DNA from: a virus
Length of the DNA: 64,000 bases
IMG/VR virus record: IMGVR_UViG_3300037628_000218
Span: 29,798 to 93,797 of that record
Direction: 5' to 3' (one strand)
How positions within the stretch are numbered: position 1 is the stretch's first letter; each line of letters begins with the position of its first letter. Of the stretch, positions 1-64,000 are shown in pieces. The position numbers and the translations under genes were made by a program. The notes beneath the pieces were generated by a model that was given only the letters and a program-made list of their open reading frames with translations, had not been told where the DNA came from and did no database searches.

Positions 1-41
1 GTTGGGTTTGACATTGTACCTCCTAAGGTTATTGTTAGGCT

Positions 42-332
42 TCAAATGTAGTACCCGTGGCGTATATAACCTCTATCTTCTTCATTAAACTGCATGAATA
101 TATCAAGGATAGCCCTCTCTACTGCCCATTGTGCCGCTTGCGTAATTGGTCTTTGTTTCGGTAGGCACTCTTCGTCTAACCATTTAATAGCACCGTCATT
201 AAGGTTGCAATCGTCAATTAGTATGTGTAAGTTGCCTCCAACAGCGGCACCATCAAACTCGTAAAGAGCCTCACAAAGTATGCGGAAGTGTTCTCTTGCG
301 GTTTCTATATCTAATTTCAGTATCTCAGTCAT
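42..332 (-). CDS. hypothetical phage protein
   Basis: 96-aa ORF in a tightly packed minus-strand operon. Confidence 0.6.
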   Translation of the reverse strand: MTEILKLDIETAREHFRILCEALYEFDGAAVGGNLHILIDDCNLNDGAIKWLDEECLPKQRPITQAAQWAVERAILDIFMQFNEEDRGYIRHGYYI

Positions 333-334
333 AC

Positions 335-643
335 TTACCCTCCAGTTTGTTTGTCGGTGCTATTCCGTAGAGACTCTATACCCTCAACACTTTTGGTAGT
401 TTTATAGAAGTGACCAGTGCTAGTGAGCACCTTACCTTCAATAAGACACTTGGAGTATGTTGTCTCCATGACTAACTTACCTTCAACTACTTCAAAACCC
501 ATTACAACACTTGTTGCAACTGGCCCACCTTCTGTAAGGGAATTCCTACCTTTCTCACCAGAATAAGCATCTACACTGGCAAGGGTAGCGTATGCTACTC
601 CATCTTGGCTAAGTAACACGTCTTTCAAAGTACCACGATACAT
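335..643 (-). CDS. hypothetical phage protein
   Basis: 102-aa ORF with GGAGG RBS. Confidence 0.65.
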   Translation of the reverse strand: MYRGTLKDVLLSQDGVAYATLASVDAYSGEKGRNSLTEGGPVATSVVMGFEVVEGKLVMETTYSKCLIEGKVLTSTGHFYKTTKSVEGIESLRNSTDKQTGG

Positions 644-654
644 ATAATAACCTC

Positions 655-1647
655 CTAAAAAATATATTCAATAAAGTAAGCACGAGTAATATCCTGAGCT
701 TCGCGAGTAAGGGCTTTACATATCTGAGGCCACTCTCCACCCGCAGCTTCCTTAGCATTATCTGCGAACTCCGAGTTGTACTCTGCTAGTGCATCTTTCA
801 TAAGAAGGCCCATTATACGCCCAAAGTCCTTGTTTGTCAGCTCTTCAACAACCTCCTTTGACAGGACATTAGCTAGTCGGTTAGCAGTCAAGTTAGAGTG
901 GACAGCAGCAAGAACCTCATTACCTTTCTCAGACAGGTCTACAGGCTTTGTAATAAGTTTGGAGATTTTACTCTCACTAAACTTACTGTTCTTATTCTTT
1001 ATAGCAACCCTGCTACCGTTACCGAAGTAAAGAACCTTTGAGTAAGGTACAATTACATTACCTTCTTTAACGTTAACCTCAGGGCTTTCATACCCTAATA
1101 ACTCAGGGACTAAGGAGTTTCCATTGTTAGGAACGGCTAAAGCATCATAGATATTATCCGCTAAACCTAAAAGAGGTACAACAGCTAAACCTGACCCCCG
1201 TATTATTTCTTCCATAACTTCAAAAGGTTGAGGTACATTGTCTAAGCGCAACTCAAAGGCCATGAACTCGTTGTTAGGGCTGTACTCTACCTCACCCGCT
1301 ACTCGTTTAGCGTTATCCCCCTGCTTACCGTTAAGGGAGCCACCAAAGATCTCACCGAAAATTCTAATTTCTTTTACGAATGGGTACATACGGATAATAT
1401 AATCTATAGCTTCACGAAACTCTTTGAACATTGAGGTATACCCATTAAAAGCTTCTGTATCCTTCAAGAATGCGTTACGGCGGCTAAACTCAAGAAGGTC
1501 TGTAGGTACATCATAGTGTATTCCGAAGTTAGCTCCATGTATCTTTTCAGTAATGGCGTACTTCACATTAGCGTACCCGTGCTCTTCAATTATAGCTATT
1601 AAGCGTTGTTTAACGTTCTCAAGACTGTGGTACTTTTTGAATTCCAT
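655..1647 (-). CDS. rnl2: RNA ligase 2 (T4 Rnl2 family)
   Basis: N-terminal FKKYHSLEN, motif I EKIHGANF, FGEIFGG, EGNVI, AIKNKNSKFSE, C-terminal RLANVLSK domain. Confidence 0.92.
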   Translation of the reverse strand: MEFKKYHSLENVKQRLIAIIEEHGYANVKYAITEKIHGANFGIHYDVPTDLLEFSRRNAFLKDTEAFNGYTSMFKEFREAIDYIIRMYPFVKEIRIFGEIFGGSLNGKQGDNAKRVAGEVEYSPNNEFMAFELRLDNVPQPFEVMEEIIRGSGLAVVPLLGLADNIYDALAVPNNGNSLVPELLGYESPEVNVKEGNVIVPYSKVLYFGNGSRVAIKNKNSKFSESKISKLITKPVDLSEKGNEVLAAVHSNLTANRLANVLSKEVVEELTNKDFGRIMGLLMKDALAEYNSEFADNAKEAAGGEWPQICKALTREAQDITRAYFIEYIF

Positions 1648-1667
1648 CTAGTTATTCCTCTTTTAGT

Positions 1668-2063
1668 TTATTGCAGGTTAGCCTTAGCAACCCTTGATGC
1701 CAGCTTACCATCGAACAAGCCCTTAGAGTACCTGTTAAGATACCCCATAAACTGACCAATACTGTTTGCATGTGACTCAACCCATATCACACAAAGCTCG
1801 TCCTCTGTCAGTTGTTTAGGTATGTACTCAGCAAGAATACCGATCTCAGTTTGAGTGTCCTCGCTGTATTTAATTGCTAGGAACTCCTGACAGTTACTTT
1901 GGAACTTCTTAACAAGTGCAAGCATATCAAACTTCTTTGCCTGCCTCCCTTTAAGTGCAGTCTCAGCTTCACCTACTAGCGTTGTCAGTAGGGTAGTGCG
2001 TAGCTTATCTGTGCCTTTCCGAGCTATTGTACGGTCTTGCTTAATTCTTGCTAGTAGTTCCAT
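1668..2063 (-). CDS. GatB/YqeY domain protein
   Basis: IKQDRTIARK...LLTTLVGE...EIGILAEYIPKQLTEDEL...IGQFMGYL...DGKLAS matches the YqeY pattern. Confidence 0.85.
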   Translation of the reverse strand: MELLARIKQDRTIARKGTDKLRTTLLTTLVGEAETALKGRQAKKFDMLALVKKFQSNCQEFLAIKYSEDTQTEIGILAEYIPKQLTEDELCVIWVESHANSIGQFMGYLNRYSKGLFDGKLASRVAKANLQ

Positions 2064-2082
2064 AGTTCCTCCTAAGTTAAAT

Positions 2083-2156
2083 TGGAGCAGGAGGGGGAAT
2101 TTAACCCTTCCGATTACCTTCGCAGACAGAGGTTAACGGTGTCTGTAGGATCCTGC
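2083..2156 (-). ncRNA. tRNA-like RNA (acceptor stem plus CCA end, non-cloverleaf body) or degenerate tRNA
   Basis: GCAGGA/TCCTGC stem followed by T-CCA; T-arm-like GGG-TTAAATT-CCC; central 6-bp hairpin CAGACA/TGTCTG; 6 nt downstream of tRNA-Arg. Confidence 0.5.
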
Positions 2157-2162
2157 ATAAAT

Positions 2163-2240
2163 TGGCACCCTCTGCTGGACTCGAACCAGCGACAATTGTG
2201 TTAGAAGCACAAATTCTCTAAAAGACTGAGCTAAGAGGGT
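2163..2240 (-). tRNA. tRNA-Arg(TCT)
   Basis: ACCCTCT/AGAGGGT acceptor, TTGTG-CTTCTAA-CACAA anticodon arm, GGTTCGAGTCC T-arm, encoded CCA. Confidence 0.93.
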
Positions 2241-2265
2241 TTAAAAGTGTTCATAGTAGGTTCTG

Positions 2266-2622
2266 CTAAAAAGGGAGGTCTTCCGCTAACACTGTCTGTT
2301 CTTCCTGTTCAACTCCCGTTAAGGTTACTCCTAACTTCTCTAGCTTAAGATTAACATTGTCCAACTGGTCTTGAAGGAGAATTTTAGTAGCAGCTATTAC
2401 TTGACCCACTATGTAACACTCTTCAAGATATATAGTATTACAGCTGTCACCATCAGGGGTTAGCATTACCCTTCTACTTTTGTTAAGGTCTAAGCGTTGC
2501 TCTGTTAAATTTCTTCCTGGCTTCGACCGCGCTAGGGTATAATTACAGTTACTTATACTCTTCTCTATTTTATTTCTTAAGTTAAGTAGAAAAGTCACAT
2601 CCTCAAAATCTGATTCTAACAT
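2266..2622 (-). CDS. hypothetical protein with acidic C-terminal EDLPF tail
   Basis: 118-aa ORF with AGGAG RBS. Confidence 0.6.
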   Translation of the reverse strand: MLESDFEDVTFLLNLRNKIEKSISNCNYTLARSKPGRNLTEQRLDLNKSRRVMLTPDGDSCNTIYLEECYIVGQVIAATKILLQDQLDNVNLKLEKLGVTLTGVEQEEQTVLAEDLPF

Positions 2623-2642
2623 AATTGTATCTCCTGTATTGT

Positions 2643-3608
2643 TTAAGCTGCTTTTGGTACGTGAACTCGCGCTTTGCCTGTACCATGTGTTTTCTTGATT
2701 AGATCTGGATGGTTCTTAGCCCAGTCCTGAACATACCAAAGTTGACCACAACCACCGCCTATATCATCTTGGCCTGCTGGATCAAACATACGTACACTAT
2801 ACCCTGCTTCTAGCATCTTGTCCATAAAATCTTCAACTAACTTACGTTGACGTTGGTTAGCAGCTGATACCCCTTCATCAGCTTCACATATTACTGACAA
2901 AGTACACTCCCAAATTCCTGCTGGGAAGTGTTCACGGAGGGCGGTAACATCCTCCATAGTGTTATTCTTATCATGCACACAGTAATTGAAGAAAGGTCTA
3001 CGTCCTGTGCTACCAGCCCAGTAAGAACCCCACTGAGAAATCTCAGATAGACTTAGCTTTGCTGTCATAGGGATTAACTTATCTCTAGCTTCTTGTACTG
3101 CTTCGTGGATTGAAAACTGTAAGCCTACTTGACTTATCTCTTGGCTTAACTCACACAATTCCAACCAGTTATGATGGGTAGAGTTAGGGGCCATAGTAGA
3201 GATCAGGAGGTCAGCAGTAGGGTACTCCACATTGAGTCTCCTTATAGCTGTTTTTAGCTCCTTCCAGTTCAGCATAGGCTCACCCATAGACATGAACATT
3301 ATTTGTAGTTTATCTATATCCTTAGCGCAGATTGATTCTTCAGATTCTGCAAGTAAGATACAAGCCTTCACCTGACTGAAGATCTCGTCAGCGGTTAAGT
3401 TCCTGATAAAGAAGTTACCAGTACCGCAGAAGCGACAACCAACAGGACACCCAGATTGAGTTGAGCAACAGACTACTGTTCGATCCATGTAAGTAGGGTA
3501 CTTGTAAAGCACTGCTTCAGCTACCGCACCATTGCTTCCCTCTTGTGTGAAAACAATCTTCTTAACATTCTGATCTGAACTATGAACTACCTCTTGCTTA
3601 TCCCACAT
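2643..3608 (-). CDS. RlmN/Cfr-like class A radical SAM methyltransferase
   Basis: VVCCSTQSGCPVGCRFC (CX3CX2C plus upstream Cys), MSMGEP, FSIH, C-terminal DDIGGGCGQL. Confidence 0.88.
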   Translation of the reverse strand: MWDKQEVVHSSDQNVKKIVFTQEGSNGAVAEAVLYKYPTYMDRTVVCCSTQSGCPVGCRFCGTGNFFIRNLTADEIFSQVKACILLAESEESICAKDIDKLQIMFMSMGEPMLNWKELKTAIRRLNVEYPTADLLISTMAPNSTHHNWLELCELSQEISQVGLQFSIHEAVQEARDKLIPMTAKLSLSEISQWGSYWAGSTGRRPFFNYCVHDKNNTMEDVTALREHFPAGIWECTLSVICEADEGVSAANQRQRKLVEDFMDKMLEAGYSVRMFDPAGQDDIGGGCGQLWYVQDWAKNHPDLIKKTHGTGKARVHVPKAA

Positions 3609-3677
3609 ACTAGGTCTCCTGTATTGTTTAAGTTTTCGTTTACCTTCTCGGCTCTAAGGCAGATTACCAGTCAATGC

Positions 3678-3720
3678 TTAAGTTGAGAGTACCTTACTTA
3701 ATTTCAGATACTCTGTCAAC
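3678..3720 (-). promoter_or_regulatory. sigma70 promoter cassette, copy 1 of a 43-bp direct repeat
   Basis: TTGACA-17-TAAGGT; 41/43 identical to 4365-4407. Confidence 0.7.
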
Positions 3721-3739
3721 TACTTTTACCTAATTAACT

Positions 3740-4345
3740 TTAAATGTCCCAGCCTGTAGCTTCACGTACCATCTCAGTTAGCATCTCGTTTGCTGCTGAC
3801 CTTGCTGACCTTGCTGCTGCCTCTGCTGCCTCTGCTGACCTTGCTGCTGACCTTGCTGCTGACCTTGCTGCTGACCATGCTGCTGACCTTGCTGCTGACC
3901 TTGCTGCTGACCCTGCTGACCTTGCTGCTGACCTTGCTGCTGACCATGCTGCTGACCTTGCTGACTCCTCCCCTGTTTTTAGCCAAGTTAAGATTAACTC
4001 AAAATCTGCATCTGGGCAGTATGGTCTGATCTTTTCGATGTGAATCAAAGCCTGGCTCCTAGCAAATTGGTGTAGTATCTTATCTGCGTCTACCCAATCT
4101 ATATATTTCCTAGTAGAAGCTGCTATTTTATCAGTACCTACCACTATCTCCCCGCCAAGTTCAACCAAGTATAATATTGATCCTGGTGCGTGGTTAACTG
4201 CATCTAAGAGGTTGATAGATGCGTGTAGGCCATTTTTACATAGTTTGATCTTGCCAAGCACCTTATGGGTTGTACCCTTCCGTATTTTACGACCATCTCC
4301 GTGCCTTAATCGTCTCTCTTCCTTTGCAAAGTAAAAAGCTTGCAT
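3740..4345 (-). CDS. phage protein with N-terminal CKNGLHAS domain and C-terminal Ala-rich AARS repeats
   Basis: 201-aa ORF with RBS and its own promoter. Confidence 0.75.
   Translation of the reverse strand: MQAFYFAKEERRLRHGDGRKIRKGTTHKVLGKIKLCKNGLHASINLLDAVNHAPGSILYLVELGGEIVVGTDKIAASTRKYIDWVDADKILHQFARSQALIHIEKIRPYCPDADFELILTWLKTGEESARSAAWSAARSAARSAGSAARSAARSAAWSAARSAARSAARSAEAAEAAARSARSAANEMLTEMVREATGWDI
3791..3965. repeat. 12-nt coding tandem repeat (GCTGCTGACCTT)n encoding (AARS)n
   Basis: directly visible, with 9-nt variant units. Confidence 0.95.
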
Positions 4346-4364
4346 ACTCTGTTCTCCCCCTCAG

Positions 4365-4407
4365 TTAAGTTGAGAGTATCCTACTTAATTTCAGATACTC
4401 TGTCAAC
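4365..4407 (-). promoter_or_regulatory. sigma70 promoter cassette, copy 2
   Basis: TTGACA-17-TAGGAT. Confidence 0.7.
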
Positions 4408-4411
4408 AACT

Positions 4412-6949
4412 TTAGCTACAAGACTTCTGCCCTGTTTCTAAATCAACGTAGCAAGCTTTAGCTCCTTCGTCAGCTTCATCCTCTTCCTCCTCCTTCACTT
4501 CATTAAGGATTCCGAACCTCTTACCACCACTATTAAATGTGGTTGCTCCTTTACAACCAAGCTTATAGGCATCAATATAGATACTTTTAAACTCCTCCCA
4601 AGGCATTTCTGGGGAGACATTGATAGTTTTAGAGACAGCAGAATCAACATAGCGGGTGGACAATGCTAGAACATCTAGGTGCTCCTTAGCAGTACACTCA
4701 TTAGCAGTCTTACCCTTAACTCCCCAAGTCCCATAGGCGTAGTCAGTTACCCTCTCAACACGTTCTCCTTCATAGGTCTTGATAGTCCTATCATAGTAAT
4801 GGCTGAACACTGGCTCAATACCACCACTGATATTATCAGCTGTGAGGCTAATAGTTCCTGTAGGGGCCATGCTAAGCAAGTGGCTATTACGTATTCCCTG
4901 TGTACGTATCTTATCCTGCAACCACTGGGGGAGGGTTTTAATAAACTTACTCTCACAGTACTTGTCAACATCAAAAGCTGGGAAAGAACCCTTCTCAAGT
5001 GCTAAGTCGCAAGAGGCACTATAGGTCTCATTAGTATAAACCTGTAGGACTCCCTCATACCATTCAAGGAACTCAGGAGACCCGTAGGTGAACCCTAAAG
5101 CCTCCCCTGCATTAGCCACCCCTGTTAAGCCTAAACCCATTCTACGCTTTGTCCTACTCTCCTCTGCTTGGATCTCAAGGGGGAAGGTTGCAATATCATG
5201 AATGTTATCCATAGCCCTCACAATGTGTGGGATGTCAGCCTTGAACTGCTCCATTCCGAAGAAGAAGTTTCCATCTAAGTCAGTAAAGATATACTTAACT
5301 AGGTTCCAGCTACCTAAGAGACAGGCACCTCCTGGGGGTAAAGGCATCTCCCCGCAGTTATGAACAACCATAGAGTCTGCTATGAAGTTATGAGTTCCCT
5401 CTACAGTTAAATCATAAACATCGGTAACCTCCCCTTGCTCTATAGATACAATCTCATTTCCAGAGAGTGTCCCACCTGAAGCACTTGCTACTCTAATATT
5501 TTCCAGTTGGAGATCTCTACTACTCTCCGAAGTGAGGCTGTCAGGGTAAGCTAAACTACTACACAACTGCACCACCTTGTCACCTCCTACAAGATTCTTA
5601 GCCTCAACCCACCCTTTATCATGAACCATAACTTCATGGTTACCCGTTACACGGATAGTCTTACCATTTTGTGTAGTAACATTAATGGTTTGCGTGTCTT
5701 GCTTGCTAATCCATGAAGCAGTGGCGTTCCTTACTCCTAAAGACCCATCAGCTAACATAGTGTAAACTTGTGTTGGCTCTTTAATATCCTTGATTTTAAC
5801 TCTTCCATTTATAGTTTCTATTAAGGAGTCAGGATGCAAGCATGGATTTGTCGCCCTGATCTCCTCACAGTAGTACAAGTTGTTTAACTCGTTTATACGA
5901 TCAATGAATAGAACTCCCATATATGTTAAAGTAAGTACGCTACTCCTTACCCCAGCTAACCTCGATCAAAGTTAACTGCTGCATGTCTCCATACAGATCA
6001 GACTATATCAAGAACTCAAAGAGTTCCCACCTATTTCCACCCGCTTGGGTGTACTCCGTTGTCGGATAGTCGTTGCACGTTCAATTAAATACCTGTCGTA
6101 TAGTGTACTTAATAGCTTCGCTCAGGATTGCCCTCACCCTAGATGTTAGGGGTTCCCCTGAATTAAAGTGGTTTCGACATAAGATCACTCTTATGAAGCC
6201 CAGTATTATTTAGGTTCTGCCCAATCCCACGTTGAGCGCATTATCTCTTCCCACAAGTTCTTAACGCTAACCTGCTTATACACTCTTCCTTGGAAAGTTA
6301 GATTAAAAACCTCGTCAATACCTGAATCAGTAACACGAATAACCTTCTCCATGAACTCGTCAGTGATTGCTATGGAAAGGTTGAAAGCTTTCAAGTTGGT
6401 ATCATTTTGTTTAGCGTGAATAAACTCTTCAATATCTGGGTGGTCGATACGCAGTACTCCGATTTGCGCCCCTCGGCGATGCCCAGCACTAGCTATGGTA
6501 TTACAGATAGCATCAAAGATGTTCATAAAGCTAAGAGGCCCACTAGACTTGGAATCTAACGATACAATACGATCATCCCTTGGTCTAAGTGAAGAAAAAT
6601 CATACCCTATTCCTCCTCCAACCCGCATAGTTTGTGCTGAGTCCTTCGCCCTGTCCATAATGGAATCCATCGAGTCTTCTATGTTTTTACTAACGAAGCA
6701 ATTAAAAGGGGTTATCTGGCGTGGTGTTCCAATAGCCGCTTGAGTTCTTCCACCTCCCATAAACGCTTGGATTAGTAAAATGGCTCTAACCTTGTAGTAG
6801 TGTTCCTCGTTATCTTTTAATGCACTTGCGAACCTAGACACCCCCTCCTTGAAGGACTCCCCATTCATTCGGTATTTCATTGCATGTATTTCTTTACTAA
6901 TGGCTAATTTTGGGCCATACTCTTCAATCTTATCAATCGTATCAGACAC
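4412..6949 (-). CDS. nrdJ: class II (adenosylcobalamin-type) ribonucleotide reductase; exons 6949-6212 and 5917-4412; contains an intein; mature protein about 585 aa
   Basis: NCFV, GGGIG, RRGAQ, WAEP|GVLFID restored by splicing, TNP[intein]CGE, ACLLGS, APTGTIS, C-terminal Cys pair; no nrdB in the window. Confidence 0.88.
5357..5842 (-). mobile_element. mini-intein (162 aa, no endonuclease) at the NP/CGE active-site motif of RNR
   Basis: starts CLHPDS, block B VTGNH, block F DVYDLTV, ends VVHN followed by Cys. Confidence 0.93.
5918..6211 (-). mobile_element. ORF-less group I intron (294 nt) in nrdJ
   Basis: exon ends in U (GAACCT) pairing with GGGCTTC (P1); P AATTCAGGGGAA, Q AATCCTGAGC, R GCAACGACTA, S GATATAGTC; terminal G; splicing restores AEPGVLF. 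Confidence 0.93.
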
Positions 6950-7190
6950 TCTTCACTCCTACTTTTTTAAGTTTTCCTATTAAATCATCAGACACACCTA
7001 CAAACCGAGTAACCTCAGTATCGCCGTCATAAACTATTGTGGTGGGTATGCCTCTGATACCTTCTGCTGCTGCCTTATTCGGCTCTCCTTCTATACTTAT
7101 TGCTGTATACTCAATCCCAGCACGAGAAAGAGAGCCTTTTACCATTCGAGAGGGGCCACACCAATCAGCCCCGAATACTACTAATCTCAT
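6942..7190 (-). CDS. thioredoxin/glutaredoxin-like protein (WCGPS, CXXS)
   Basis: FGADWCGPS and GIRGIPT cis-Pro motif; overlaps the nrdJ start. Confidence 0.85.
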   Translation of the reverse strand: MRLVVFGADWCGPSRMVKGSLSRAGIEYTAISIEGEPNKAAAEGIRGIPTTIVYDGDTEVTRFVGVSDDLIGKLKKVGVKSV

Positions 7191-7241
7191 AAATTCTCCT
7201 AGTTGTGTTTAAAGGATGCTAGCTACAAGAGTGTAGCTAAC

Positions 7242-7544
7242 TCAGAACATGAGTCTGTCTAGTAAGTTATCACTAATTTCAAACTCAGGTTGGTGTGGGT
7301 AGGCTGTATACCTCCCATTGCGCCCGACCTGGTATATACTATCTTCTACTTTAAAACAAAAGGGTGGTAGTTCCCCTTCTTTAACACCAACACGTAGTCT
7401 TAGAACTTGAAGCTCTGTAGCAACAAAAGTAGTAAGCTCTTTGTCTTCAAGTGCCAAAATCCTCTGATACCAAGCTTCTATGTTTTTATCGCAGCACGCT
7501 AGTACATCCTGCTGTAACCAAGTAACTGTAAGTTTCTCTAGCAT
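7242..7544 (-). CDS. hypothetical protein
   Basis: 100-aa ORF with GGAGGAG RBS. Confidence 0.6.
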   Translation of the reverse strand: MLEKLTVTWLQQDVLACCDKNIEAWYQRILALEDKELTTFVATELQVLRLRVGVKEGELPPFCFKVEDSIYQVGRNGRYTAYPHQPEFEISDNLLDRLMF

Positions 7545-7557
7545 TCGTTCTCCTCCT

Positions 7558-7977
7558 CTACATTAGTTCAGTAACCCTTATCCCAGCCCTTCTCAGTTCG
7601 TCTAACCCTGAGTCACAGCGGTAACGATGCTTAATATACACTTCTTTAATCTGAGCACCAATCAGAAGCATAGCACAAGAATGGCAAGGGCTATAAGTTA
7701 TAAATACTGTTGCACCTTTTGTGCTGACCCCTTCTGCCATCATCTTACTTAATGCCGCTGCCTCAGCATGTCTAACCTGGGGCTTGGTTACTAGCTCCCC
7801 CTTAACAGTATCTTCACAGCAGTTATCTTCATAGCCAATATAAGTACCGTTAAGCCCTATAGCGCACATACCAGACTCTGTGACAATGCAGCAACCCACT
7901 TTAAGCCTTTCAGCTACAGAGGTCTTAGCAGCTGCCTCAGCCATCTCCATGTACATTTGTAAGTATTTTACTTTCAC
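7558..7977 (-). CDS. dCMP deaminase (ComEB-like)
   Basis: KVGCCIV, HAE and SPCHSC zinc motifs. Confidence 0.9.
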   Translation of the reverse strand: MKVKYLQMYMEMAEAAAKTSVAERLKVGCCIVTESGMCAIGLNGTYIGYEDNCCEDTVKGELVTKPQVRHAEAAALSKMMAEGVSTKGATVFITYSPCHSCAMLLIGAQIKEVYIKHRYRCDSGLDELRRAGIRVTELM

Positions 7978-7978
7978 A

Positions 7979-8257
7979 CTACCTCACCCATGATAAACCC
8001 CTTTTTAATCTCAGTAGGTGGTAGTTAGTTTCATCAAAGGTATGAGCTTCTTTAATGCCTGCTGTTAAGAGTACACAGGTATACTTCTTCTGTGTCAACC
8101 CGTAGAGAACTAAGCATACTGCCATTGGGAAGAACATGAGAGTCCAAAAGATAAGCCAGCCGTAGTGTGGTATATTAAAAGACGAGTTAAGGAGCATAAC
8201 TTCTTTTATATCGTCAAGGTAGAGTTCAACACCATCTTTAGTTTTTACTATAGTCAT
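7979..8257 (-). CDS. small membrane protein
   Basis: hydrophobic segment WLIFWTLMFFPMAVCLVLYGL. Confidence 0.6.
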   Translation of the reverse strand: MTIVKTKDGVELYLDDIKEVMLLNSSFNIPHYGWLIFWTLMFFPMAVCLVLYGLTQKKYTCVLLTAGIKEAHTFDETNYHLLRLKRGLSWVR

Positions 8258-8407
8258 AATTAAGTTTACTCCTTCAAGAGTTTTATTAGTATTTAAGCTC
8301 TGGAATACCTCCGAGCAATAGCAAGATAGCTACTATAACCTCGGAGGTGTTTCTTTGTCAACAGATATATGTACTTTATTAGCTAGAACGTATACCTATA
8401 TGTGTAC

Positions 8408-10150
8408 TTACATCTGACTTGCTACAAGATCTCGAATACCTTTCAAGGTCTGCTTATTGTAGAGTTTACCATTTTCAAAGACAACCTGCAATAAACCTGC
8501 TTCTTCCTGTTCACGAGTTTGCATATCGTATTGAACAAGCTCTCCATGTTCCCGTTCTATTCGTAGTAGACCTTTAGCAGACTTCTTCTTAGAGTCTGTT
8601 TTAGGGTCTTTAAAGACGGCTACATCAATCCCTTGCTGAACAACGTTAGTAGCCTTAACAGCACTGCCGTGTGTATCACGGGTAACCATCTGGTAGCTGT
8701 AAGAGCCTACTCCTAAAACTACACTAGGTACAAAGCCTTTATCCATTAGTCGTTTGTAGATCTCATCTTGCCGACCTAGGGTTATAGCATCACCGTAAAT
8801 AGCCCCAATGTGGCGATCTAATTGTTTGAAACCTTTATCAGTAGTAGTACCTCCGAAGATCTCCCACAAACATTGGATTAGTCCTTTTTGTTCTGCGGTT
8901 AAAGTTACCTCTTTAAAGGTGCAATGATCAACATCATCCCCATCGTTATCAACATAGTAATACTGCTTGTCATGGCGGTCTAAGGTTGGCTCATATGTAA
9001 CTTCATAAATAGTACCCCCAAAGCTATAGGTTTCAGTCTCAATGCCATGTGGGTCTTCTGGTTCTAAATTACAACGGAATTGATCATCCATAGCATCAGC
9101 AACACACTCTTTCCAATCATTGAACGTTTCCTCAGAGTCGTCCCAGTTGCCACTTAGGTATTTTACCTGTAAGCCACAAAGAACTTCTACAGGGCATCCA
9201 GAATCTGGACGTACCACGAAAGTTCCCTCTCGATTCATAATGTCATCCTTTAGCTCAACTAAACCTTTCTCTACAAAACTCCAAAAGTCAAAGCTGTCCG
9301 ATACATGACTCAGAATACCTGTTGGGGCTTTAGTAAACAAGTACTTAACATACTGAAGCTCAGCTTCAAATAGACTGATACCTTGCTTTTCAGACTCAAT
9401 CATAATATAAGAAGTAGCTGTAGAATGCTCTGTGGCTGGTACTGAACAACCTACCAATTCTTTCTCCACATCTGCACCATAGAATTTCTCAGCAAATAAG
9501 ATAGCAGATAAATTATCTGTACCTGCCAACCCGCTAGCCAAGTGACCAAAACCAATCATAGCTGCTGCGTGTCGACCTGGTAACCCTCGAAAGCTAAAGT
9601 CATGTATGTTAAACTTAGCCATACTCACACCACCTGTTAGCTCTAAGGCTTCCTTACAACGCTTGTAATAAGCTAAGGCAGTAGTAGTAGCGGTCTGGAT
9701 GGGCCAGTTCTCTGTACTCATTACAGTTTCAATGTAATTGGGTAACCACTGGAAACCACTCACAGTGCTTACAAATGTTACTGGTGCTACTCCGTATGGT
9801 ACAATAGAACCTTCCGCTAGAGCTTTAATGCGAAGAGGTAAGTAGCCTAAATCGTGTAGTGCTTCAAAGTGCGAGGCATCATAGTCAATACTTAAGTAGG
9901 AGTCTACTATACGCTTGAAAGCTTTAACAGCTTGCTCTTTAGGTATGTTAAAGAATGTATCATTCCACTCTTTAATTAACACGTCTTTGATAAAATACTG
10001 TAACCCTACAAAGACTACTCCCTCATCAGATAGCGTGTTACTTAATCTACCATTACGTGAGGTATAGTTTGAGTAAACCTCTGTAATGTCTTGATGATAC
10101 CCTTCTTTATGGAAAAGTTTATATCCATCAGTCTGTAAAAGTGCGCTCAT
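8408..10150 (-). CDS. nicotinamide phosphoribosyltransferase family; probable Namat of the NARP1 pathway
   Basis: TDGYK, HDFSFRG, SVPATEHS, VSDSFD, RPDSG, IYGDAIT, TRDT, KKSAKG; adjacent to a Prs-like gene. Confidence 0.9.
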   Translation of the reverse strand: MSALLQTDGYKLFHKEGYHQDITEVYSNYTSRNGRLSNTLSDEGVVFVGLQYFIKDVLIKEWNDTFFNIPKEQAVKAFKRIVDSYLSIDYDASHFEALHDLGYLPLRIKALAEGSIVPYGVAPVTFVSTVSGFQWLPNYIETVMSTENWPIQTATTTALAYYKRCKEALELTGGVSMAKFNIHDFSFRGLPGRHAAAMIGFGHLASGLAGTDNLSAILFAEKFYGADVEKELVGCSVPATEHSTATSYIMIESEKQGISLFEAELQYVKYLFTKAPTGILSHVSDSFDFWSFVEKGLVELKDDIMNREGTFVVRPDSGCPVEVLCGLQVKYLSGNWDDSEETFNDWKECVADAMDDQFRCNLEPEDPHGIETETYSFGGTIYEVTYEPTLDRHDKQYYYVDNDGDDVDHCTFKEVTLTAEQKGLIQCLWEIFGGTTTDKGFKQLDRHIGAIYGDAITLGRQDEIYKRLMDKGFVPSVVLGVGSYSYQMVTRDTHGSAVKATNVVQQGIDVAVFKDPKTDSKKKSAKGLLRIEREHGELVQYDMQTREQEEAGLLQVVFENGKLYNKQTLKGIRDLVASQM

Positions 10151-10191
10151 CTCTTTTCTCCTTTTCTTTGTGTTAAAACTCTAAGTATGGG

Positions 10192-10220
10192 ATTGTAAAA
10201 CTCATCTTCTGTTTTGTCAA
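10192..10220 (-). promoter_or_regulatory. sigma70 promoter
   Basis: TTGACA-17-TACAAT upstream of the NAMPT-like gene. Confidence 0.7.
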
Positions 10221-10231
10221 GTTTCAAGTTA

Positions 10232-11116
10232 TCACGGTTTGATATACTCAAGCCGTTCATGCTGTTCCCCACTTAAAAATGAGTTTGTAGTATACACACG
10301 GTCTATTCCGTTGTCAAGCACATAGTCTATTCCTTTAGAGAAGATTCCGTGAGTTACATAAAGTTCAATTGAGGCTGCTCCAGCTTTTTTAAGCTCTTTG
10401 GCTAGACCTATGAATGTACCACAACCATCTCCAATATCATCTACTATCAAACAGTTCGCACCTTCTAACATATTATCTGGATCGTTTACCCCAAACCCTG
10501 ACAGCTCCCCTGTTAATAGATCACGTCGCTTGTAACCCTGAACCATAGGTACACCGCCAAAAGCTTTAGAGACAGCTTCAGTCTTCTTCATAGCCCCAGC
10601 ATCAGGAGAGATAAGCACTACTTCTTCGTGGTAAAGCTTGGAAGATAGCCCTTCGTGTAGTGCGATTGCATAAGCTTGATTATGAATAGTAGTTACATTT
10701 TTGATTACTGCACCTGCTACATCACTGTGGGTATCTAGTAACTGCACCTCTGCAAAGTTAAGGCTGTTAATAATGTTAGCAAAGACTTTGATAGATAGTG
10801 CTTCACCCTCATTACATACTCTATCTTGACGAGCATAAGGGGTGTAAAACATGGCAAGGGAGTAGTTGGCTATAGGGTGCTCCCGTTTCAAAGCATCTGT
10901 GAGCATGCACAAAGCTATTATGTCATCTGAACTCTGTAGCCTAGCATAAACTGTTACTGAGTTAGTGCTTTGGCATCCGCTCACATTATCAGGATTGTCT
11001 ATAAGCACCGCAGGTAATCGAAGATTGATCTCACCACCGTTAAAAACTGTGTAGCATACGTCACTAGCAACCTGATAAGAATCCTCTTTTTCTAATAATA
11101 CGTAGAATGTACTCAT
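10232..11116 (-). CDS. ribose-phosphate pyrophosphokinase family; probable Adps of NARP1
   Basis: FNGGE, YARQDR, DTHS, SPDAGA, IVDDIGDGCGTF, VTHGIFSKG. Confidence 0.9.
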   Translation of the reverse strand: MSTFYVLLEKEDSYQVASDVCYTVFNGGEINLRLPAVLIDNPDNVSGCQSTNSVTVYARLQSSDDIIALCMLTDALKREHPIANYSLAMFYTPYARQDRVCNEGEALSIKVFANIINSLNFAEVQLLDTHSDVAGAVIKNVTTIHNQAYAIALHEGLSSKLYHEEVVLISPDAGAMKKTEAVSKAFGGVPMVQGYKRRDLLTGELSGFGVNDPDNMLEGANCLIVDDIGDGCGTFIGLAKELKKAGAASIELYVTHGIFSKGIDYVLDNGIDRVYTTNSFLSGEQHERLEYIKP

Positions 11117-11355
11117 ATAATCTCTCCTTCCTTAACAATGTATTCAATATCCCGCATAGGCTCTCCATTGGTTCCTAGAACTTCAGCTGTGCTGGGGTAG
11201 ACGGATAAAAACCCACTCCCTACAAAACAGACAGTACCTGTGCGAATCTGTTTATTCTGGTAGAAGGTTATTTCATCCCCTACCGTGTACTTTAAGCCTT
11301 GCTTATGTTTTCGTGTCACTGGACTTCCTCCACCTGAATAGCAAGTAAGTCCCAA
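11113..11355 (-). CDS. hypothetical protein
   Basis: overlapping ORF within the operon; start uncertain. Confidence 0.45.
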   Translation of the reverse strand: MGLTCYSGGGSPVTRKHKQGLKYTVGDEITFYQNKQIRTGTVCFVGSGFLSVYPSTAEVLGTNGEPMRDIEYIVKEGEII

Positions 11356-11548
11356 TGGCGCTTACAAAGTCTGCGTCTAGCTCGTCTTCTAACTCCTCTA
11401 GCTGGGGTAAGCTATACATTCTATCCCTTTCTTCACTAACAATTGCGCAGAACCTACTGGTGGTTTCTTCGATACTAATACCACGACTAGCCATTAACTT
11501 CTCTGGTACAGATCGGTCTATAAGGGTCTCACTAACTGGATTTGTCAT
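11303..11548 (-). CDS. hypothetical protein
   Basis: ATGA-coupled to the upstream ORF. Confidence 0.55.
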   Translation of the reverse strand: MTNPVSETLIDRSVPEKLMASRGISIEETTSRFCAIVSEERDRMYSLPQLEELEDELDADFVSAIGTYLLFRWRKSSDTKT

Positions 11549-12006
11549 ATTAGTTCTTCCTCCGCATCAAAGGTGACTTTCATTTGTTCTAGGGTTTTCA
11601 TAGCATCCTCATAAGCCCCAGGGGGAACAACGAAACTTTTGCAAAAAAGTTTAGCCATATCAATTACTAACTTCTTTCGATTTTCTGTTAACTCCTCTCG
11701 TTCTCTTGTTAACTTCTTTTGGTGTATTAGCCTATCCTTTACATTGTTTAACTCCTTCAAAGCAGCCTTGTACTCTGCCTTAACGTCTGCTGTATCGTCC
11801 ATTATTTTCTCTATCTCGCGGTCTCCTTCTGAGTGTTTACTACCTTTACTATTCTCTGGCTTTCGTAGCCTATCACTCGCGTCTAGGAGGCTCCACCACC
11901 TTGCAGAAAGCGTGTACCCTATCTTAGTTTTAGGGTCTACCCTTGTTTCACCTCCGTCTAAATCATTACTCATTCTCCATCCCAACATTAGTATTCTCCT
12001 CTTCAA
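11545..12006 (-). CDS. hypothetical coiled-coil protein
   Basis: ORF; true start probably the Met at about 11973 after GGAG. Confidence 0.6.
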   Translation of the reverse strand: MKRRILMLGWRMSNDLDGGETRVDPKTKIGYTLSARWWSLLDASDRLRKPENSKGSKHSEGDREIEKIMDDTADVKAEYKAALKELNNVKDRLIHQKKLTREREELTENRKKLVIDMAKLFCKSFVVPPGAYEDAMKTLEQMKVTFDAEEELI

Positions 12007-12042
12007 TATTATTTAAGTTGTAGGTCTTCTTCTCTATTCCTA

Positions 12043-13176
12043 CTATTCCAATGGGTTACCGTCTTCGTCTAACTTCCTAAAAGCTTTACCAATAGGTTTA
12101 GTCGGCTTCCCGTACTTTGATCTTTTCTCATAATCTACTGTCAAGAACTCACCTATATAGTTAGCTCTATTCTCATATAGTGCCTTACGCTTTTCAGCCG
12201 TAGCTGCGAAAGGAGCTTTGAAAGTATCCTCTTCTCCCTCTGGAGTAATGTAGCGACATACTGGCACACCAGCACCGTTCTTGTCAAGCTCGAAGTCAAC
12301 AACTTCAAACTCTTCAGATATAGGAACCTTATACTTAATGATACCTGTGGTACGATTGCCAAAGCTGTAAGGATCGAAGCAGCCACGAATAATAATCCCT
12401 TCATAACCGCTAGCAACATACTCTGCGTGGCGAGTCAGCATATCTTGTTCAGAGATGATCTGAGATGCAGTTACACAGCGTAGCCTACTGGCACTTAATT
12501 TCCCTTTGTTAGAGTGACGGAGGTGCATAACGAACTTATAAGTTACGTAACGGGCAAACCAACACCTAGGGTCATCTTGGTGGCGTATCCAGTCAAATAT
12601 ATGAAACTGAATCTTCTTAGTATCTTCGTTGTGCTTCTTGACACAGGATGTAATATCCTCCAAGTACATACCATGACAATAGAGTTCACCATCAACAAAG
12701 GAACCAGGGTGATCCTTAAAGAAAGATTCTTCAAGCTCTGCTGCAATCTCAGCAATAACTGGATATGCTTCACCTCCTCGTGATTGGAAGAATATAGCAC
12801 CATCTTTCTTAAAGACTGTGCAACGTACTCCATCAAGTTTAGGGAGTTCCCACACCTGATCCCAGTTAATTGTGTGTGCCTTATCCTGATACTTGTGGGC
12901 AAGGTTGGGCAATGTTGAAGATGGTATGTCTTCTACAGACTCTCGGTAGTCCTTTTTAAGCTGTTTGTTCCACTTAGACTGAGCTTCTAATAGGGCTTGT
13001 TCTGCCCCTGTAGTCTCATTAGACCTGCCAAGGTTCTTTGGCTTGCTAGTAGTACGCTTCTCAGCGATCTTACCACCTAGCTGACCATAGCTTACAACAA
13101 CCTCATCTCCATAGGTTGTTACAGACCACTGCTTAGTCTTACCTGTACTTGCTTTACCGTATAGTGTTGGTAACAT
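12043..13176 (-). CDS. lig: ATP-dependent DNA ligase with WGR-like N-terminal domain
   Basis: PKLDGVR, FQSR, VDGELY, FHIFD, YEGIIIR, IIKYK, C-terminal OB fold. Confidence 0.9.
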   Translation of the reverse strand: MLPTLYGKASTGKTKQWSVTTYGDEVVVSYGQLGGKIAEKRTTSKPKNLGRSNETTGAEQALLEAQSKWNKQLKKDYRESVEDIPSSTLPNLAHKYQDKAHTINWDQVWELPKLDGVRCTVFKKDGAIFFQSRGGEAYPVIAEIAAELEESFFKDHPGSFVDGELYCHGMYLEDITSCVKKHNEDTKKIQFHIFDWIRHQDDPRCWFARYVTYKFVMHLRHSNKGKLSASRLRCVTASQIISEQDMLTRHAEYVASGYEGIIIRGCFDPYSFGNRTTGIIKYKVPISEEFEVVDFELDKNGAGVPVCRYITPEGEEDTFKAPFAATAEKRKALYENRANYIGEFLTVDYEKRSKYGKPTKPIGKAFRKLDEDGNPLE

Positions 13177-13191
13177 ATCTTTGTCTCCTGT

Positions 13192-13602
13192 TTATACTAC
13201 TCTGTCAATGAATTTTCGGGTGAACCAATTAGTTGATGACTCTAGCCAGAAGGCTAACCCACGATCAAAAGTATGTAATATGCTCAGGTACTCCCCTATC
13301 CCTACCTCACGAATCTCGTAATACTCGTAGTTTGTACAGAATACCCCTAAGGTTGCCTCTATAAATGTGTTGTCAACTTTGTTTATGTAGTGTAGATAAG
13401 GAGACCCACTATCAATGTAAATTACTTCATGGATAGTTCCTCCTTTCTCATGTTGGTACTGGACTGCATTTTGGTGGCACCGCCTATTGAATAGCCCTTG
13501 CCCCGATGTGGGGTATATTTTCATCTTTGTTGCCCTAACTTGCAGCATTACTCTCTTTTGAGCGGAAGTTTTAAAACTCATGGTTCTCCTCCTGTTTATC
13601 AT
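13192..13602 (-). CDS. hypothetical protein
   Basis: ORF; likely start at MSFKT after AGGAGG. Confidence 0.6.
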   Translation of the reverse strand: MINRRRTMSFKTSAQKRVMLQVRATKMKIYPTSGQGLFNRRCHQNAVQYQHEKGGTIHEVIYIDSGSPYLHYINKVDNTFIEATLGVFCTNYEYYEIREVGIGEYLSILHTFDRGLAFWLESSTNWFTRKFIDRVV

Positions 13603-13636
13603 TATTTAAATTAAGGCTTGTTTTGAGCTGCTAGCC

Positions 13637-14137
13637 TTAAAACTTGTATATATCCACATCAAAGTCTAAGGTGTGAAACTTTTCTAAGTAGCCATTATCT
13701 TCGTAGGCTAAATCATCTAAATCTTCTGAGTCATCTATATTATCTTTAGAGTATATACCCACATCAAATCCTAGGGTGCGGAGTCTTTCTAAGTAGTCTA
13801 GATCATCTAAGCCACCTTCAAAGTCGAAATCCTCTTCTAGCCTTACAAAATCTACACGGTCAAGGAAGGGTTCATCCGTTCCAGCTAAGAACCATAGATA
13901 ATCTACATCGAGCTTAGAGGCTGTGTAGTCTAAGTATCCTTTGTCACAATAATAAGATGAGTTGTCTGAGCTGTCAATGTAGCCTTCAATCTGTTTAGCC
14001 ACCCCTTGCTTGCTAGCAGCCCTCTCAGCCCTTGCGAACTTACGCTTTAGTTGTCTACCTCCAGGGCCACAGCAAGGGCAGCGATAGCCCCCTCCTCCAA
14101 CCCGCTCAGTCTTCCTGTAGTTAGCTTTACCAGTCAT
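13637..14137 (-). CDS. hypothetical protein with basic CPCC N-terminus and acidic repeated C-terminus
   Basis: 166-aa ORF. Confidence 0.65.
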   Translation of the reverse strand: MTGKANYRKTERVGGGGYRCPCCGPGGRQLKRKFARAERAASKQGVAKQIEGYIDSSDNSSYYCDKGYLDYTASKLDVDYLWFLAGTDEPFLDRVDFVRLEEDFDFEGGLDDLDYLERLRTLGFDVGIYSKDNIDDSEDLDDLAYEDNGYLEKFHTLDFDVDIYKF

Positions 14138-14176
14138 AGTTAAACCCCCTTAATAATCTTTAGAAGATTAAAACAC

Positions 14177-14201
14177 AAAAGGGCTGCCGAAGCAACCCCT
14201 T
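14177..14201 (-). terminator. rho-independent terminator
   Basis: GGGTTGC-TTCG-GCAGCCC followed by TTTT. Confidence 0.75.
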
Positions 14202-14219
14202 GTTTGTACTACTTTGTGA

Positions 14220-15098
14220 TTACTTCAGAAACATGGAGGTATTCGTTCCAAGTACATGGGTAGGTAAGGCTCCGTTCCATGCCTTAGCTTTAATATAAGA
14301 GGTAAGCAGTGGTGTTACAGACTTAGCCAACTTACGGTTACCCTCTGCAAGTTGCTCCATATCATAAGCAATGGCTTCTGAGGCTAATGCAGCTGCCTTC
14401 TTGTTATTAACCGCAGCCTTATACCTAGATTCAGAGGTCTTAACAAGCTTTTGTGCATTGGTATCAGCAATCTGCAAGTCAGATTTTGCTTGATTTTCAC
14501 CTTCCTGTCGCTTCTTGGTCTCAACCATAAAACCTCGGACTACAGGATCTAAACGAATATCAGAATACTGTACTGTCTTTATTTTATAACCACCACCAAT
14601 ACTAGCAATGTAATTGTTCACACAAGATAGGGTGAACTCTGCCATCTTAACCTGTGTAGCTTCATCGAAGAATGCTTGTGAGGTTTTTACAGTAAGACCT
14701 GCTTTGGTTTGACAGCTTAGCACCCGCTTACCTACGTGTGTGATTAAGAACTGCTCTGCTGTACCAGAAGACGCTCGGAGTTTATCGGCGTACCCTTTCT
14801 CAAAGTAGCCCGTAAAGGATACATCCATATTAGTTTTGAACTTATCCTGAGATGCAATTTGCAAATCTTCATAGTTCTCAGTTACGAACTGTTGGGAATA
14901 CTCATCAATGCCCCACCAAGGCAGCACTAAGTTGAACCCTTCCAGAACCTTACCTTGATGTACTTCACCAAACGACTCAACAGATGCCTGAGAGTTGGTT
15001 GTTACAATCGTAAAGCTATTTAAGCTTGTAATAAGTAAGATAGTGATAAGTACACCACCACCGATTAGTTTAATTAGCTGGTTGTTACCTTTAGTCAT
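14220..15098 (-). CDS. SPFH/band 7 (prohibitin-like) membrane protein
   Basis: N-terminal TM, FGEV..LEGFNLVLPW, coiled-coil tail, KAWNGALPT. Confidence 0.85.
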   Translation of the reverse strand: MTKGNNQLIKLIGGGVLITILLITSLNSFTIVTTNSQASVESFGEVHQGKVLEGFNLVLPWWGIDEYSQQFVTENYEDLQIASQDKFKTNMDVSFTGYFEKGYADKLRASSGTAEQFLITHVGKRVLSCQTKAGLTVKTSQAFFDEATQVKMAEFTLSCVNNYIASIGGGYKIKTVQYSDIRLDPVVRGFMVETKKRQEGENQAKSDLQIADTNAQKLVKTSESRYKAAVNNKKAAALASEAIAYDMEQLAEGNRKLAKSVTPLLTSYIKAKAWNGALPTHVLGTNTSMFLK

Positions 15099-15137
15099 AA
15101 TTTAATTCCTCGCGTTAGTTAATTTTGTGTAGTTAGT

Positions 15138-15314
15138 TTACTTACTTATCGTTGGTTGGTCAACACTTTTCTCAGGATTAACCATAGGGCAGCTATTAGG
15201 GTCTTTGACCTCAGCTCCTCTATGAATGAATACACTTAAGATATATACTATCACCGCGACTATAAGTAGGTCTATTAGTCCTAGTAGCGTAAGGCCTTTT
15301 TGTTTCTTTCTCAT
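15138..15314 (-). CDS. 58-aa prepilin-like microprotein (below the ORF-track cutoff)
   Basis: AGGAG RBS; MRKKQKGLTLLGLIDLLIVAVIVYILSVFI...; TTGACA promoter upstream. Confidence 0.7.
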   Translation of the reverse strand: MRKKQKGLTLLGLIDLLIVAVIVYILSVFIHRGAEVKDPNSCPMVNPEKSVDQPTISK

Positions 15315-15378
15315 CTTATTTCTCCTCTCTATTTAAGTTGTGATCATTATTACAAAAAGGTAGAGCTTTGTCAAGGAC

Positions 15379-15413
15379 AAAAAAAAAGACCCACGATCCG
15401 AAGAAAGTGAGTC
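15379..15413 (-). terminator. rho-independent terminator ending the late/lysis operon
   Basis: GACTCAC...TTCG...GTGGGTC followed by a long T run. Confidence 0.75.
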
Positions 15414-15448
15414 AAGGCTGGCGCAAAGGCCAACAGGAGGAAACTTGG

Positions 15449-15970
15449 TTATTCTTTAATGTTTGAACTTAGGTTAGTCATAGCCTTAGCCCAGTCTATT
15501 AGACCACTGTGACGTACCGCATTCTGCTGGCAGACATTATAGTTCTCTGTAACCGCTATAAGAGCCTCTCTATCGGTGATAGTTCTTGTGGGTATACTAG
15601 GAGGTGGGCTGGGGGTGTTGGAAGCGTAGGACACTCCTGTGGCTTTATCATGTGACTGCACCCAACCGTCAGGCATAGAACAAGTACCAGTGTTAGGGTT
15701 TTGAACATAAACTAATACCTCCTCTCTAATTGTTGTTGCTCTAACTGTTTGAGCTAGCTCTTCAGCGGTAGTCTTAGCTGATATAGCTTCAGCTTTCTCT
15801 CTATTAAGCCTTTCAATTCTGATTATGCTATTGACTATTTCAACTGCTTGTTCAGCCTGTTCAGCTTTATTCTTAGCAATATTTTCTCCAAGTCTCCAAC
15901 CATTTGTCATCCAGCCAGAGGAGAAAACTACAACTAAGATTAAGGCTTTAATGCTCATACCTACACTCAT
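15449..15970 (-). CDS. spanin-like (Rz-type) lysis protein
   Basis: N-terminal TM, helical periplasmic region, CSMPDGWVQSHD, Pro-rich linker, ENYNVC. Confidence 0.7.
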   Translation of the reverse strand: MSVGMSIKALILVVVFSSGWMTNGWRLGENIAKNKAEQAEQAVEIVNSIIRIERLNREKAEAISAKTTAEELAQTVRATTIREEVLVYVQNPNTGTCSMPDGWVQSHDKATGVSYASNTPSPPPSIPTRTITDREALIAVTENYNVCQQNAVRHSGLIDWAKAMTNLSSNIKE

Positions 15971-15972
15971 AG

Positions 15973-16206
15973 CTACTCCTCCTTCTCATTACGTTTCATA
16001 ATGGTATTTACTATCGCAAATAACCCTGCTATTAGAGCTGGAACCGCTGTTGTGATTGGAGCTAGGTGCCAAGTTTGTAAACTAACAAAAGGAGTAGCAA
16101 TCATCCAAGTAGTAAGACTGTATAGTACATAGCACAGAAAGATAGTAACACTAATCTGGACTACTCTCCAGTCTCTTATATGTTGGTGTGCAGGTTTTTT
16201 AGTCAC
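15973..16206 (-). CDS. putative holin (2 TM)
   Basis: two hydrophobic helices and charged C-terminus, next to the spanin. Confidence 0.55.
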   Translation of the reverse strand: MTKKPAHQHIRDWRVVQISVTIFLCYVLYSLTTWMIATPFVSLQTWHLAPITTAVPALIAGLFAIVNTIMKRNEKEE

Positions 16207-16227
16207 TACCGCTCCCTAATATTATAT

Positions 16228-16659
16228 TTAAATGTACCTAGATGCTGTGAAACTTACAGTAACTGCCACAATGAGTATGAGGGTGTTTTTAATCAAACCT
16301 CGCTCCTTAAAGGTTACTACCATTGTTTGGAGTAGTACCACCCCTAGTGCTACCCAAGGGTAGAATAATAGAGGGAAGTATCCCCACCAGGCAACAATAC
16401 AGATGTTGTACACTGCGTAGATAAGGAACAAACAAACCGAGGCTTTTCTCTCTTTCCCATCTAAAAGGAGTATACTTATACACATACAGATAATCTGGGT
16501 ATACGAAGTAAATAAAAAGAAGTCTAGTCCAACTATATCATAAAGAACACGAAGCTCTCTAGTAAATAATAAGATAAACGCATAAGCACTCATGAACCAT
16601 CTGCTTTCCTTCCTATCAATAAAAGGAGCTATGAATAGCAATGTAAGCACATACACCAT
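16228..16659 (-). CDS. multi-pass membrane protein
   Basis: about 5 hydrophobic segments. Confidence 0.65.
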   Translation of the reverse strand: MVYVLTLLFIAPFIDRKESRWFMSAYAFILLFTRELRVLYDIVGLDFFLFTSYTQIICMCISILLLDGKERKASVCLFLIYAVYNICIVAWWGYFPLLFYPWVALGVVLLQTMVVTFKERGLIKNTLILIVAVTVSFTASRYI

Positions 16660-16667
16660 TTAGAAAC

Positions 16668-17003
16668 CTACGAGTGTGAGTTTATTTCCTTAACAGCTTT
16701 TTGGTATCCCTCTTGCTCCGCCATTTTGATTTGCATAGCTTTAGTAATCTCCATATTATCTGAAACCATATGCTTAATCTCAGACATAGTTTCTATCATT
16801 GGGTTTATTGCTGCCGAAGTAACCTCAGTAACAATCTCCCTTACCTTATCTTCAGTAACGGCTGTAGACTTAAGTTTAACAATCTCTTCAGTGTGTGCTT
16901 CTAACAGCCTCTTATCCTCTTTCTTACCCCACCATAAGAATGACATAACCCCTGCAATTATCACTTTGAAAAACCAACCTATTAAATCATCAAGTGGTAG
17001 CAT
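16668..17003 (-). CDS. single-TM coiled-coil protein (holin/antiholin-like)
   Basis: N-terminal TM followed by amphipathic helices, in the lysis region. Confidence 0.5.
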   Translation of the reverse strand: MLPLDDLIGWFFKVIIAGVMSFLWWGKKEDKRLLEAHTEEIVKLKSTAVTEDKVREIVTEVTSAAINPMIETMSEIKHMVSDNMEITKAMQIKMAEQEGYQKAVKEINSHS

Positions 17004-17032
17004 AGTACCCTGTTTCCTCTATTATTAAAATA

Positions 17033-17359
17033 CTAAGTATAGTTAAACACACTCCAACCGAAGAGGATAACTAGAAAATAAAATGCGATAGCCTCAACCA
17101 ATGCAAAAGGTTTGAAGTACCAAGGTAGCCTCTGTATATCCTTTAGCATTGCCAGCAGGAACCTAGCGTCACAATACCAACGCCAAAGCTCATCACCACC
17201 CTCTGAATACCCTTCATCATGTTTGTTGCAGGAAGCCTCGAAGAACCAATCAAATAACACTGGCTTCATCTTTCGAGGCATCCAAGAAGGGCCACAACCG
17301 TTAGACATCTGAGTTGTAGTCAGCCCAAATTGACATAGCTGCCAATTGGCTCGATGCAA
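17033..17359 (-). CDS. phage protein with phospholipase A2-like NGCG...CxxHD motif
   Basis: NGCGPS, SCNKHDEGY, CDARF; start probably at MSNGCG. Confidence 0.6.
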   Translation of the reverse strand: MHRANWQLCQFGLTTTQMSNGCGPSWMPRKMKPVLFDWFFEASCNKHDEGYSEGGDELWRWYCDARFLLAMLKDIQRLPWYFKPFALVEAIAFYFLVILFGWSVFNYT

Positions 17360-17609
17360 GTGCTATTTTAAGTTCATCTGTAGTAACCGCAGATATACTA
17401 TTATCCTCCATACGCCAATTTACGGATACCAGACTAGTAGATTCCATGACTTCTATAGCGTTACGAATATTGCTTTCATCTTCAGAGCGGGTTTGTATAA
17501 TGCGACCGTCTCCAAAATCGTGAACAAGTGCAGCAAGCTCGTTATCGCGTTGCTGCTTAATTTTAGGTGCATCAATACCTTTTTTCTTGTCGGGGTCTAA
17601 AGTAATCAT
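17301..17609 (-). CDS. tail-fibre associated protein (DUF4376-like)
   Basis: IKQQRD, IQTR, WRMEDNS..VT.DEL. Confidence 0.65.
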   Translation of the reverse strand: MITLDPDKKKGIDAPKIKQQRDNELAALVHDFGDGRIIQTRSEDESNIRNAIEVMESTSLVSVNWRMEDNSISAVTTDELKIALASSQLAAMSIWADYNSDV

Positions 17610-17863
17610 ACAAAGTCCTCCATAACGTGTGACGCAGAACCTACACCATCAGTGAGGTCTCCGCTGTTAACGTCCCACGCATTTCGATACCCATCACGGA
17701 TAGGTAAATCTAACTCATCTATAATTTTGTAAGGTCTCCCATGAGGTACATCCTTCTGTGCTATTTTATCAATGTCTCCCCCTACTTGGTCTAACCCCCA
17801 CTGAGTCGGAACTACTTGTTGAACATCACCACTATCATCTTTATAAATAATTCGATTAGCCAT
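17606..17863 (-). CDS. tail fibre assembly chaperone-like protein
   Basis: IAQKDVPHGRPYKII...RNAW motif. Confidence 0.65.
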   Translation of the reverse strand: MANRIIYKDDSGDVQQVVPTQWGLDQVGGDIDKIAQKDVPHGRPYKIIDELDLPIRDGYRNAWDVNSGDLTDGVGSASHVMEDFV

Positions 17864-17867
17864 CTTT

Positions 17868-18821
17868 TTAATCCCCTACTACGCCAATGCAGACTGTATC
17901 ATGGTCAGCAACACCAGCTGCCCATGTGTTTGCACTACAAATAATTCTAACACTGTTTGTAGTATTTGATACTGTGCCGTTCAGTGCTACCAACCCTTGT
18001 TGACTAAAAACAGATACAGCCGCTTGCCTAGATGATCCAAGTAGGACAGTACTATTTGTAGGTACAGCACTCCCGAAGTTTGCTGAGTACTCTCCTGTCC
18101 CATGATCGGTAACAGACGACACATTGTGGGCACTACGAACTGATACAGTCCCTGTGCCTACAAAATTTACACGAGCGTCAAATATCTGACCGCTTGATAG
18201 GTTTCCATTATGCCAAAATTCCCTCCACGGTTGCCATGCCCCATCATCATAGTGTCTAATCTGAGTTTGTAAGGTAGTTGGTGCGGGTGTTTGCCTAGTT
18301 GTGATTTGAGTACACCCATTTTGCGCGTCTGGGCCAGCAATGACCAGCACATTTCCGAAAGACGTGGGTGCTCCTGTGGCTCCCGTAGTAAAACTGAAGA
18401 ATCCAGATTCAAATTGAGCGTCTAAATCAGTAATAGAGGTGCCAGGGGTAACCCCTAACCCATACTGTTGGAAGGCTTCGTGGGCGCGTAAGGGTGTCAT
18501 ACCTTTAGTATTATCTGTCCCTGTTTCTGCTTCATTTTGGGTGGCAATTGTAAAAGCTAATTGGGGTTCCCATTGAGACGGGGAGACTTCAGGGTCTTGG
18601 TTTAGGTTATCTTGTAAGCAGAGGTATAGCACACCGTTGAAGGTTGTGTACCCATCTTTCAGAAAATTAAAAGTTGCAACCCAAGGTATGATACCCCCAT
18701 GCCCCTGTTTAGATAATTCCCCTGTTAAATTTTTATCAGTAGCTCCCTGCCTTGTGATTAGTAAATCAGTATCTTGTAATCCAACACTAGCTGGTAGTTC
18801 TGGTATTTGTCTTGTAGCCAT
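17868..18821 (-). CDS. tail fibre protein (pyocin-knob-like domain)
   Basis: IATQNEAETGTD..MTPLR, DLDAQFESGFF, WQPWREFWHNGN, NVSSVTDHGTGEY. Confidence 0.85.
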   Translation of the reverse strand: MATRQIPELPASVGLQDTDLLITRQGATDKNLTGELSKQGHGGIIPWVATFNFLKDGYTTFNGVLYLCLQDNLNQDPEVSPSQWEPQLAFTIATQNEAETGTDNTKGMTPLRAHEAFQQYGLGVTPGTSITDLDAQFESGFFSFTTGATGAPTSFGNVLVIAGPDAQNGCTQITTRQTPAPTTLQTQIRHYDDGAWQPWREFWHNGNLSSGQIFDARVNFVGTGTVSVRSAHNVSSVTDHGTGEYSANFGSAVPTNSTVLLGSSRQAAVSVFSQQGLVALNGTVSNTTNSVRIICSANTWAAGVADHDTVCIGVVGD

Positions 18822-18835
18822 ATAATATTCTCCTG

Positions 18836-19195
18836 TTAAGCTATTTTCTTAAATAAGCGTATGGTTTCACCAGCTATCGTGTCGGTTCCAAGGTCAGACC
18901 AAGTACCTTTGAATCTAACCTCAACTGTGGTTTGAGTTTCAGCGGTGCCAAGCACTTTGTAATCCCCTACAACCCCTTGATCAAAATAGGTAACCCAGTC
19001 ATTGATTAGGTCAAATTGGTAGTTTATATATTGTCTTGGTAAGTTTTCTTGGAACTCTTCACCAGAAGCTTTCCACTCTTCAGTAGGTTCTACTTTATTA
19101 TCCACTACTGTTAGTACCTCGTCACCTTCAAGGTCTACCGTCTGTTGTTCATCATTAGAAGCCCACTCAGGGTAGAGCGTTGGTTGAGTTGCCAT
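18836..19195 (-). CDS. tail-fibre attachment/baseplate protein
   Basis: PEWA...PRQYINYQF motif; position in the module. Confidence 0.65.
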   Translation of the reverse strand: MATQPTLYPEWASNDEQQTVDLEGDEVLTVVDNKVEPTEEWKASGEEFQENLPRQYINYQFDLINDWVTYFDQGVVGDYKVLGTAETQTTVEVRFKGTWSDLGTDTIAGETIRLFKKIA

Positions 19196-19978
19196 TTACA
19201 TTTCCTCCACTATTTGGTAACCTAAAATGTCCCCGTTTTCAAGGGCAAGGTTATCGTCATTCTCTAACAGTAAATCTCCAACCTCTGCATTAAAGCTTCT
19301 ATCATCTATAACTTCGCAAAGGGGGTTTATTGTTTGTATGTTTAACAGATCAGGCAAAAAAGAGTTGGTACTAAGCGGTACTACTTTGTTACTAGTAACT
19401 CCTAACACCGCAATTTCTACGCCATCATCTACTTCTAACTCGTCCAGATTCTCTAATACTAAGTCGAATGCCGCGCTAACAATGTCAGCACCTCTGAATG
19501 AGTTACCCAATCTATCAAACATTAACCTCGTGCTAACCCCAGCTGGGCTAGCATCGCCTAACGTGGCTGCTGTTTCATTTGAGACGTTCCTGTCTACAAA
19601 AGCGTGTATATTTGCAGGGTAATGCTCCCATAGGTGCGGTAGTGGGGTTAGTGTAATAGCTGATAAAATTTCTAGAATCACTTCGGGCGTTCCATCAGAT
19701 TTGTTAAGCGCGATTCTGTTTAGTATTGCTTGTCTGTACTCTTCATCTTCACGCCCTCTTCTTAACTCACCCACCAGTAAGCCTAAAATGTCAAGCTGTT
19801 CTCCGATGGCTGAGTGTATACCTCTCTCATCTAACAGTTGGAAGCTGGCATCCTCTAAGGGTTGAATATTCTCTAAGTAGGACTTAAGTAACCCTTGAAC
19901 TACTGGCTTATCTTTCCATTGGTTGATGAGGCGGTTTAAACCTTCACCTACAACGTCTTTCGTGGTCGGGAGTGCCAT
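19196..19978 (-). CDS. baseplate wedge protein (DUF2612-like)
   Basis: AIGEQLDILGLLVG..R..DEEYR, SDGT. Confidence 0.8.
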   Translation of the reverse strand: MALPTTKDVVGEGLNRLINQWKDKPVVQGLLKSYLENIQPLEDASFQLLDERGIHSAIGEQLDILGLLVGELRRGREDEEYRQAILNRIALNKSDGTPEVILEILSAITLTPLPHLWEHYPANIHAFVDRNVSNETAATLGDASPAGVSTRLMFDRLGNSFRGADIVSAAFDLVLENLDELEVDDGVEIAVLGVTSNKVVPLSTNSFLPDLLNIQTINPLCEVIDDRSFNAEVGDLLLENDDNLALENGDILGYQIVEEM

Positions 19979-21430
19979 TTACACCTCCGTTACAGTAATA
20001 TCAGTACCTGTGGTACTAGCAAATTCTTTAAAGCTAATTGGAAGCTTAGTTGTCTGCCAGCTAGCAGGTACAATTGGGTCTCCAGGGCTAGCAAGAACTT
20101 GGACTTTAACAACAAGGCTGTTAATGCCTTCTGTCCCCGCATAAATAGGGCCAAAGTACCTAGATGGTATTACATCTTCATCAAGCCCTAAACCATCTGT
20201 ATGGCTTTGTACCGTAGATGCTATACTTGCCTCACCGCCAGCGGGAAAGCTCTCCTCATCGTACTTAGTGTACTCTACCAAGATTGCTAAATGGACTGGA
20301 AGAGGTCTTGTGTAATTGATCGTTTGCTGGTTACCACTAGAGTCTTCTATATTTGTAGAGGTAGTGCCGAACGTTTCAATACCAGCAGGTTTGGAAATCC
20401 AAATTGCTAGTGCTACCTCTGCATCCGTTCCACCTTGAACAGTAACTTCAAAACTTTTTGGAGGTCTACCGTCAAGGTCTGTAACGCTTTGGTCATTCTC
20501 CATCACGTTTGCCGTGGTTACCCCAGCAACGTTACTAACATCGTCTTGTATAGCCTCTACAGTACCTTTTCCGCTAGACTGTTGGCTAACTAAGATTCTT
20601 GCTCTATACTCCTCGTCAGTCTCTCTCAGCCTACCGATGATATACGCACTTGGGTTAGTGGTGGATGCAAGGCCAGCGATGCTAGTAACTATGGTGTTTA
20701 CAGAGTTAGAGGGAGCACTTACCTCACCTTCAAACTCTGCTTCCGCTAGGCCAGATACTGTAACTTCATCAGCTAGCAAGAATGTGATAGTTACAATACT
20801 TATATCATCACCAGCCGTTGTGATAGCTAGCTGCTCTTCCCCCGTATCTACTTCGGATGACCAAGTTGCAGCGGTATCAGCATCAATAGCCGCTTTGAGT
20901 CCATTTAAAATTTCTAGGGCTGTTGCGCTGACTCCTGTTGTATATGTATACTCTGTAGTATTAACTGAGAGAGTGTATAACTCAGTATCTAAAACGGAAG
21001 CAACAGAGTATTTAGCAGAGATACAGGAACCCACGCTAATGCTAATATTGTTAGCTACGATGAATCTGTCTAAAGTGATTGGGTTCTGTACGATAGTCCC
21101 AGCAAGAACAGTTACTCCGTTGTTACCAGAAAACTGCTGGTCTGGGGTTGAAGATTTAGTTCCCGCTTGTCTGACTGTGCTTGTTAGCACACCTAGGTCA
21201 TCTAGGTTCTTACCTTCTGCTTTTAAAAGGTTGAAGTTATCGTTCACAGCTTGAATTAACGCCCATACATCTGCGATTGGGGTTGCTACAATGTTATTAA
21301 GCTGCCCTAATAACTCATCGTCTCTTGTTGAAATATCTGGATCAATGTTCTCTTGTTCTGATACAACTATATCTGCAAGAACTTCTGGGAGCCGCTTGAT
21401 CGTAAGCCCATTTTCGTCTAAACCTGCCAA
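19979..21430 (-). CDS. baseplate J-like protein
   Basis: AEGKNLDDLG, GRLRETDEEYRAR, KPAGIETFG. Confidence 0.9.
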   Translation of the reverse strand: MAGLDENGLTIKRLPEVLADIVVSEQENIDPDISTRDDELLGQLNNIVATPIADVWALIQAVNDNFNLLKAEGKNLDDLGVLTSTVRQAGTKSSTPDQQFSGNNGVTVLAGTIVQNPITLDRFIVANNISISVGSCISAKYSVASVLDTELYTLSVNTTEYTYTTGVSATALEILNGLKAAIDADTAATWSSEVDTGEEQLAITTAGDDISIVTITFLLADEVTVSGLAEAEFEGEVSAPSNSVNTIVTSIAGLASTTNPSAYIIGRLRETDEEYRARILVSQQSSGKGTVEAIQDDVSNVAGVTTANVMENDQSVTDLDGRPPKSFEVTVQGGTDAEVALAIWISKPAGIETFGTTSTNIEDSSGNQQTINYTRPLPVHLAILVEYTKYDEESFPAGGEASIASTVQSHTDGLGLDEDVIPSRYFGPIYAGTEGINSLVVKVQVLASPGDPIVPASWQTTKLPISFKEFASTTGTDITVTEV

Positions 21431-21441
21431 GGGTGTTCCTC

Positions 21442-21831
21442 CTAGATTCCTATTGGGAGATTCACAACTACAATCTCCTCACCTGTGCTTGTAATAGCAG
21501 TGAAACTTACTGTTAGTATTCTTTCTGCTCTATCAAAAGAAGATTCGTATACACTAATCTCAGTTATATTTTCTCTTGCTAGGATGTTACCTTTGATAGC
21601 TATATCGAAGTTAATCGTCTCTGACTGGCCCAGAAGCTGTACAGGGTTATTGTCATTAGCTAAATATGGAATACCTGCTAAGATATTAGCGAACCACTCC
21701 CCTAAGAAGGTAGAGAGGTCAATTTGAACTTGTTGCCTAGAACTTTCAGGGATAGAGCTTGTTAGCCTCATAGACTTGTTAGTAAGGTCTATATCACCTG
21801 TTACTAGGTTTAAAAATATATCCTTTGCCAC
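21442..21831 (-). CDS. baseplate sheath initiator (gp25-like)
   Basis: TFLGEWF...GIPY motif; position. Confidence 0.75.
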   Translation of the reverse strand: MAKDIFLNLVTGDIDLTNKSMRLTSSIPESSRQQVQIDLSTFLGEWFANILAGIPYLANDNNPVQLLGQSETINFDIAIKGNILARENITEISVYESSFDRAERILTVSFTAITSTGEEIVVVNLPIGI

Positions 21832-22496
21832 TACAGGGGTACTCCCGTATTTGAAACTGGGCCTGATGGCGCAGAAGGAGACCCAGCGTGAGGGTGGTTA
21901 TTCAAAGAGATACCAGAGGCTGTTATAAAGTCCCCGTCATCTGTGATTTGTGCACCACTATGGTGCAGCACCTGCCCTGAAGGTTTTAACGTCAAGCTTT
22001 TACCGTTAGCCTGGCTAAGTACCATATCCCCTGATGCGGCTAGTCTTATTGATTGCTCTTTAAACTTAAGCTCCACATCTGTTGTATTGGGTTTTAGATG
22101 TGACTTTTTAGTATACAAACCTGGTATCGCTACCGCATCATTCAGGTAGTGAGTCCTGAGGTCTACAGGGGTAACGGAAAAACCTTCACCCTCTAGCCAT
22201 TCATCCATACTCCTCATAGAGAACACTAGCAGAACCGTATCTCCGACACTAATAGGGAAGGTTAACGCTCCTCCTCCCGCAGAAGGAAAGACCACAGGTA
22301 CAGCTAGTATATTCGGAAGAGCTAGGATAACCCCGTCATCATAAGTTTTATTTATTAAGGGCTTCACATCTACAGTCTGTTCTGCTTCAAAAGTGCTGAC
22401 GCTAACTACACCAGCAGGGATAGATGTATAGATGCTACTATTAAGATTATGATTGAATAGTCTAACAAATATATCTTCAAAGGTGGTTGCTGCCAT
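21831..22496 (-). CDS. baseplate central spike (Gp138-like)
   Basis: VPVVFP..GG..LTFPI..GD, H.LNDAVAIPG, C-terminal HPH metal-binding tip. Confidence 0.85.
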   Translation of the reverse strand: MAATTFEDIFVRLFNHNLNSSIYTSIPAGVVSVSTFEAEQTVDVKPLINKTYDDGVILALPNILAVPVVFPSAGGGALTFPISVGDTVLLVFSMRSMDEWLEGEGFSVTPVDLRTHYLNDAVAIPGLYTKKSHLKPNTTDVELKFKEQSIRLAASGDMVLSQANGKSLTLKPSGQVLHHSGAQITDDGDFITASGISLNNHPHAGSPSAPSGPVSNTGVPL

Positions 22497-23596
22497 TATG
22501 ATACTCGCTTACATGATATTTCTGTTACCCAGTTCCCAACTTCTAAACTGAGCATATGCTTCATAGAAACTACAGAGTAACCACCAGATAAGTCAGATTC
22601 CTCTATGTCTGAGACTACTATTAGTGCTGTTGTTGTTATTCTACCATTAAGAGGTACTGTTAAAGTTATCCCTCGCTGCTTCAGGGAGTCTCCTTTCAGG
22701 TGCATGGTAGTATCATCCTCCTCCCTTATAGAACCTATAATAGATTCTCCAGTTATCTCTACAGTAGTCTGCTTGGTACGGAACTCTATAGGCTCTACAT
22801 ATAAAGATCCGTGTAGTAGGTAAGAGCGGAAATCAATGTTATCACAGGTCTTTGCTAGCTGTTCAAATAACATACCGTGTACAACATAACCAGAATCAAA
22901 AGTTGCATCTATCCTAAGATTAGCTACGCCCTTCGCTGGGTTGTACTTTGCAGTAGAGACTAAACTAGCAGAGGTTTGGAGTAAGCTTATCTCTTCTTCG
23001 ATAGAGGGTACAAAAAACTCCCCTGTAGGTACTCCATAGTTTGCTGCTTGGTCTAACAAGTCTTGAATTACCGCCCTCTTTGTAGTTCCCCTTGGGTAGG
23101 TCTTAGAGATCCGTAGGTTCTTCCTAAGGGTAAAAGAGTCCCCACAAGTAATGGTAGTAACAATGTTAGCACCTTCCCTGCGGGTTTTAGTAGTTATTAC
23201 TTGAGCTGCAAAGATAAGAGGAAGTTCTTTATCTTGTTCATACCCAGCCCGTAAGATAACTGAGTCATCTGTTTTTATCTTCTTCTGAGACTCTTTACTG
23301 AGGTTGAATATTCTTAATTTAATAGTAGCACCAGAGACGCTAGATTTAGCATTAGTTCCTAACTCTACTGTAGTTTCTATGTGAAGCTCTGTTATCTCTA
23401 TCACATTTTCTTCTGGAGGAACAGATACATAATCTCTGTACCCTTCTTGTTCACTGTTATTCTTAAGCACTCCCCCCGTTACTACATTTTCCAATGGGGA
23501 GAAGTCAAGGACGTTAGCTAGCACATCTTCAGGAGCTAACTTAGTTATACTCCCTATACGGAGAGAATACTTTCTTCCAAAAACTTCAGTAGCCAT
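22496..23596 (-). CDS. baseplate hub protein
   Basis: IFNLS, LRAGY, LNGRI; position. Confidence 0.75.
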   Translation of the reverse strand: MATEVFGRKYSLRIGSITKLAPEDVLANVLDFSPLENVVTGGVLKNNSEQEGYRDYVSVPPEENVIEITELHIETTVELGTNAKSSVSGATIKLRIFNLSKESQKKIKTDDSVILRAGYEQDKELPLIFAAQVITTKTRREGANIVTTITCGDSFTLRKNLRISKTYPRGTTKRAVIQDLLDQAANYGVPTGEFFVPSIEEEISLLQTSASLVSTAKYNPAKGVANLRIDATFDSGYVVHGMLFEQLAKTCDNIDFRSYLLHGSLYVEPIEFRTKQTTVEITGESIIGSIREEDDTTMHLKGDSLKQRGITLTVPLNGRITTTALIVVSDIEESDLSGGYSVVSMKHMLSLEVGNWVTEISCKRVS

Positions 23597-23934
23597 TATC
23601 CCTCCAAAAGAGCTAGTTCATCATTTGTGTAATACTGTAATACATAAGGTTTACCTAGTCCTAGGTTATCTCTTCCGACTGGATTACCGTCATCCTCAAA
23701 CCTCACGCAAACTATATCTCCGTGATCAAAGTCTGGCAGAATGTACCTACCAAGGAGGAATTGATTCTCCATAACCTTGACCCCAGAAATAACGGCAGCC
23801 CCCGCTAAAGAAATATCAAGTCTCCACCTACTGTCCCTTTCATTGTATGAGTAGGTGAACGTGTACTTCTTCCCACCTAGAGTTAGCGACTGGTCTGCCC
23901 AGGGTGCTGTAGGTGTATCAATTGTTAATGCCAT
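23596..23934 (-). CDS. baseplate plug-like virion protein
   Basis: YNERDSRWRLDI motif; position. Confidence 0.7.
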   Translation of the reverse strand: MALTIDTPTAPWADQSLTLGGKKYTFTYSYNERDSRWRLDISLAGAAVISGVKVMENQFLLGRYILPDFDHGDIVCVRFEDDGNPVGRDNLGLGKPYVLQYYTNDELALLEG

Positions 23935-24522
23935 TTAGGTTGCCTCAAAGAGAAGGGTACTAGCTGCTAGGTTTGCTTCACTTTTCCTTTGTAGAAGATT
24001 CCTTTCATCTTTAGGTGGCTGAGTAGACTTACCTGTAACCTCCTTATCAGAGAAAGAGTCAACAACTCTACTATCCCTCTCAACCGCTACTTGAGCAGCT
24101 TTAATGATTCTTACTTGCTTTACTGAGAAAGTAACCTTGTAAGAGGAAGATCCGTTACTTACCCTTGTTCCGTTTCTAACACTTTGAGATATTGAAAGAC
24201 TTTCAAAAACACAGTTAGTGAGTGGGTTTATCTTATCAGAAAAATGGATAGAGAAAGGCTGCCCAGACTTCTTTAGCTCCCTGATAGCATTAATATAACT
24301 TTCTGGAGACCTGTTAGTGATATTACCAGCAGACTTAGCTGTTGAAATAACCCCAGCCATAGAGACTTTAGTGTTACCGTTAATGTAATGGTCAGTGACC
24401 TCTTCCCCTGTTTCCAAGGGAAGGGTAGTGGTCTTACCAGTTTCATCTAACTGCACTGTCTGTGTTGCGTCTAGTGCTATTTGCTCATTAGAGTTCTGCG
24501 GTAGAATATAGTATATAGTCAT
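23935..24522 (-). CDS. tail tube initiator/Dit-like protein
   Basis: LDAT...PLETGEEVTDH motif downstream of the tape measure gene. Confidence 0.75.
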   Translation of the reverse strand: MTIYYILPQNSNEQIALDATQTVQLDETGKTTTLPLETGEEVTDHYINGNTKVSMAGVISTAKSAGNITNRSPESYINAIRELKKSGQPFSIHFSDKINPLTNCVFESLSISQSVRNGTRVSNGSSSYKVTFSVKQVRIIKAAQVAVERDSRVVDSFSDKEVTGKSTQPPKDERNLLQRKSEANLAASTLLFEAT

Positions 24523-24531
24523 AGGCTTCCT

Positions 24532-26826
24532 TTAAACTGTTGCGAGAGATGCGTTATTCGCACTCAACACATCTCGAACCTCTTCAGCTACCATAACTGA
24601 TACTTCTCTAGCGTCAGCACTAGGTGCCTCTAGGTTTATAGTGATCTCGTTAGTCGTGGTTACTGTGGAGGCTTCCCGTTTCCTTAAATGGGGGTTAGCC
24701 TCCAGCTCCCTAGCGAACTTCTCTCGTGCATCTGAGCTAAAGACCCTTGTAGCACCTTGAACAATGTTGCTTGAAGCTGCTTCTTCAATAAGTGAGAAGG
24801 CTGCTAAGGGGCCAGCCAACCTGCTTAGTCCTTTGGCAGCAAACTTAGCCCCTGTTATCGCTTTAGTTTTTAAGCTAGTTGGAGGAGGAGCACCCCTAGT
24901 AATCCTGGTAGCTCCTCTCTTACTCCCTGGTTTACCTGGCTTACTTGGTTTACCTCCCTTCCCATCCACTTTATCCATTAGCCCTAATAAACGTAGGACA
25001 CTTTTAATCACCCCAGAGATAATACTACCTAACATCTTAAGGGTCTTAATAGGTCTTAGAAATGCAAGGATTAATCCCCCACCCGCAAAGACACCTATTA
25101 CCTGACGTAGTAGCTTCCATACGCCTTCAAGCTTCTCCGAGCCGTTGATAAGTGCTTGTAACCACCCTAGAAAACCTTGTATATGACCTACCAAGAATAA
25201 AAGAGACCCAGCTAGAACTCTCATAGCTACGCTCAATGCTGAGATATTTTCAGAGGACTTTTCTAGGTTAAAGGCTTCCTCAAAGATTTGTACAAGACCT
25301 GCCAAGCTCTGAGAAACAATTTCTAAAATAGGAGAAAGAATATCTAGTGTGGCAGTAATGACACTGAGACCAGTACCCACAACGCTCCCAAAAATCTTAA
25401 ATATTGGGGTTAGCTGGGTTATGTTCTCAGTTAATCTATCTAAGAAACCTACTAATCCAGACTTAAGCCCAGCATCAAATGAATCAATAATCCCCAGTTG
25501 AATAGAAGAAGTAAATCTTTGGTTAGCAGCGGTTATTGTCTTTAACGATGCTTCATAAGCCCCAGATTCATCAACAAAGCTTTCCATTTGATCTAAGAAT
25601 TTAGGTAAGAACTCTGTAGTTACTACCTGTCCACTTCTTAACATTTTGTCTAGTTCAAGAGTAGTTACCCCTAGGGCTTTAGCCGCTTGAGGAACTGCAC
25701 CGAAAAGACGTTCACCTAACTGTCTACGAAGTTCTTCTGAGCTTACAACACCCTTAGAAATCATCTGCTGAAAAGCAAGCATTACTAAGCTGGAATCGGC
25801 AGCGGTGAGACCAAAGGCTCTAGAGAGTTTAGTCATTTGCCTAAACTGCTTGTTCATAACCTCTGAGGATGACCCAGAGGCTCTAGCAGCAGCACCAATC
25901 TGGCGGTAACCATCAGCTACTACTAACAAGCTGATCCCCATTTCATTGGAGATCCCTTTGATAAACTCAAAGTCTCTAGCAGCAGCTTCTACTCCACCTG
26001 AAGCAGCAAGTAAGGATGCGCTTAGCGAGTCAAACTTACTACCTGTTTGTAGGATAGCTCGACCACCCTCAATAGCAGCAAAGACAGAGAGATAGCTTGT
26101 TGCTAGATTATTCATACTAGCTGTTAAACTCTGTCCTACGGACTTCTGAGAGCGCATAGCAGAGCTTGCTGAGTTAACATTCTCTCTAAGTCTTACTATC
26201 TGGTTGTTAAGCCTCTCCAGTCCTGTACGTGAAGAGATACTGGAGATAGTGCTTTTTAGTTCTTGAGCGCGACTGTTGAGTTTTCTAAACTCTTCTGAGT
26301 TAACTCCAATTGTCCTACCCGCTTTCCTCATTACAGTGTCGATAGAGTTAGCGAGTTTTAACTGTCTTTCATCTGCTAGACCGAAGGCAGAAGGTTGCTT
26401 TTTAACCTTAGCAGCCGCCTGCTTAGCCTCTATAGCTGATTGTCTAGCTGCCTGTCTAGCTTCTATAGCTGACTGTCTAGCTATCAGGTCTTTAGCTGCC
26501 TGCTTAGTAGCTACTTCTTTTTGCTTCTTTCGCTCTAGGGTTATAAGCTTTTCAAGCTCTAAACGTCTTTTCTCTAACTGAGGGATTTTACCCCCCCGTA
26601 GCGACTGGGTGAAGCCTTGGGTTTTTAGACCTATCCCCCTAGCACGTTCGATAGCTCGTAGAAGTTGTAATCGTTTTGACTCCAAAGCATTCTGGCGTTT
26701 TAGAGAGTCTTCTATCTTCTTGTTAGCCTGTTTCAGGGGGGTTAGTATCTCCTTAGTCCCCTTACGAACTTGGGAGGTATCCATTCCGACACGTATTACC
26801 CAATCGTTAACAACATCAACTGTCAT
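24532..26826 (-). CDS. tape measure protein
   Basis: QMISKGVVSSEELRRQLGERL tape-measure domain, TM segments, 764 aa. Confidence 0.9.
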   Translation of the reverse strand: MTVDVVNDWVIRVGMDTSQVRKGTKEILTPLKQANKKIEDSLKRQNALESKRLQLLRAIERARGIGLKTQGFTQSLRGGKIPQLEKRRLELEKLITLERKKQKEVATKQAAKDLIARQSAIEARQAARQSAIEAKQAAAKVKKQPSAFGLADERQLKLANSIDTVMRKAGRTIGVNSEEFRKLNSRAQELKSTISSISSRTGLERLNNQIVRLRENVNSASSAMRSQKSVGQSLTASMNNLATSYLSVFAAIEGGRAILQTGSKFDSLSASLLAASGGVEAAARDFEFIKGISNEMGISLLVVADGYRQIGAAARASGSSSEVMNKQFRQMTKLSRAFGLTAADSSLVMLAFQQMISKGVVSSEELRRQLGERLFGAVPQAAKALGVTTLELDKMLRSGQVVTTEFLPKFLDQMESFVDESGAYEASLKTITAANQRFTSSIQLGIIDSFDAGLKSGLVGFLDRLTENITQLTPIFKIFGSVVGTGLSVITATLDILSPILEIVSQSLAGLVQIFEEAFNLEKSSENISALSVAMRVLAGSLLFLVGHIQGFLGWLQALINGSEKLEGVWKLLRQVIGVFAGGGLILAFLRPIKTLKMLGSIISGVIKSVLRLLGLMDKVDGKGGKPSKPGKPGSKRGATRITRGAPPPTSLKTKAITGAKFAAKGLSRLAGPLAAFSLIEEAASSNIVQGATRVFSSDAREKFARELEANPHLRKREASTVTTTNEITINLEAPSADAREVSVMVAEEVRDVLSANNASLATV

Positions 26827-26857
26827 TGCTACACCCTTTCCCTATTTAAACTTTAGA

Positions 26858-27157
26858 TTATGTTTTGGATTCACTGTCTTTCTGGGCTGCGATTTCCAAA
26901 TCTGTCATCATCTCCACATACTCTTTAAGCTTAAGAAACTCAGGGAGTGAATACTCATTTTTTAAGATACGTATATCTTTTATAGGGCAATGTTTGGAAG
27001 ATAACACTCCGTAAAAAACCCAATCTGCTTCGGTAAGGGAAGCCTTCTTCATAGCTTCTCTAACTAAGAGGGTGTTCCTTCCTTGCTCACTTCCATCCCC
27101 ATCGAAGGCAGGGATATACCCTTGTTCTGGAGATAGTCTACGAAAAAAGAGCCACAA
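26858..27157 (-). CDS. tail assembly chaperone, -1 frameshift extension (gpGT-like)
   Basis: overlaps the upstream chaperone in the -1 frame at slippery heptamer T TTT TTC (27148-27142). Confidence 0.7.
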   Translation of the reverse strand: MWLFFRRLSPEQGYIPAFDGDGSEQGRNTLLVREAMKKASLTEADWVFYGVLSSKHCPIKDIRILKNEYSLPEFLKLKEYVEMMTDLEIAAQKDSESKT

Positions 27158-27549
27158 TTCTCTTTAAGCACAAACTCAAGTAAGGCTATTAAGCCTCCTA
27201 AGTTTCCTTTGAACTCTTCATCTACATCTACGACTACTCCTTTCTTCTTGATGTTTTGTGTTAGCAAGGTTACAAGGTCTAGGATGCTGACCTTATCAAG
27301 CTGGGTTACTAAAAGTGAACTTACATCAGCGAATAATGTGTCCTCTTCAGGTAGTATTAACCCCTCTCTCTTTGTTCCATCGAAGTACGCACCTATTGCT
27401 GGTAAGCACACTTTAAGTAATTGTGTAGCTACAGCAAGTGATTGTGTGGCAGGTAATAGATCAATGTTGTAAACAGTTCCTTTAATAGTTGTAGAATGTA
27501 CACCCGCTTGGTCTAGAGTTGATTGTGCAATTTTTTCAATATCGTTCAT
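27064..27549 (-). CDS. tail assembly chaperone (gpG-like)
   Basis: between the tail tube and tape measure genes. Confidence 0.75.
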   Translation of the reverse strand: MNDIEKIAQSTLDQAGVHSTTIKGTVYNIDLLPATQSLAVATQLLKVCLPAIGAYFDGTKREGLILPEEDTLFADVSSLLVTQLDKVSILDLVTLLTQNIKKKGVVVDVDEEFKGNLGGLIALLEFVLKENCGSFFVDYLQNKGISLPSMGMEVSKEGTPS

Positions 27550-27572
27550 TTAGTTTCCTCCTAAATATTAGT

Positions 27573-27600
27573 AAAAGGGGATCTAACGTCCCCTTCTTTT
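27573..27600. terminator. terminator hairpin after the tail tube gene
   Basis: AAGGGGA/TCCCCTT stem flanked by A and T tracts. Confidence 0.65.
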
Positions 27601-27607
27601 CTTAGTC

Positions 27608-28108
27608 TTAGACGTTGCCTAAGATTGTTGTAATAGCGTTAAGTACCCGTGCTGTTTCATCTGAGTCAGCAGCAACCCCTTCAGGTACAGAAGCAAATTC
27701 CATACCCTCGCAGAAGAAAACCCAGTCTTTAGATTGTCCTGCTGCTGTGAGGCCCAGGATGACTTCTGGGGCTGTTTTGATGTAACTACCTGTTAGCAGA
27801 GCGATAACACTACCAGAGGGGTCTATGATGCTTAGGCTTGCAGTTATGAAGGTGTCGTTAGCCTCTTGTGCTAGTAGTACACCAGACAGTATACGATTAG
27901 AGTCTGAGTTCTGTTGAAAAGACAAGGTGCAAGATCCTGTCCTATCAGGGGAGATAGAGATAGATAGATTGCCATCAGAACCAACCTCTTCGTCCGTAAT
28001 ATCTGCGCTGCGTGAAAACGTAACGAAAGCGTCTGGAGATAACGCTCCAAGAGCAACCCCGCCCCACGAAATCGTCACATTACGGCTTGAATATACAGGG
28101 AGTGCCAT
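27608..28108 (-). CDS. tail tube protein (DUF3277-like)
   Basis: VGSDG..S...DRTG..TLS.QQNS.SN..L. Confidence 0.85.
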   Translation of the reverse strand: MALPVYSSRNVTISWGGVALGALSPDAFVTFSRSADITDEEVGSDGNLSISISPDRTGSCTLSFQQNSDSNRILSGVLLAQEANDTFITASLSIIDPSGSVIALLTGSYIKTAPEVILGLTAAGQSKDWVFFCEGMEFASVPEGVAADSDETARVLNAITTILGNV

Positions 28109-28189
28109 ATTGATTTACCTTTAAGTGTTTGAGAGTTTGTTAAGAACTCTCATATTTATAGTTTATGTTAGTAGGGCAGTTAAGCCGTT

Positions 28190-29542
28190 TTACGCTAGGT
28201 TATCAAAGGTAAGGACACCCGTGATCTTTGTGATTTGGATAGCACCCGCTAAGAACGCTACGAACGAGGCGTTTAACTCTCGTAGTTGCTTTTCAGCAAA
28301 AGGTACGTCAGCTGCCCTTGGGAAGTTAGTTGTATACGGATTACTCTCTTGTAGGATAGAAGGAGTTGTTGAAGTAGATACCGAACGGCTTAGAACCGAT
28401 GTAACTGTGTTTCGTACTGTTCCGATACCACTATCTGTATAAGGAATAACAGGTTGGTTAATCTGTAGGTTCTGCAAGCCTTCTGTAATACGTGCTTCTA
28501 AGAAGTCACGGTTACGGATTGCATCAATCCACTCATCACCTGCTACCTTACCTCTCCGTGTAATATCAATTCCACCTACGCTTTCAATCCAGTTAGCGTT
28601 ACGTGTATCAAGGTTGTTCTTCTGTGTGAACGTAAGATTCTTACCTGTAGCGTCCCTTGAGGCAGCTAGTCCAGCTATCCTGTTATTGGCCCATACCTTA
28701 CTACCTGGTGTGGAGGGTGCAGCGATTGCAACGAAAGCCATCTCAGGAAACTTAGTGTCTGCATCTTGGTGGAACCAACCAGAGGTTCTGAAGAAGTTGC
28801 TTTCGGCAAGCTTACCAAGAGTGTCACCAGAAGCAGCAGGTATTTCCAGTGCAGTAAGAGCAGCTTCCTCTTTTACAGATACAAAGTAGATCTTAGTAAG
28901 TGCTTCTGTAACAGCAGCCATCGCTAGGATAAAAACTTGAGTCTGGTCATTAGAGGTAATGAAATAGAAATCATTATCTATCTCAGTGATTGCGGTAATC
29001 ACAGCAGCAGCAGTTTCAGTGGCTGTAGTAGTTTGAGTTAACTTAGTAATCTTAGTTACAGCAAACGGAGTACCTGGGGTAGCCTCTGCTAATGTCAAAG
29101 TAGCAGTACCACTTACGGTAACACCAACAATACCAGATAGGGCTGTAGATAGTGCTGTTACAACCTCTGTAGGTGTTTCAGAGCCAGTGGCGGTAGTAAA
29201 TGAAGCTGCTATAGTTACGTTGTCAGTGCCGACTACTGTAATCTCAAAAACCTCACCAATAGCTGTTACAGCATCGGGAGTATAGGTTAAGAGGGTTACA
29301 TCACGCCGACCTACTTTGACAACACTTGGAGGAATCTCTTGGGAGAAGGCTGAGTTCACAGCAATCAACTCATTAGAACCCGCTGGTAGGTCTGCTGAGG
29401 CGGCAGTTATGTTAGGATAGGAGCGAACACGTTCAGTAAACCAACGATGCTCACCAATGAAAATGGGAGTCCCAAAACCTGCGCGGGAGACTGCTGCGGT
29501 CTGTAGACTAATAGTTACTGTGACAATATCTTGAAGGCTCAT
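28190..29542 (-). CDS. tail sheath protein (DUF3383-like)
   Basis: GFGTP, PGSKVW, GDEWIDAIRNRD, IPYTDSG, LAGAI. Confidence 0.9.
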   Translation of the reverse strand: MSLQDIVTVTISLQTAAVSRAGFGTPIFIGEHRWFTERVRSYPNITAASADLPAGSNELIAVNSAFSQEIPPSVVKVGRRDVTLLTYTPDAVTAIGEVFEITVVGTDNVTIAASFTTATGSETPTEVVTALSTALSGIVGVTVSGTATLTLAEATPGTPFAVTKITKLTQTTTATETAAAVITAITEIDNDFYFITSNDQTQVFILAMAAVTEALTKIYFVSVKEEAALTALEIPAASGDTLGKLAESNFFRTSGWFHQDADTKFPEMAFVAIAAPSTPGSKVWANNRIAGLAASRDATGKNLTFTQKNNLDTRNANWIESVGGIDITRRGKVAGDEWIDAIRNRDFLEARITEGLQNLQINQPVIPYTDSGIGTVRNTVTSVLSRSVSTSTTPSILQESNPYTTNFPRAADVPFAEKQLRELNASFVAFLAGAIQITKITGVLTFDNLA

Positions 29543-29614
29543 TAACAGAGTTCTCCTTTAATTAATGGTAGGTGTTCTTTTACGATCATACTTGTGGTTC
29601 CTTTCTTAAACATG

Positions 29615-30199
29615 CTAAGGTTCTGGTACAGTTATATCTACAATGAGTGGGGTTGGATCATCGGTACTAATATTGTAAATAGTGCCGTCCAAATGAACAG
29701 TTGTGAAACTGTCAGATCCCGAAGTATCGACGAAGGTGTCTATAATATTAAAAGTAATATTGAAAGACGCAGATTCTAGATAGTCATCTGTAAGTAGAAT
29801 TGGCAGTGAGTCTATACTATCAACAATAACTACAGACCCTCCTGTAGTGTTTCTTATATCTCCAAGAACTCTGTTTAACCTAAAGAATCCATGAAGCTTC
29901 TGAGCTATGCTGATAGCGTTACCACCATAGACTCGGTAATTTAGTAGGAGCTGTTTAGTTGTTTCATAAACAGTCTGATCACTACTATTGATAGTCTCTG
30001 AATAGAGCCAGCCAGATTCATCTTGAGTATCTAGTACATCAATAGTTACATAAGAGTAACCTGGTTTAGGGCCAGTTTGTCTAGCCCTTATAACTGCGGG
30101 GAGATCGGCATTAGCACCTATTAGGGACAACTCTGTTGGTAACGCTTCTCTTGCTACTAAGATAAACTTGTCTAGGATAGCGTCATAGTCTATCGCCAT
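29615..30199 (-). CDS. tail terminator/neck protein
   Basis: VIRARQTGPKP..Y motif; upstream of the sheath gene. Confidence 0.7.
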   Translation of the reverse strand: MAIDYDAILDKFILVAREALPTELSLIGANADLPAVIRARQTGPKPGYSYVTIDVLDTQDESGWLYSETINSSDQTVYETTKQLLLNYRVYGGNAISIAQKLHGFFRLNRVLGDIRNTTGGSVVIVDSIDSLPILLTDDYLESASFNITFNIIDTFVDTSGSDSFTTVHLDGTIYNISTDDPTPLIVDITVPEP

Positions 30200-30579
30200 T
30201 ACAACCCTCCGTTAGTAGTTTGATCGTCCCGAATAAACAAGGCTTTGAAATGATCAGTTGATAACCCAGATAAGTTCCAGTTCTCTACAGCCATCGCATA
30301 GTAGTTTTGACCCTCAATAGTTGTGGTATCAGCAAGTTCTTTGCTAAACTGATCAGAGGTATTTAGAGAGGTTGTAGTCCTGATAATACGAGCATCCGAG
30401 GCGGTTTTACCAGAAGGTAATATAAGCTGATTGGCCCCCATCTTGAAAGGTTGGATGCTACATTGTATTGTAATGTCTACTGGTGTGGGAGTTACCCAGC
30501 GACCTTTCTCATCCCAGAATCCACTACCTCCATCACGTTTAATAACTAGAGTAGAGGTTCGCATTAATTTGAGAGCCAT
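30199..30579 (-). CDS. head closure protein
   Basis: G.W...SIQP...LP.G pattern; position. Confidence 0.7.
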   Translation of the reverse strand: MALKLMRTSTLVIKRDGGSGFWDEKGRWVTPTPVDITIQCSIQPFKMGANQLILPSGKTASDARIIRTTTSLNTSDQFSKELADTTTIEGQNYYAMAVENWNLSGLSTDHFKALFIRDDQTTNGGL

Positions 30580-31065
30580 TTATGCTTCCTTTACTTGTTT
30601 GTTTTTAGAAGTCCTGTAAGCTACTTTTGATTTTAGGTCGCCAGTGTCTACAAGGGGGTTGTTGGATTCCTTAGGAGGAACAGCGTTAGGAACTAGAGAA
30701 GGACTTCCGAATATTTTCTGTTCTTCTTCTCTGAAGAACTTACCAATATCATCTAAAAGCATCCCGTCTGAACCGTTCCCTGGCTTTCTACCCTTCCATA
30801 GTTTAAATGCTCTACGTAATACAGGAGCTGTTAGCTTTCTACGCCTGAAGAAGAGTATGTCTAACACAGGTCTAGCGGGAAGATCCGTTTCAGGGTTACC
30901 TGCATGGTGAATAGCCATTAGCTCAGGGTATGTAAAGCCTGAAGCATGTTTACCTTGTGAGCTAAAATGACCTACCTCTACAAATGCGTTATTAAGACTT
31001 AGAAGTTGTTGTGAGAGCTTTTCGAGCTGGTTTCCTTGTTTCTTTAGGCTTACTTTTAGTGCCAT
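30580..31065 (-). CDS. neck/tail completion protein
   Basis: VEVG, IHHAG, PARP, PLVDTGDL. Confidence 0.75.
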   Translation of the reverse strand: MALKVSLKKQGNQLEKLSQQLLSLNNAFVEVGHFSSQGKHASGFTYPELMAIHHAGNPETDLPARPVLDILFFRRRKLTAPVLRRAFKLWKGRKPGNGSDGMLLDDIGKFFREEEQKIFGSPSLVPNAVPPKESNNPLVDTGDLKSKVAYRTSKNKQVKEA

Positions 31066-31156
31066 CTTTTTTACTCGCTACCTTTTTGGTCATATCAATT
31101 ATTTCTTCGATAACCCGACCATCTGGGTAGGTTATTGTACGTTTAACAATTCCCAT
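30992..31156 (-). CDS. 54-aa basic microprotein overlapping the neck gene start
   Basis: AAGGA RBS; MGIVKRTITYPDGRVIEEIIDMTKKVASKK... Confidence 0.5.
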   Translation of the reverse strand: MGIVKRTITYPDGRVIEEIIDMTKKVASKKDGTKSKPKETRKPARKALTTTSKS

Positions 31157-31188
31157 AAGTGTTCCTTGTTGGTGGTGTGGACATATGA

Positions 31189-31226
31189 AAAAGAAGGGCT
31201 AAACCCTAACCCCTCCGAAGAGGGGA
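31189..31226 (-). terminator. terminator with cUUCGg tetraloop
   Basis: CCCCTC-TTCG-GAGGGG, then a second short hairpin and a T run. Confidence 0.7.
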
Positions 31227-31237
31227 AGGTTATAAGG

Positions 31238-33937
31238 TTATACGTTAGCCTTAGCTACCCAAACTCCATTCTCATAGAAGTTGAAAACACTTGTTGTTGT
31301 GTTATATATCATCATACCATCAGCAGAAGTCAATAAATCACGTTGAGTCGTTGTCATACGAGGTAACATAAAACCTGCGGTTGTTGAGTTACACTCTATC
31401 CGACCATTCTCAATCTGTATATCTGTACCGCCATCTGGTGACACAAACTTAGTATAGGCATTCGCAATGTGTAACCGCTCTCGTACACTATCATGGATAG
31501 CATAATAAGCTGTCGCTTGAGTACCGTTATGGAAGGACTTGAAGCCACCTCCTTGTTGGTCTAACATCCAAGTGGCATCCGCATTAACATCTATACGTGT
31601 GGTTGTACCATCATGGTATTCAAGAGTGTTATTATCAAGCCAAAGATTGTCAGCTCCTGATTGACTCTTTATCTGAACACCTGTAGCCGTTGCACTTATT
31701 AAATCGTATGTACCGTTGTTATAAGCGAAAGCTGTGTTGTCTACCAGCACAGAGTTAGTGCCATCAGGAGATGAAAGTTTAGAGGCGGTAGCATCAATCT
31801 CTAGACGGTCAATAACCCCAGCTTCTACGGTAAAGGCATATCTGTCTACAACAACATGTGTATTGGAACTTTCTTCACGCCCTATAACAACCTGACCATC
31901 AGGAATAGTGAAGTCAATTATAAAAAAGTGCTTTCCAGAGGCTCCACCACCCATTTCAATTGCATCGCCATAATCATAGAAAAGCCCCCTATTAGTTGAG
32001 TTGAAGTGTCCAAGGTAACCAGTATCAGTTTCACCTACAAATTGTACTCCAGCAAAACCAGAAGGTTGTAGGTTTGTAAACTCTAACCCACTAGCTCCAA
32101 ATGAATCTCCTGTGTCTATGAACTCAGCTCTACCTGCATTATTTAATGATAGTAACTTTCCACCATCCGCAGAGACTAACTCTGTCTTTGTAGCATCTAC
32201 AGACACTCTATCCCTAGTGCCGTCACTATACGCCAACGCCCCGCCTGCTGTAGCGAGTGACATATCTCCACCAGTCTTTATATTCCTGACAGTGAAGTCT
32301 ACTACGTCAGCATCCAGATTAACCACATCCCCAGTCTCCTGATACATGGTATCTAGCTTATGATCACCAGTGGATGCCTGCATTGAATACAGTACCAAGT
32401 CAGTTGGTGTTTTATTCTGTACAACGAACTGGGAGCCGCCAACTACAGATTGGATTGCTGCTATTAGGTTATTTGCTGTGTCAAAAACTTTAAAGTTATC
32501 AGATTTAACAACACTATTACCGCCACGACGCATGTGGTGAGCTTTAACCTCTTCTAACGATAGTGCTCTGGAATAGACTTTAGCGTAATCCATGTACCCA
32601 TTAAACGGATATGACCCAACTTCATTGCGACCCCCAATTCCCCAAGTATTTGCTGAAATACCTAAGTTGGTCTCAGTAAGACTCGCCTTCACCTCCCCAT
32701 TTACAATAAGGTGCATTGTGGTGCCATCATACGTAGCTACAACGTGATACCACTCACCTGTTACAATATCAATGGTGTCATCTATATTGTTGTATGCCCC
32801 GTTTGCCTGTATCTCTATACCAATCTTATTAGGGAGTGAACTGGTGCTAGGTGAAATCCCGAACAGTAAGTCATTAGAAAACCCACCTTCATCTGAAGCA
32901 AGCAGTAGGGTTCTAGTGGAGTCAATTGCATTAAACACAACTTCCAATGACCATTCAGCTAGCGTTGGTAAATTGTCGGGGGTAGAGAGGAAAGTAGTGT
33001 TAGCACTATTGAAATATGCACCAGACCCGTATTGACCGTAGTCAGCTGCTATAACAGGAGAGCCAAAGTTAGTAAGGGTGTAAGCACTCTCACTTCTGTC
33101 ATACTGTGTTGCATCTGTTCCAATTTCTGTAAAAGGTACGTGCAAAACTAGCCCTGTCTCATCACCTAGCATTTCGTTAAACGGTGCTACTAAACCAGAG
33201 TGTGTGACTACCTCATCAGTAAAGGTGCGTAGCTCATACTTAGTATACGGTTCAGAGGGGTTGGTAGTACCTGGCTCAACTTGTAGGTAACTGAGAGATA
33301 CATCATCAGCACTTGTACGTCTATACATCACGACAGTAACAGGATCTCCTGCTGTAATATCCAGCGGGTGATCAAACTGCATTTTAATCGTACCGCCTGC
33401 TGCTACGGTATGCCCGTTGTTGTCTTGCATGTAGATCATTGTGCCTAAGTCATCAACTCCCCAGAACACTTCATAATGGAGCCATTCAGTAGGGGTAATC
33501 TCATCAACAGAGATAAACTCCCCAGAGAAATATGAACCAGCGGTAGGGGCAGTAAACGTATATTTACAATCTACTGCGCCAGATCCTGCTGCTATTCCAT
33601 TAGATTCTGTGGTACTCATTGTATCAGAATGTATACGTACACTTGGAGCAAAGACACCAGTGGAATCTTGATTAGCCACTATAGATTGATCTTTCAAGCC
33701 ACACCAAGCAGGCCAATAGTTAACACCTGAAGATATGTTGGTAAAGAAAATATTCTCTGCGCCAGAGGACATCTTATGCTGTCCACCTAGGTAGAAGGAG
33801 TTTAGATCAGTCTCGATAGCTCTACTAGCTACTAGTCGATCTGTGGTGCTGTTGTATGTAAAGTGTAGTAAAGTAGCCTTCTGTTCTGGGGTAACTCTTT
33901 CACTTGCTGAGCTACCGTCTGTTGGTAAAATAGACAT
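31238..33937 (-). CDS. large virion fibre with LamG/concanavalin-like domain
   Basis: GEWYHVVATYDGTT..LIVNG, FNGYMD..KVYSRALS; repetitive beta-rich C-terminal half; LPRMTTTQRD..GMMIYNT tail. Confidence 0.75.
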   Translation of the reverse strand: MSILPTDGSSASERVTPEQKATLLHFTYNSTTDRLVASRAIETDLNSFYLGGQHKMSSGAENIFFTNISSGVNYWPAWCGLKDQSIVANQDSTGVFAPSVRIHSDTMSTTESNGIAAGSGAVDCKYTFTAPTAGSYFSGEFISVDEITPTEWLHYEVFWGVDDLGTMIYMQDNNGHTVAAGGTIKMQFDHPLDITAGDPVTVVMYRRTSADDVSLSYLQVEPGTTNPSEPYTKYELRTFTDEVVTHSGLVAPFNEMLGDETGLVLHVPFTEIGTDATQYDRSESAYTLTNFGSPVIAADYGQYGSGAYFNSANTTFLSTPDNLPTLAEWSLEVVFNAIDSTRTLLLASDEGGFSNDLLFGISPSTSSLPNKIGIEIQANGAYNNIDDTIDIVTGEWYHVVATYDGTTMHLIVNGEVKASLTETNLGISANTWGIGGRNEVGSYPFNGYMDYAKVYSRALSLEEVKAHHMRRGGNSVVKSDNFKVFDTANNLIAAIQSVVGGSQFVVQNKTPTDLVLYSMQASTGDHKLDTMYQETGDVVNLDADVVDFTVRNIKTGGDMSLATAGGALAYSDGTRDRVSVDATKTELVSADGGKLLSLNNAGRAEFIDTGDSFGASGLEFTNLQPSGFAGVQFVGETDTGYLGHFNSTNRGLFYDYGDAIEMGGGASGKHFFIIDFTIPDGQVVIGREESSNTHVVVDRYAFTVEAGVIDRLEIDATASKLSSPDGTNSVLVDNTAFAYNNGTYDLISATATGVQIKSQSGADNLWLDNNTLEYHDGTTTRIDVNADATWMLDQQGGGFKSFHNGTQATAYYAIHDSVRERLHIANAYTKFVSPDGGTDIQIENGRIECNSTTAGFMLPRMTTTQRDLLTSADGMMIYNTTTSVFNFYENGVWVAKANV

Positions 33938-34227
33938 TATGAGTTATCCTGTACGCTCAGAGGTGCATCTATATCGTCTATAGACTTAGCCCAAACTGCG
34001 TTCTCAAGTGCTGTGATTAACTTAATAGCTGTTGAGGCAGGTAGTGGTGGTAGTAATTCTCCGTTAGTAGAGTCAGCAGCGGGTTGAGCGTTGCTTATTT
34101 GGAGTAAGATTCTTGAAGTGGATTTATTAGTGATTACCAACGCTGTGCCTGCTACTACCCCTGAAAGGGTATTAACATTAACATATACATCTTTATCAAC
34201 TAAAACATCGGGTATCGTGTCTACCAT
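33937..34227 (-). CDS. small virion protein, paralog of the N-terminal domain of 41337-42425
   Basis: shared NTLSG/NTLTG, TNKS, P.ADS..G, WAK, LSVQ. Confidence 0.65.
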   Translation of the reverse strand: MVDTIPDVLVDKDVYVNVNTLSGVVAGTALVITNKSTSRILLQISNAQPAADSTNGELLPPLPASTAIKLITALENAVWAKSIDDIDAPLSVQDNS

Positions 34228-34255
34228 GAAGGGTTTCCTTTACTTGTTTATCTTA

Positions 34256-34765
34256 CTAGAGAAATAGGTCTCCAGTATCATCTCTTAATGCTGAGGGTGT
34301 GCTTGGTATGCTTGGGCAAGAAATATCTAGTTCTACAAGGTCACTAATATTTGCTTCGTCAGTAATTCTGAAGATGTCGCTTGGGACAATCTGCATACCT
34401 ATACTGGTTGGGCCTGCATTCTTTAAGCCGTTGAATCCTATGATAGGGCAAAGATCGACTAAGGACTTAATAAAGTCTCCCCAAGGATCTGTGCCTGTCG
34501 ATGCAAATTTCTCTAGCTCAACATCCCCAACTTTTTCTTTCTTTATACCTTTAGTATCTACTTGGAACTTTGACTTGTTAGCAAAGGCTATTGCTCTTAG
34601 ACCTTTACATGATGCCTCAGCAAAATAAATATTATCATCGGCAGGTATTTGATTAGCAATCACAAACTCGTTAATTGAGTTCATATGAGCATCTGTTAGG
34701 ACGTTATCTGTTGGCAACCACAGCTTTTCTTCTGTAAGGAGTTGCGCCCTGTCAATTACACTCAT
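34256..34765 (-). CDS. head-tail adaptor
   Basis: KKEKVGDVE motif; downstream of the major capsid gene. Confidence 0.65.
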   Translation of the reverse strand: MSVIDRAQLLTEEKLWLPTDNVLTDAHMNSINEFVIANQIPADDNIYFAEASCKGLRAIAFANKSKFQVDTKGIKKEKVGDVELEKFASTGTDPWGDFIKSLVDLCPIIGFNGLKNAGPTSIGMQIVPSDIFRITDEANISDLVELDISCPSIPSTPSALRDDTGDLFL

Positions 34766-34851
34766 TAGTTGTCTCCGTTAGTTAGCTGCTGGTATACTGT
34801 TATTATTATTTGTACCCCTTACTAATACCTACTCTTAGAATAATTATTAGT

Positions 34852-34877
34852 AAAGGGAGGAGCCGAAGCCCCTCCTC
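34852..34877 (-). terminator. terminator after the major capsid gene
   Basis: GAGGAGGGGC-TTCG-GCTCCTCCC-TTT. Confidence 0.7.
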
Positions 34878-34903
34878 GTTGTAAGTCTTTGATGTATAAG
34901 GAT

Positions 34904-35986
34904 TTACACAACAAGTGCTCGTATCAATTGTGGATTAACATTAATAGGTAAGCAATTCGACTCTTGCGACATTGTAAAACCATTACGTTCATGTTCGCGA
35001 CTCCAAGCATAACGCTTCTGAGCAGTAGTGTTAACGTAAGTACGAGTCTGAGCAGGGGCGTATGCACGTTTCAAGAACGTCTCGGCACCTATTGGGATCA
35101 TATACGCATCGTTATCAGCAATCATTTTAGTACCTAGGATAGAGGCACTATAACGAATGTAACGCAGCCCATCAAAAGAATCAAACCACTGATACTGGAA
35201 GCGACCGTTACCAGAACCGAAGTTACTAGTAGGTACGTCCATAGTTTGTAGATCAAGAATACCCCGCATATCACGAGCTAATCCTTCCTGCTTCTCGATA
35301 GTTAGGCGTTGATTGAAAAATGCCTTACCACAAATAACAACTGGCATAGTCATGGTATTGTTAGTCTTCTCAACATCAGTTTCCAACAAGTCCAGTTGCT
35401 CAGCGAACAGTTGGAAGTGATCCACAGACCCTGCCAAGTTCATGGTAATCTTAGCTGGACGAGAAGCACCGATAATATCCGTGTAGTAGTTGTATACTGG
35501 CTGAGGGCCACCACGAGTGATATTTGTATCCAAGGTTAAGAGTTGGGCAAAAGCTAACTCATCTAACATTGTCCAAGCCTTTTCAGCTTTCATGTTCATG
35601 CGAGCTAGTAGATAGGCTTCGTCCATTAGATCCTGTGTCCCAGGGATACGCTTATTTGCGTAGTCTTTAGGTGCCACATTAGAACGTAAACCAAAAGAAC
35701 CAACTTCGTAGATTAACTGACGAGGTTTGTCTTTTTGGATGTCGGGGCCATACGCATCAAAAGCTTTACCGTCAGGTAACTGAGCCGTGTCATCCAACTC
35801 ATCATACTTAATGGTGTTAGTTTCTAGGAATACGTCATTTGTTGTTCCACCTAGGAGTGCTGTTAACAGTCCAGGGCTAACCTGTGTTCTTGCGACAAGA
35901 GGACTAACATCCTCCATCTCAAAATCACTGCCTTGTGCAGGGCTTAGAGCTTTATCAAAGTCAATCCCGCTTTGTTCAATTTTCAT
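34904..35986 (-). CDS. major capsid protein (lambda gpE-like HK97 fold)
   Basis: 360 aa, follows the decoration and protease genes; CGKAFF, YAPA, ESNCLP..VNP.L. Confidence 0.88.
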   Translation of the reverse strand: MKIEQSGIDFDKALSPAQGSDFEMEDVSPLVARTQVSPGLLTALLGGTTNDVFLETNTIKYDELDDTAQLPDGKAFDAYGPDIQKDKPRQLIYEVGSFGLRSNVAPKDYANKRIPGTQDLMDEAYLLARMNMKAEKAWTMLDELAFAQLLTLDTNITRGGPQPVYNYYTDIIGASRPAKITMNLAGSVDHFQLFAEQLDLLETDVEKTNNTMTMPVVICGKAFFNQRLTIEKQEGLARDMRGILDLQTMDVPTSNFGSGNGRFQYQWFDSFDGLRYIRYSASILGTKMIADNDAYMIPIGAETFLKRAYAPAQTRTYVNTTAQKRYAWSREHERNGFTMSQESNCLPINVNPQLIRALVV

Positions 35987-36003
35987 ATGTTAGAGTCCTT
36001 AGA

Positions 36004-36663
36004 TTAAGAAGTAAATGTAGGTGTAACAACTGTTGCGTTGTCAATAGTAGTAATGCGAACATCTTCCAGAGCTGAAAGGAACTCGGCTTGGTCAGCAGCA
36101 GCTACAGAACCCCAAATGAAGCCCTCGTTAATCAAGGCAGCCTCACCACGATAAATCACAGTCATGTTTACAGGCGTAGCAGACAAAGCAGTATCTTGCT
36201 TGTTGAAGCCTACCCCGAACAGGTCGCCTACAGTAACCGCGATACGAGCCTTATTATTAAGAGGTGTAGTACCTGCTGTGTCACTCGCGTAAGCTTTACG
36301 TGTTGTCCAAGTTACAGTAGCATCTGCTGTCTCAGCACCAACAGTAGTAGCAAATGTAGGTTCTGCTGCATCAGAAGTACCCGCAATGGAGCAGACATAC
36401 TCATTACCGTCACGAGTGGCAGGCTTAACAATATCTCCAAGTGCATAGACAGTTGTAGCAGCCCAGTCAGCAGGAGCGGCAAGGACTATAAAAGAGTCAG
36501 TAGCTTCACTCCAGATTAGAGGAATACCGATATTATCAATTGACCCAGTACCTTCTACTCCAACTGTCTCAAAGTTAAAACGAACAGCAGTATCTTCAGA
36601 GAAAGTGTCAACAGCTTTGATCAAATCAGTTAGGAATTTACGAGCGGTAGCGTTAACTGGCAT
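36004..36663 (-). CDS. head decoration protein with an inserted carbohydrate-binding-like module
   Basis: position; insert WAATTVYALGDIVKP...YVCSIAGTS..EP...DATVTW. Confidence 0.75.
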   Translation of the reverse strand: MPVNATARKFLTDLIKAVDTFSEDTAVRFNFETVGVEGTGSIDNIGIPLIWSEATDSFIVLAAPADWAATTVYALGDIVKPATRDGNEYVCSIAGTSDAAEPTFATTVGAETADATVTWTTRKAYASDTAGTTPLNNKARIAVTVGDLFGVGFNKQDTALSATPVNMTVIYRGEAALINEGFIWGSVAAADQAEFLSALEDVRITTIDNATVVTPTFTS

Positions 36664-38051
36664 TATACTGCCTCCTTCATTTTATCTTGTGCGTCAAGTG
36701 CGCGTTGAGCAAGACTCTTCTCAACAGCTTCTTCTACTTCACCACCTTCACCGACTTCTTCAGAAAGGGCTTTAGAAAGCTCACAGTCCTCTTTGGGCTT
36801 AGCAGCGACAGCTTTATCTACTTCAGTTTCTGTACGAGCTACAAGAACGTCAAGTGCTTTTGTAACAGCTTCTTTGTCCTCATCGTTCAGTTTAGCAACA
36901 GCACTAGCCATAGCCTTGTTAACATCAGCTTCAAAGTTGTATCCGCTTAATGCGTTTACTGCCAGAGACTCTGCTAGTGCCTTTTGTAAGTCTTCAAACT
37001 CTTCACGAGTTACGTCAGTCATATTAGTACCTTTAGTTACTTTGTTATCTTCCCCAACCTTAGCCTCAGCTGAGGAAGAAGGGGTCTGGTTATTATCTTC
37101 ACCTAAATGTTTCTCAAGTGAGATAAAGTCTTCACCAATATCTTTCAAGATACTAGCTTGTTCTTCATCAAGGTCATCAATAGTTGCTTTTTTGGCCTTG
37201 TTAATTTCGTATGCTTCGTTTTTCAAACTACATGCTCCACCTTGCGAAGGACTCGTGTACGTTAGCTCAGGATTTGCCCAGTCAAAGTTAACACCAACAA
37301 GTTGTCGTGTAGCCTCTGGTGAACCTTGTATATCGGAAATATCTTTAGTAAGGTCAATAGTCTCTTTAGCTCTGGCCCCAATACTCAGACCTGCTATATC
37401 ACCGTTGATACGCATGTTAAATGCTACTTTGTTGGTGAATAGGGTTTTAGCGATTGGTTGCCCCTTACGAACAAGTTGATCACCAATCATACATTCAACA
37501 GGGTTTACCCAAGCCTTATCCAGTGTCCAAACGTCTGTCTTATGTTTGTGGAATAAACCACTTTGTAAGCGACCTTCTTCATTAGCTTTGTTAAGGCTTT
37601 CAACCATCGACTCAATATCTTCAAGGGCCATAGTGTCACCGTGTCCATCTACCTCACCAGGGGCAACGTAAAGGGGTTCCACGGCATACATAGGGTCGTC
37701 TTCAGAACCGAACTGTTTAACTACTTGAATGGATTCTTTCTTAGAGCTACCGAAGTATTTGTCAAGGAACTTAGAAAGTGTGCCTTCAGTCATCGGAGCC
37801 TCTACAGCCTTCTCAACTACTTTAAAGTCTGTTGTACGGACAACTTCAACACCTTCTTTACTAATCTCAGCTTTAGTCTCTGTCATAGTAAATGTGTGTT
37901 TGAATGTCTTACACTCACCATCAGAACCACAACGATCAATAAATACTAAGCCTGCGTCTAGGTCAAAGTCTGTGATCCAACCTTCTTTCTCCGCATTAGC
38001 TAGTAAGTTACGCTGATCGCTAACCGTAGCCTTCTCAATTGTTTCTGTCAT
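36663..38051 (-). CDS. prohead protease (XkdF-like) fused to scaffold
   Basis: DGHGD, LFH, GDIAGLSIG; acidic helical C-terminus. Confidence 0.8.
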   Translation of the reverse strand: MTETIEKATVSDQRNLLANAEKEGWITDFDLDAGLVFIDRCGSDGECKTFKHTFTMTETKAEISKEGVEVVRTTDFKVVEKAVEAPMTEGTLSKFLDKYFGSSKKESIQVVKQFGSEDDPMYAVEPLYVAPGEVDGHGDTMALEDIESMVESLNKANEEGRLQSGLFHKHKTDVWTLDKAWVNPVECMIGDQLVRKGQPIAKTLFTNKVAFNMRINGDIAGLSIGARAKETIDLTKDISDIQGSPEATRQLVGVNFDWANPELTYTSPSQGGACSLKNEAYEINKAKKATIDDLDEEQASILKDIGEDFISLEKHLGEDNNQTPSSSAEAKVGEDNKVTKGTNMTDVTREEFEDLQKALAESLAVNALSGYNFEADVNKAMASAVAKLNDEDKEAVTKALDVLVARTETEVDKAVAAKPKEDCELSKALSEEVGEGGEVEEAVEKSLAQRALDAQDKMKEAV

Positions 38052-39638
38052 TTACTTGTATTCCCCTTGCTCATCTAGTTCGTCTATGTTGACAACTTTA
38101 CCTGTAAGGGTGTCAATGAGTTTGTCACCGTCTACGATTAATTGTTTAGTAACGCTATTATTAGTGTTAGAACCACCTGACTTACCGCCCTGGGAGCTTC
38201 CTGTGCCTGAGGTTCCCCCTGACTCACCACCACGGCTTTTATCACCGTCATCGAAGCTAAGGTCTTCAATACCCTCTGTAGGCCAGCCAGCGTCCTTATA
38301 CAGCTTCTCAAGGGCTTCTGGAGTTATACCGCCAACTGACTTAGCTCGTTGGATAACTTTACTAATGACATCTAGATCAGGTTTAGAGGGGTCAGCTGCT
38401 TTAAATACGGGTGTATCCTTCCAGTCTAATCTGATATTGTTAATAGCGAGTAGTCGTGGAATCAGTTGGTTATTAATTACATCTTCTTTCCACATAACGC
38501 TACGGTTGACATAGTAGTCATGAGTAGTCATTTGATTAGATGATAGAGCGTTAGATCCATGCCCAGATTGACCAGTTAATAGGAAGCCAGTTCCAAACAT
38601 GTTATAAATACTTTTACGCTTCTGATCAATAATGTCAGAAGTGTTATATTGCTTACCGCCGCCTTCAATGCCTTTCAATTCAAAATCGAATAGAGGAACC
38701 TTTGTGACTTCATCTACATCTGAAACCATAACAATGAAACTAGATTCCCCAGCGTGTAAGGCTGCTGCATCTTTTTGAAGTTGTTTATACTCAGATGCTT
38801 CAGCAGGATACGTTGTAGGGTCATTAGCGCGTTCTATCATTTCAGAAGGAACACGTAGGACTACAGCACCGCCGAGGTCTTTAGAAACACCGACTACTTC
38901 ATAGCGTTCTACAAGCTTCTTTTCCAACCAAGCATCATAGATGTGGTTAAGAGGAGAGTCGCCTTGAGGACTATTATTAGTAGGGTTATGTCTAAACCAT
39001 AAGGTTTGTTGTGTACTAATGAACGGGTAGCGAGGTCTTAAGAACCCATTCGAGATATTTGATAGTAAGATACCATTTTGAAACTCAGAGGCTCTAGGCT
39101 CTCTTAATTGAACCCTATTAGGTTTTTGTACAAAGCCCTTTAAGTCTCGGATGTTCTTATCCCATACCCAACCGTAAACAGACTTTTGATCCCGTGGAGA
39201 AAGCTTTTTAAGAACCTTCATCCCAGCGAATTGGCCTGTCCTTCGGATTTCTACTACAATGTTTTGTAACGCAAATCCGTATTGAAGGTCTGTAGCAGCA
39301 TTATTCATAGACTCTAACCAAGTACCTGAAGTTAGGTTCCTGATATTGTAGTTTAGAAAGTCTGTTGCAAGTTTACTAGGAGCACTTCCACTAGGAGAAA
39401 CACACTGCCCGTTATTCATTGCAGTGGTGACTAAAATGTTTGTCACGTCTATAGAATTGGCTACAGCATCGTCCTCTACCATCTTATCAAAAGAGCATAG
39501 ACTATTAGGCATAACCAAGTCAGTTTTACGTTGGTCTCGGATATAACGGGTAGATGTTAGGATTTGTGGTTGACCTACCTCAGTAAAGGGTCGGGTTACC
39601 ACAGCACTAGAAGACTCTGCCTTCTCTAAATCAGCCAT
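38052..39638 (-). CDS. portal protein
   Basis: YGFA, NSPQGDSPL, GSNALS, INNQLIPRL; 528 aa. Confidence 0.88.
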   Translation of the reverse strand: MADLEKAESSSAVVTRPFTEVGQPQILTSTRYIRDQRKTDLVMPNSLCSFDKMVEDDAVANSIDVTNILVTTAMNNGQCVSPSGSAPSKLATDFLNYNIRNLTSGTWLESMNNAATDLQYGFALQNIVVEIRRTGQFAGMKVLKKLSPRDQKSVYGWVWDKNIRDLKGFVQKPNRVQLREPRASEFQNGILLSNISNGFLRPRYPFISTQQTLWFRHNPTNNSPQGDSPLNHIYDAWLEKKLVERYEVVGVSKDLGGAVVLRVPSEMIERANDPTTYPAEASEYKQLQKDAAALHAGESSFIVMVSDVDEVTKVPLFDFELKGIEGGGKQYNTSDIIDQKRKSIYNMFGTGFLLTGQSGHGSNALSSNQMTTHDYYVNRSVMWKEDVINNQLIPRLLAINNIRLDWKDTPVFKAADPSKPDLDVISKVIQRAKSVGGITPEALEKLYKDAGWPTEGIEDLSFDDGDKSRGGESGGTSGTGSSQGGKSGGSNTNNSVTKQLIVDGDKLIDTLTGKVVNIDELDEQGEYK

Positions 39639-39649
39639 ATTGTGTTATC

Positions 39650-40111
39650 CTAGGTTAAAGCTACCTGAAGTAACGCTTTAATATCCTTAATAGATCTTAC
39701 ACTCTTAGAAACTACTATTTTATGCTTAACAGCGAACTCGTTAAGTTCTTTAACTTTAGTAAGAGTCTTTAGCTCTTCAAGAGCTGTAAGAGGTTTATTC
39801 TCTGCTGCACCTGTTGAGACCTCTTTAACTTCTTCTTTAACAATAGGTGCTTCGGTTTTTACCGCTTCTTCTTCTCCTGCTGGGGTAGCTGGAGTCCACT
39901 TATCTGGGGCAGTACCTTTCAAGTACATTACAGCGCGTCCTTGACGACCACGGAAGTTACGCATAGAAACATCATCACGTAGGTCTGTTTCTGCAATTAG
40001 GTATCCACCAAGGAATGCTTCCTGAATCCGTAGGAAGAACTCTTTTTCAAAGCGTGCGCCAAGACCTTTAGATAGGATTACCAGGCGATTAGGTTTAGTT
40101 TCTTGTGTCAT
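39650..40111 (-). CDS. hypothetical head-region protein
   Basis: 153-aa ORF. Confidence 0.6.
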   Translation of the reverse strand: MTQETKPNRLVILSKGLGARFEKEFFLRIQEAFLGGYLIAETDLRDDVSMRNFRGRQGRAVMYLKGTAPDKWTPATPAGEEEAVKTEAPIVKEEVKEVSTGAAENKPLTALEELKTLTKVKELNEFAVKHKIVVSKSVRSIKDIKALLQVALT

Positions 40112-40168
40112 GTATATTTATCTCCTTCAGTTTTATTAGTTATTTTAGAACACTTAGAAAGCACCCTA

Positions 40169-40459
40169 TTATTGATCTTCAACAGCCCTGATATAGATAT
40201 GAAGATTACGCTCATCCTTTCTAGGGATGTCGTTTGTAGTTGTTATTTTATTGGTGATAATATACATTTCATCCAACTCCCCGCCAGATAACCATACCGT
40301 AGCTAGGGTGTCTGTAAAGTAGCTGGTGTTAACAGTAAGCCCAGTAGGGACTACCCACTCACTAGTAGCAAGAGTATCGCTCCCCAGCCAAGAACTCCAA
40401 TCAACAACATAGTCTAATTCTGCGTTCACACCTTTTGAGAATACTCTTGAAGTAGCCAT
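40169..40459 (-). CDS. virion fibre adaptor-like protein
   Basis: LDY.VDWS.WL..D.L..S.W...TVWLSGG pattern. Confidence 0.65.
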   Translation of the reverse strand: MATSRVFSKGVNAELDYVVDWSSWLGSDTLATSEWVVPTGLTVNTSYFTDTLATVWLSGGELDEMYIITNKITTTNDIPRKDERNLHIYIRAVEDQ

Positions 40460-40460
40460 A

Positions 40461-41021
40461 CTACACAGTAACTGAGGTTAAGGTTACTGACACTTTAAGG
40501 GTGTCGCCATTTATCATTTCTCTATCACCACCTGCGAAAGCTCCTATACTGTATAGCACTCCAGTAACTCCGTCTTTCTCATTAGAGGTGGAAATGAACG
40601 CTCCACCGATAGTAACTGTTGAGTTGATTGCGTAGGAGGCTTTTGAAGCAGTACTATCTACAGATTGGTTAGCAACACTACCTAGCACTAAAGGCTGTCT
40701 GTTAGCTTCTGAGTAAGCTGAAACTTCAGTCCAACCGCTATGAGTCGCTGCTGTATCAATAGCAGCAGGCGTAGGTAGCCCGTCAGTAAGACCAACGTAG
40801 AATTGAGCAGTGTATGAACTACCTTTTAGATATTTGTCAAGGATGTCGTTGAGACCTTCATTAACAACGAGATTCAAGAAACCTTCTGTCCACTTGAGTT
40901 CCCCGCCTTCACTAAAGCATTGAAGCGTGTAGTTATTAGACAGCCCTATAGCTGACAATTTAGTGTTATTAGTTGTAATATTAGACTCCACGGTATCGTT
41001 AACATCTGAGTTTTCGTTCAT
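40461..41021 (-). CDS. putative virion structural protein
   Basis: KW...NLVVNEGLN..L, WTEVSAY, GDTL.V pattern. Confidence 0.65.
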   Translation of the reverse strand: MNENSDVNDTVESNITTNNTKLSAIGLSNNYTLQCFSEGGELKWTEGFLNLVVNEGLNDILDKYLKGSSYTAQFYVGLTDGLPTPAAIDTAATHSGWTEVSAYSEANRQPLVLGSVANQSVDSTASKASYAINSTVTIGGAFISTSNEKDGVTGVLYSIGAFAGGDREMINGDTLKVSVTLTSVTV

Positions 41022-41031
41022 TTTTTCCTCA

Positions 41032-41289
41032 CTACTGCATGATATGAAGTATTCTAGAATCGGTAGCCTTGAATACTCTTGAATCTGGGGTTGTATACAA
41101 AATTCCCCCTCCTACGCTGTCTCCTACTTCAATACCAGTAGGCTCCATTTGTTCTATTACAACGCAATCGGTAAGGTTGCTAAAAGAGAGGTTTGTTTGT
41201 TCTGCGATCTCTTGACTAAGTTCTTGACTACTATTATGCGATGAACTCAAGACCAAATCAGAAGTTATGTCAACTACTACGATAGTCAT
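41032..41289 (-). CDS. hypothetical protein
   Basis: 85-aa ORF with GGAG RBS. Confidence 0.55.
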   Translation of the reverse strand: MTIVVVDITSDLVLSSSHNSSQELSQEIAEQTNLSFSNLTDCVVIEQMEPTGIEVGDSVGGGILYTTPDSRVFKATDSRILHIMQ

Positions 41290-41336
41290 GCGTTCTCCAT
41301 ATGTAAGGTAAAAGTTTGGTTTACACTCGGGTATTA

Positions 41337-42425
41337 CTACCCTTGAATCTCATGGCCTTGTGCGGTCATTGCGAATACAGTATTTGAAGACCCTGTTACT
41401 AAGTCATCTTGTACAAGTACCTGGAGTTCTTCATCCAGAGCACCATTTAACCTTATAACTACTCCATGCTTTGACTGTCCACCCCAAGTTAACCTAGCAG
41501 TGAAACCTTTAATTGTGTTTCCTACAGCCCTAGGAAGAAGGAAGTTGTGATCAAAACACTGCCTAATAAAATCCCCATTAGTCTTAAAGTTAAATAGGTT
41601 TCTAAAATTACCATCTGATTGTTTAATTCTTACAACGCAACCATTAGCTAACGCATCGTCTGATCCAAATGTCCCAAAGTCCATATCTGTTGAACCACGG
41701 AGGTCAAGAGTAAGTCTAACAATGTCTCCTTGTTGCGTAGGTAAAGGAAGAATTGTGAAGATCTCAGGGGTTGCTAGAGACGCATTGGCTAGCATGTTCC
41801 TCGTACTAATTTGAGCAATGTCAGAAGTTAGGTAATCCACATTTAAGGGTTGGTCTATAGTTAGTGCATTCACATTTAGGCTAGTTACAGCGGTTTGTAT
41901 AAAGACATTTTCAACCGTGGCAGAAGCTAGCTCCAGAATATCCCCTACTTCAGCGTTATGGCCTGCTGTGAGGTTTACTACTGTGTCTCCCTTATTAGCA
42001 TTGGCTGATAATGTAGTTAAGGTGCGCGACTTTAGTAAGGGAATTGATAGTGGTGGTGTTGTCTGGTCTAGGATGAACATAGGAACCCCTCTGGAACCTC
42101 TATTAGATACCTCCACAGGAACTACATCACTTGTCACGATTGATGAGTGTTGCACTGATAATACAGCGTCACCACCCAAACCTTTAGCCCATATTTCAAG
42201 GGAGCTGTCAGGAACAATTCCAGAGGGTTCTTTGCCTACTAGAGGAGTTAAAATAATCCCATCCACACTATCCGCTACAGGTTTTACGCTATCCTCAAAG
42301 AGAACTACCTCACGAGACGACTTATTAGTAACCGTCATGTACGTACCTACAGGAAACCCTGTAAGAGTATTAAGGCTTACCCAATCGTCTGCTGTTACTG
42401 TAATATCCGCTAATGTTTTAGCCAT
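41337..42425 (-). CDS. putative virion appendage protein
   Basis: 362 aa, beta-rich; N-terminal domain paralogous to 33937-34227. Confidence 0.6.
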   Translation of the reverse strand: MAKTLADITVTADDWVSLNTLTGFPVGTYMTVTNKSSREVVLFEDSVKPVADSVDGIILTPLVGKEPSGIVPDSSLEIWAKGLGGDAVLSVQHSSIVTSDVVPVEVSNRGSRGVPMFILDQTTPPLSIPLLKSRTLTTLSANANKGDTVVNLTAGHNAEVGDILELASATVENVFIQTAVTSLNVNALTIDQPLNVDYLTSDIAQISTRNMLANASLATPEIFTILPLPTQQGDIVRLTLDLRGSTDMDFGTFGSDDALANGCVVRIKQSDGNFRNLFNFKTNGDFIRQCFDHNFLLPRAVGNTIKGFTARLTWGGQSKHGVVIRLNGALDEELQVLVQDDLVTGSSNTVFAMTAQGHEIQG

Positions 42426-42458
42426 GAAGCTCTCTACTATTATGTAAGTATAGGTGTT

Positions 42459-45400
42459 TTAAAGTGATTTTACAGAAGGAAGGTTCGCACCTCTAGGCTC
42501 TAGGTCTGATACCTTTACTTGATCTACTGAGCCTACTATATCTGCTGCCAGAGTTCTTGTATGGCTCTGATTGCGTGGGACTATCCTAACTATACGAGCT
42601 GTTGAAAGGTAGTTAAATGCAGAGGCTGTGGCATCAGGCCAGTCATCTTTTCTATGAGATGATGATCTTTCTCCATCGAAGGCTTCGCTCTCCTTGAAAA
42701 ATGCGTCTAACGTTGCAGGATTAAAAGAGCTTTTAACTAAGTAGACTAGACCATTTTCAGCTGCGCTTGAGAAGGGTAGGTATCTAGTTAACTTACCGCT
42801 AGTTGTTGGCATAGGATCTTTCTTGACAACGTAACCGAGAGTTATCAATTTCCGTGCTGAGTCAGTGTATTCTGTTATACCTGCGGCTCCTGGGTCTTGC
42901 GAGAGGATCACAGTGCATTCAGTTCCATCTTGTTCTGCTTGCTTGTGTACTAGGACTTCTCGTCTGCCAGAACGCTCTCTGAACCTACCGAAGACCTTAT
43001 TCTGCTTGCAGTCCTTCTTATCATAGTTATCACTTTCGTAATCACCTATCAGGTAGAAGAAGCCATGCCTATCCTTAGCCATTTTTACAGAAGCTGTGTA
43101 ATCTGGGTGTGTGTTCTTCTCAGAGGGTTCTGTAGCTGCCTTATCCCAAGCCCTACAGTATGCTGCTCCTTCTGGAACTGTATCAACTACAGTTAACCAG
43201 CTTCTTTGGAAGTGTGAGGAGCCTTCTGGCCTAGCGTACCAGTTACCATGTAGTAATCTATCTTTTTCTATCTGAGGTAATGCGTTAAGCTGCGAGACAT
43301 AGCCAGGGTTAGCTAACCTTACTGCGGCGTTATCAAAGATAGTTCCCCCTATAAACGTAATAGTCTTAGGTGGGAAATACTCCTTTTCCCCAGTGTTAGG
43401 GTTGTTTACCCAGCAAATGGTAGGGTGAAGCTCCTCCATCTCTTTAACAGTGTCAGTGAAGTAGAGTTCGTCATTAATCATGCCGTAAAACTTTTGCACC
43501 CCAGCTTTACTCTTATCTGGAAACCCCTCATCATCTAACCACCAATCTATGAGTTGAGCAATGTAGCTATCAGGGTCAGGGTTGCAAGAGATAAACATCG
43601 TACTTTTAACTTCAGCACTAGAACGCAATCGAGACATTAAAAATGTAATTTGGTATTGTGTAAAGGCGGTTCCTTCATCAAAGTAGATTTGGGAGTACTG
43701 CTTACCTTGATGGTCATCAGCGTTTTTCTCATGTTCCATATGAGAAAACTTTATCTGTGCGCCAGAAGGAAAATGTATTTCTCGCGCATTCTCTTTTATC
43801 TTTGCTCCAAAATTTCTGTATATGCTTTTAGCTTCATTCCAGACAGAACCAGAGCCTGTTAGCATTGCCCCAGTTCTACGGAAGAAGATAGCCTCGAATT
43901 TTGGGTCATGGATTTGTAAGAGGGGTCTAAGCAGCATTAAATGGGTTTTACCCAAGGCATTACACGTAATAGTGGTCTTTAAATCCGTCTGATTTAAGAC
44001 GGTAGGTTAGTTTTTGTCTTGACCACCTTAGTATTCTTGCTGCGTCCCTAACCCCATTGTATCTTACCCCTGAAACATAAACTGGTTTCTTTTGATGGGC
44101 GTTAAGCCCGTTTCTTATATAAGGGTCATTCATAGGGTTATTGGCTGTTGTAAATAAGCCAGGGTGCTTTGCAAGAACTTCAGGGCGTTTCATAGGGTTT
44201 AGTTTGCCCATTTGAACGCCAGGTCTACCTCCACAAGAAATGTTGTAGTAGCTTTTACTCTTAACTTCATCGACACCTATAAGAAGCTCCTCTATTTCGT
44301 AAGCCTCGTCTAGATCCTTACAAACCATAAGCTGGAACTCAAAGTTTTCTCTTCCGTATTTACGGATGGCGTGACCAAAAGGGTATGGGGACGAACCGTG
44401 TTCTTTTAGTCTTCTCTTGAAGTTATTAGTTATCCCTACGTAAACCTTATTACTAGGAGATCTTGCAACGTATACTAAGTGTGTCAAAGCTTTCCTTACC
44501 ACAGCCGTAGCTGGTATCTATTACGTCTAACGCCTCGGACTATCTCATCACCCTTCACAGGGGCTGGACGCTATGTTGTCGTTACAAATTATATGACAAT
44601 AGGTTGTTCCCTCTGGTTTAGAGGTGTACTTCATATTGAATTTGTATTTCATACTGTTAGGTATGTCAGTTAAGTAGGGTCGGAGGAGATCAAAAAACAG
44701 TTTAAGGTTAGTCGCATTTAAGTATATGCAATAACTTCCTTTGGCTTTGTAGATCTTGACATCTATATTGAACCGTTGTTTGAACATTCTTTGTATTGTG
44801 AGCTGGGAGTTATAATCAAGATTGTGTGTAGCTAAGCTGCCATGCCTACTAACGCTACCATTAGCCTTCACATGAACTGATAAGCTACCATTGTCCAACC
44901 ACCAAAGTAAAAGACCTATAGGTGTTATCCTGTCCGCAACATACTTAGAAACATATTTGATGCCATTAGAGTTTAACACCCTACTATGATCCACATGTCT
45001 GTTTGTTTGCAATTTACAGCTTACTTGAGAGTAAGTATGCTCTCCATAAGTTGTAAGTCTTTTGTAGTCATATCTAGTGGTAGTCTTAAGACCCCATGAT
45101 GTGTATAGAGCTTCTAGCCAAACAACGTAGTCTCTTTGCTTATTGGCATGTGTGCTTTCTACCCAATGCCCTGTACTACTATTCCTTCTGAGATACCCAT
45201 TGCCCAGGATGTTTCCAAATAGGCTATAATGTATCTCCTTTTTACTTAACTGTTTCATAGTAGAATCCTCTACTTTAGATTTTAACGACTAACTAGTCTC
45301 TGAACCGTCCTACTCTGTAGGCTTGGCTGCCGATTGCCTGTTAAGGGTTCCAGCAATTCATCCAGTTTTTCTTTTGATTCTTACGAAAAAGGGAAGCCGA

Positions 45401-45514
45401 AAAAGGCCATTTTCATTAACTTCCCGCAGCTCCTCCATACACCACAATATCCTGTGGAGCGTTCATAGCTATTTCTTGTGCGCCTTTTTGGGGGCGGTAT
45501 GTATTTTGTTCCAC
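42459..45514 (-). CDS. terL: terminase large subunit; exons 45514-45419 (32 aa) and 43952-42459; spliced protein 529 aa
   Basis: exon 1 MEQNTYRPQKGAQ...VVYGGAAGS joins GKTH (Walker A); Walker B IYFDE; CNPDP; RAWDKA; KDDWPDA. Confidence 0.93.
43960..44502 (-). CDS. intron-encoded GIY-YIG homing endonuclease (P9 region)
   Basis: VY-x9-YVG, RLKEH, AYEIE, YN; NPM repeats and C-terminal HTH. Confidence 0.88.
   Translation of the reverse strand: MVRKALTHLVYVARSPSNKVYVGITNNFKRRLKEHGSSPYPFGHAIRKYGRENFEFQLMVCKDLDEAYEIEELLIGVDEVKSKSYYNISCGGRPGVQMGKLNPMKRPEVLAKHPGLFTTANNPMNDPYIRNGLNAHQKKPVYVSGVRYNGVRDAARILRWSRQKLTYRLKSDGFKDHYYV
44548..45258 (-). CDS. intron-encoded LAGLIDADG (I-SceI-type) protein, predicted nuclease-dead
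   Basis: motifs FGNILGNG and LLLWWLDNG; QRDYVVWL, ITPIGL, IPNSMKYK. Confidence 0.85.
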   Translation of the reverse strand: MKQLSKKEIHYSLFGNILGNGYLRRNSSTGHWVESTHANKQRDYVVWLEALYTSWGLKTTTRYDYKRLTTYGEHTYSQVSCKLQTNRHVDHSRVLNSNGIKYVSKYVADRITPIGLLLWWLDNGSLSVHVKANGSVSRHGSLATHNLDYNSQLTIQRMFKQRFNIDVKIYKAKGSYCIYLNATNLKLFFDLLRPYLTDIPNSMKYKFNMKYTSKPEGTTYCHIICNDNIASSPCEG

Positions 45515-45604
45515 TTTGCTCTCCTGTTATTGGTGTGAGGTGTGCCTAAGGAAGACTTAATGCTTCACGGCAACTATTATTATATGTGATAGTCTGCTAA
45601 GATA

Positions 45605-45679
45605 TGGCTCCCACGGCTGGACTTGAACCAACACTGCTAGAGTCAAAGTCTAGTGTCCTACCAATTAGACGACATGGGA
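45605..45679 (-). tRNA. tRNA-Gln(TTG)
   Basis: CTAGA-CTTTGAC-TCTAG, GGTTCAAGTCC, CCA. Confidence 0.92.
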
Positions 45680-45685
45680 ATTGGT

Positions 45686-45762
45686 TGGCTCCGAGGGTAG
45701 GGGTCGAACCTACGAAATCTTGGTTAACAGCCAAGAGCATTGCCGCTCTGCTCCACCTCGGA
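45686..45762 (-). tRNA. tRNA-Asn(GTT)
   Basis: CTTGG-CTGTTAA-CCAAG, GGTTCGACCCC, CCA. Confidence 0.92.
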
Positions 45763-45768
45763 ATGATT

Positions 45769-45862
45769 TGGTGCCAGCATACCGAGTCTCACGGCGGATC
45801 TACAAGGCTCTCGTTGGTCACCTAAGAGCGTCCTTTTACTAGGGTTCACAACTTCTGCTGTG
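45769..45862 (-). ncRNA. CCA-ended tRNA-like RNA inside the tRNA cluster
   Basis: CAGCA/TGCTG stem then GCACCA; CCG-TGAGACT-CGG T-like arm; GCTCTT/GAGAGC hairpin; 5' end approximate. Confidence 0.55.
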
Positions 45863-45897
45863 ATACTATATCGGGGTAAGCCCCGAGTCCCTGTATT

Positions 45898-45973
45898 TGG
45901 TAGCGGAAGTGCGAGTTGAACGCATTGGGCTTAGGTTATGAGCCTAGCTGGGAACCCTCCCTATACGACCGCG
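45898..45973 (-). tRNA. tRNA-Met(CAT), initiator-like with atypical D arm
   Basis: CGCGG start with 1:72 mismatch, TAGG-CTCATAA-CCTA, GCGTTCAACTCGC, ACCA. Confidence 0.8.
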
Positions 45974-45979
45974 ATTGTT

Positions 45980-46055
45980 TGGAGCTTACAGTAGGTCTCG
46001 AACCCACGACATCCTCTTTACAAGAGAGGTGCTCTACCAGCTGAGCTATGCAAGC
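45980..46055 (-). tRNA. tRNA-Thr(TGT)
   Basis: CCTCT-CTTGTAA-AGAGG, GGTTCGAGACC, CCA. Confidence 0.93.
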
Positions 46056-46393
46056 TTTAAGTTAATAGCCTAGCTAGCAACCACTAGGAACTCAGCAACT
46101 AAATGGATAGGTTGCTCCTAGGAATTGCTAACAGGAATTAAGTGCTCTACAGAACTTCTTTCAATTTAAGTTAAGTGTGTATGTTTTAAGTTTGTAGAGC
46201 AAATAGGGTTGTGTCTCTTTCTTTGTGACACGTTGTGCTTAGAATAATTTATAGTTAGAGCAGAGAGTTAAAAGCCAGTGGTCTGGTACTTTTAAGTTAT
46301 TATATGTAGTATTATATCTACCTTGCGTAGCTTTTAACTCTCAGGTTACAACAAGCGAGTAGTATACCATAGGAGCATGCTCATTTGTTATCA

Positions 46394-46783
46394 CTAACTA
46401 ACAGCTGTTGAATAGACTACAGGTAACTGTGTATCACTTTCACTTGTACTAGGAAGGGTAGCTTTAGCTTTAACCTCCTTATCTTTCTCATTGGCTATAG
46501 CTTTATCTATAATCACTTTAGCTGCTTGAACTTGCATAGAGACAGGTACTTCCTTCACACCTAAAGCCTTGGTATCATTCATCATGATCTGCTTTAGACG
46601 CTCTACAGCAAGAGCTGAATAGTCATCAAAGGCTAGTTGAGCCTTTACAAGTTTAGACTTATTACGACTACCTAAAGGTCTTCCATTACGGTTAATGTTC
46701 TCAGGGTTTGTCCCGAAGCCTTTACGCTTTTGAGGGTTTTCTTGTTTTGTTTCATCTGGAGATGCGTCTGGGTTATCACTCAT
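46394..46783 (-). CDS. putative terminase small subunit (DUF5681-like)
   Basis: GFGTNPENINRNGRPLGSRNK motif, QAAKVIIDK; upstream of terL. Confidence 0.65.
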   Translation of the reverse strand: MSDNPDASPDETKQENPQKRKGFGTNPENINRNGRPLGSRNKSKLVKAQLAFDDYSALAVERLKQIMMNDTKALGVKEVPVSMQVQAAKVIIDKAIANEKDKEVKAKATLPSTSESDTQLPVVYSTAVS

Positions 46784-46897
46784 TTATTGATTCCTACTTT
46801 ATACTAATAGCAGCTAAAAGCTAATGTTTATGTGATTAAGGTATGGGATTGGAATCACTTTGTACTGGTCACTTGCTTAGCTATGGATTTTAAGCTA

Positions 46898-47149
46898 CTT
46901 TAAAGTATTTATAGCACCTTAAAGCATCTGTATGATACAGTACCCTTTAAAGGGTTATAAGCAGTTTAAAGCTCTTACACTTTTTTCTTTATTGGCTTCG
47001 CCTTCTTCTTTTTCTTTTTCTTCTTATCTTTTTAAGACACTTATAATACCTTTAAAGTATTTATAACTCTTTAAAGCACTTGTATGATACAATATCCTTT
47101 AAAGGCTCTATAAGTACTTTAAAGCTTTTATACTTTTTGGCTTCGCCTT
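46898..47149. repeat. two imperfect ~100-bp AT-rich direct repeats (46898-47004 and 47050-47149)
   Basis: shared CTTTAAAGTATTTATA, TGTATGATACA, CCTTTAAAGG, TTGGCTTCGCCTT. Confidence 0.85.
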
Positions 47150-47320
47150 ATTTATAAACACATTTACCGTTTAATCACTTATAATCGCTTATAAACATTT
47201 ACAAAGTCTCTTTTACTTACCTAAAGAGAATTGTAAGATGCTATAAAACCTTATAAGGTGCTATTAGGTAACTTAAAAAGATAGTACCACACTGATTATT
47301 CCATAAGTTAACAATTTGGC

Positions 47321-47370
47321 TAAATAAGTGAAAATAAGTGAAAATAAGTGAAAATAAGTGAAAATAAGTA
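47321..47370. repeat. five copies of the 10-bp unit AAAATAAGTG
   Basis: directly visible, immediately upstream of a promoter. Confidence 0.95.
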
Positions 47371-47379
47371 GATATAGTG

Positions 47380-47407
47380 TTGACAATAGAAAAATGTGTG
47401 GTATAAT
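47380..47407 (+). promoter_or_regulatory. consensus sigma70 promoter with extended -10
   Basis: TTGACA-16-TATAAT with TGn. Confidence 0.8.
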
Positions 47408-47440
47408 TCTATCTTTTAAAGTTGTAAGGAGTTTACGTGT

Positions 47441-47953
47441 ATGATCGAAGATATACCAACTAGAGCCACATGGTTGGGGGAAGGAAGACCACCCCCAGAA
47501 GAAGGTTATAAAAGAGTGTTTCATACTCCATCAGGCATCTATCCAAAACTTACTCATGTTGCTTTGAAGTATGGTATCTTTAAATCTAGTGCTCATAGGA
47601 TGTTCAAGAACAAAAGTGATACTCTTAAAGAGTGGTACACTATAGGTAACCCCACCGAAGAACAAACTAATCAAGCTATAATCAATGCTAACACTCTATA
47701 TATTGCTAAGTATAAGGCTGAAGATCATTGTATTCTATGTAACGCTGTAGATAATTTGTTGTTCTCTGAGAAGTGTTGGTTGCTAGGTATTAACCACACT
47801 CACTCGACTAACCTTATGGAAACAAATGACCTTATAAATACAAGTGAAGCTATAATCCGTTATTCTTTCCGTGGAAAGGACTATAAGGTGAGCCACTTAG
47901 ATTGGGTTCGAGGTAAGCGAGTACACCTAGAGAGTACAGCTGACACTTTATAG
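47441..47953 (+). CDS. hypothetical protein, possible HTH DNA-binding protein
   Basis: AAGGAG RBS; TPSGIYPKLTHVALKYGI..SAHRMFK resembles endonuclease-associated HTH modules. Confidence 0.55.
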   Translation: MIEDIPTRATWLGEGRPPPEEGYKRVFHTPSGIYPKLTHVALKYGIFKSSAHRMFKNKSDTLKEWYTIGNPTEEQTNQAIINANTLYIAKYKAEDHCILCNAVDNLLFSEKCWLLGINHTHSTNLMETNDLINTSEAIIRYSFRGKDYKVSHLDWVRGKRVHLESTADTL

Positions 47954-47984
47954 GGTTTCTTAAATTAAAAATAGGAATAAGTAA

Positions 47985-48380
47985 ATGGTAAATGATTTGT
48001 ATGATTACTCACAATGGCCTAATTTCACAAGAGAAGAATTGATATGTCAATACACCAGTGAGGAGAACCCTAACGTAGATGCCTTCACAAGGCTCATGGA
48101 CAACGCACAGGAGCTTAGAACTTGGGCAGGAGTACCTTTCCAAGTCCCTAGTGCTTATCGCTCTCCTATACACCCTAAAGAGGTTTGTAAGTCTAGTCCA
48201 GGGCAACACAGTAAAGCTGCTCTTGACATTAGAGTCCCTACACAGCATTGTCATAGGATTGTTGCTAAGGCTTTTGAGCTAGGTTTTACAGGTATTGGTA
48301 TTAACCTAATAGGGGCAAAGGGGACTAGGTTTATTCATCTTGATAGACGGGAAGGCCCACCTAGGATTTGGAGCTACTGA
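47985..48380 (+). CDS. peptidase M15 family endolysin
   Basis: NFTREEL.C, SAYRSP, HSKAALD, GFTGIG, FIHLD. Confidence 0.88.
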   Translation: MVNDLYDYSQWPNFTREELICQYTSEENPNVDAFTRLMDNAQELRTWAGVPFQVPSAYRSPIHPKEVCKSSPGQHSKAALDIRVPTQHCHRIVAKAFELGFTGIGINLIGAKGTRFIHLDRREGPPRIWSY

Positions 48381-48399
48381 AAGTAATGTAGTAAAGTGA

Positions 48400-48428
48400 T
48401 TGACAAGCACTAGGTTACTTAGTATAGT
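48400..48428 (+). promoter_or_regulatory. sigma70 promoter
   Basis: TTGACA-17-TATAGT. Confidence 0.75.
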
Positions 48429-48633
48429 CAACTCAAGTGTGCATATACGCACAAAATCAACTAAAACACCCCTAACTGTGGTGTTAACGCACGGAGGTAG
48501 AAGATGAGAGTGATTCTTATAACCCAGCAAGAGTTAATCCAGAGGCAGGAAGAAGAAATGGTTGAGCTGCTAGTACAGGCTGTTAAGGATGGTAAAGCGG
48601 TTCCTTCTATCTTTTCGTATATGGTGCATTGAA

Positions 48634-49128
48634 ATGATGGATGTTAAAGAGGTTCAGAGGTGGTTAAGATGGCGTTTTCGTACACGACACGGACTTATGA
48701 TCCCTAATCTAAAGTGGTATGATACAAAGTTAGATATGGGTTGTGTACGTAAGAGCGGTTATTTGGATGAATTTGCTATAAAAATGACTAGGTCTGACTT
48801 TGAAGCTGACTTCATAAAGAAGCAGTATTTTAGAGACAAAGGAATTCCAGATGAGCCTGACTGGGGTAGAAAGGTAGGAGATAAGCACACCATGCTTCAC
48901 GATGGAGATGGGTTCCCTAGCCGTTTTTACTTTGTTTTAAAGGAGGGTATAGCTACCTCGGAGGAAGTCCCTGACGAGTATGGTCTAATCTGGATAACAA
49001 AAAGAGGCACCTGGATAGAGAGAGAAGCAATCCTTCTCCACAATAGGAAGCTATGCTTAAAAACCCAGCTTAACTTTGCAACGCAACTTAACCACAGCTG
49101 GTGGGATAAATTTATGAAGGAGAATTGA
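48634..49128 (+). CDS. MmcB-like / PD-(D/E)XK-type protein
   Basis: EFAIKMTRSDFEADF.K, RFYFV, VPDEYGLI; start moved to MMDVKE, just after the stop of a 43-aa ORF at 48503-48632. Confidence 0.65.
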   Translation: MMDVKEVQRWLRWRFRTRHGLMIPNLKWYDTKLDMGCVRKSGYLDEFAIKMTRSDFEADFIKKQYFRDKGIPDEPDWGRKVGDKHTMLHDGDGFPSRFYFVLKEGIATSEEVPDEYGLIWITKRGTWIEREAILLHNRKLCLKTQLNFATQLNHSWWDKFMKEN

Positions 49129-49129
49129 A

Positions 49130-49768
49130 ATGATGGATGCTAAAGAGGTTCAGCAGAAGTTTTATACAGGTATAGGTTGCAGGGAGCAAGGGGTTCACCC
49201 TAGTGTAGCTTCTGCTCAAGTAGCAATAGGGCTTCACTTAGCTAATGCAGGTTATGTTTTACGTTCAGGTCATGCGTCTGGTAGTGACTTCAACTTTGAA
49301 AGCGGTGCAGCTAGTATCGACCCTACTAAGTTAGATATTTACTTGCCTTGGTCTGAGTTCAGGAAAGGGAGTAATATTGAAGGTGTAACATACTTAACCC
49401 TAAGTCACACTGCCTTTAAGTGGGCTAGAAAGCAGTTAATTGACTCTGAGGTGTTACCTTACTTCGGTCAAATGGGTGACATGGCACAAAACTTCCACGC
49501 TAGAAACGTCTTTCAGGTTTTAGGAAGAGAGAAGGTGAAGAGTGAATTTGTAGTATATTATGCTCCTGTAGATGCGGAAGGCCATGTACTAGGTGGTACT
49601 AGAACTGCTGTTAACTTAGCACGTAAGCTAGGTATACCTACCTACAATCTGAAGTTACCTAATGAAGCATACACGTTTCTACAGGAGATTAATCATCTTC
49701 ATAGTGGTAAACTAACAACACAGATAGATGGTATATATAAATACCTGTTTAAGGAGAGCATACCATGA
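49130..49768 (+). CDS. SLOG/DprA-like nucleotide-binding protein
   Basis: YTGIGCRE, LRSGHASGSD..FE.G, IYLPW, HARNVFQVLG, GGTRTAV..A. Confidence 0.8.
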   Translation: MMDAKEVQQKFYTGIGCREQGVHPSVASAQVAIGLHLANAGYVLRSGHASGSDFNFESGAASIDPTKLDIYLPWSEFRKGSNIEGVTYLTLSHTAFKWARKQLIDSEVLPYFGQMGDMAQNFHARNVFQVLGREKVKSEFVVYYAPVDAEGHVLGGTRTAVNLARKLGIPTYNLKLPNEAYTFLQEINHLHSGKLTTQIDGIYKYLFKESIP

Positions 49769-50770
49769 TATTTATTAGTGCAAGTCCATATTTATACCTA
49801 ACTAACATCGTTGTGGGAATCTTGGTAGGGCTTATATCAGCTACCCCTTCTCTAGGGGTTCTTAGCATGCTAACAGGGTATCTAATGATATTACTTAGTG
49901 AGGAGGTGTACCCATGTGGGTAGCTAATGTAACACTGGTAGGTTGTCTGACAGTCCTCCTAGCAGATCTTCTAGTTCCTGTGATAGCAGGTGGTGCGATC
50001 CTTGTGCCATTTATAGGGTCTCTAATAGGGTTTCTAATGGTCTTTCTAGTAATTCACAATGGTGCGAAGGAGGTTTAGTATGTGGTTTCTTAAATGGGTA
50101 GTACATCCGATAGTATGTCTCCTGATAGGGGTTTTAGCACCTACGCCAGTAATAATTGTGATAGTGTCTGTGTTAGTAGTTTTAATGCTATTCTGCCTGA
50201 CTTATGATATAGTGGCTATTATCATGATGCACCAGGCTAGGAAGGAGAATCGATATGAAGTTAGTTAAAAGTTATTTAGTGCCAACAATTTGTTTCCTAG
50301 TAGGGTTCTTTTCCCCTATTGGGGGTTTAGTGATAATAGGGTTGATTCTCCTAGGGCTTCTAGTGTCTTGGACAGTGAGATACTACACTAATAAAGGGGA
50401 GGGCTTAATATGGAGATTACTTATACGAGGTTAAAATACGGGAGGGGGTTGTTATGTTAATACTGGTACTGTCTTTATTACCCTCGGTGGGTATCTTGGT
50501 AGGACTTTTAATAACTACACCAGTGATAGGTAGTTTCACGCCCTTCATAGGAGGTCTAATAGGTTTTCTAATAGGTCTTATGCTACTAAGGAGTAAAATA
50601 CAATGAGTTCATTTATAATTCTATCCATTGTTTTAATAGCTGTACTCATGTTAGGCTTCCTTATGGGAGTGTACTACGAGAAGGCTTCAAACGGTGGGAA
50701 CGGGGATACAGAGGCTACGAGGTATGTGAAAGATGCTGCACGGGGTGTGTACGGTATAGAAAACAACTGA
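49765..50770 (+). other. run of six translationally coupled 50-62 aa membrane microprotein genes
   Basis: manual translation; starts at about 49765, 49914, 50079, 50255, 50454 and 50603; all hydrophobic. Confidence 0.7.
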
Positions 50771-50785
50771 AGAGGAGTTAAAGAC

Positions 50786-51445
50786 ATGAAAAGCACAGAC
50801 GGTAAAAAGTTAGTCAAGAATAATTTCTATCACACAAGGTCAGGTCAAGAAGTAGTTCTACAGGATTGGGGTAAAGGGCAGTATGGCCCTATGTTTCTCA
50901 TAACTCGCTTTTATGAGGGTGAGGGGACGGAGATGAAATTGTACCCAGAAGGGGAGATCGACTTTAATTATGAGCATGATGGGGAAATAGAGCCAGTCGA
51001 TGAGTTATTTAAAGAAGCTCCAGTGTTTGTTGTTGATAAAGAGTATAAAGAGAAATCGGAAGAGGTTTTAGCTCTTTGCGCTTCGATTGGTAAGCTTGAG
51101 AAATTACTTGCAGCGTCAAATAAGGAGTTATATAGGCTTAAGGATGAAGTAAGGATTACTGCCCTTAAATCTAAAGATGGTGAAGCTGCCCTACAAACTT
51201 GGGCAAGAAGTATCAAGTCTGCAAGGGAAGAGCTGGCAGATAAAGCAGATCAGATAGCAAGAGCTGAAGAAAAGCTTAGTAGCTACAGTAGCCCTAGTGA
51301 TAGTCTTGTAACCGTAACTGCGGTTGAGCTAGCTGAGTATAGACGGTATAGATTTAAGCTCACCTGCCTGATAAAGGGTGGGGTCGCCTTATGGGAGGAT
51401 TATGACGAGGTTTTAAAAGATTACTGGAATCAGTATCCAGAGTAA
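50786..51445 (+). CDS. MKxTDGK-family coiled-coil protein, paralog 1
   Basis: MKSTDGKKLV..Y.TRSG..V.L..W, ELF...P, VLAL. Confidence 0.7.
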   Translation: MKSTDGKKLVKNNFYHTRSGQEVVLQDWGKGQYGPMFLITRFYEGEGTEMKLYPEGEIDFNYEHDGEIEPVDELFKEAPVFVVDKEYKEKSEEVLALCASIGKLEKLLAASNKELYRLKDEVRITALKSKDGEAALQTWARSIKSAREELADKADQIARAEEKLSSYSSPSDSLVTVTAVELAEYRRYRFKLTCLIKGGVALWEDYDEVLKDYWNQYPE

Positions 51446-51638
51446 ATTAGATTAAGGAGGTTACCGTGGCAGATCATGTAGTAAAGGTAAAAATAGATAG
51501 CGGAAAGAGTATTACACTTGAGCCTGTTCAGGAGGCTGCATACATGCTGTTGCCATCTGGTGAGCCACTAGAAGTTGACAAACCTAAGATAGGCCCAGAA
51601 GAGTACAGTAACTACCATATGTTTATAGGAGAAAGTTT

Positions 51639-51932
51639 ATGAGGTATAACTACAGGTTAAGTATCCGTCCTGCTATTGAAAAAACAACCCTAGAGTTAGT
51701 CTGCGATTTTGAGAGTGCAGCTGAGATGGTTGCTGCAAAAGATACTGCGGCAAGTCTGCTCCTATTCTTACAAGACAGTGCCAACGTAATGAAAGATTAC
51801 TCAAATTTCTTCTTGATGGAGGCGTGCGGTGATTCAGGTTGGGTTGTATATGATGAAGAAGAGTATGAGGGTCACATAAGTGGGAATACGTTACTTCGTA
51901 GGCTCGAAGCACTCAAAGGAGTCTTAAAATAA
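51639..51932 (+). CDS. hypothetical protein
   Basis: ORF with AGGAG RBS. Confidence 0.6.
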   Translation: MRYNYRLSIRPAIEKTTLELVCDFESAAEMVAAKDTAASLLLFLQDSANVMKDYSNFFLMEACGDSGWVVYDEEEYEGHISGNTLLRRLEALKGVLK

Positions 51933-51962
51933 ATTTATGATGACTGATAAAGGGGAAAAGGT

Positions 51963-52304
51963 ATGAACGACTCTGAATATGGTATAATGGTTGACAGGTT
52001 ATCAGGGGTAGGAAAGAACCATCGTCATTTTATGGAGCCACGGGAACGGGTACTAGAACTTGTACAACCATTGTGGCGGGATTACAGGCATTCTGAGAAT
52101 ATGAAGGAAGCTGCTGAACTTAATAATAAGGACATTACCACAGCATATCAAGCTGCTATAGATCATGCAATTAGCGTAGGCCACGACGCGCTAGGCTTCC
52201 TTAATATGTGGAATGAAGGTGATTGGAAACAAATAGCAAAGTATTGGCCTAAGTTTGACCTAACTACTACAGGGCAATGTGATAGTAAGGGAGAGTTATT
52301 GTGA
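51963..52304 (+). CDS. hypothetical protein
   Basis: ORF in operon. Confidence 0.6.
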   Translation: MNDSEYGIMVDRLSGVGKNHRHFMEPRERVLELVQPLWRDYRHSENMKEAAELNNKDITTAYQAAIDHAISVGHDALGFLNMWNEGDWKQIAKYWPKFDLTTTGQCDSKGELL

Positions 52305-52669
52305 ATGAATACAATGGTGTTAAAGACAACCCTCACTTTGCAGAGTTCTATAAGCGGAGAGATATAGATATGTACGCCCGTAAAGTAAATGATTTAATTA
52401 GAGCAGATGGTTTCAAGGCGATTCTCTATATTAGTGATAATGCCACCTACCTTGAGTTTACTAGTATATCTTGTAAGGTTTATAGGTCTGGTGAGGCAAT
52501 TTGGCTAGGTACAAAGAGTACTGTAAGAGAAGTAAAAGCTCTAAAGGAGTCTGAATTGCTACACAGCAAAAGGGTCAGTGATGAGCAGGAGCGAATAGAT
52601 CAAGCGTCAAAGGATAAAGGTAGGCATATTAGGGCGTTGTTTACGCTTAAAGGGGAGTACGTGGCATGA
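52301..52669 (+). CDS. hypothetical protein
   Basis: GTGA-coupled ORF. Confidence 0.6.
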   Translation: MNEYNGVKDNPHFAEFYKRRDIDMYARKVNDLIRADGFKAILYISDNATYLEFTSISCKVYRSGEAIWLGTKSTVREVKALKESELLHSKRVSDEQERIDQASKDKGRHIRALFTLKGEYVA

Positions 52670-52992
52670 GATCTCATAAGTATTTTATGCACGACCCTGC
52701 TAATGGGTTTGAAGAGTTTGAAACAGAAGAAGAGCGCGATGAAGCTGCAAAAGTTGCAATAGCCTTCTACCTTGAGGATGGTTGGGATACTGATGTGGAG
52801 TACATTACAACAGGGGTAATCACTCATATAGCATCTCAAGTGGATATTAAGCAGCGTCCAGAGTTTACTGATGAAGATGGTTACGATGAGGATGGTGAAT
52901 ATTGGGATCACCACTGGGAGTTCAGGTGCAACTATAAGATGCTGCCAATACCTGTAAGTTTAACTAACAAAGCTGAGGAGATAAAGCTATGA
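52666..52992 (+). CDS. acidic hypothetical protein
   Basis: ATGA-coupled ORF. Confidence 0.6.
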   Translation: MRSHKYFMHDPANGFEEFETEEERDEAAKVAIAFYLEDGWDTDVEYITTGVITHIASQVDIKQRPEFTDEDGYDEDGEYWDHHWEFRCNYKMLPIPVSLTNKAEEIKL

Positions 52993-53351
52993 ATGGACAT
53001 ATAAACGCAGCACTACTAATACTTGATAAAACGATAGAACACTTTGACAGGGGTTGCGCTTCGTGCTGTGTAACTGGGGAAGAGATAAAAATATCAATAG
53101 AATCAGTGAGAGAAGAGCTGATTGCATTCTGTGGTAAGATTGCTGACGAGGAAGAGAAAGTAGAAGGGACTCAGACTAAGGTTATTAGGGTAGGACAAAC
53201 CTTTCAGTCTGATCACAACGGGCTATTACAATTCCTTGGGTTTGATAACTACATGGGAGAAAGGACTATAAAAGTACAAAGGGTAGATGATGGTCACCTC
53301 GTTTACTACCATATGGGTAGCTTTAAAGGGTTAGAATTCTCAGAACATTAG
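52989..53351 (+). CDS. hypothetical protein
   Basis: ATGA-coupled ORF. Confidence 0.6.
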   Translation: MNGHINAALLILDKTIEHFDRGCASCCVTGEEIKISIESVREELIAFCGKIADEEEKVEGTQTKVIRVGQTFQSDHNGLLQFLGFDNYMGERTIKVQRVDDGHLVYYHMGSFKGLEFSEH

Positions 53352-53722
53352 CTTTAATATACATTTTTGATTATCAACTAAAAGACACACCTTTTAACAA
53401 CACTAACGAGGAGATACAATGACTACTAAAGTTTATAAGACAATTTTTGAAGAGGAAGCAGATGGTGTAAGAATCACCCTAGCACTTGAAGAAGGGCTGG
53501 AAGAGAAGAACGAGAAAGCTTTCAACCTTAACTTTGCGTTAATGGAGCTAGCTAGCCAGCTTGTTGTAACGGCTAAAGGAGGTAAGAGCTAATGATCGAC
53601 CTAACTTATTTTATATCATCTTTTTTCCTAGGCTTTATGCTATACTCGGTTATCAAACACATGATAGTCCGTGATAAGAGCCTCCCTTTTACTAGGGACA
53701 CGGCTAAAGGAGGTAAGAGCTA

Positions 53723-53926
53723 ATGAGTGTACCATTCTTTGTTGCATTATATCTAACCCTATTCTTCTTCCTAGGGGCTATAGCGTATCTAGTTATACAA
53801 TATGCACTAGACTGTGATAAGAGCCTTCTTACTCCTGACCCTGTAGAGAGCGAACCTTACAAAAAGGTAGGAGAACCCTCAGTGGAAGAGGTAATGCTAG
53901 GAACTATACTTTCGATGGGGAAGTAG
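53723..53926 (+). CDS. small membrane protein
   Basis: N-terminal TM; AAGGAGGT RBS. Confidence 0.6.
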   Translation: MSVPFFVALYLTLFFFLGAIAYLVIQYALDCDKSLLTPDPVESEPYKKVGEPSVEEVMLGTILSMGK

Positions 53927-54303
53927 TTGTTGACAGGGCCAAGCTAGTATGTAATAATCTCTCCTACACAAACTTAATAGGAGAAACATAATGGAAATAC
54001 TACTAATGGTATTGGCAGCAACTGTAGGGATCACAATAGGCGCAGTGGCTTTACGTATACATAGTATAGGGAAGCTTACAGTATCAATAGCTGCCTTCTT
54101 AGGAGGTATACATAAGGAGTATGAGGAGTCTAAGACTTTAGACTCTGGGGAGCAGAAAGTATGACAGATAATGAAGTCCTAGCTATGGCTATACTTAAAT
54201 CGTTTTCAGGGTGGTTAGTAGTAGTAAGTGTGTACTATCTGGTGATGCGTCATTTAGAATTACGCGCATATAATAGGAAGGAACGCGGAGAGGGGTTTGA
54301 GGT

Positions 54304-54837
54304 ATGAAAACAACAGATGGTAAGAAGCTTGTAGTAAACTCACGTTACTTCACAAGGTCAGGGTGCCTAGTAAACCTACTAGGGTGGAGCTTAACTGTAA
54401 GTGAAGATGTAAATATCGTAACCTATAACGTACTGCCCGCTTTTAAGACTTCAGCAAGTAAGGGTGTATATAGAGGAGAAACTGATCAGGTTAGTGAGCT
54501 GTTCCTCTACCTACCAGGTGCTCTTATTATTAACAAGAAGAAAGCTAAGAAAGCTGAAAAGGTTTTAGCTCTTAATGCGGTAATTAAGGAGCTTCAGGAT
54601 ACAGTAGTAGACCTTAACGCCTCATGTCAGGGTAGAAGCTCAAGGTTAGATATGCTGATAGAACGGATGAGGGTAAATGGTATACAACTAACGAAGGCAG
54701 AGGGAAAGCTGAAAGCTATAGAGGATAAGATTACAAGCAGTACAGCATCACTAATCCTGCTAGAAGTTATTTGCGATAAGGGCCTATCTGACATCCATCT
54801 TAACTCAATACTAGAAAAGATGGAGGCAAATCTATGA
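54304..54837 (+). CDS. MKxTDGK-family protein, paralog 2
   Basis: MKTTDGKKLVVNSRYFTRSG. Confidence 0.7.
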   Translation: MKTTDGKKLVVNSRYFTRSGCLVNLLGWSLTVSEDVNIVTYNVLPAFKTSASKGVYRGETDQVSELFLYLPGALIINKKKAKKAEKVLALNAVIKELQDTVVDLNASCQGRSSRLDMLIERMRVNGIQLTKAEGKLKAIEDKITSSTASLILLEVICDKGLSDIHLNSILEKMEANL

Positions 54838-55553
54838 AAACAACAGATGGGAAAGACCTTAAAGTAGACTCATATTACTTCGAGAAGACAGGACAAGCAG
54901 TTATTCTAAAGGAATGGGGTGTGTATGAGCATGGTGTGTTCTATAAGGTTGTTCGAGTTTATGAGGGTGTGTCACGGACTTATGAGGAGGGTGTAATGGT
55001 TGTGGATGACTCCTCTAAGAAGTATGTAGGAGAACTTGAGAGGGTTAGTGAGTTATTCGCTGATGTTCCAACCAGTATTAATAGCGATGCGTATAAGCAG
55101 AAACTTGAAGAGGTTTTAGATCTTGGTGCGGAAGTCAGGGAGCTTGAGACTAAAGCAAATGATCTTGCTTCGAAGGTTTTTGCTAACGGCTTAAAGTTAC
55201 AGAAAGTAACAAAACAGGTTGAGGTAGCCAACAAAGATCTGAGGGATACTCTATTAGAAGTTGATAACGCAAAGGACAAGTTAATAGAAACAAACTTTGA
55301 CACACTATCAGTAGAGCGAGAGCACAAATTCAGTATAAAGGTATTGGGGAGGAAGAGCAAGGAAGCCTCGGAGGAATTGGCAGCTAAACAGTCAGAAATT
55401 GCTATAGCAGAGGAACGGCTGAAAAGGTTAAAGGGAAGGTTCTACGCGCGGGCAAGGGTGAAGCGCGGCTCCGACAGTTTTGATAAGCTTGAAAATCCAG
55501 AGGATAGTATTGATCCAACTACACTAAGCGCGCTTCTGGATGGCTTTAACTAA
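54834..55553 (+). CDS. MKxTDGK-family protein, paralog 3
   Basis: MKTTDGKDLKVDSYYFEKTG, YEG, VSELF. Confidence 0.7.
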   Translation: MKTTDGKDLKVDSYYFEKTGQAVILKEWGVYEHGVFYKVVRVYEGVSRTYEEGVMVVDDSSKKYVGELERVSELFADVPTSINSDAYKQKLEEVLDLGAEVRELETKANDLASKVFANGLKLQKVTKQVEVANKDLRDTLLEVDNAKDKLIETNFDTLSVEREHKFSIKVLGRKSKEASEELAAKQSEIAIAEERLKRLKGRFYARARVKRGSDSFDKLENPEDSIDPTTLSALLDGFN

Positions 55554-55697
55554 GTATGAGAAACCGAGAAGGGGATGAAGAGTTTGACGACTGGTATATA
55601 ACATTTACATACCTATGGGAACAAAGACGAGGAGGTCTATAATGAGTTTCATCTTGATATACCTCCTACTTGTAGTAGTAGTTCTAAACTTACATGT

Positions 55698-56405
55698 ATG
55701 GTGTTACCTACTCTCGCAGCCGAAGGAGAAGAAATGAATATACAACAACATAAAGAGATTGCTAAGGAAATATTAGCCAAGCTACAAACTCTGGACAGTC
55801 GAGCTATATTAGCTGGAGGTGCTGTAAGGGATTGGTTCTTTAATAAAGAAGCTAAGGACTTAGACTTCTATGTAGATATGGGTGCATTTCCTTCTGGGAC
55901 TTCCTCTGACCTTCACGGAACCTTAAAACGGGTTCTGGAAGAGGTATTAGGGGTGGAGTTAGTATCACTGCGTAGTGCGGATGGAAACCCTTATTTAGAC
56001 GAAAATGACGAGGCAGGTGAGGGGCTAAAGGAAGTCCTGGAAGGATCTTTCCAAGATTGTCATATTCAAATCATGTTATACGAGGGTAAGCCCCTTGATT
56101 ATGTAATTAAGTATTTTAATACCTCTATCTGTCAATGTTATTGGGAGGGTGGAAATAAGTTACCAAAGTATTTATCCCACTTTATAGCTAGTGTTGGTAA
56201 CAAGATTATCACCTATAAGAAAGGTATGCTGGATAGCTATCATGTGGCTAAAATGAAGGGGTACTTTCCAGAGTATACATTTGTAGAGGGGGTAAAATGC
56301 AAGCAGGGTGGAGTCTATTCTACTGAAAGGCTCTTAACAGTCTTTACACATAAAGACTCATCCTACATAGGTGAAGAGGGCTTAGTAGAGAGCATCCCAT
56401 ACTAA
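55698..56405 (+). CDS. nucleotidyltransferase (CCA-adding/poly(A) polymerase head-domain type)
   Basis: LAGGAVRD...KDLDF; likely start MNIQQ at 55734. Confidence 0.8.
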   Translation: MVLPTLAAEGEEMNIQQHKEIAKEILAKLQTLDSRAILAGGAVRDWFFNKEAKDLDFYVDMGAFPSGTSSDLHGTLKRVLEEVLGVELVSLRSADGNPYLDENDEAGEGLKEVLEGSFQDCHIQIMLYEGKPLDYVIKYFNTSICQCYWEGGNKLPKYLSHFIASVGNKIITYKKGMLDSYHVAKMKGYFPEYTFVEGVKCKQGGVYSTERLLTVFTHKDSSYIGEEGLVESIPY

Positions 56406-56497
56406 ACCTTCCTTATAGGTAAAGTATCACTTGACATACAGGAGAGGGCAGTGCTGAAGACAAATCAGAGGGGTACTACTAAAAATTACCTTAAATT

Positions 56498-56911
56498 ATG
56501 GAGGGATTAATGACTAGAATTAATGTATACTATGACGGTAAGTTAAGCAGAGGAATGCCAGCAACTATAATTAAAGCAAAGGGTAAAAGGATTTTAATTC
56601 AGTTTCATAATGAGTGGAGTGATGATGAAGAGGAAGATACGGATACTTCTGTGTGGTTTAATAAAGTGAGCAGGTCTCGTAAGGGCGTGTATACCCACGC
56701 ACCTACAAATACTTGGTTTTATAGGGAAAGAGAAACAGAAGCATTTAAGTTTGCAAGTCGTGAATGGCTAGTCCAAGAATATTATGATAAGTTGTTTAAC
56801 CCTTGTTTAGAAAAGAACCTTGTAGGGCGTTATGAAGTAGCTACGGTTTCTGAAGATATTGGAAGAGCTATACGTACTCCATCTGAAATAACGGGGGTTT
56901 ACAATGGATAA
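56498..56911 (+). CDS. hypothetical protein
   Basis: ORF; likely start MTRINV. Confidence 0.6.
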   Translation: MEGLMTRINVYYDGKLSRGMPATIIKAKGKRILIQFHNEWSDDEEEDTDTSVWFNKVSRSRKGVYTHAPTNTWFYRERETEAFKFASREWLVQEYYDKLFNPCLEKNLVGRYEVATVSEDIGRAIRTPSEITGVYNG

Positions 56912-57028
56912 CAACGGTTGGGAGAGTCTTTTAAAGTTCGCATATTTTGGAAGTATTGTAGCTGCTGGGATGGTTATAGCAGGGGCTGGTTCTGTAGTCT
57001 ATTTGATCTATTTGGGTGCTAATAGTGT

Positions 57029-57057
57029 TTGACAAGGGTTGGGAAGAGTGCGATAAT
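57029..57057 (+). promoter_or_regulatory. sigma70 promoter for the TRIxK paralog array
   Basis: TTGACA-17-GATAAT with TGn. Confidence 0.7.
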
Positions 57058-57087
57058 CTCCTCATCGTAACTAATTAGGAGGGTTTT

Positions 57088-57357
57088 ATGGGCAGCATGA
57101 ACGATAAGCCAGATACACGTATATTAAAGCAGCTAGACGAAAATGGTGAGAATGCTACGTACAAAGCACAGTATACTAACGTCCTCGGTATTTGGGTAGA
57201 CATCTACATTGATATAAATGGAGTGGGTGAGTGTACCTGTCTCACTAGCTCTCTTTCTGTGGCTAAGGAAGTTATCGACAAGCTTTTACTGCCTTATAAC
57301 ATTCCTGAAGAGGAGATAATAATTTATCCACCTGTGGTATCTGAAGGAGATTCTTAA
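57088..57357 (+). CDS. TRIxK-family paralog 1
   Basis: TRILK..YKAQ..W..ID..IIIYPP. Confidence 0.7.
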   Translation: MGSMNDKPDTRILKQLDENGENATYKAQYTNVLGIWVDIYIDINGVGECTCLTSSLSVAKEVIDKLLLPYNIPEEEIIIYPPVVSEGDS

Positions 57358-57358
57358 A

Positions 57359-57610
57359 ATGAAAACACGTATTTTAAAGCAGACTACCCAAAGCGAAGAG
57401 ACCTATATAGCACAATTCATTAACCAATACGGTGAGTGGGAAAACCTCGTGTTGTGGACAAACTCCTCAGATGAGGGGATAAACCAAAATAGGTATCAAA
57501 GTGTCTACCGATGCAAAGCTGAAGAGGCTATAGACAGGCACCTAGCTATCCTTGTTACTAAGGAAGAGGTGATACAGTACCCACCTACGGTAGTTGAAGG
57601 GGGTCCCTAA
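57359..57610 (+). CDS. TRIxK-family paralog 2
   Basis: MKTRILK..YIAQ..W..AID..EVIQYPP. Confidence 0.7.
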   Translation: MKTRILKQTTQSEETYIAQFINQYGEWENLVLWTNSSDEGINQNRYQSVYRCKAEEAIDRHLAILVTKEEVIQYPPTVVEGGP

Positions 57611-57910
57611 ATGAAAACACGTATAGTAAAGGAGTATGGAGAACATGGGAGCACCTACCGCTTTAAAGCTCAGGTGCAGGTATGGGAAGACATCCCACTG
57701 GGTATAGATCTTAAGGGGCAGGATACCTACGAAACTCATAAAGAGTATAGAGCTAAGGGAGCTATAGATAGGTTACTTGCTAACAAACCTTCTAAGAAGA
57801 AGGAGGTGATAACCTACCCTGTTGCTAAGATACCTCTTGAGCTAGACGATAGTGATACTCCTAGTGCAGCTGCTGTTGCTGCATACTGGGGGCAATGCGG
57901 GAGGGGCTAA
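57611..57910 (+). CDS. TRIxK-family paralog 3
   Basis: MKTRIVK..FKAQ..W..AID..EVITYP. Confidence 0.7.
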   Translation: MKTRIVKEYGEHGSTYRFKAQVQVWEDIPLGIDLKGQDTYETHKEYRAKGAIDRLLANKPSKKKEVITYPVAKIPLELDDSDTPSAAAVAAYWGQCGRG

Positions 57911-57951
57911 CTGGGACGTACAGTCAATAATCAATTTAAAGAGGATACACT

Positions 57952-58167
57952 ATGAAAACACGTATAAAAAAGGAAACGTCCTCTCATGACGGGGCGGTAA
58001 CCTACACAGCACAATATAAAGATAATTGGGGTATGTGGGTAAACCAAGGAGTACCAAGGGAAGAATTAATTTATGCTGAGGTTGCTATCGACTTACTGTT
58101 AGGAGATAACAGACTTGCTAAGGCGGTAGTGGTTAAGACAGAGATAATAGAGTACCCTAAACTATAG
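57952..58167 (+). CDS. TRIxK-family paralog 4
   Basis: MKTRIKK..YTAQ..W..AID..EIIEYP. Confidence 0.7.
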   Translation: MKTRIKKETSSHDGAVTYTAQYKDNWGMWVNQGVPREELIYAEVAIDLLLGDNRLAKAVVVKTEIIEYPKL

Positions 58168-58176
58168 GAGGTCGAT

Positions 58177-58401
58177 GTGGAAACACGTATTTTAAAGGAA
58201 ACGTCAGCTTACAATGGGATGGTTAGCTACACAGCACAGCGTAAAAACTGTTGGGGTACGTGGGTAGACATAGGACACCAATACCCTAAGGAACGTCATG
58301 CTAAGTTTGAGATTGACGAGTTGTTAGAAAAGCATTCAGCAGTTAAGAAGGAAGTGATAGAATACCCACCTTCTAAAGGGGGTTTAGGTGAGCTGTATTA
58401 G
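58177..58401 (+). CDS. TRIxK-family paralog 5
   Basis: METRILK..YTAQ..W..EID..EVIEYPP. Confidence 0.7.
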   Translation: METRILKETSAYNGMVSYTAQRKNCWGTWVDIGHQYPKERHAKFEIDELLEKHSAVKKEVIEYPPSKGGLGELY

Positions 58402-58762
58402 TAAGAGGGGTAGATGCACATCATGCTGTGAAGCGATTCATATCCCTACTTTGGGGTGGATTGAAATTAAGAAGGGGAGAAATAAAGGCCCAGACGCTGT
58501 TAATATTAAGGAGCATTGGGTAAATATTTCTAAGCGTAGAGCTAAGAAGATCAACCCTCATATATTCAAGGAAGGGGTTGGTGATTCACATTTTCTCTCT
58601 TTAGCTAGTTTCTTTACTTGTAAACGAATAATTAAAGGGTCTGGGTGTAGTGTGAGACACTTAGACAGCCACCCAGGGACTTGTAAGAGGTATACAGGTG
58701 GCACTGAGTATAGTCCTACCTGCGAACAGGACATCAATATAATAGCTAGAAGCGGAGGATAA
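58388..58762 (+). CDS. YkgJ-like cysteine-cluster (CxxCC) protein
   Basis: GRCTSCC...FTC...GCSV...HPGTCKRY. Confidence 0.65.
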   Translation: MSCISKRGRCTSCCEAIHIPTLGWIEIKKGRNKGPDAVNIKEHWVNISKRRAKKINPHIFKEGVGDSHFLSLASFFTCKRIIKGSGCSVRHLDSHPGTCKRYTGGTEYSPTCEQDINIIARSGG

Positions 58763-58765
58763 TTC

Positions 58766-59515
58766 ATGAGTGACAGCACAGTAACATATCGACCTGAGAC
58801 ACTAGGAGTCTTAGTTAAGAAGTATGAGAAGGTCATAGCACCAGCAGATAAGCTCTTGCAGGAGGAATGGGAGAAATGGGATGAAGAGTCTGCTAAGGAA
58901 ATGAAAGAAATAGTGGATGATATTGACATTGAATTATTGAGGGCGACCTTTGAACGTGTATATAAAAAGTACGGGGAAGACAGCATTACTACTGAGATGT
59001 CTGAAGTTAACAGAAGCTTCCTCTGGTTTAACTGGGTAGAGAAAAGAGAGAAACCAGTACGTGTTCCAAAGCTGGAAAGTCTTGAGCTAAGTAACAAGAT
59101 TTTTGAAGAGTTTGAGGCAGTAACTAGTAAACTTAGTAATGTTAAATTAAACATCCAATGCTACCCCTGTTCCGATAGAAGAGAAGAAAGCTTCCACAAT
59201 AATCATATTACCTACCAAAGATTCAAACACGACAAATGTATATTACTTAGGGAGGGTATCACAGATTATTCATTGAGCGTTGTTAAGCTACCAGTATACC
59301 TAGATATAAGGGGAAGCGTACTTTCGCCTCAAGAGCCTAAGTATAAGTATTCTGTAGTTAAGCGTAATCTAGCTGAGTTAAAGGAACTAACTAAGCTACC
59401 AGATACTGACCTAATCACACTAGGCCCACAACAGGCTGAAGAGTTTGCTAAGGTTGTTAAGATGGTTGAGAAGATAGCTAGTAAGTCAGCTGAGAAGGTA
59501 TCAGGAGATGAGTGA
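58766..59515 (+). CDS. hypothetical protein
   Basis: 249-aa ORF with GGAGG RBS. Confidence 0.65.
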   Translation: MSDSTVTYRPETLGVLVKKYEKVIAPADKLLQEEWEKWDEESAKEMKEIVDDIDIELLRATFERVYKKYGEDSITTEMSEVNRSFLWFNWVEKREKPVRVPKLESLELSNKIFEEFEAVTSKLSNVKLNIQCYPCSDRREESFHNNHITYQRFKHDKCILLREGITDYSLSVVKLPVYLDIRGSVLSPQEPKYKYSVVKRNLAELKELTKLPDTDLITLGPQQAEEFAKVVKMVEKIASKSAEKVSGDE

Positions 59516-59894
59516 GATAAGAATAGTGGCTAGAGGGAAACGTCTTGACCGCTGTGCTGCGCTTTGTGGAATGCGTAGACAGCAATGGGAAACTGATAGT
59601 GAGCTAAGAGAAAGAGTGCTACTCAAAAGGATGCGTGTATACACATTCTCCTCATTTTGCTCGTCAGTAAGTAGCGAGTTTGACTTCCATGTAGACTTTC
59701 TCTTCTCCCCTCATAAGGAAACTATATACATCTTTCCTGAAGGGTGCTATGATGAACACCTATTATGGGATGCAATTAATAGGCACTCTCTTACAGGCAT
59801 AACATGTATCCTCCCTGAGGTAGAAGAACCTAAGGTAGTATATAGGAAAACTATGTATGAGAGATTTGTATCATTTATCACTAGGATGAAATAG
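59508..59894 (+). CDS. hypothetical protein with a baseplate-wedge-like GxxLD...R..ETD.ELR motif
   Basis: ARGKRLDRCAALCGMRRQQWETDSELRERV. Confidence 0.55.
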   Translation: MSEIRIVARGKRLDRCAALCGMRRQQWETDSELRERVLLKRMRVYTFSSFCSSVSSEFDFHVDFLFSPHKETIYIFPEGCYDEHLLWDAINRHSLTGITCILPEVEEPKVVYRKTMYERFVSFITRMK

Positions 59895-60116
59895 AAGACG
59901 GTTGTTTAATAATATATTAATATAGGAGGTTGTATGTCAAAAGAGAATAAGAGTATTATCCGTGTAGCGTATACTGGAGAGGAGTTGCAAGCCTTTATTA
60001 CTGCATCAATGAGTTATGTAGAGGGTATACAAATATTGCCTATTTCCCCTTTTAGGTTTAACGTGGTTACAGGAGAATACCAGTGCGACTACCTTATACT
60101 CTATAGGATATAATTT

Positions 60117-60638
60117 ATGTGTAATGTTTTCTTTATATCTGACTTACACCTAGGCCATAAGCGTATTTGTGAGTTTACTCCTAATTACAGATCAGGAGAT
60201 TGCTGTATAGAGAATATGCACAACCTGATTATCAACTGGAATAGCGTTGTTACTAGACGAGATATAGTTTGGGTATTAGGAGATGTAGCATTCACTCAAG
60301 AAGGCTTTGATGCTCTATACGAGTTAAATGGACGTAAGAAATTAGTAAGAGGTAATCATGATAATAACTTTAAGACTGAAGATTGGTTAAAGCACTTTGA
60401 GACTGTAGAAGGTATTACCCGCTATAAGGGATACTGGCTAACACATGCTCCTATTCACCCTACAGAGCTAAGAGGTAAACGGAATATTCATGGTCATGTA
60501 CACGGTAATAGCATTAGAGATGTATATGGAGAATACGACACAAGGTATATCAACGTATGTTGTGAAGCTGTTAATGAGACCCCTATACTCTTTGATGATA
60601 TACGTAGCGGGAAGTATCATGAGGTACGTAAGTGTTGA
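60117..60638 (+). CDS. calcineurin-like metallophosphoesterase
   Basis: SDLHLGH, LGD, GNHD, THAP, HGHVH. Confidence 0.9.
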   Translation: MCNVFFISDLHLGHKRICEFTPNYRSGDCCIENMHNLIINWNSVVTRRDIVWVLGDVAFTQEGFDALYELNGRKKLVRGNHDNNFKTEDWLKHFETVEGITRYKGYWLTHAPIHPTELRGKRNIHGHVHGNSIRDVYGEYDTRYINVCCEAVNETPILFDDIRSGKYHEVRKC

Positions 60639-60866
60639 TCAATAAATGTACACTTCCTCTCAGCACCTTATAATTTTTTATTTTAGGGGTACTAGGTTGG
60701 TTAGAAGGGCTTCTATAGCTCATACTGAAAATATTAAGGGGCTTGGAGGACTTTTAAAGGGGCTAGGAGCCTCTCTACGCTGTAACCTTACACTATGGGT
60801 CAACGGTAGCTCTAATACCCTCTAAGGTGGCTCTAAGGAGCTGCTAGGTGGTTGTTAGGTGCTTAC

Positions 60867-60913
60867 AGCTCCTTCTAGCTCCTCCTAGCTCCTTCTAGCT
60901 CCTCCTAGCTCCT
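60867..60913. repeat. 10-bp tandem repeat (AGCTCCTYCT)
   Basis: 4-5 copies; an inverted copy AGGAGCTAGGAGGAGCT lies at about 61405-61421. Confidence 0.85.
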
Positions 60914-61246
60914 CTCAGGGGCTTATAGTGCCTGATAACTCTTGTTAGCGTCTTCAAGCGTCTATTCCATAGTATTTAGGTATAGGTGTTTAACCCTACC
61001 ACAATTGCCCTACAAAAGTCAATAGCTTTTTAAGAATATCCTAGACTTATTAGTTATAAGCACCTAACAGAATGTTATAAGCATCCTACCAATACCCTAC
61101 CATTCTACTAGGTTATTATTAATACCTGACCAAATTAGTAGGTTATTATAAGCTCCTACCACATAGCCCTAAGCCTGTCAAGCGTCTATAATCGCTATCA
61201 TATACTAAGAGCCTTGTCAACAGTTGACAGCATGCTAACAGTATGA

Positions 61247-61331
61247 TAGGGATTTGTCAGTGGTTGACAGGGCTAAGGGGGTGTGGTAGGGATTTGTCAG
61301 TGGTTGACAGGGCTAAGGGGGTGTGGTAGGG
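61247..61331. repeat. perfect 40-bp tandem duplication containing TGTCA-N5-TGACA
   Basis: TAGGGATTTGTCAGTGGTTGACAGGGCTAAGGGGGTGTGG x2. Confidence 0.95.
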
Positions 61332-61343
61332 GCTGTTAATGCT

Positions 61344-61362
61344 AATAGGAATCATTCGCATT
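61344..61362. promoter_or_regulatory. Fur-box-like site 1
   Basis: AATAGGAATCATTCGCATT, 16/19 to the palindrome AATGAGAATCATTCTCATT. Confidence 0.5.
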
Positions 61363-61822
61363 GGAACGGGCTGCATAGGTATAGGGTGCTGACAGGGCTT
61401 GTACAGGAGCTAGGAGGAGCTATAAAGGGGCTGGTGTAAGGGTGTTGATAGGAGCTATCAAGGTGGGGGGTTTATGGGTAAAGGAAAACCCCAATTAAGG
61501 GGCTATAAGGGGCTGTCAGGGGCTTAGGAGCCTGTTATCATACTATATATAAGCCAAACAACAAACACAGTATACCACCCTATTGCTAGTGTTGCACACA
61601 TCAGTTCTACGAAATCTAGATGCTTCATATCATTCTACCTTTTAAGTTATCTATTAGTTCTTTTCAGCTCTGATACATCGCTAGCAAGCGTTATTACTGT
61701 ATCTATAATCACATTGAGGTCTGCCGTATGCTGACAGACCTTCTTTTCTAAATTAATAACAAGACTTAGTAGCACTGATACTTTAGTTCCGAGCCTTTGC
61801 AGTTCTTCGCTGTCGATTGAAT

Positions 61823-61966
61823 TCATTTTAAAGCCTCTTTAAGTTTTGGCAACACTATCGCCATGCTGTCAGTTAATTGTAGTAGCTCGTCTAGTAACGT
61901 GTCACGTGTAGCTAAAGAGGCTTTGCTAGTAAGCCTGGTGTCGAGTACTTCAGTTGTGTTGGTCAT
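61823..61966 (-). CDS. 47-aa protein sharing the C-terminal ELLQLTxSMAIVLPKL segment with 61981-62184
   Basis: manual translation; duplicated DNA. Confidence 0.55.
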   Translation of the reverse strand: MTNTTEVLDTRLTSKASLATRDTLLDELLQLTDSMAIVLPKLKEALK

Positions 61967-61980
61967 ATCAGTAGCCTCTT

Positions 61981-62184
61981 TTAAGTTAGTGTCATATTTC
62001 TTAGTTTTGGCAACACTATCGCCATGCTGACAGTCAACTGTAACAGCTCACCTACCAACATAAACCTCGTAGCCCAAGGCTTACCAGTGCAATCTTTTAT
62101 TTCTGTACAAAAGTCGTCTAGCGTAGCCTCTTTATCTAGTAGCTCTATAAATCTGAGGGTAGAAATAGTTGTTGTGTGGGGCAT
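61981..62184 (-). CDS. early hypothetical protein
   Basis: directly downstream of a promoter cassette. Confidence 0.6.
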   Translation of the reverse strand: MPHTTTISTLRFIELLDKEATLDDFCTEIKDCTGKPWATRFMLVGELLQLTVSMAIVLPKLRNMTLT

Positions 62185-62197
62185 GGTAGTGTACTCG

Positions 62198-62251
62198 CTT
62201 TGTTTAAGTTGTAGCTATCTTAACAGACTGATTAGTGCTGTCAACGTTTAT
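62198..62251 (-). promoter_or_regulatory. early promoter cassette copy 1 (54-bp direct repeat)
   Basis: TTGACA-17-TAAGAT; identical copy at 62462-62515. Confidence 0.8.
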
Positions 62252-62451
62252 TAAGTGTTTTCATACTGGTCTAAATGGTGCTGAACTTTTTTAGGTAGGT
62301 CACTGTGAACAAGATTGTTATAGGTGTACCTCACGTTCTCACCATCAATAGCCCAACGGTATGAGACCTGTATAGTCCCTTGATTATTATGGCTACTTAA
62401 GAATGCCATAAAGTTTCTTGCAGCGTCTTCTGTTTTAAATTCTGCTATCAT
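62251..62451 (-). CDS. early hypothetical protein
   Basis: bracketed by the promoter repeats; AAGGA RBS. Confidence 0.65.
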   Translation of the reverse strand: MIAEFKTEDAARNFMAFLSSHNNQGTIQVSYRWAIDGENVRYTYNNLVHSDLPKKVQHHLDQYENT

Positions 62452-62461
62452 GATCTTGTTC

Positions 62462-62515
62462 CTTTGTTTAAGTTGTAGCTATCTTAACAGACTGATTAGT
62501 GCTGTCAACGTTTAT
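62462..62515 (-). promoter_or_regulatory. early promoter cassette copy 2
   Basis: TTGACA-17-TAAGAT. Confidence 0.8.
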
Positions 62516-62520
62516 ATAAA

Positions 62521-62772
62521 TTAAAATGGAGTTCGTGGGTAATGTAATTTATAAAGTATTTTTTGACCTTTTTCTAGTTGATTCATCTCAATGCGAAGTA
62601 CTATTTTACGTAACGCACTATAAATATTATATATCTCAGTGACTTCTATAGACCATAAATTAACATTAGTAGTTTCCCAAAATCTAGTTCCTAGTATTCT
62701 ATCTAGTTTAGCTACTAAGTTATTGCGAGTAGTTTTGTAAACTTCAACTGTTGAATCTAACATTCTATACAC
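62521..62772 (-). CDS. AT-rich hypothetical protein
   Basis: 83-aa ORF; likely start MLDST. Confidence 0.5.
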   Translation of the reverse strand: MYRMLDSTVEVYKTTRNNLVAKLDRILGTRFWETTNVNLWSIEVTEIYNIYSALRKIVLRIEMNQLEKGQKILYKLHYPRTPF

Positions 62773-62968
62773 CTTTTAAGTTAAATTAATCTTGTCTCAA
62801 CTTCTGAAACTAACTATACCCTGATTATTCTGTATTTATATGACATACATCAATAAAGAGTGAATAACTTTTAAAGTTTCTTTAAATTAGCTGTAAGCTC
62901 CTGAGAGCGTGCTAGTAAGGTTTTGGTAGGTAGCTAGTAGGTTAGCTCATAATGTAATAGAACGCACT

Positions 62969-62987
62969 AATAGGAATCATTCTCAAT
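62969..62987. promoter_or_regulatory. Fur-box-like site 2
   Basis: AATAGGAATCATTCTCAAT. Confidence 0.5.
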
Positions 62988-63136
62988 CAAGTAGTGTGCC
63001 AACTTTAAGAGGATTCTGCCTAGCACGTTCTGAAGTAGCTGTCAAGGTATTAAAAACAGCTGTTAATACTTGAAAATAGTTAATAAAGTGCTTGACAATA
63101 GTTCAGAGGTGAGTATGGTCGTCTAACGTAATAGTA

Positions 63137-63257
63137 TCTTGACAGTCTCTTGACAGTCTCTTGACAGTCTCTTGACAGTCTCTTGATAGTGTCTTGATAG
63201 TGTCTTGATAGTGTCTTGATAGTGTCTTGATAGTGTCTTGATAGTGTCTTGATAGTG
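63137..63257. repeat. 11 copies of an 11-bp unit: 4 x TCTTGACAGTC then 7 x TCTTGATAGTG
   Basis: directly visible. Confidence 0.97.
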
Positions 63258-63321
63258 TGCTAATAGACTCTTGACAGTGTTCTAACAATGTTATAACTAC
63301 AGCAGTAAACCATTAGTAAAG

Positions 63322-63381
63322 TTATCCACAGTTTTATGGAGTTATCCACAGGCTAGTAGAGTTATACACAAGTTATTCACA
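63322..63381 (+). promoter_or_regulatory. cluster of four DnaA boxes
   Basis: TTATCCACA at 63322 and 63342, TTATACACA at 63362, TTATTCACA at 63373 (consensus TTATNCACA). Confidence 0.8.
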
Positions 63382-63472
63382 GGTTACTAACAATGCTAGT
63401 ATTCTAGGGGTTTTATACCCACACTTTCTACAAGGTTATAAGGAGCTAGCAGCGTTTGAAACTGTGCTAGCC

Positions 63473-63518
63473 CGTTTATCAGAAAGCTCATAAGTCGTTT
63501 ATCAGAAAGCTCGTAAGT
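63473..63518. repeat. 23-bp tandem duplication CGTTTATCAGAAAGCTCRTAAGT
   Basis: directly visible. Confidence 0.9.
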
Positions 63519-63532
63519 TGTAAAGAAACCAT

Positions 63533-63946
63533 TCAGCAATGGTTTGGTAATTTATGACAACCACTAAACATGAGGTGCCTAATCATTCCTTTATTCAGAA
63601 CGCTATTAAGCTCTGATAACTCGATACAGTCATAGAACATAAATGATGCAACGTACAACTTAGGCATATCACTAGAAAACCTAGTTAGCCCCCCACACCA
63701 GCTAAACATACTTTTAGCATATACTACACTAGATAAGTCACTGTCAAATTCTGTTATATCACTGCCCCAAAACATACCAGTTACATCAACAACCTTAGCT
63801 ATGTCTAGTTCACTAGATTTTAGTAATTCCTTAAGATGCCTGCTGCACCTGTATACACGCCTTAATGTTATTCTGTTTTCATTCGTGTTCTCTACAAAAG
63901 TACACCCGTTACTAATATACTCTTTACCGTCTGACATGAGTATCAA
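63533..63946 (-). CDS. BspA/DUF285-like repeat protein
   Basis: repeated MF..C..L motifs (GMFWGS, SMFSWC, FMFYDC, LMFSGC). Confidence 0.6.
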   Translation of the reverse strand: MILMSDGKEYISNGCTFVENTNENRITLRRVYRCSRHLKELLKSSELDIAKVVDVTGMFWGSDITEFDSDLSSVVYAKSMFSWCGGLTRFSSDMPKLYVASFMFYDCIELSELNSVLNKGMIRHLMFSGCHKLPNHC

Positions 63947-64000
63947 AAAAGACGGATTATTACGATAAGATTCTTCTACATACCCTACTAATCTAATAAA

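Follow-up and report, generated by a model that had tools for sequence, protein, structure and literature searches.

The locus analyzed here raises the question of whether a closely packed group of phage genes, encoding an RNA ligase, a YqeY-like protein, an RNA methylase, and tRNAs, works as a single system for the protection of tRNAs or is a looser assembly. The source is an uncultured phage whose complete genome, 93.8 kb in length, has direct terminal repeats; the window is a stretch of 64,000 nucleotides of that genome (positions 29,798 to 93,797 of IMG/VR record IMGVR_UViG_3300037628_000218). A sequence-only reading had proposed that these genes, together with a tRNA mimic, form a counter-defense module that repairs, modifies, and decoys tRNAs attacked by the host. 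Our results place the locus among the phage tRNA/RNA-repair islands already known, as a variant of them; a system of repair, armor, and decoy is not proven. On balance, it is probably a composite early-region operon, with a tRNA/YqeY/Rnl2 island as its core, plus an independent, variable methylase gene and a dead tRNA-Cys gene. The features of the region, by position in the window, are as follows.

335 to 643, minus strand: ORF of 102 amino acids with no family match, directly downstream of the Rnl2 gene (orf102)
655 to 1647, minus strand: Rnl2-type RNA ligase of 330 amino acids, with nucleotidyltransferase motifs and the Rnl2 C-terminal domain
1668 to 2063, minus strand: YqeY-like protein of 131 amino acids, a homolog of the tRNA-binding tail domain of GatB
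2083 to 2156, minus strand: decayed tRNA-Cys of 74 nt, CCA-ended (the proposed "tRNA mimic")
2163 to 2240, minus strand: tRNA-Arg(UCU), found by ARAGORN and Rfam
2266 to 2622, minus strand: ORF of 118 amino acids with no family match, between the tRNA-Arg and radical SAM genes (orf118)
2643 to 3608, minus strand: shortened RlmN/Cfr-type radical SAM RNA methylase of 321 amino acids
3682 to 3719, minus strand: promoter-like 38-nt element upstream from the RlmN-like gene
3740 to 4345: DUF7666 gene, a neighbor of the cassette
4369 to 4406, minus strand: second copy of the 38-nt promoter/operator element, upstream from the DUF7666 gene

The elements listed by the sequence-only reading between positions 655 and 3608 are real; all lie in one orientation on the minus strand, separated from their neighbors by 7 to 26 nt, and they are tightly packed behind a promoter-like site, an arrangement that an integrated unit would be expected to have. 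The promoter that had been placed near 3678 to 3720 does have a counterpart, TTGACA-N17-TAAGGT with an internal inverted repeat (GAGTATC/GATACTC), which the consensus promoter scan missed because its -10 element is weak. The 38-nt pattern has two exact-pattern copies in the window and none in 100 shuffles. Concerning the two unassigned ORFs, orf118 is predicted to form a helical hairpin and drew weak coiled-coil or prefoldin-like leads, and nothing stronger, from an atlas search, and the closest relative has a homolog (31% identity) in the matching place; orf102 is conserved as the downstream neighbor of Rnl2 in relatives, with 42 to 44% identity.

Judged by its sequence, the ligase is a divergent member of the Rnl2 family. 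It matches PF09414 (E = 7.7e-13) and phrog_548 (1e-55), contains the Rnl2-specific C-terminal domain (PF18043; 61.4 bits, cutoff 27), and aligns over its full length with T4 Rnl2 (2hvq; residues 3 to 329 against 3 to 334, E = 7e-24). Motif I (EKIHGANF) and motif V (KNKNSKF) align with K35 and K225/K227 of T4 Rnl2, as do motif III and the motif IV Glu with their T4 equivalents; the score against TIGR02307, 132.8 bits, does not reach the equivalog cutoff of 197.15. Such an enzyme would most likely rejoin 3'-OH and 5'-phosphate ends at breaks in folded RNA, tRNA being the favored substrate.

The neighboring YqeY-like protein (PF09424, 33.8 bits, cutoff 27; phrog_1460, 5e-24) aligns with residues 1 to 146 of Bacillus subtilis YqeY (1ng6; E = 6e-5). 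To our knowledge, no stand-alone YqeY has an established function; the gene neighborhoods, together with homology to the GatB tail, suggest that the phage protein may bind tRNA. In phage BcepSaruman, an RtcB gene (400 bits) lies 10 nt upstream of the YqeY-like gene; in RSP15, the YqeY-like gene occurs with a tRNA array, HD, an AAA_33 (Pnk-type) kinase, and metallophosphoesterases; and in Ceto, Astolliot, and pf16, the YqeY-like genes lie within tRNA arrays. These neighbors support a role in tRNA or RNA repair. In some phages, YqeY has no ligase nearby: the PF09414 ligase of RSP15 is 35 kb from its YqeY, and muut, which has YqeY, gave no match to PF09414 (Rnl2/DNA-ligase-type). A viral scan with a YqeY alignment recovered the four loci already found with the YqeY protein alone, and a metagenome scan with the alignment found no relatives. 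The predicted Rnl2-YqeY complex scored 0.00, which weighs neither for nor against binding. Because YqeY is homologous to the GatB tail and recurs beside two unrelated ligase families and in tRNA arrays, it would most likely be a tRNA-binding helper for repair or tRNA handling. The more general proposal, that stand-alone YqeY-like proteins recognize tRNA and serve as adaptors to unrelated families of phage RNA ligase (Rnl2 and RtcB), is speculative and, in our estimation, doubtful; if true, the adaptor would be an unrecognized component of phage tRNA repair and would provide the first testable function for the widespread bacterial YqeY family.

Comparison with related phages delimits the core. 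Three syntenic relatives (G043, L087, and L088) keep the YqeY-Rnl2 adjacency along with tRNA-Cys or tRNA-Arg. The order in G043, the closest relative with a complete genome, is RNR ... tRNA-Arg, tRNA-Cys, YqeY, Rnl2, orf102, primase-helicase, with identities to the proteins described here of 74% (YqeY) and 70% (Rnl2); YqeY, Rnl2, and tRNA-Cys are all present in L087 and L088. Since the syntenic relatives are related phages, this adjacency counts as few independent events. The core would then consist of tRNA-Arg(UCU), the former tRNA-Cys(GCA) slot, the YqeY-like gene, and Rnl2.

The tRNA part of this core shows signs of erosion. Rfam scores the tRNA-Arg(UCU) at 49.2 bits versus 64.8 bits for the ortholog in a relative; ARAGORN also calls it, and its D arm is deviant, with no G18G19 and a nonstandard 10-25 pair. 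The adjacent 74-nt element retains a 6-bp acceptor stem and a 3-bp T stem, along with U73 and the encoded CCA; it no longer has a D arm or an anticodon stem, its anticodon triplet is GCG rather than GCA, and the bases expected at the aligned U8, G18G19, and C56 positions are absent. A search of 301 nt around the element with RF00005 gave no match at an E value of 10 or less, and ARAGORN passed over it both at score thresholds reduced to 50% and in mitochondrial mode. The same slot in G043 holds an intact tRNA-Cys(GCA) (51.2 bits), with which the flanks and acceptor ends of the element are identical and its interior is identical at 32 of 55 positions, a similarity matched by 0.55% of shuffles (P of about 0.006). 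From these sequence comparisons, the element is a dead tRNA-Cys gene that retains an acceptor/T minihelix and CCA. The decoy role attributed to the "tRNA mimic" was not borne out, and nothing else pointed to such a role. Preservation of the acceptor stem, U73, and CCA while the interior diverged might be expected of a decoy, but the element is tRNA-Cys-like throughout and only slightly more diverged from its G043 counterpart (about 64% identity along its whole length) than is the neighboring tRNA-Arg (70%); moreover, no other genome was found to have the decayed form, and the stability of its alternative fold is unremarkable (z = -1.24). The ARAGORN, Rfam, and z-score results also ruled out a working but unusual tRNA. 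U73 is a known determinant for CysRS; a tRNA-Gly identity based on G1-C72, C2-G71, and U73 was rejected, as these positions are inherited from tRNA-Cys. That both tRNAs are eroded here suggests weak selection on the island.

The methylase gene behaves differently from the core. The protein matches TIGR00048 (93 bits) over model positions 76 to 343, and its best matches are to RlmN (PDB 6fz6, 1e-19) and Cfr (PDB 9p0p, 1e-18). The radical SAM CxxxCxxC cysteines (C54, C58, and C61) do not vary among 35 members of the clade, and the equivalents of the mechanistic cysteines C118 and C355 of Escherichia coli are C47, 7 residues ahead of CxxxCxxC, and C287, in a GGGCGQLW motif aligned with AACGQLY of Cfr; both are invariant across the clade, as are two additional cysteines, C210 and C241. 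The AF2 model (pLDDT 90.2, pTM 0.90) gave RlmN or Cfr as all of its top 11 Foldseek matches in the PDB (E = 4e-20 to 6e-14), the next radical SAM family following at 2e-5. The N-terminal accessory (RNA-binding) domain of about 75 residues is missing, the match beginning at position 76 of 355 in the model; a GGAG site stands 9 nt ahead of the start of the ORF, and the domain is not encoded by any ORF upstream. All members of this very large phage clade are about 310 to 345 amino acids long. Equivalog cutoffs were not reached either for RlmN (93 bits versus 290) or for Cfr (81 to 86 bits versus 530 to 550). By the methyl-cysteine mechanism of its family, the enzyme should methylate an adenine carbon, either at A37 of tRNA or at A2503 of 23S rRNA.

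The RlmN-like gene is absent from G043 (a positive control was matched in G005) and from L087 and L088. Its nearest relative, in L095, is 71% identical and has a different gene context; further relatives at 68 to 71% are P0003, P0004, and P0009. Of 17 phages with an RlmN-like gene and a completeness of 90% or more, 4 have no tRNA gene among the matches listed. Being missing from syntenic relatives and present in phages lacking tRNA genes, the methylase behaves as a separate, variable cassette, and it would act independently of the core from a variable upstream slot under a duplicated promoter. The expectation that the proposed elements co-occur elsewhere thus holds for YqeY, Rnl2, and a tRNA in the three relatives and for the RlmN-like gene and YqeY, which are adjacent in a nonsyntenic phage (L010), but not for the whole cassette, which was repeated at none of about 160 RlmN-like loci; with the methylase missing from the relatives as well, the single integrated system of the sequence-only reading finds no support.

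The best-surviving rival to a composite operon is that there is no functional coupling at all. The stretch from RNR to the primase-helicase would then be a hotspot of independently acquired accessory genes, with tRNA-Arg serving AGR decoding and with Rnl2, YqeY, and the methylase each acting alone on unrelated targets. Consistent with this, slot content is variable (DUF7666 and the RlmN-like gene only here, an unrelated 224-amino-acid ORF in G043), each gene in the relative has its own promoter-like site, AGA and AGG together account for 52% of the Arg codons in the phage ORFs, and tblastn placed YqeY within 6 kb at only 1 of 80 IMG/VR RlmN-like loci and Rnl2 likewise at 1 of 80. Chance assembly is harder to reconcile with the position of YqeY beside two unrelated ligase families and tRNA arrays in several lineages, with the PF09414 RNA_ligase lying within about 6.5 kb of the RlmN-like gene in 6 of 18 ligase-bearing contigs, and with YqeY lying within about 10.5 kb of it in 7 of 12 contigs carrying the two genes. 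We regard this explanation as unlikely, although it deserves serious consideration.

A second alternative concerns translation: methylation of A2503 or A37 would favor phage decoding, YqeY would act at the ribosome, and the Rnl2 substrate would be unrelated. The sole characterized relatives of the methylase, RlmN and Cfr, target A2503, with A37 a second target of RlmN; some phages that carry RlmN-like genes have no tRNA genes; and bacterial yqeY lies beside rpsU, with several papers considering yqeY alongside bS21/rpsU. The neighbors of phage YqeY are nevertheless tRNA genes and enzymes that heal or seal RNA ends rather than ribosomal genes, and tRNA genes, tRNA-Arg in particular, often flank the RlmN-like genes, so that we find this explanation improbable. 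Least probable is an integrated counter-defense unit in which the ligase repairs, the methylase makes tRNAs nuclease resistant, and the 74-nt RNA decoys toxins, for which gene packing and the RlmN-like/YqeY adjacency in L010 speak, and against which stand the tRNA-Cys origin of the 74-nt element and the absence of the methylase from syntenic relatives.

One point weighs against the composite operon that we prefer. Anticodon nucleases usually leave 2',3'-cyclic phosphate and 5'-OH ends. No Pnk-type kinase was found in the complete genome (no AAA_33 match; the family was matched in 14 of 14 control genomes), nor were Rnl1 or RtcB, which means that breaks of this type are not healable here by known phage enzymes; any role of the core against host nucleases is putative. 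Two further enzymes had been suggested as partners in tRNA end repair. The ORF at 55698 (plus strand) does encode a phage nucleotidyltransferase (phrog_10174, 3e-23), but its assignment to the CCA type did not hold, the match to the PolyA_pol head (22.4 bits) being under the 23-bit cutoff. The ORF at 60117 to 60638 (plus strand) is a phosphoesterase (phrog_547, 5e-51). Lying on the opposite strand 52 to 57 kb from the cassette, both are unlinked to it. A repair function is sustained in part, by the co-occurrence of YqeY, Rnl2, and tRNA genes and by the RNA-repair neighbors of YqeY elsewhere, and weakened by the lack of an end-healing kinase.

Bacterial defenses that cleave tRNA are known to be countered by the tRNA islands and RNA-repair kits of phages, and this locus adds to such kits a YqeY-like protein and a shortened RlmN/Cfr-type methylase. 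The recurrence of YqeY beside RNA ligases and tRNA genes opens an uncharacterized protein family to a concrete assay, and the possible target of the methylase clade, tRNA A37 or ribosomal A2503, includes the site that Cfr modifies. The tempting "tRNA decoy" that turned out to be a decaying tRNA gene advises caution with similar calls.

Several known systems bear comparison with the locus. Like T4 RNA ligase 2 (gp24.1; PDB 2HVQ), for which we know of no established biological role, the phage ligase is full length, with motifs I, III, IV, and V and the C-terminal domain; it differs in scoring below the TIGR02307 equivalog cutoff. The YqeY-like protein shares the full-length fold family of B. subtilis YqeY (1NG6) and the C-terminal tail domain of GatB, but the phage version stands alone, beside RNA ligases and tRNA genes. 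With RlmN (m2A2503 in 23S rRNA and m2A37 in tRNA) and Cfr (m8A2503), the phage methylase shares CxxxCxxC, both mechanistic cysteines, and the fold; it differs in lacking the N-terminal domain, in scoring far under the equivalog cutoffs, and in having the extra C210 and C241. The 74-nt element resembles the T4 species 1 and 2 RNAs and pseudo-tRNAs in being CCA-ended, with an acceptor/T minihelix, and in following a tRNA gene by 6 nt, but it is clearly derived from tRNA-Cys and occurs in one genome, and its RNA product is putative. In T4, tRNA repair by Pnkp and Rnl1 counters the anticodon nuclease PrrC; wider phage kits are covered in a review (PMC7824862), in which a term search found no mention of YqeY or RlmN-like proteins. 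Here, too, an ATP-dependent RNA ligase lies beside phage tRNA genes, but it is of the Rnl2 rather than the Rnl1 type, and the complete genome has no kinase-phosphatase. In other phage lineages, YqeY-like genes stand beside a Pnk-type kinase, HD, and a metallophosphoesterase (RSP15) or beside RtcB (BcepSaruman).

Comparison with related phages suggests that the locus holds a conserved core of tRNA-Arg, a tRNA-Cys slot, YqeY and Rnl2, plausibly a tRNA-linked RNA-sealing unit with YqeY as a helper, and that the adjoining RlmN/Cfr-like methylase forms a variable cassette separate from it. The virus record comprises 93,797 bp with direct terminal repeats, its completeness is rated 100% in IMG/VR, and the window corresponds to bases 29798-93797. 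The elements are arranged as follows.

Features of the cassette and its surroundings (window coordinates)
4369-4406, minus: second copy of a 38-nt element, preceding the neighbouring DUF7666 gene
3682-3719, minus: promoter-like TTGACA-N17-TAAGGT, upstream of the RlmN-like gene
2643-3608, minus: radical SAM protein (RlmN/Cfr-like), 321 aa
2266-2622, minus: ORF without family assignment, 118 aa (orf118)
2163-2240, minus: tRNA-Arg(UCU)
2083-2156, minus: CCA-ended element, 74 nt
1668-2063, minus: YqeY-like protein, 131 aa
655-1647, minus: Rnl2-type ligase, 330 aa
335-643, minus: ORF, 102 aa (orf102)

The cassette elements all lie on the minus strand with 7 to 26 nt between each and the next, confirming the co-oriented run described in the sequence-only reading. 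That reading also placed the cassette downstream of one promoter. A promoter-like site is indeed present upstream, but its -10 is too weak for a consensus promoter scan to detect the site, and cotranscription of the cassette from it is only plausible. The site is one of two window copies of a 38-nt element whose internal inverted repeat spans the spacer and -10; the pattern had zero matches among shuffled sequences. A single copy with 2 mismatches occurs in G043, the closest complete relative (L090:9218-9255). The element may be a phage early promoter plus operator flanking a variable gene slot.

G043 (94,888 bp, with direct terminal repeats, examined via loci L086 and L090) carries, in order, an orf118-like gene, tRNA-Arg(UCU), tRNA-Cys(GCA), YqeY (74% identity), Rnl2 (70%) and an orf102-like gene. 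It shares with the window phage and two further syntenic relatives (L087 and L088) the order RNR (87-89% identity), YqeY, Rnl2, orf102, a 221-aa protein and primase-helicase, and in all three relatives Rnl2 directly follows YqeY, with tRNA-Cys alongside. Since these phages are related, the synteny of the core represents few independent events. An intein lies inside the RNR large-subunit gene of the window (4412-5920, minus), and the G043 RNR gene is two ORFs parted by a 127-aa ORF (L090:566-3020). Homing endonuclease genes, GIY-YIG (I-TevI-like) and LAGLIDADG, adjoin the second tRNA cluster of the window (Gln, Asn, Thr) at 43960-45258 and 45605-46055, both minus.

The methylase had been proposed as part of one module. 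An RlmN family search gave no match in G043 (the control, G005, matched), and the gene is absent from L087 and L088; the RNR-YqeY interval is a variable slot, in which G043 holds an unrelated 224-aa ORF. On an otherwise unrelated contig, the nearest relative of the RlmN-like gene (L095, 71% identity) sits upstream of an array of 14 tRNA genes. The expectation that the cassette genes co-occur elsewhere held for YqeY, Rnl2 and tRNA-Cys in the three syntenic relatives and for adjacent RlmN-like and YqeY genes in a nonsyntenic phage (L010), but the full cassette was repeated at none of approximately 160 RlmN-like loci. YqeY was present in 12 of 42 RlmN-like contigs (in 7 of these within about 10.5 kb of the RlmN-like gene, by listed coordinates) and PF09414 ligases in 18 (6 within about 6.5 kb), a loose regional association that extends to tRNA genes, which flank the RlmN-like gene in several contigs and are often tRNA-Arg. 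On seven unrelated contigs (L095, L110, L121, L141, L125, L062 and L011), tRNA-Arg (UCU, UCG or GCG) is among the nearest tRNA neighbours; on L141, 28 nt separate the RlmN-like gene from the end of two upstream tRNA-Arg(UCU) genes. Such neighbours may point to tRNA-Arg as a substrate, or they may simply reflect the commonness of tRNA-Arg in phages. As 4 of 17 near-complete RlmN-like phages lack tRNA genes, phage tRNAs cannot be the sole substrate of the methylase.

The methylase protein best matches the RlmN model TIGR00048 (1.7e-26) and Cfr models (2e-24 to 8e-23), with all scores far under the equivalog cut-offs and matches beginning at or near model position 76; the N-terminal accessory domain is absent, and no upstream ORF encodes one. 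The CxxxCxxC motif (C54, C58, C61) and the equivalents of Escherichia coli C118 (C47) and C355 (C287, in GGGCGQLW) are invariant among 35 clade members, as are two extra cysteines, C210 (NYCVH) and C241 (SVICE). In the predicted AlphaFold structure (pLDDT 90, pTM 0.90), the 11 best PDB matches were all RlmN or Cfr (E 4e-20 to 6e-14), versus 2e-5 for the next radical SAM family. The protein belongs to a very large clade: over 5,500 proteins are matched at E <= 1e-3, of which the best 120 show 58-72% identity and nearly all have 302-347 aa. The clade includes cultured Stenotrophomonas, Xanthomonas, Salmonella, Aeromonas and Vibrio phages, and a literature search found no paper on it. The G005 contig (L010) encodes two paralogues (66304-67143 and 102750-103469).

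The 74-nt element, previously read as a "tRNA mimic" that decoys tRNA attackers, occupies exactly the slot of the G043 tRNA-Cys, with identical flanks, 5' acceptor bases (GCAGG) and 3' end (CCTGC-T-CCA). The interiors are identical at 32 of 55 positions, a score equaled in just 0.55% of shuffles, and the element is therefore homologous to tRNA-Cys over its whole length rather than a replacement. U8, G18G19 and C56 are absent from the aligned positions, the D and anticodon stems are lost, and the anticodon triplet is GCG, not GCA. An Rfam tRNA search of the surrounding 301 nt gave no match at E <= 10 (the G043 tRNA-Cys scores 51.2 bits), ARAGORN made no call at thresholds down to 50% or in mitochondrial mode, and the phage genome has no second tRNA-Cys gene. 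An alternative long-hairpin fold is of ordinary stability (z = -1.24). The decoy role is unsupported. The element is a dead tRNA-Cys that might still undergo processing, given the acceptor/T minihelix and CCA that remain. In the neighbouring tRNA-Arg(UCU) the D loop lacks G18G19 and the 10-25 pair is nonstandard. This tRNA scores 49.2 bits versus 64.8 for its G043 orthologue, which may reflect partial erosion or an adaptation to a weakened elbow; the simplest reading is erosion of both tRNAs. Of the Arg codons in the phage ORFs, 52% are AGA or AGG, so codon supply alone is sufficient reason for the tRNA-Arg.

In the ligase, PF09414 is accompanied by PF18043, the C-terminal domain specific to Rnl2. 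The protein matches phrog_548 (1e-55) and can be aligned over its entire length with T4 Rnl2 (2hvq; E 7e-24), with motifs I (EKIHGANF), III and V (KNKNSKF) and the motif IV glutamate in place. Because it scores 132.8 bits against TIGR02307, below the equivalog cut-off of 197 bits, it is a divergent family member. Profile searches of the complete genome found no AAA_33/Pnk-type kinase, Rnl1 or RtcB. The nucleotidyltransferase (55698) and phosphoesterase (60117) that the sequence-only reading took to suit tRNA end repair are real genes, but they are unlinked, on the opposite strand 52-57 kb from the cassette. Rnl2 alone requires 3'-OH/5'-phosphate ends (PMC7824862), which we infer would fit breaks by metal-dependent nucleases and not the cyclic-phosphate breaks of PrrC-type enzymes.

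With PF09424 the YqeY-like protein scores above the Pfam cut-off. It also matches phrog_1460 ("tRNA amidotransferase"; 5e-24), and its whole length can be aligned with Bacillus subtilis YqeY (1ng6). Other YqeY-bearing lineages lend independent support: of seven cultured ones examined, five show linkage of YqeY with either tRNA genes or RNA-repair enzymes. In Burkholderia phage BcepSaruman (L176:2761-4468), RtcB (PF01139, 400 bits) lies 10 nt upstream of YqeY (PF09424, 54.6 bits). In Ralstonia phage RSP15 (L091), YqeY lies between an upstream 7-tRNA array, itself preceded by a DUF2828 plus vWA protein (RNA-binding by annotation, possibly Ro-like), and downstream HD, AAA_33 kinase and metallophosphoesterase genes; these neighbours resemble a complete end-healing kit, and the ligase is 35 kb distant. 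YqeY lies inside or beside tRNA arrays in Ceto, Astolliot and pf16; muut and phiN3 are weaker cases. An "RNA ligase" annotated in Sinorhizobium phage phiN3 (L092:469-963) matches the anti-CBASS Acb1 family (PF23474) rather than a ligase.

The underlying observation of the sequence-only reading stands. Its interpretation has partial support: a conserved tRNA-linked sealing core is plausible, but without the decoy or the methylase as an integral part, and counter-defence is a hypothetical role. The most useful lead is the link between YqeY and the ligase, and the locus is a variant form of an already known island type, the phage tRNA/RNA-repair island.

Follow-up and report, generated by a model that had tools for sequence, protein, structure and literature searches.

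The large terminase gene (terL) of the window, a stretch of 64,000 nucleotides from a virus (IMG/VR record IMGVR_UViG_3300037628_000218), is interrupted on the minus strand by a group I intron of 1,466 nt. It has one ribozyme core and two open reading frames (ORFs), one for a LAGLIDADG protein with asparagine at both catalytic aspartate positions and one for a GIY-YIG homing endonuclease. In our view the locus is best explained as a two-ORF ('biorfic') mobile GIY-YIG intron to which a LAGLIDADG gene was later added, the latter now probably being a dead passenger, and we assign this explanation as a whole a probability of about 0.5. Please see Table 1 for the coordinates of the features.

Table 1 Features of the terL intron and its exons. 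Positions are those of the window.
Feature	Position	Strand	Details
terL exon 1	45419..45514	-	32 codons from GTG, start tentative; translation; ends GGAAGS, first half of Walker A
Whole group I intron	43953..45418	-	One IA2-like core and two ORFs
Core 5' half: P1, P2, P3, P4, P5, P6, P7 5' strand (R element)	45294..45418	-	Rfam 33.7 bits; helix check
5-bp hairpin with GAGG ribosome-binding site	45260..45273	-	1 nt before the LAGLIDADG ATG
LAGLIDADG_2 ORF (I-SceI/I-WcaI-like)	44548..45258	-	236 aa; Pfam 68.6 bits (cut-off 25); I-SceI E 9e-7
Codon 20, AAT (Asn)	45199..45201	-	Aligns to I-SceI D44
Codon 123, AAT (Asn)	44890..44892	-	Aligns to I-SceI D145
Core 3' half: P3' (44571-44564), P8 hairpin (44562-44551, GNRA-type loop), P7'/S element (44546-44537)	44537..44571	-	Alignment to L042 intron
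P9.0 5' strand	44531..44536	-	Pairs with 43959-43954; 6 bp in window, 8 bp in L042
GIY-YIG homing-endonuclease ORF, I-TevI-type C-terminal DNA-binding domain	43960..44502	-	180 aa from GTG
P9.0 3' strand and terminal G of intron	43953..43959	-	Sequence and helix check
terL exon 2	42459..43952	-	GKT through stop; Terminase_6N 96.8 bits, Terminase_6C 34.6 bits (Pfam)

Splice junction and ribozyme core

The intron lies between the Ser and Gly codons of the Walker A motif, and GGAAGS-GKT is whole only once the exon end at 45419 joins 43952. In the four closest relatives of this terL (L026-L029, 73-78% amino-acid identity) the gene is uninterrupted at that point, which bears out the first-pass annotation of an intron inserted in Walker A: their N-termini match exon 1 up to exactly the junction, and the matches to the two exons abut there with zero gap. 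By its domains the gene encodes a T4-type large terminase, with both the N-terminal ATPase and the C-terminal RNase H-like nuclease detected. A homologous intron is located at the identical codon boundary of terL in L042-L044, though terL there is only about 25% identical. At the 5' splice site P1 is closed by a U.G pair; the P1 guide base-pairs with the final 7 nt of exon 1, guide and exon having changed together between the window and L042, and the 3' end is the intron-terminal G. Exon 1 ends with the codon AGT in the window, whereas the four relatives without the intron all have TCT there and L042 has GGT; this fits co-conversion from a donor. The intron is predicted to be removed by splicing, joining the exons, with indirect support from the relatives that are contiguous at this junction. 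A look-up of sequencing runs gave one DNA run with the sequence (marine sediment, probably the source sample, kept as contigs) and no run recorded as RNA.

All core helices pair, with compensatory changes relative to L042 in P1, P3 and P6. The 3' half of the core spans the end of the LAGLIDADG ORF and the nucleotides that follow it, the last 7 codons and stop codon of the ORF overlying P3' and P8, and the two strands of P9.0 pair, so that the loop holding the GIY-YIG ORF is closed. The helix mapping thus agrees with the earlier placement of the LAGLIDADG ORF between R and P3', with its last codons overlapping P3/P8, and of the GIY-YIG ORF after S in P9. The P7.1/P7.2 hairpins, an IA2 feature that is present in the L042 intron and in the window's own nrdJ intron, are absent from the terL intron, where the LAGLIDADG ORF occupies their place between P7 and P3'. 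The long P5 extension of the homologue that has only the GIY-YIG gene is also absent. Hairpins comparable to the one that precedes the LAGLIDADG start codon are found 5' of homologous LAGLIDADG ORFs in other introns.

The single core proposed in the first-pass annotation was confirmed with the Rfam group I model. A permissive scan of 43800-45600 (E up to 10) returned a sole Intron_gpI match at 45413-45205, covering P1-P7 (33.7 bits, E 2e-6), and there is one R and one S element. The score stays under the Intron_gpI gathering score of 50, the core being split by the ORF; at the gathering threshold Rfam misses the terL intron, as it does most introns holding LAGLIDADG relatives. The non-coding space of the intron (160 + 45 + 7 nt) is fully used by one core, and with only 45 nt 5' and 7 nt 3' of the GIY-YIG ORF there is no space for a second.

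The two encoded proteins

The LAGLIDADG ORF is open over 236 codons, and its GAGG ribosome-binding site, now mapped to a hairpin, is kept, as had been claimed. The protein is modelled with high confidence (AF2 pLDDT 91.7, residues 216-236 disordered), and Foldseek on the predicted model gave TM values of 0.66-0.73 to 6x1j and 1r7m, the top structures being I-WcaI and I-SceI. By Pfam and the predicted model it has two LAGLIDADG helices in a pseudo-dimeric alpha-beta-beta-alpha-beta-beta-alpha fold. The acidic metal-binding residue that closes each helix is replaced by Asn in both cases, as first noted, the equivalence of N20 and N123 to D44 and D145 of I-SceI having been obtained from a phmmer search against the PDB. 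In I-CreI and related enzymes, Asp-to-Asn mutants are known to bind DNA without cleaving it. Acidic residues at these positions have been described as essential for catalysis (PMC3384342). That the protein is a dead nuclease is well supported by its sequence, and it has presumably lost DNA cleavage. The two lysines aligned to I-SceI K122 and K223 are retained, and so is D122 of the window protein.

Asp is present at both catalytic positions in 7/7 close homologues and in 157 of about 165 complete aligned LAGLIDADG domains, among which no second N/N protein was seen. In the family N20 and N123 occupy the two columns with the highest conservation; this, together with the D/D state of all close homologues, supports an N/N state that is derived and non-random. 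The window protein keeps 44 of 51 strongly conserved columns, the two catalytic aspartates being among the seven changed, and further conserved positions have drifted (T38A, R186K, F147L, K187L). With changes spread evenly, the chance that both catalytic changes would be Asp-to-Asn at the two top-conserved columns is about 0.02-0.05, and the pair looks more like specific catalytic loss than general decay.

The terminal branch of the window protein is 0.59 compared to 0.10-0.23 in its sisters, i.e. 2.5-4 times longer. The only other close relative missing a catalytic Asp, P0009 (D20S), has a branch of 0.51 versus 0.14. Of the lineage-specific changes in the window protein, 21% affect the most conserved third of sites, versus 0-12% in D/D sisters; the share is under the neutral expectation of 33%, not significantly (p = 0.07), and the pattern in P0009 is similar. 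Constraint on the protein thus looks partly relaxed, and the acceleration is as compatible with relaxed constraint as with a change of function. The closest homologues (P0002-P0007) are 62-70% identical, and pairwise comparison to L006 and L007, the nearest homologues with DNA, gave no usable dN/dS ratio, with dN about 0.37 and dS saturated. Across the family catalytic loss occurs as scattered singletons (about 5% of representatives), and no conserved clade of catalytically dead proteins was seen among the aligned family representatives. The frame remains open despite the long branch and the GC3 of the gene is phage-like (0.40, compared to 0.14 in AT-rich relatives), which argues for long selection on the reading frame. 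The first-pass annotation had read the double change as selected inactivation rather than decay. Its non-random, derived character holds, all seven close homologues being D/D, but selection is not supported given the long branch and the share of conserved-site changes, and the protein is no less likely to be a redundant passenger in early decay than a selected maturase.

The GIY-YIG domain scores 36.7 bits (Pfam cut-off 22.6) and I-TevI_DNA-bd 30.4 bits (cut-off 27) over residues 132-175. The catalytic domain has the conserved Tyr, Tyr, Arg, His, Glu and Asn. In the alignment to I-TevI its R and H match R27 and H31, and Glu and the YN motif, read by eye, are conserved in the L042 homologue, so the gene looks intact, in agreement with the catalytic residues first listed for it. 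The span of the 180-aa ORF was likewise confirmed, but TTG 44487 is the likelier start: an AAGGA Shine-Dalgarno sequence lies 5 nt upstream of it, and translation from there gives 175 aa with an N-terminus as in the L042 homologue. Since the gene looks intact and a homologous intron with only a GIY-YIG gene occupies the same terL site in distant phages, its product appears to be the natural candidate for homing.

Origin of the intron and competing explanations

The intron of L042-L044 has a GIY-YIG ORF in P9 (45% identical) and lacks a LAGLIDADG gene. Its identity to the window is 72% in P1-P2 and 91% in P8-P9.0, and in L042 it reaches 48.8 bits across the whole Rfam model, with P7.1/P7.2 intact. 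The presence of such an intron in distant phages suggests that the GIY-YIG intron was the original mobile unit and that the LAGLIDADG gene was added later; it also suggests that the protein is not inherently required for splicing. In a complete relative (G001, terL 78% identical) terL is uninterrupted and both nuclease genes are absent, and the intron was probably acquired within the lineage of the window phage. LAGLIDADG relatives occupy peripheral loops of IA2-type introns, mostly directly after the R element, and the phage genes so interrupted are those for DNA polymerase A, coat, tape-measure/minor-tail and others; among the relatives placed in context, none lies in terL or beside a GIY-YIG gene of this kind. 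This distribution points to the LAGLIDADG gene as an arrival from outside the terL intron. The first-pass annotation had proposed to align homologues and see whether N20/N123 co-occur with a second homing-endonuclease gene. In that alignment N/N is restricted to the window protein, and one intron with an active-looking D/D relative also carries two ORFs. An exact-pattern scan of viral contigs for the P8-P7'-P9.0 stretch returned the L042-L044 family only. A megablast search of the region against cultured phages gave no match, and protein matches there are distant (LAGLIDADG at most 25% identity, GIY-YIG at most 36% over part, terL at most 48.5%).

In the explanation that we prefer, the ribozyme backbone and the GIY-YIG gene in the P9 loop would together be a mobile element adapted to the Walker A codons of terL. 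By excising itself the ribozyme would restore GGAAGS-GKT, and the GIY-YIG enzyme would cleave the intron-less terL of co-infecting phages, leading to homing. The LAGLIDADG gene would have arrived later, replacing the P7.1/P7.2 hairpins. Its product, having lost both metal-binding aspartates, would no longer be a nuclease and would be redundant beside the GIY-YIG enzyme, without a cognate target of its own. It would most likely be a passenger under relaxed constraint, in the early decay phase of the homing-endonuclease life cycle and unneeded for splicing; we infer both the self-splicing and the lack of a current function. The open ORF, the phage-like GC3, the confident fold, the kept lysines, the share of conserved-site changes below the neutral value (not significantly) and the conservative nature of the twin change were counted against the passenger view, as was the lack of P7.1/P7.2 and of the P5 extension, since such an intron could need help in folding.

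In the division of labour proposed in the first-pass annotation, the GIY-YIG enzyme homes, whereas selection retains the dead LAGLIDADG protein for a role as maturase or as a regulator that binds nucleic acid, which might also gate terminase production and act in trans on the nrdJ intron. As a maturase it would help the trimmed ribozyme to fold, and as a regulator it would bind RNA or DNA in a sequence-specific manner. The homing half of this proposal stood, with the GIY-only intron at the same site, whereas a maturase role was not supported, the backbone intron occurring without the protein. We regard the proposal as possible but rather unlikely. The open, phage-like frame with its ribosome-binding-site hairpin, the confidently predicted fold, the retention of 44 of 51 conserved columns with an isosteric Asn for each catalytic Asp, and the core trimmed relative to its GIY-only homologue all agree with it. 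A precedent is given by mitochondrial LAGLIDADG maturases, reported in PMC3384342 (its references 47 and 50) to have lost cleavage by very few substitutions. However, neither an N/N relative nor a conserved dead clade is present among the aligned family members, the branch is accelerated with partly relaxed constraint as in the D20S relative, other conserved positions have drifted, and the tail of the ORF crosses P3' and P8, so that translation would unfold the core. We know of no phage group I intron that needs a maturase. The more specific suggestion, that the N/N protein was domesticated as a nuclease-dead nucleic-acid-binding protein because the trimmed ribozyme needs it, with mobility left to the other nuclease, seems doubtful to us. 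If true, production of the terL packaging ATPase would depend on an intron-encoded protein, and such a maturase or splicing regulator of a group I intron would be, to our knowledge, the first to be encoded by a phage.

Residual cutting or nicking of DNA by the LAGLIDADG protein with N20/N123, e.g. via D122 or a water-mediated metal, which would make two working nucleases, is very unlikely: although D122, the equivalents of both active-site lysines and the fold as a whole are kept, both canonical metal ligands, described as essential (PMC3384342), are lost from positions at which nearly all aligned domains keep them. A twintron, in which one intron with a core and an ORF is nested in another such intron, would account for ORFs from two unrelated families, and two sequential introns do explain the two-nuclease polymerase region of phiNIT1 (PMC11878797); the single Intron_gpI match even at E up to 10, the single R and S elements and the non-coding length make it extremely improbable. 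The twintron was rejected given one core only, and an assembly error given that the two AAT codons are independent and the ORF is otherwise coherent. A further, tentative account concerns the route of acquisition only and is compatible with the preferred explanation. It supposes that the LAGLIDADG gene came not as a lone ORF cassette but, by recombination between conserved core sequences, with the whole P3-to-P3' block of an L006/L007-type intron, P1-P2, P8-P9 and the GIY-YIG gene being from the terL intron. Both P3 strands are of L006/L007 type, one compensatory pair apart and three from L042, P5 is short as in L007 and long in L042, and the hairpin before the ATG is of L006/L007 type. The R element, in contrast, is identical to that of L042 and unlike L006/L007, identity from P3 to R is ambiguous (73% to L007 versus 86% of window positions to L042, the P5 insertion ignored), and these elements are conserved across all IA2 introns.

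Comparison with known systems

Fungal mitochondria are already known to contain two-ORF group I introns as well as nuclease-dead LAGLIDADG proteins, and our literature search found neither described in phage. The locus is a compact system for the invasion of occupied introns by nuclease genes and the fate of a redundant gene, with the GIY-only intron, intron-less sister phages and D/D homologues in other introns as natural comparisons. It also bears on whether catalytic loss can be a first step towards a maturase.

According to work cited in PMC4964425, the Podospora anserina mitochondrial biorfic introns nad1-i4 and cox1-i7 likewise have one core and two ORFs, the second ORF joined a one-ORF intron as an independent mobile element, and, as for the window's intron, one-ORF and two-ORF versions occur in different genomes. 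Unlike these introns of fungal mitochondria as described there, the window's intron is from a phage, its two ORFs represent different nuclease families and the one that was added appears catalytically dead. The yeast mitochondrial bI2 and bI3 maturases are likewise intron-encoded two-motif LAGLIDADG proteins that lost cleavage by few substitutions and kept the fold (PMC3384342). Their maturase activity has been demonstrated (PMC3384342), while the window protein is known from its sequence and predicted fold; it also differs in being of I-SceI (LAGLIDADG_2) type, in a phage and beside an intact second nuclease gene.

Among phages, the T4 td intron shares with the window's intron the IA2 type and a GIY-YIG enzyme with the C-terminal DNA-binding domain of I-TevI. 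The I-TevI ORF is in the P6 region of the td intron. The window ORF, by contrast, is in P9 of a terL intron, its protein is shorter (175-180 aa) and a second ORF is present. In Bastillevirinae phages terL is a recurrent intron host and most introns have one nuclease ORF or none (PMC11878797). The LAGLIDADG_2 ORF of the phiNIT1-type polymerase intron (PMC11878797) was also a weak match in our protein search; no close match to the window intron or its proteins was found among cultured phages. The two-nuclease case of that group is explained by two separate introns (PMC11878797), whereas the window has one core. Lastly, inteins in the terminase P-loop use the same insertion hot spot as the window intron and are removed by protein rather than RNA splicing; those of L031 and L033, at Walker A of related terL genes, are of LAGLIDADG type, and the Walker A codons of terL thus join the sites common to introns and inteins.

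Intron core and splice junction in terL

The terminase gene terL is interrupted by an insert of 1,466 nt that is preceded by a U pairing with a G of an internal guide sequence and that has G as its last nucleotide. In four viral contigs with terL genes 73-78% identical to that of the window (L026-L029), the gene is uninterrupted and the stretches matching the two exons adjoin exactly at this point, so the comparison by itself is enough to place the splice junction. Rfam, run permissively over positions 43800-45600, returned a single Intron_gpI match (45413-45205, 33.7 bits, E 2e-6), spanning P1 to R. The non-coding segments of the intron are 160, 45 and 7 nt long and one core accounts for all of them, leaving no room for a nested second intron; together with the single match this makes such a second core very unlikely. 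The first-pass annotation had described one core with two unrelated ORFs, and this anatomy was confirmed and leaves us with little doubt. The GIY-YIG protein probably starts at the TTG at 44487, which has an AAGGA site ahead of it and agrees with the N-terminus of the homologue in L042, a viral contig discussed below.

The host record is a complete virus genome of 93.8 kb with terminal repeats, and one DNA run, from marine sediment, contains its sequence. Its terL is at most 48.5% identical to those of cultured phages, and megablast against cultured phages gave no match for the region. Other interrupted genes and features are included in the table below.

Features of the terL intron, other features of the window, and the two-ORF intron of contig L006
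Feature	Position	Strand	Remarks
terL exon 1	from near 45514 to 45419	-	ends ...GGAAGS (first half of Walker A)
RBS hairpin, 14 nt	45273-45260	-	contains GAGG; begins 20 nt past R
LAGLIDADG_2 ORF, 236 codons	45258-44548	-	Pfam 68.6 bits
P3' and P8	44571-44548	-	overlap final seven codons and stop of LAGLIDADG ORF
S element	44546-44537	-	directly past LAGLIDADG ORF/P8
P9.0, 6 bp	44536-44531 paired with 43959-43954	-	closes loop around GIY-YIG ORF
GIY-YIG ORF	44502-43960	-	GIY-YIG 36.7 bits; I-TevI DNA-binding domain 30.4 bits
terL exon 2	43952 to 42459	-	begins GKT...; Terminase_6N 96.8 bits, Terminase_6C 34.6 bits
Three tRNA genes	45608-46055	-	directly upstream of terL
Fourth tRNA gene	2166-2240		
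Class II ribonucleotide reductase gene	4412-6949	-	interrupted twice
Its group I intron	6221-5979	-	ORF-less; Rfam 72.7 bits; P7.1/P7.2 present
Its mini-intein, ~160 aa			in NPC|GE active-site motif, ~25 codons past the intron
ORF of 201 aa	3740-4345	-	C-terminal third of SAAR/SAAW-type short repeats
L006 group I intron	433-2172		in GHKL-ATPase-like phage gene
L006 ORF, 261 aa	529-1314		P5 region; CxxC pairs, weak winged-helix match
L006 LAGLIDADG homologue	1365-2057		past R element; apparently active

Catalytic positions of the LAGLIDADG protein

A phmmer search of the PDB matched the LAGLIDADG protein to I-SceI (E 9e-7). N20 and N123, both encoded by AAT (45201-45199 and 44892-44890) as previously read, align to the metal-binding residues D44 and D145, and the equivalents of I-SceI K122 and K223 are retained as Lys. 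The AlphaFold model (80 homologues in the alignment) has a pLDDT of 91.7, with disorder limited to residues 216-236, the tail that overlaps the ribozyme core, and its closest structural matches are I-WcaI and I-SceI (TM 0.66-0.73). In all seven close homologues (56-65% identity across the full alignment, 60-70% in BLAST), both positions are Asp. Among the best 150 cluster representatives and the close homologues, 157 domains have both Asp, about nine in scattered lineages lack one or both, and Asn at both was seen in the window protein only. Acidic residues at the catalytic positions are described as essential (PMC3384342), and since both are replaced here, nuclease activity has very likely been lost, a view that relies on established knowledge of the family.

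Origin of the intron and of its two ORFs

Homologues of the GIY-YIG protein, 45% identical, were found in three viral contigs (L042-L044) whose introns sit at the identical Walker A codon boundary, in terL genes only about 25% identical to that of the window. The L042-type intron scores 48.8 bits across the entire Rfam model, is 72% identical to the window intron in P1-P2 and 91% in P8-P9.0, has a guide sequence that co-varies with its own exon, and carries normal P7.1/P7.2 hairpins at the place of the LAGLIDADG ORF. This suggests that, in all probability, the GIY-YIG intron is the older unit, specialised for the terL Walker A site, and that the LAGLIDADG gene was added later. In the complete sister phage G001, terL is uninterrupted and both nuclease genes are absent. 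At the final exon-1 codon (window 45419-45424, L026 3995-4000) the window has AGT, whereas the four relatives that lack the intron all have TCT and L042 has GGT (Gly); the switch of Ser codon may be a co-conversion scar, left by donor conversion and a single change back to Ser. Two other contigs with terL 47-49% identical, L031 (about 3008-4000) and L033 (about 2776-4000; 4238-4470), have a LAGLIDADG-type intein at the same Walker A site. The terL of L033 additionally contains a group I intron (99.7 bits) farther along the gene and is immediately preceded by a free-standing GIY-YIG gene.

None of the LAGLIDADG relatives in viral and metagenome contigs (L001-L025) lies in terL or beside this GIY-YIG gene. 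Their hosts are IA2-like introns of DNA polymerase A, P22-type coat, tape-measure/minor-tail and GHKL-like genes, where they mostly follow R directly with a similar RBS hairpin ahead, and in some cases lie in P6. Most members of the clade have a Shine-Dalgarno hairpin directly 5' of the start codon (window 45260-45273; L003-L020), which suggests a shared translational control moving with the ORF. The L006 homologue, 60% identical with both Asp, shares its intron with the unrelated 261-aa ORF, so two-ORF introns recur in this group. The gene may have been acquired as a bare ORF cassette, or with the whole P3-to-P3' block of an L006/L007-type intron; P3 and the short P5 of the window resemble those of L006/L007, although its R element resembles that of L042.

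Possible retention of the LAGLIDADG protein and comparison with known systems

The first-pass annotation had proposed that the protein was selectively inactivated and kept as a maturase or regulator; its further ideas, that the protein could gate packaging and might act in trans on the nrdJ intron, are conjectural. Its frame is indeed open, and strongly conserved columns are unchanged in 44 of 51 cases. GC3 is 0.40, equal to that of the phage's own genes (0.14 in the L006 homologue), hence the gene has long resided in phage base composition without breaking. The two catalytic columns, the most conserved of the family, bear the identical isosteric change; under an even spread of the observed changes the chance of hitting both is about 0.02-0.05, for a locus picked for that very feature. 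In addition, the ribozyme has neither P7.1/P7.2 nor the long extension of P5 that is present in the homologous intron carrying the GIY-YIG gene alone. However, the backbone intron exists without the LAGLIDADG protein in the L042 type, and no conserved clade of dead proteins was found among the best 150 cluster representatives and close homologues. The protein's terminal branch measures 0.59 substitutions per site compared to 0.10-0.23 in the sisters, and P0009 (D20S), the one further close relative that has lost a catalytic Asp, is accelerated in the same way (0.51 compared to 0.14). The most conserved third of sites received 21% of lineage-specific changes, where intact sisters have 0-12% and neutrality predicts 33%. 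In the dN/dS comparison, dS was saturated against the only homologues with DNA, and the ratio weighs on neither side. We consider a selected role rather unlikely, and give a probability of about 0.5 to a redundant passenger under relaxed constraint.

Our literature searches turned up neither a phage intron that combines a single core with ORFs of two nuclease families nor a LAGLIDADG protein of a phage that lacks both catalytic Asp. Introns in phage terL are already known, and a two-nuclease region in phages has been explained by two sequential introns (PMC11878797), whereas the terL intron of the window has a single core. LAGLIDADG maturases of yeast mitochondria lost cleavage by very few substitutions (PMC3384342), a likeness to the window protein, whose maturase role is putative, and two-ORF introns of Podospora mitochondria arise by entry of a mobile ORF into an intron that already holds one (cited in PMC4964425), which resembles the probable addition of the LAGLIDADG gene here.
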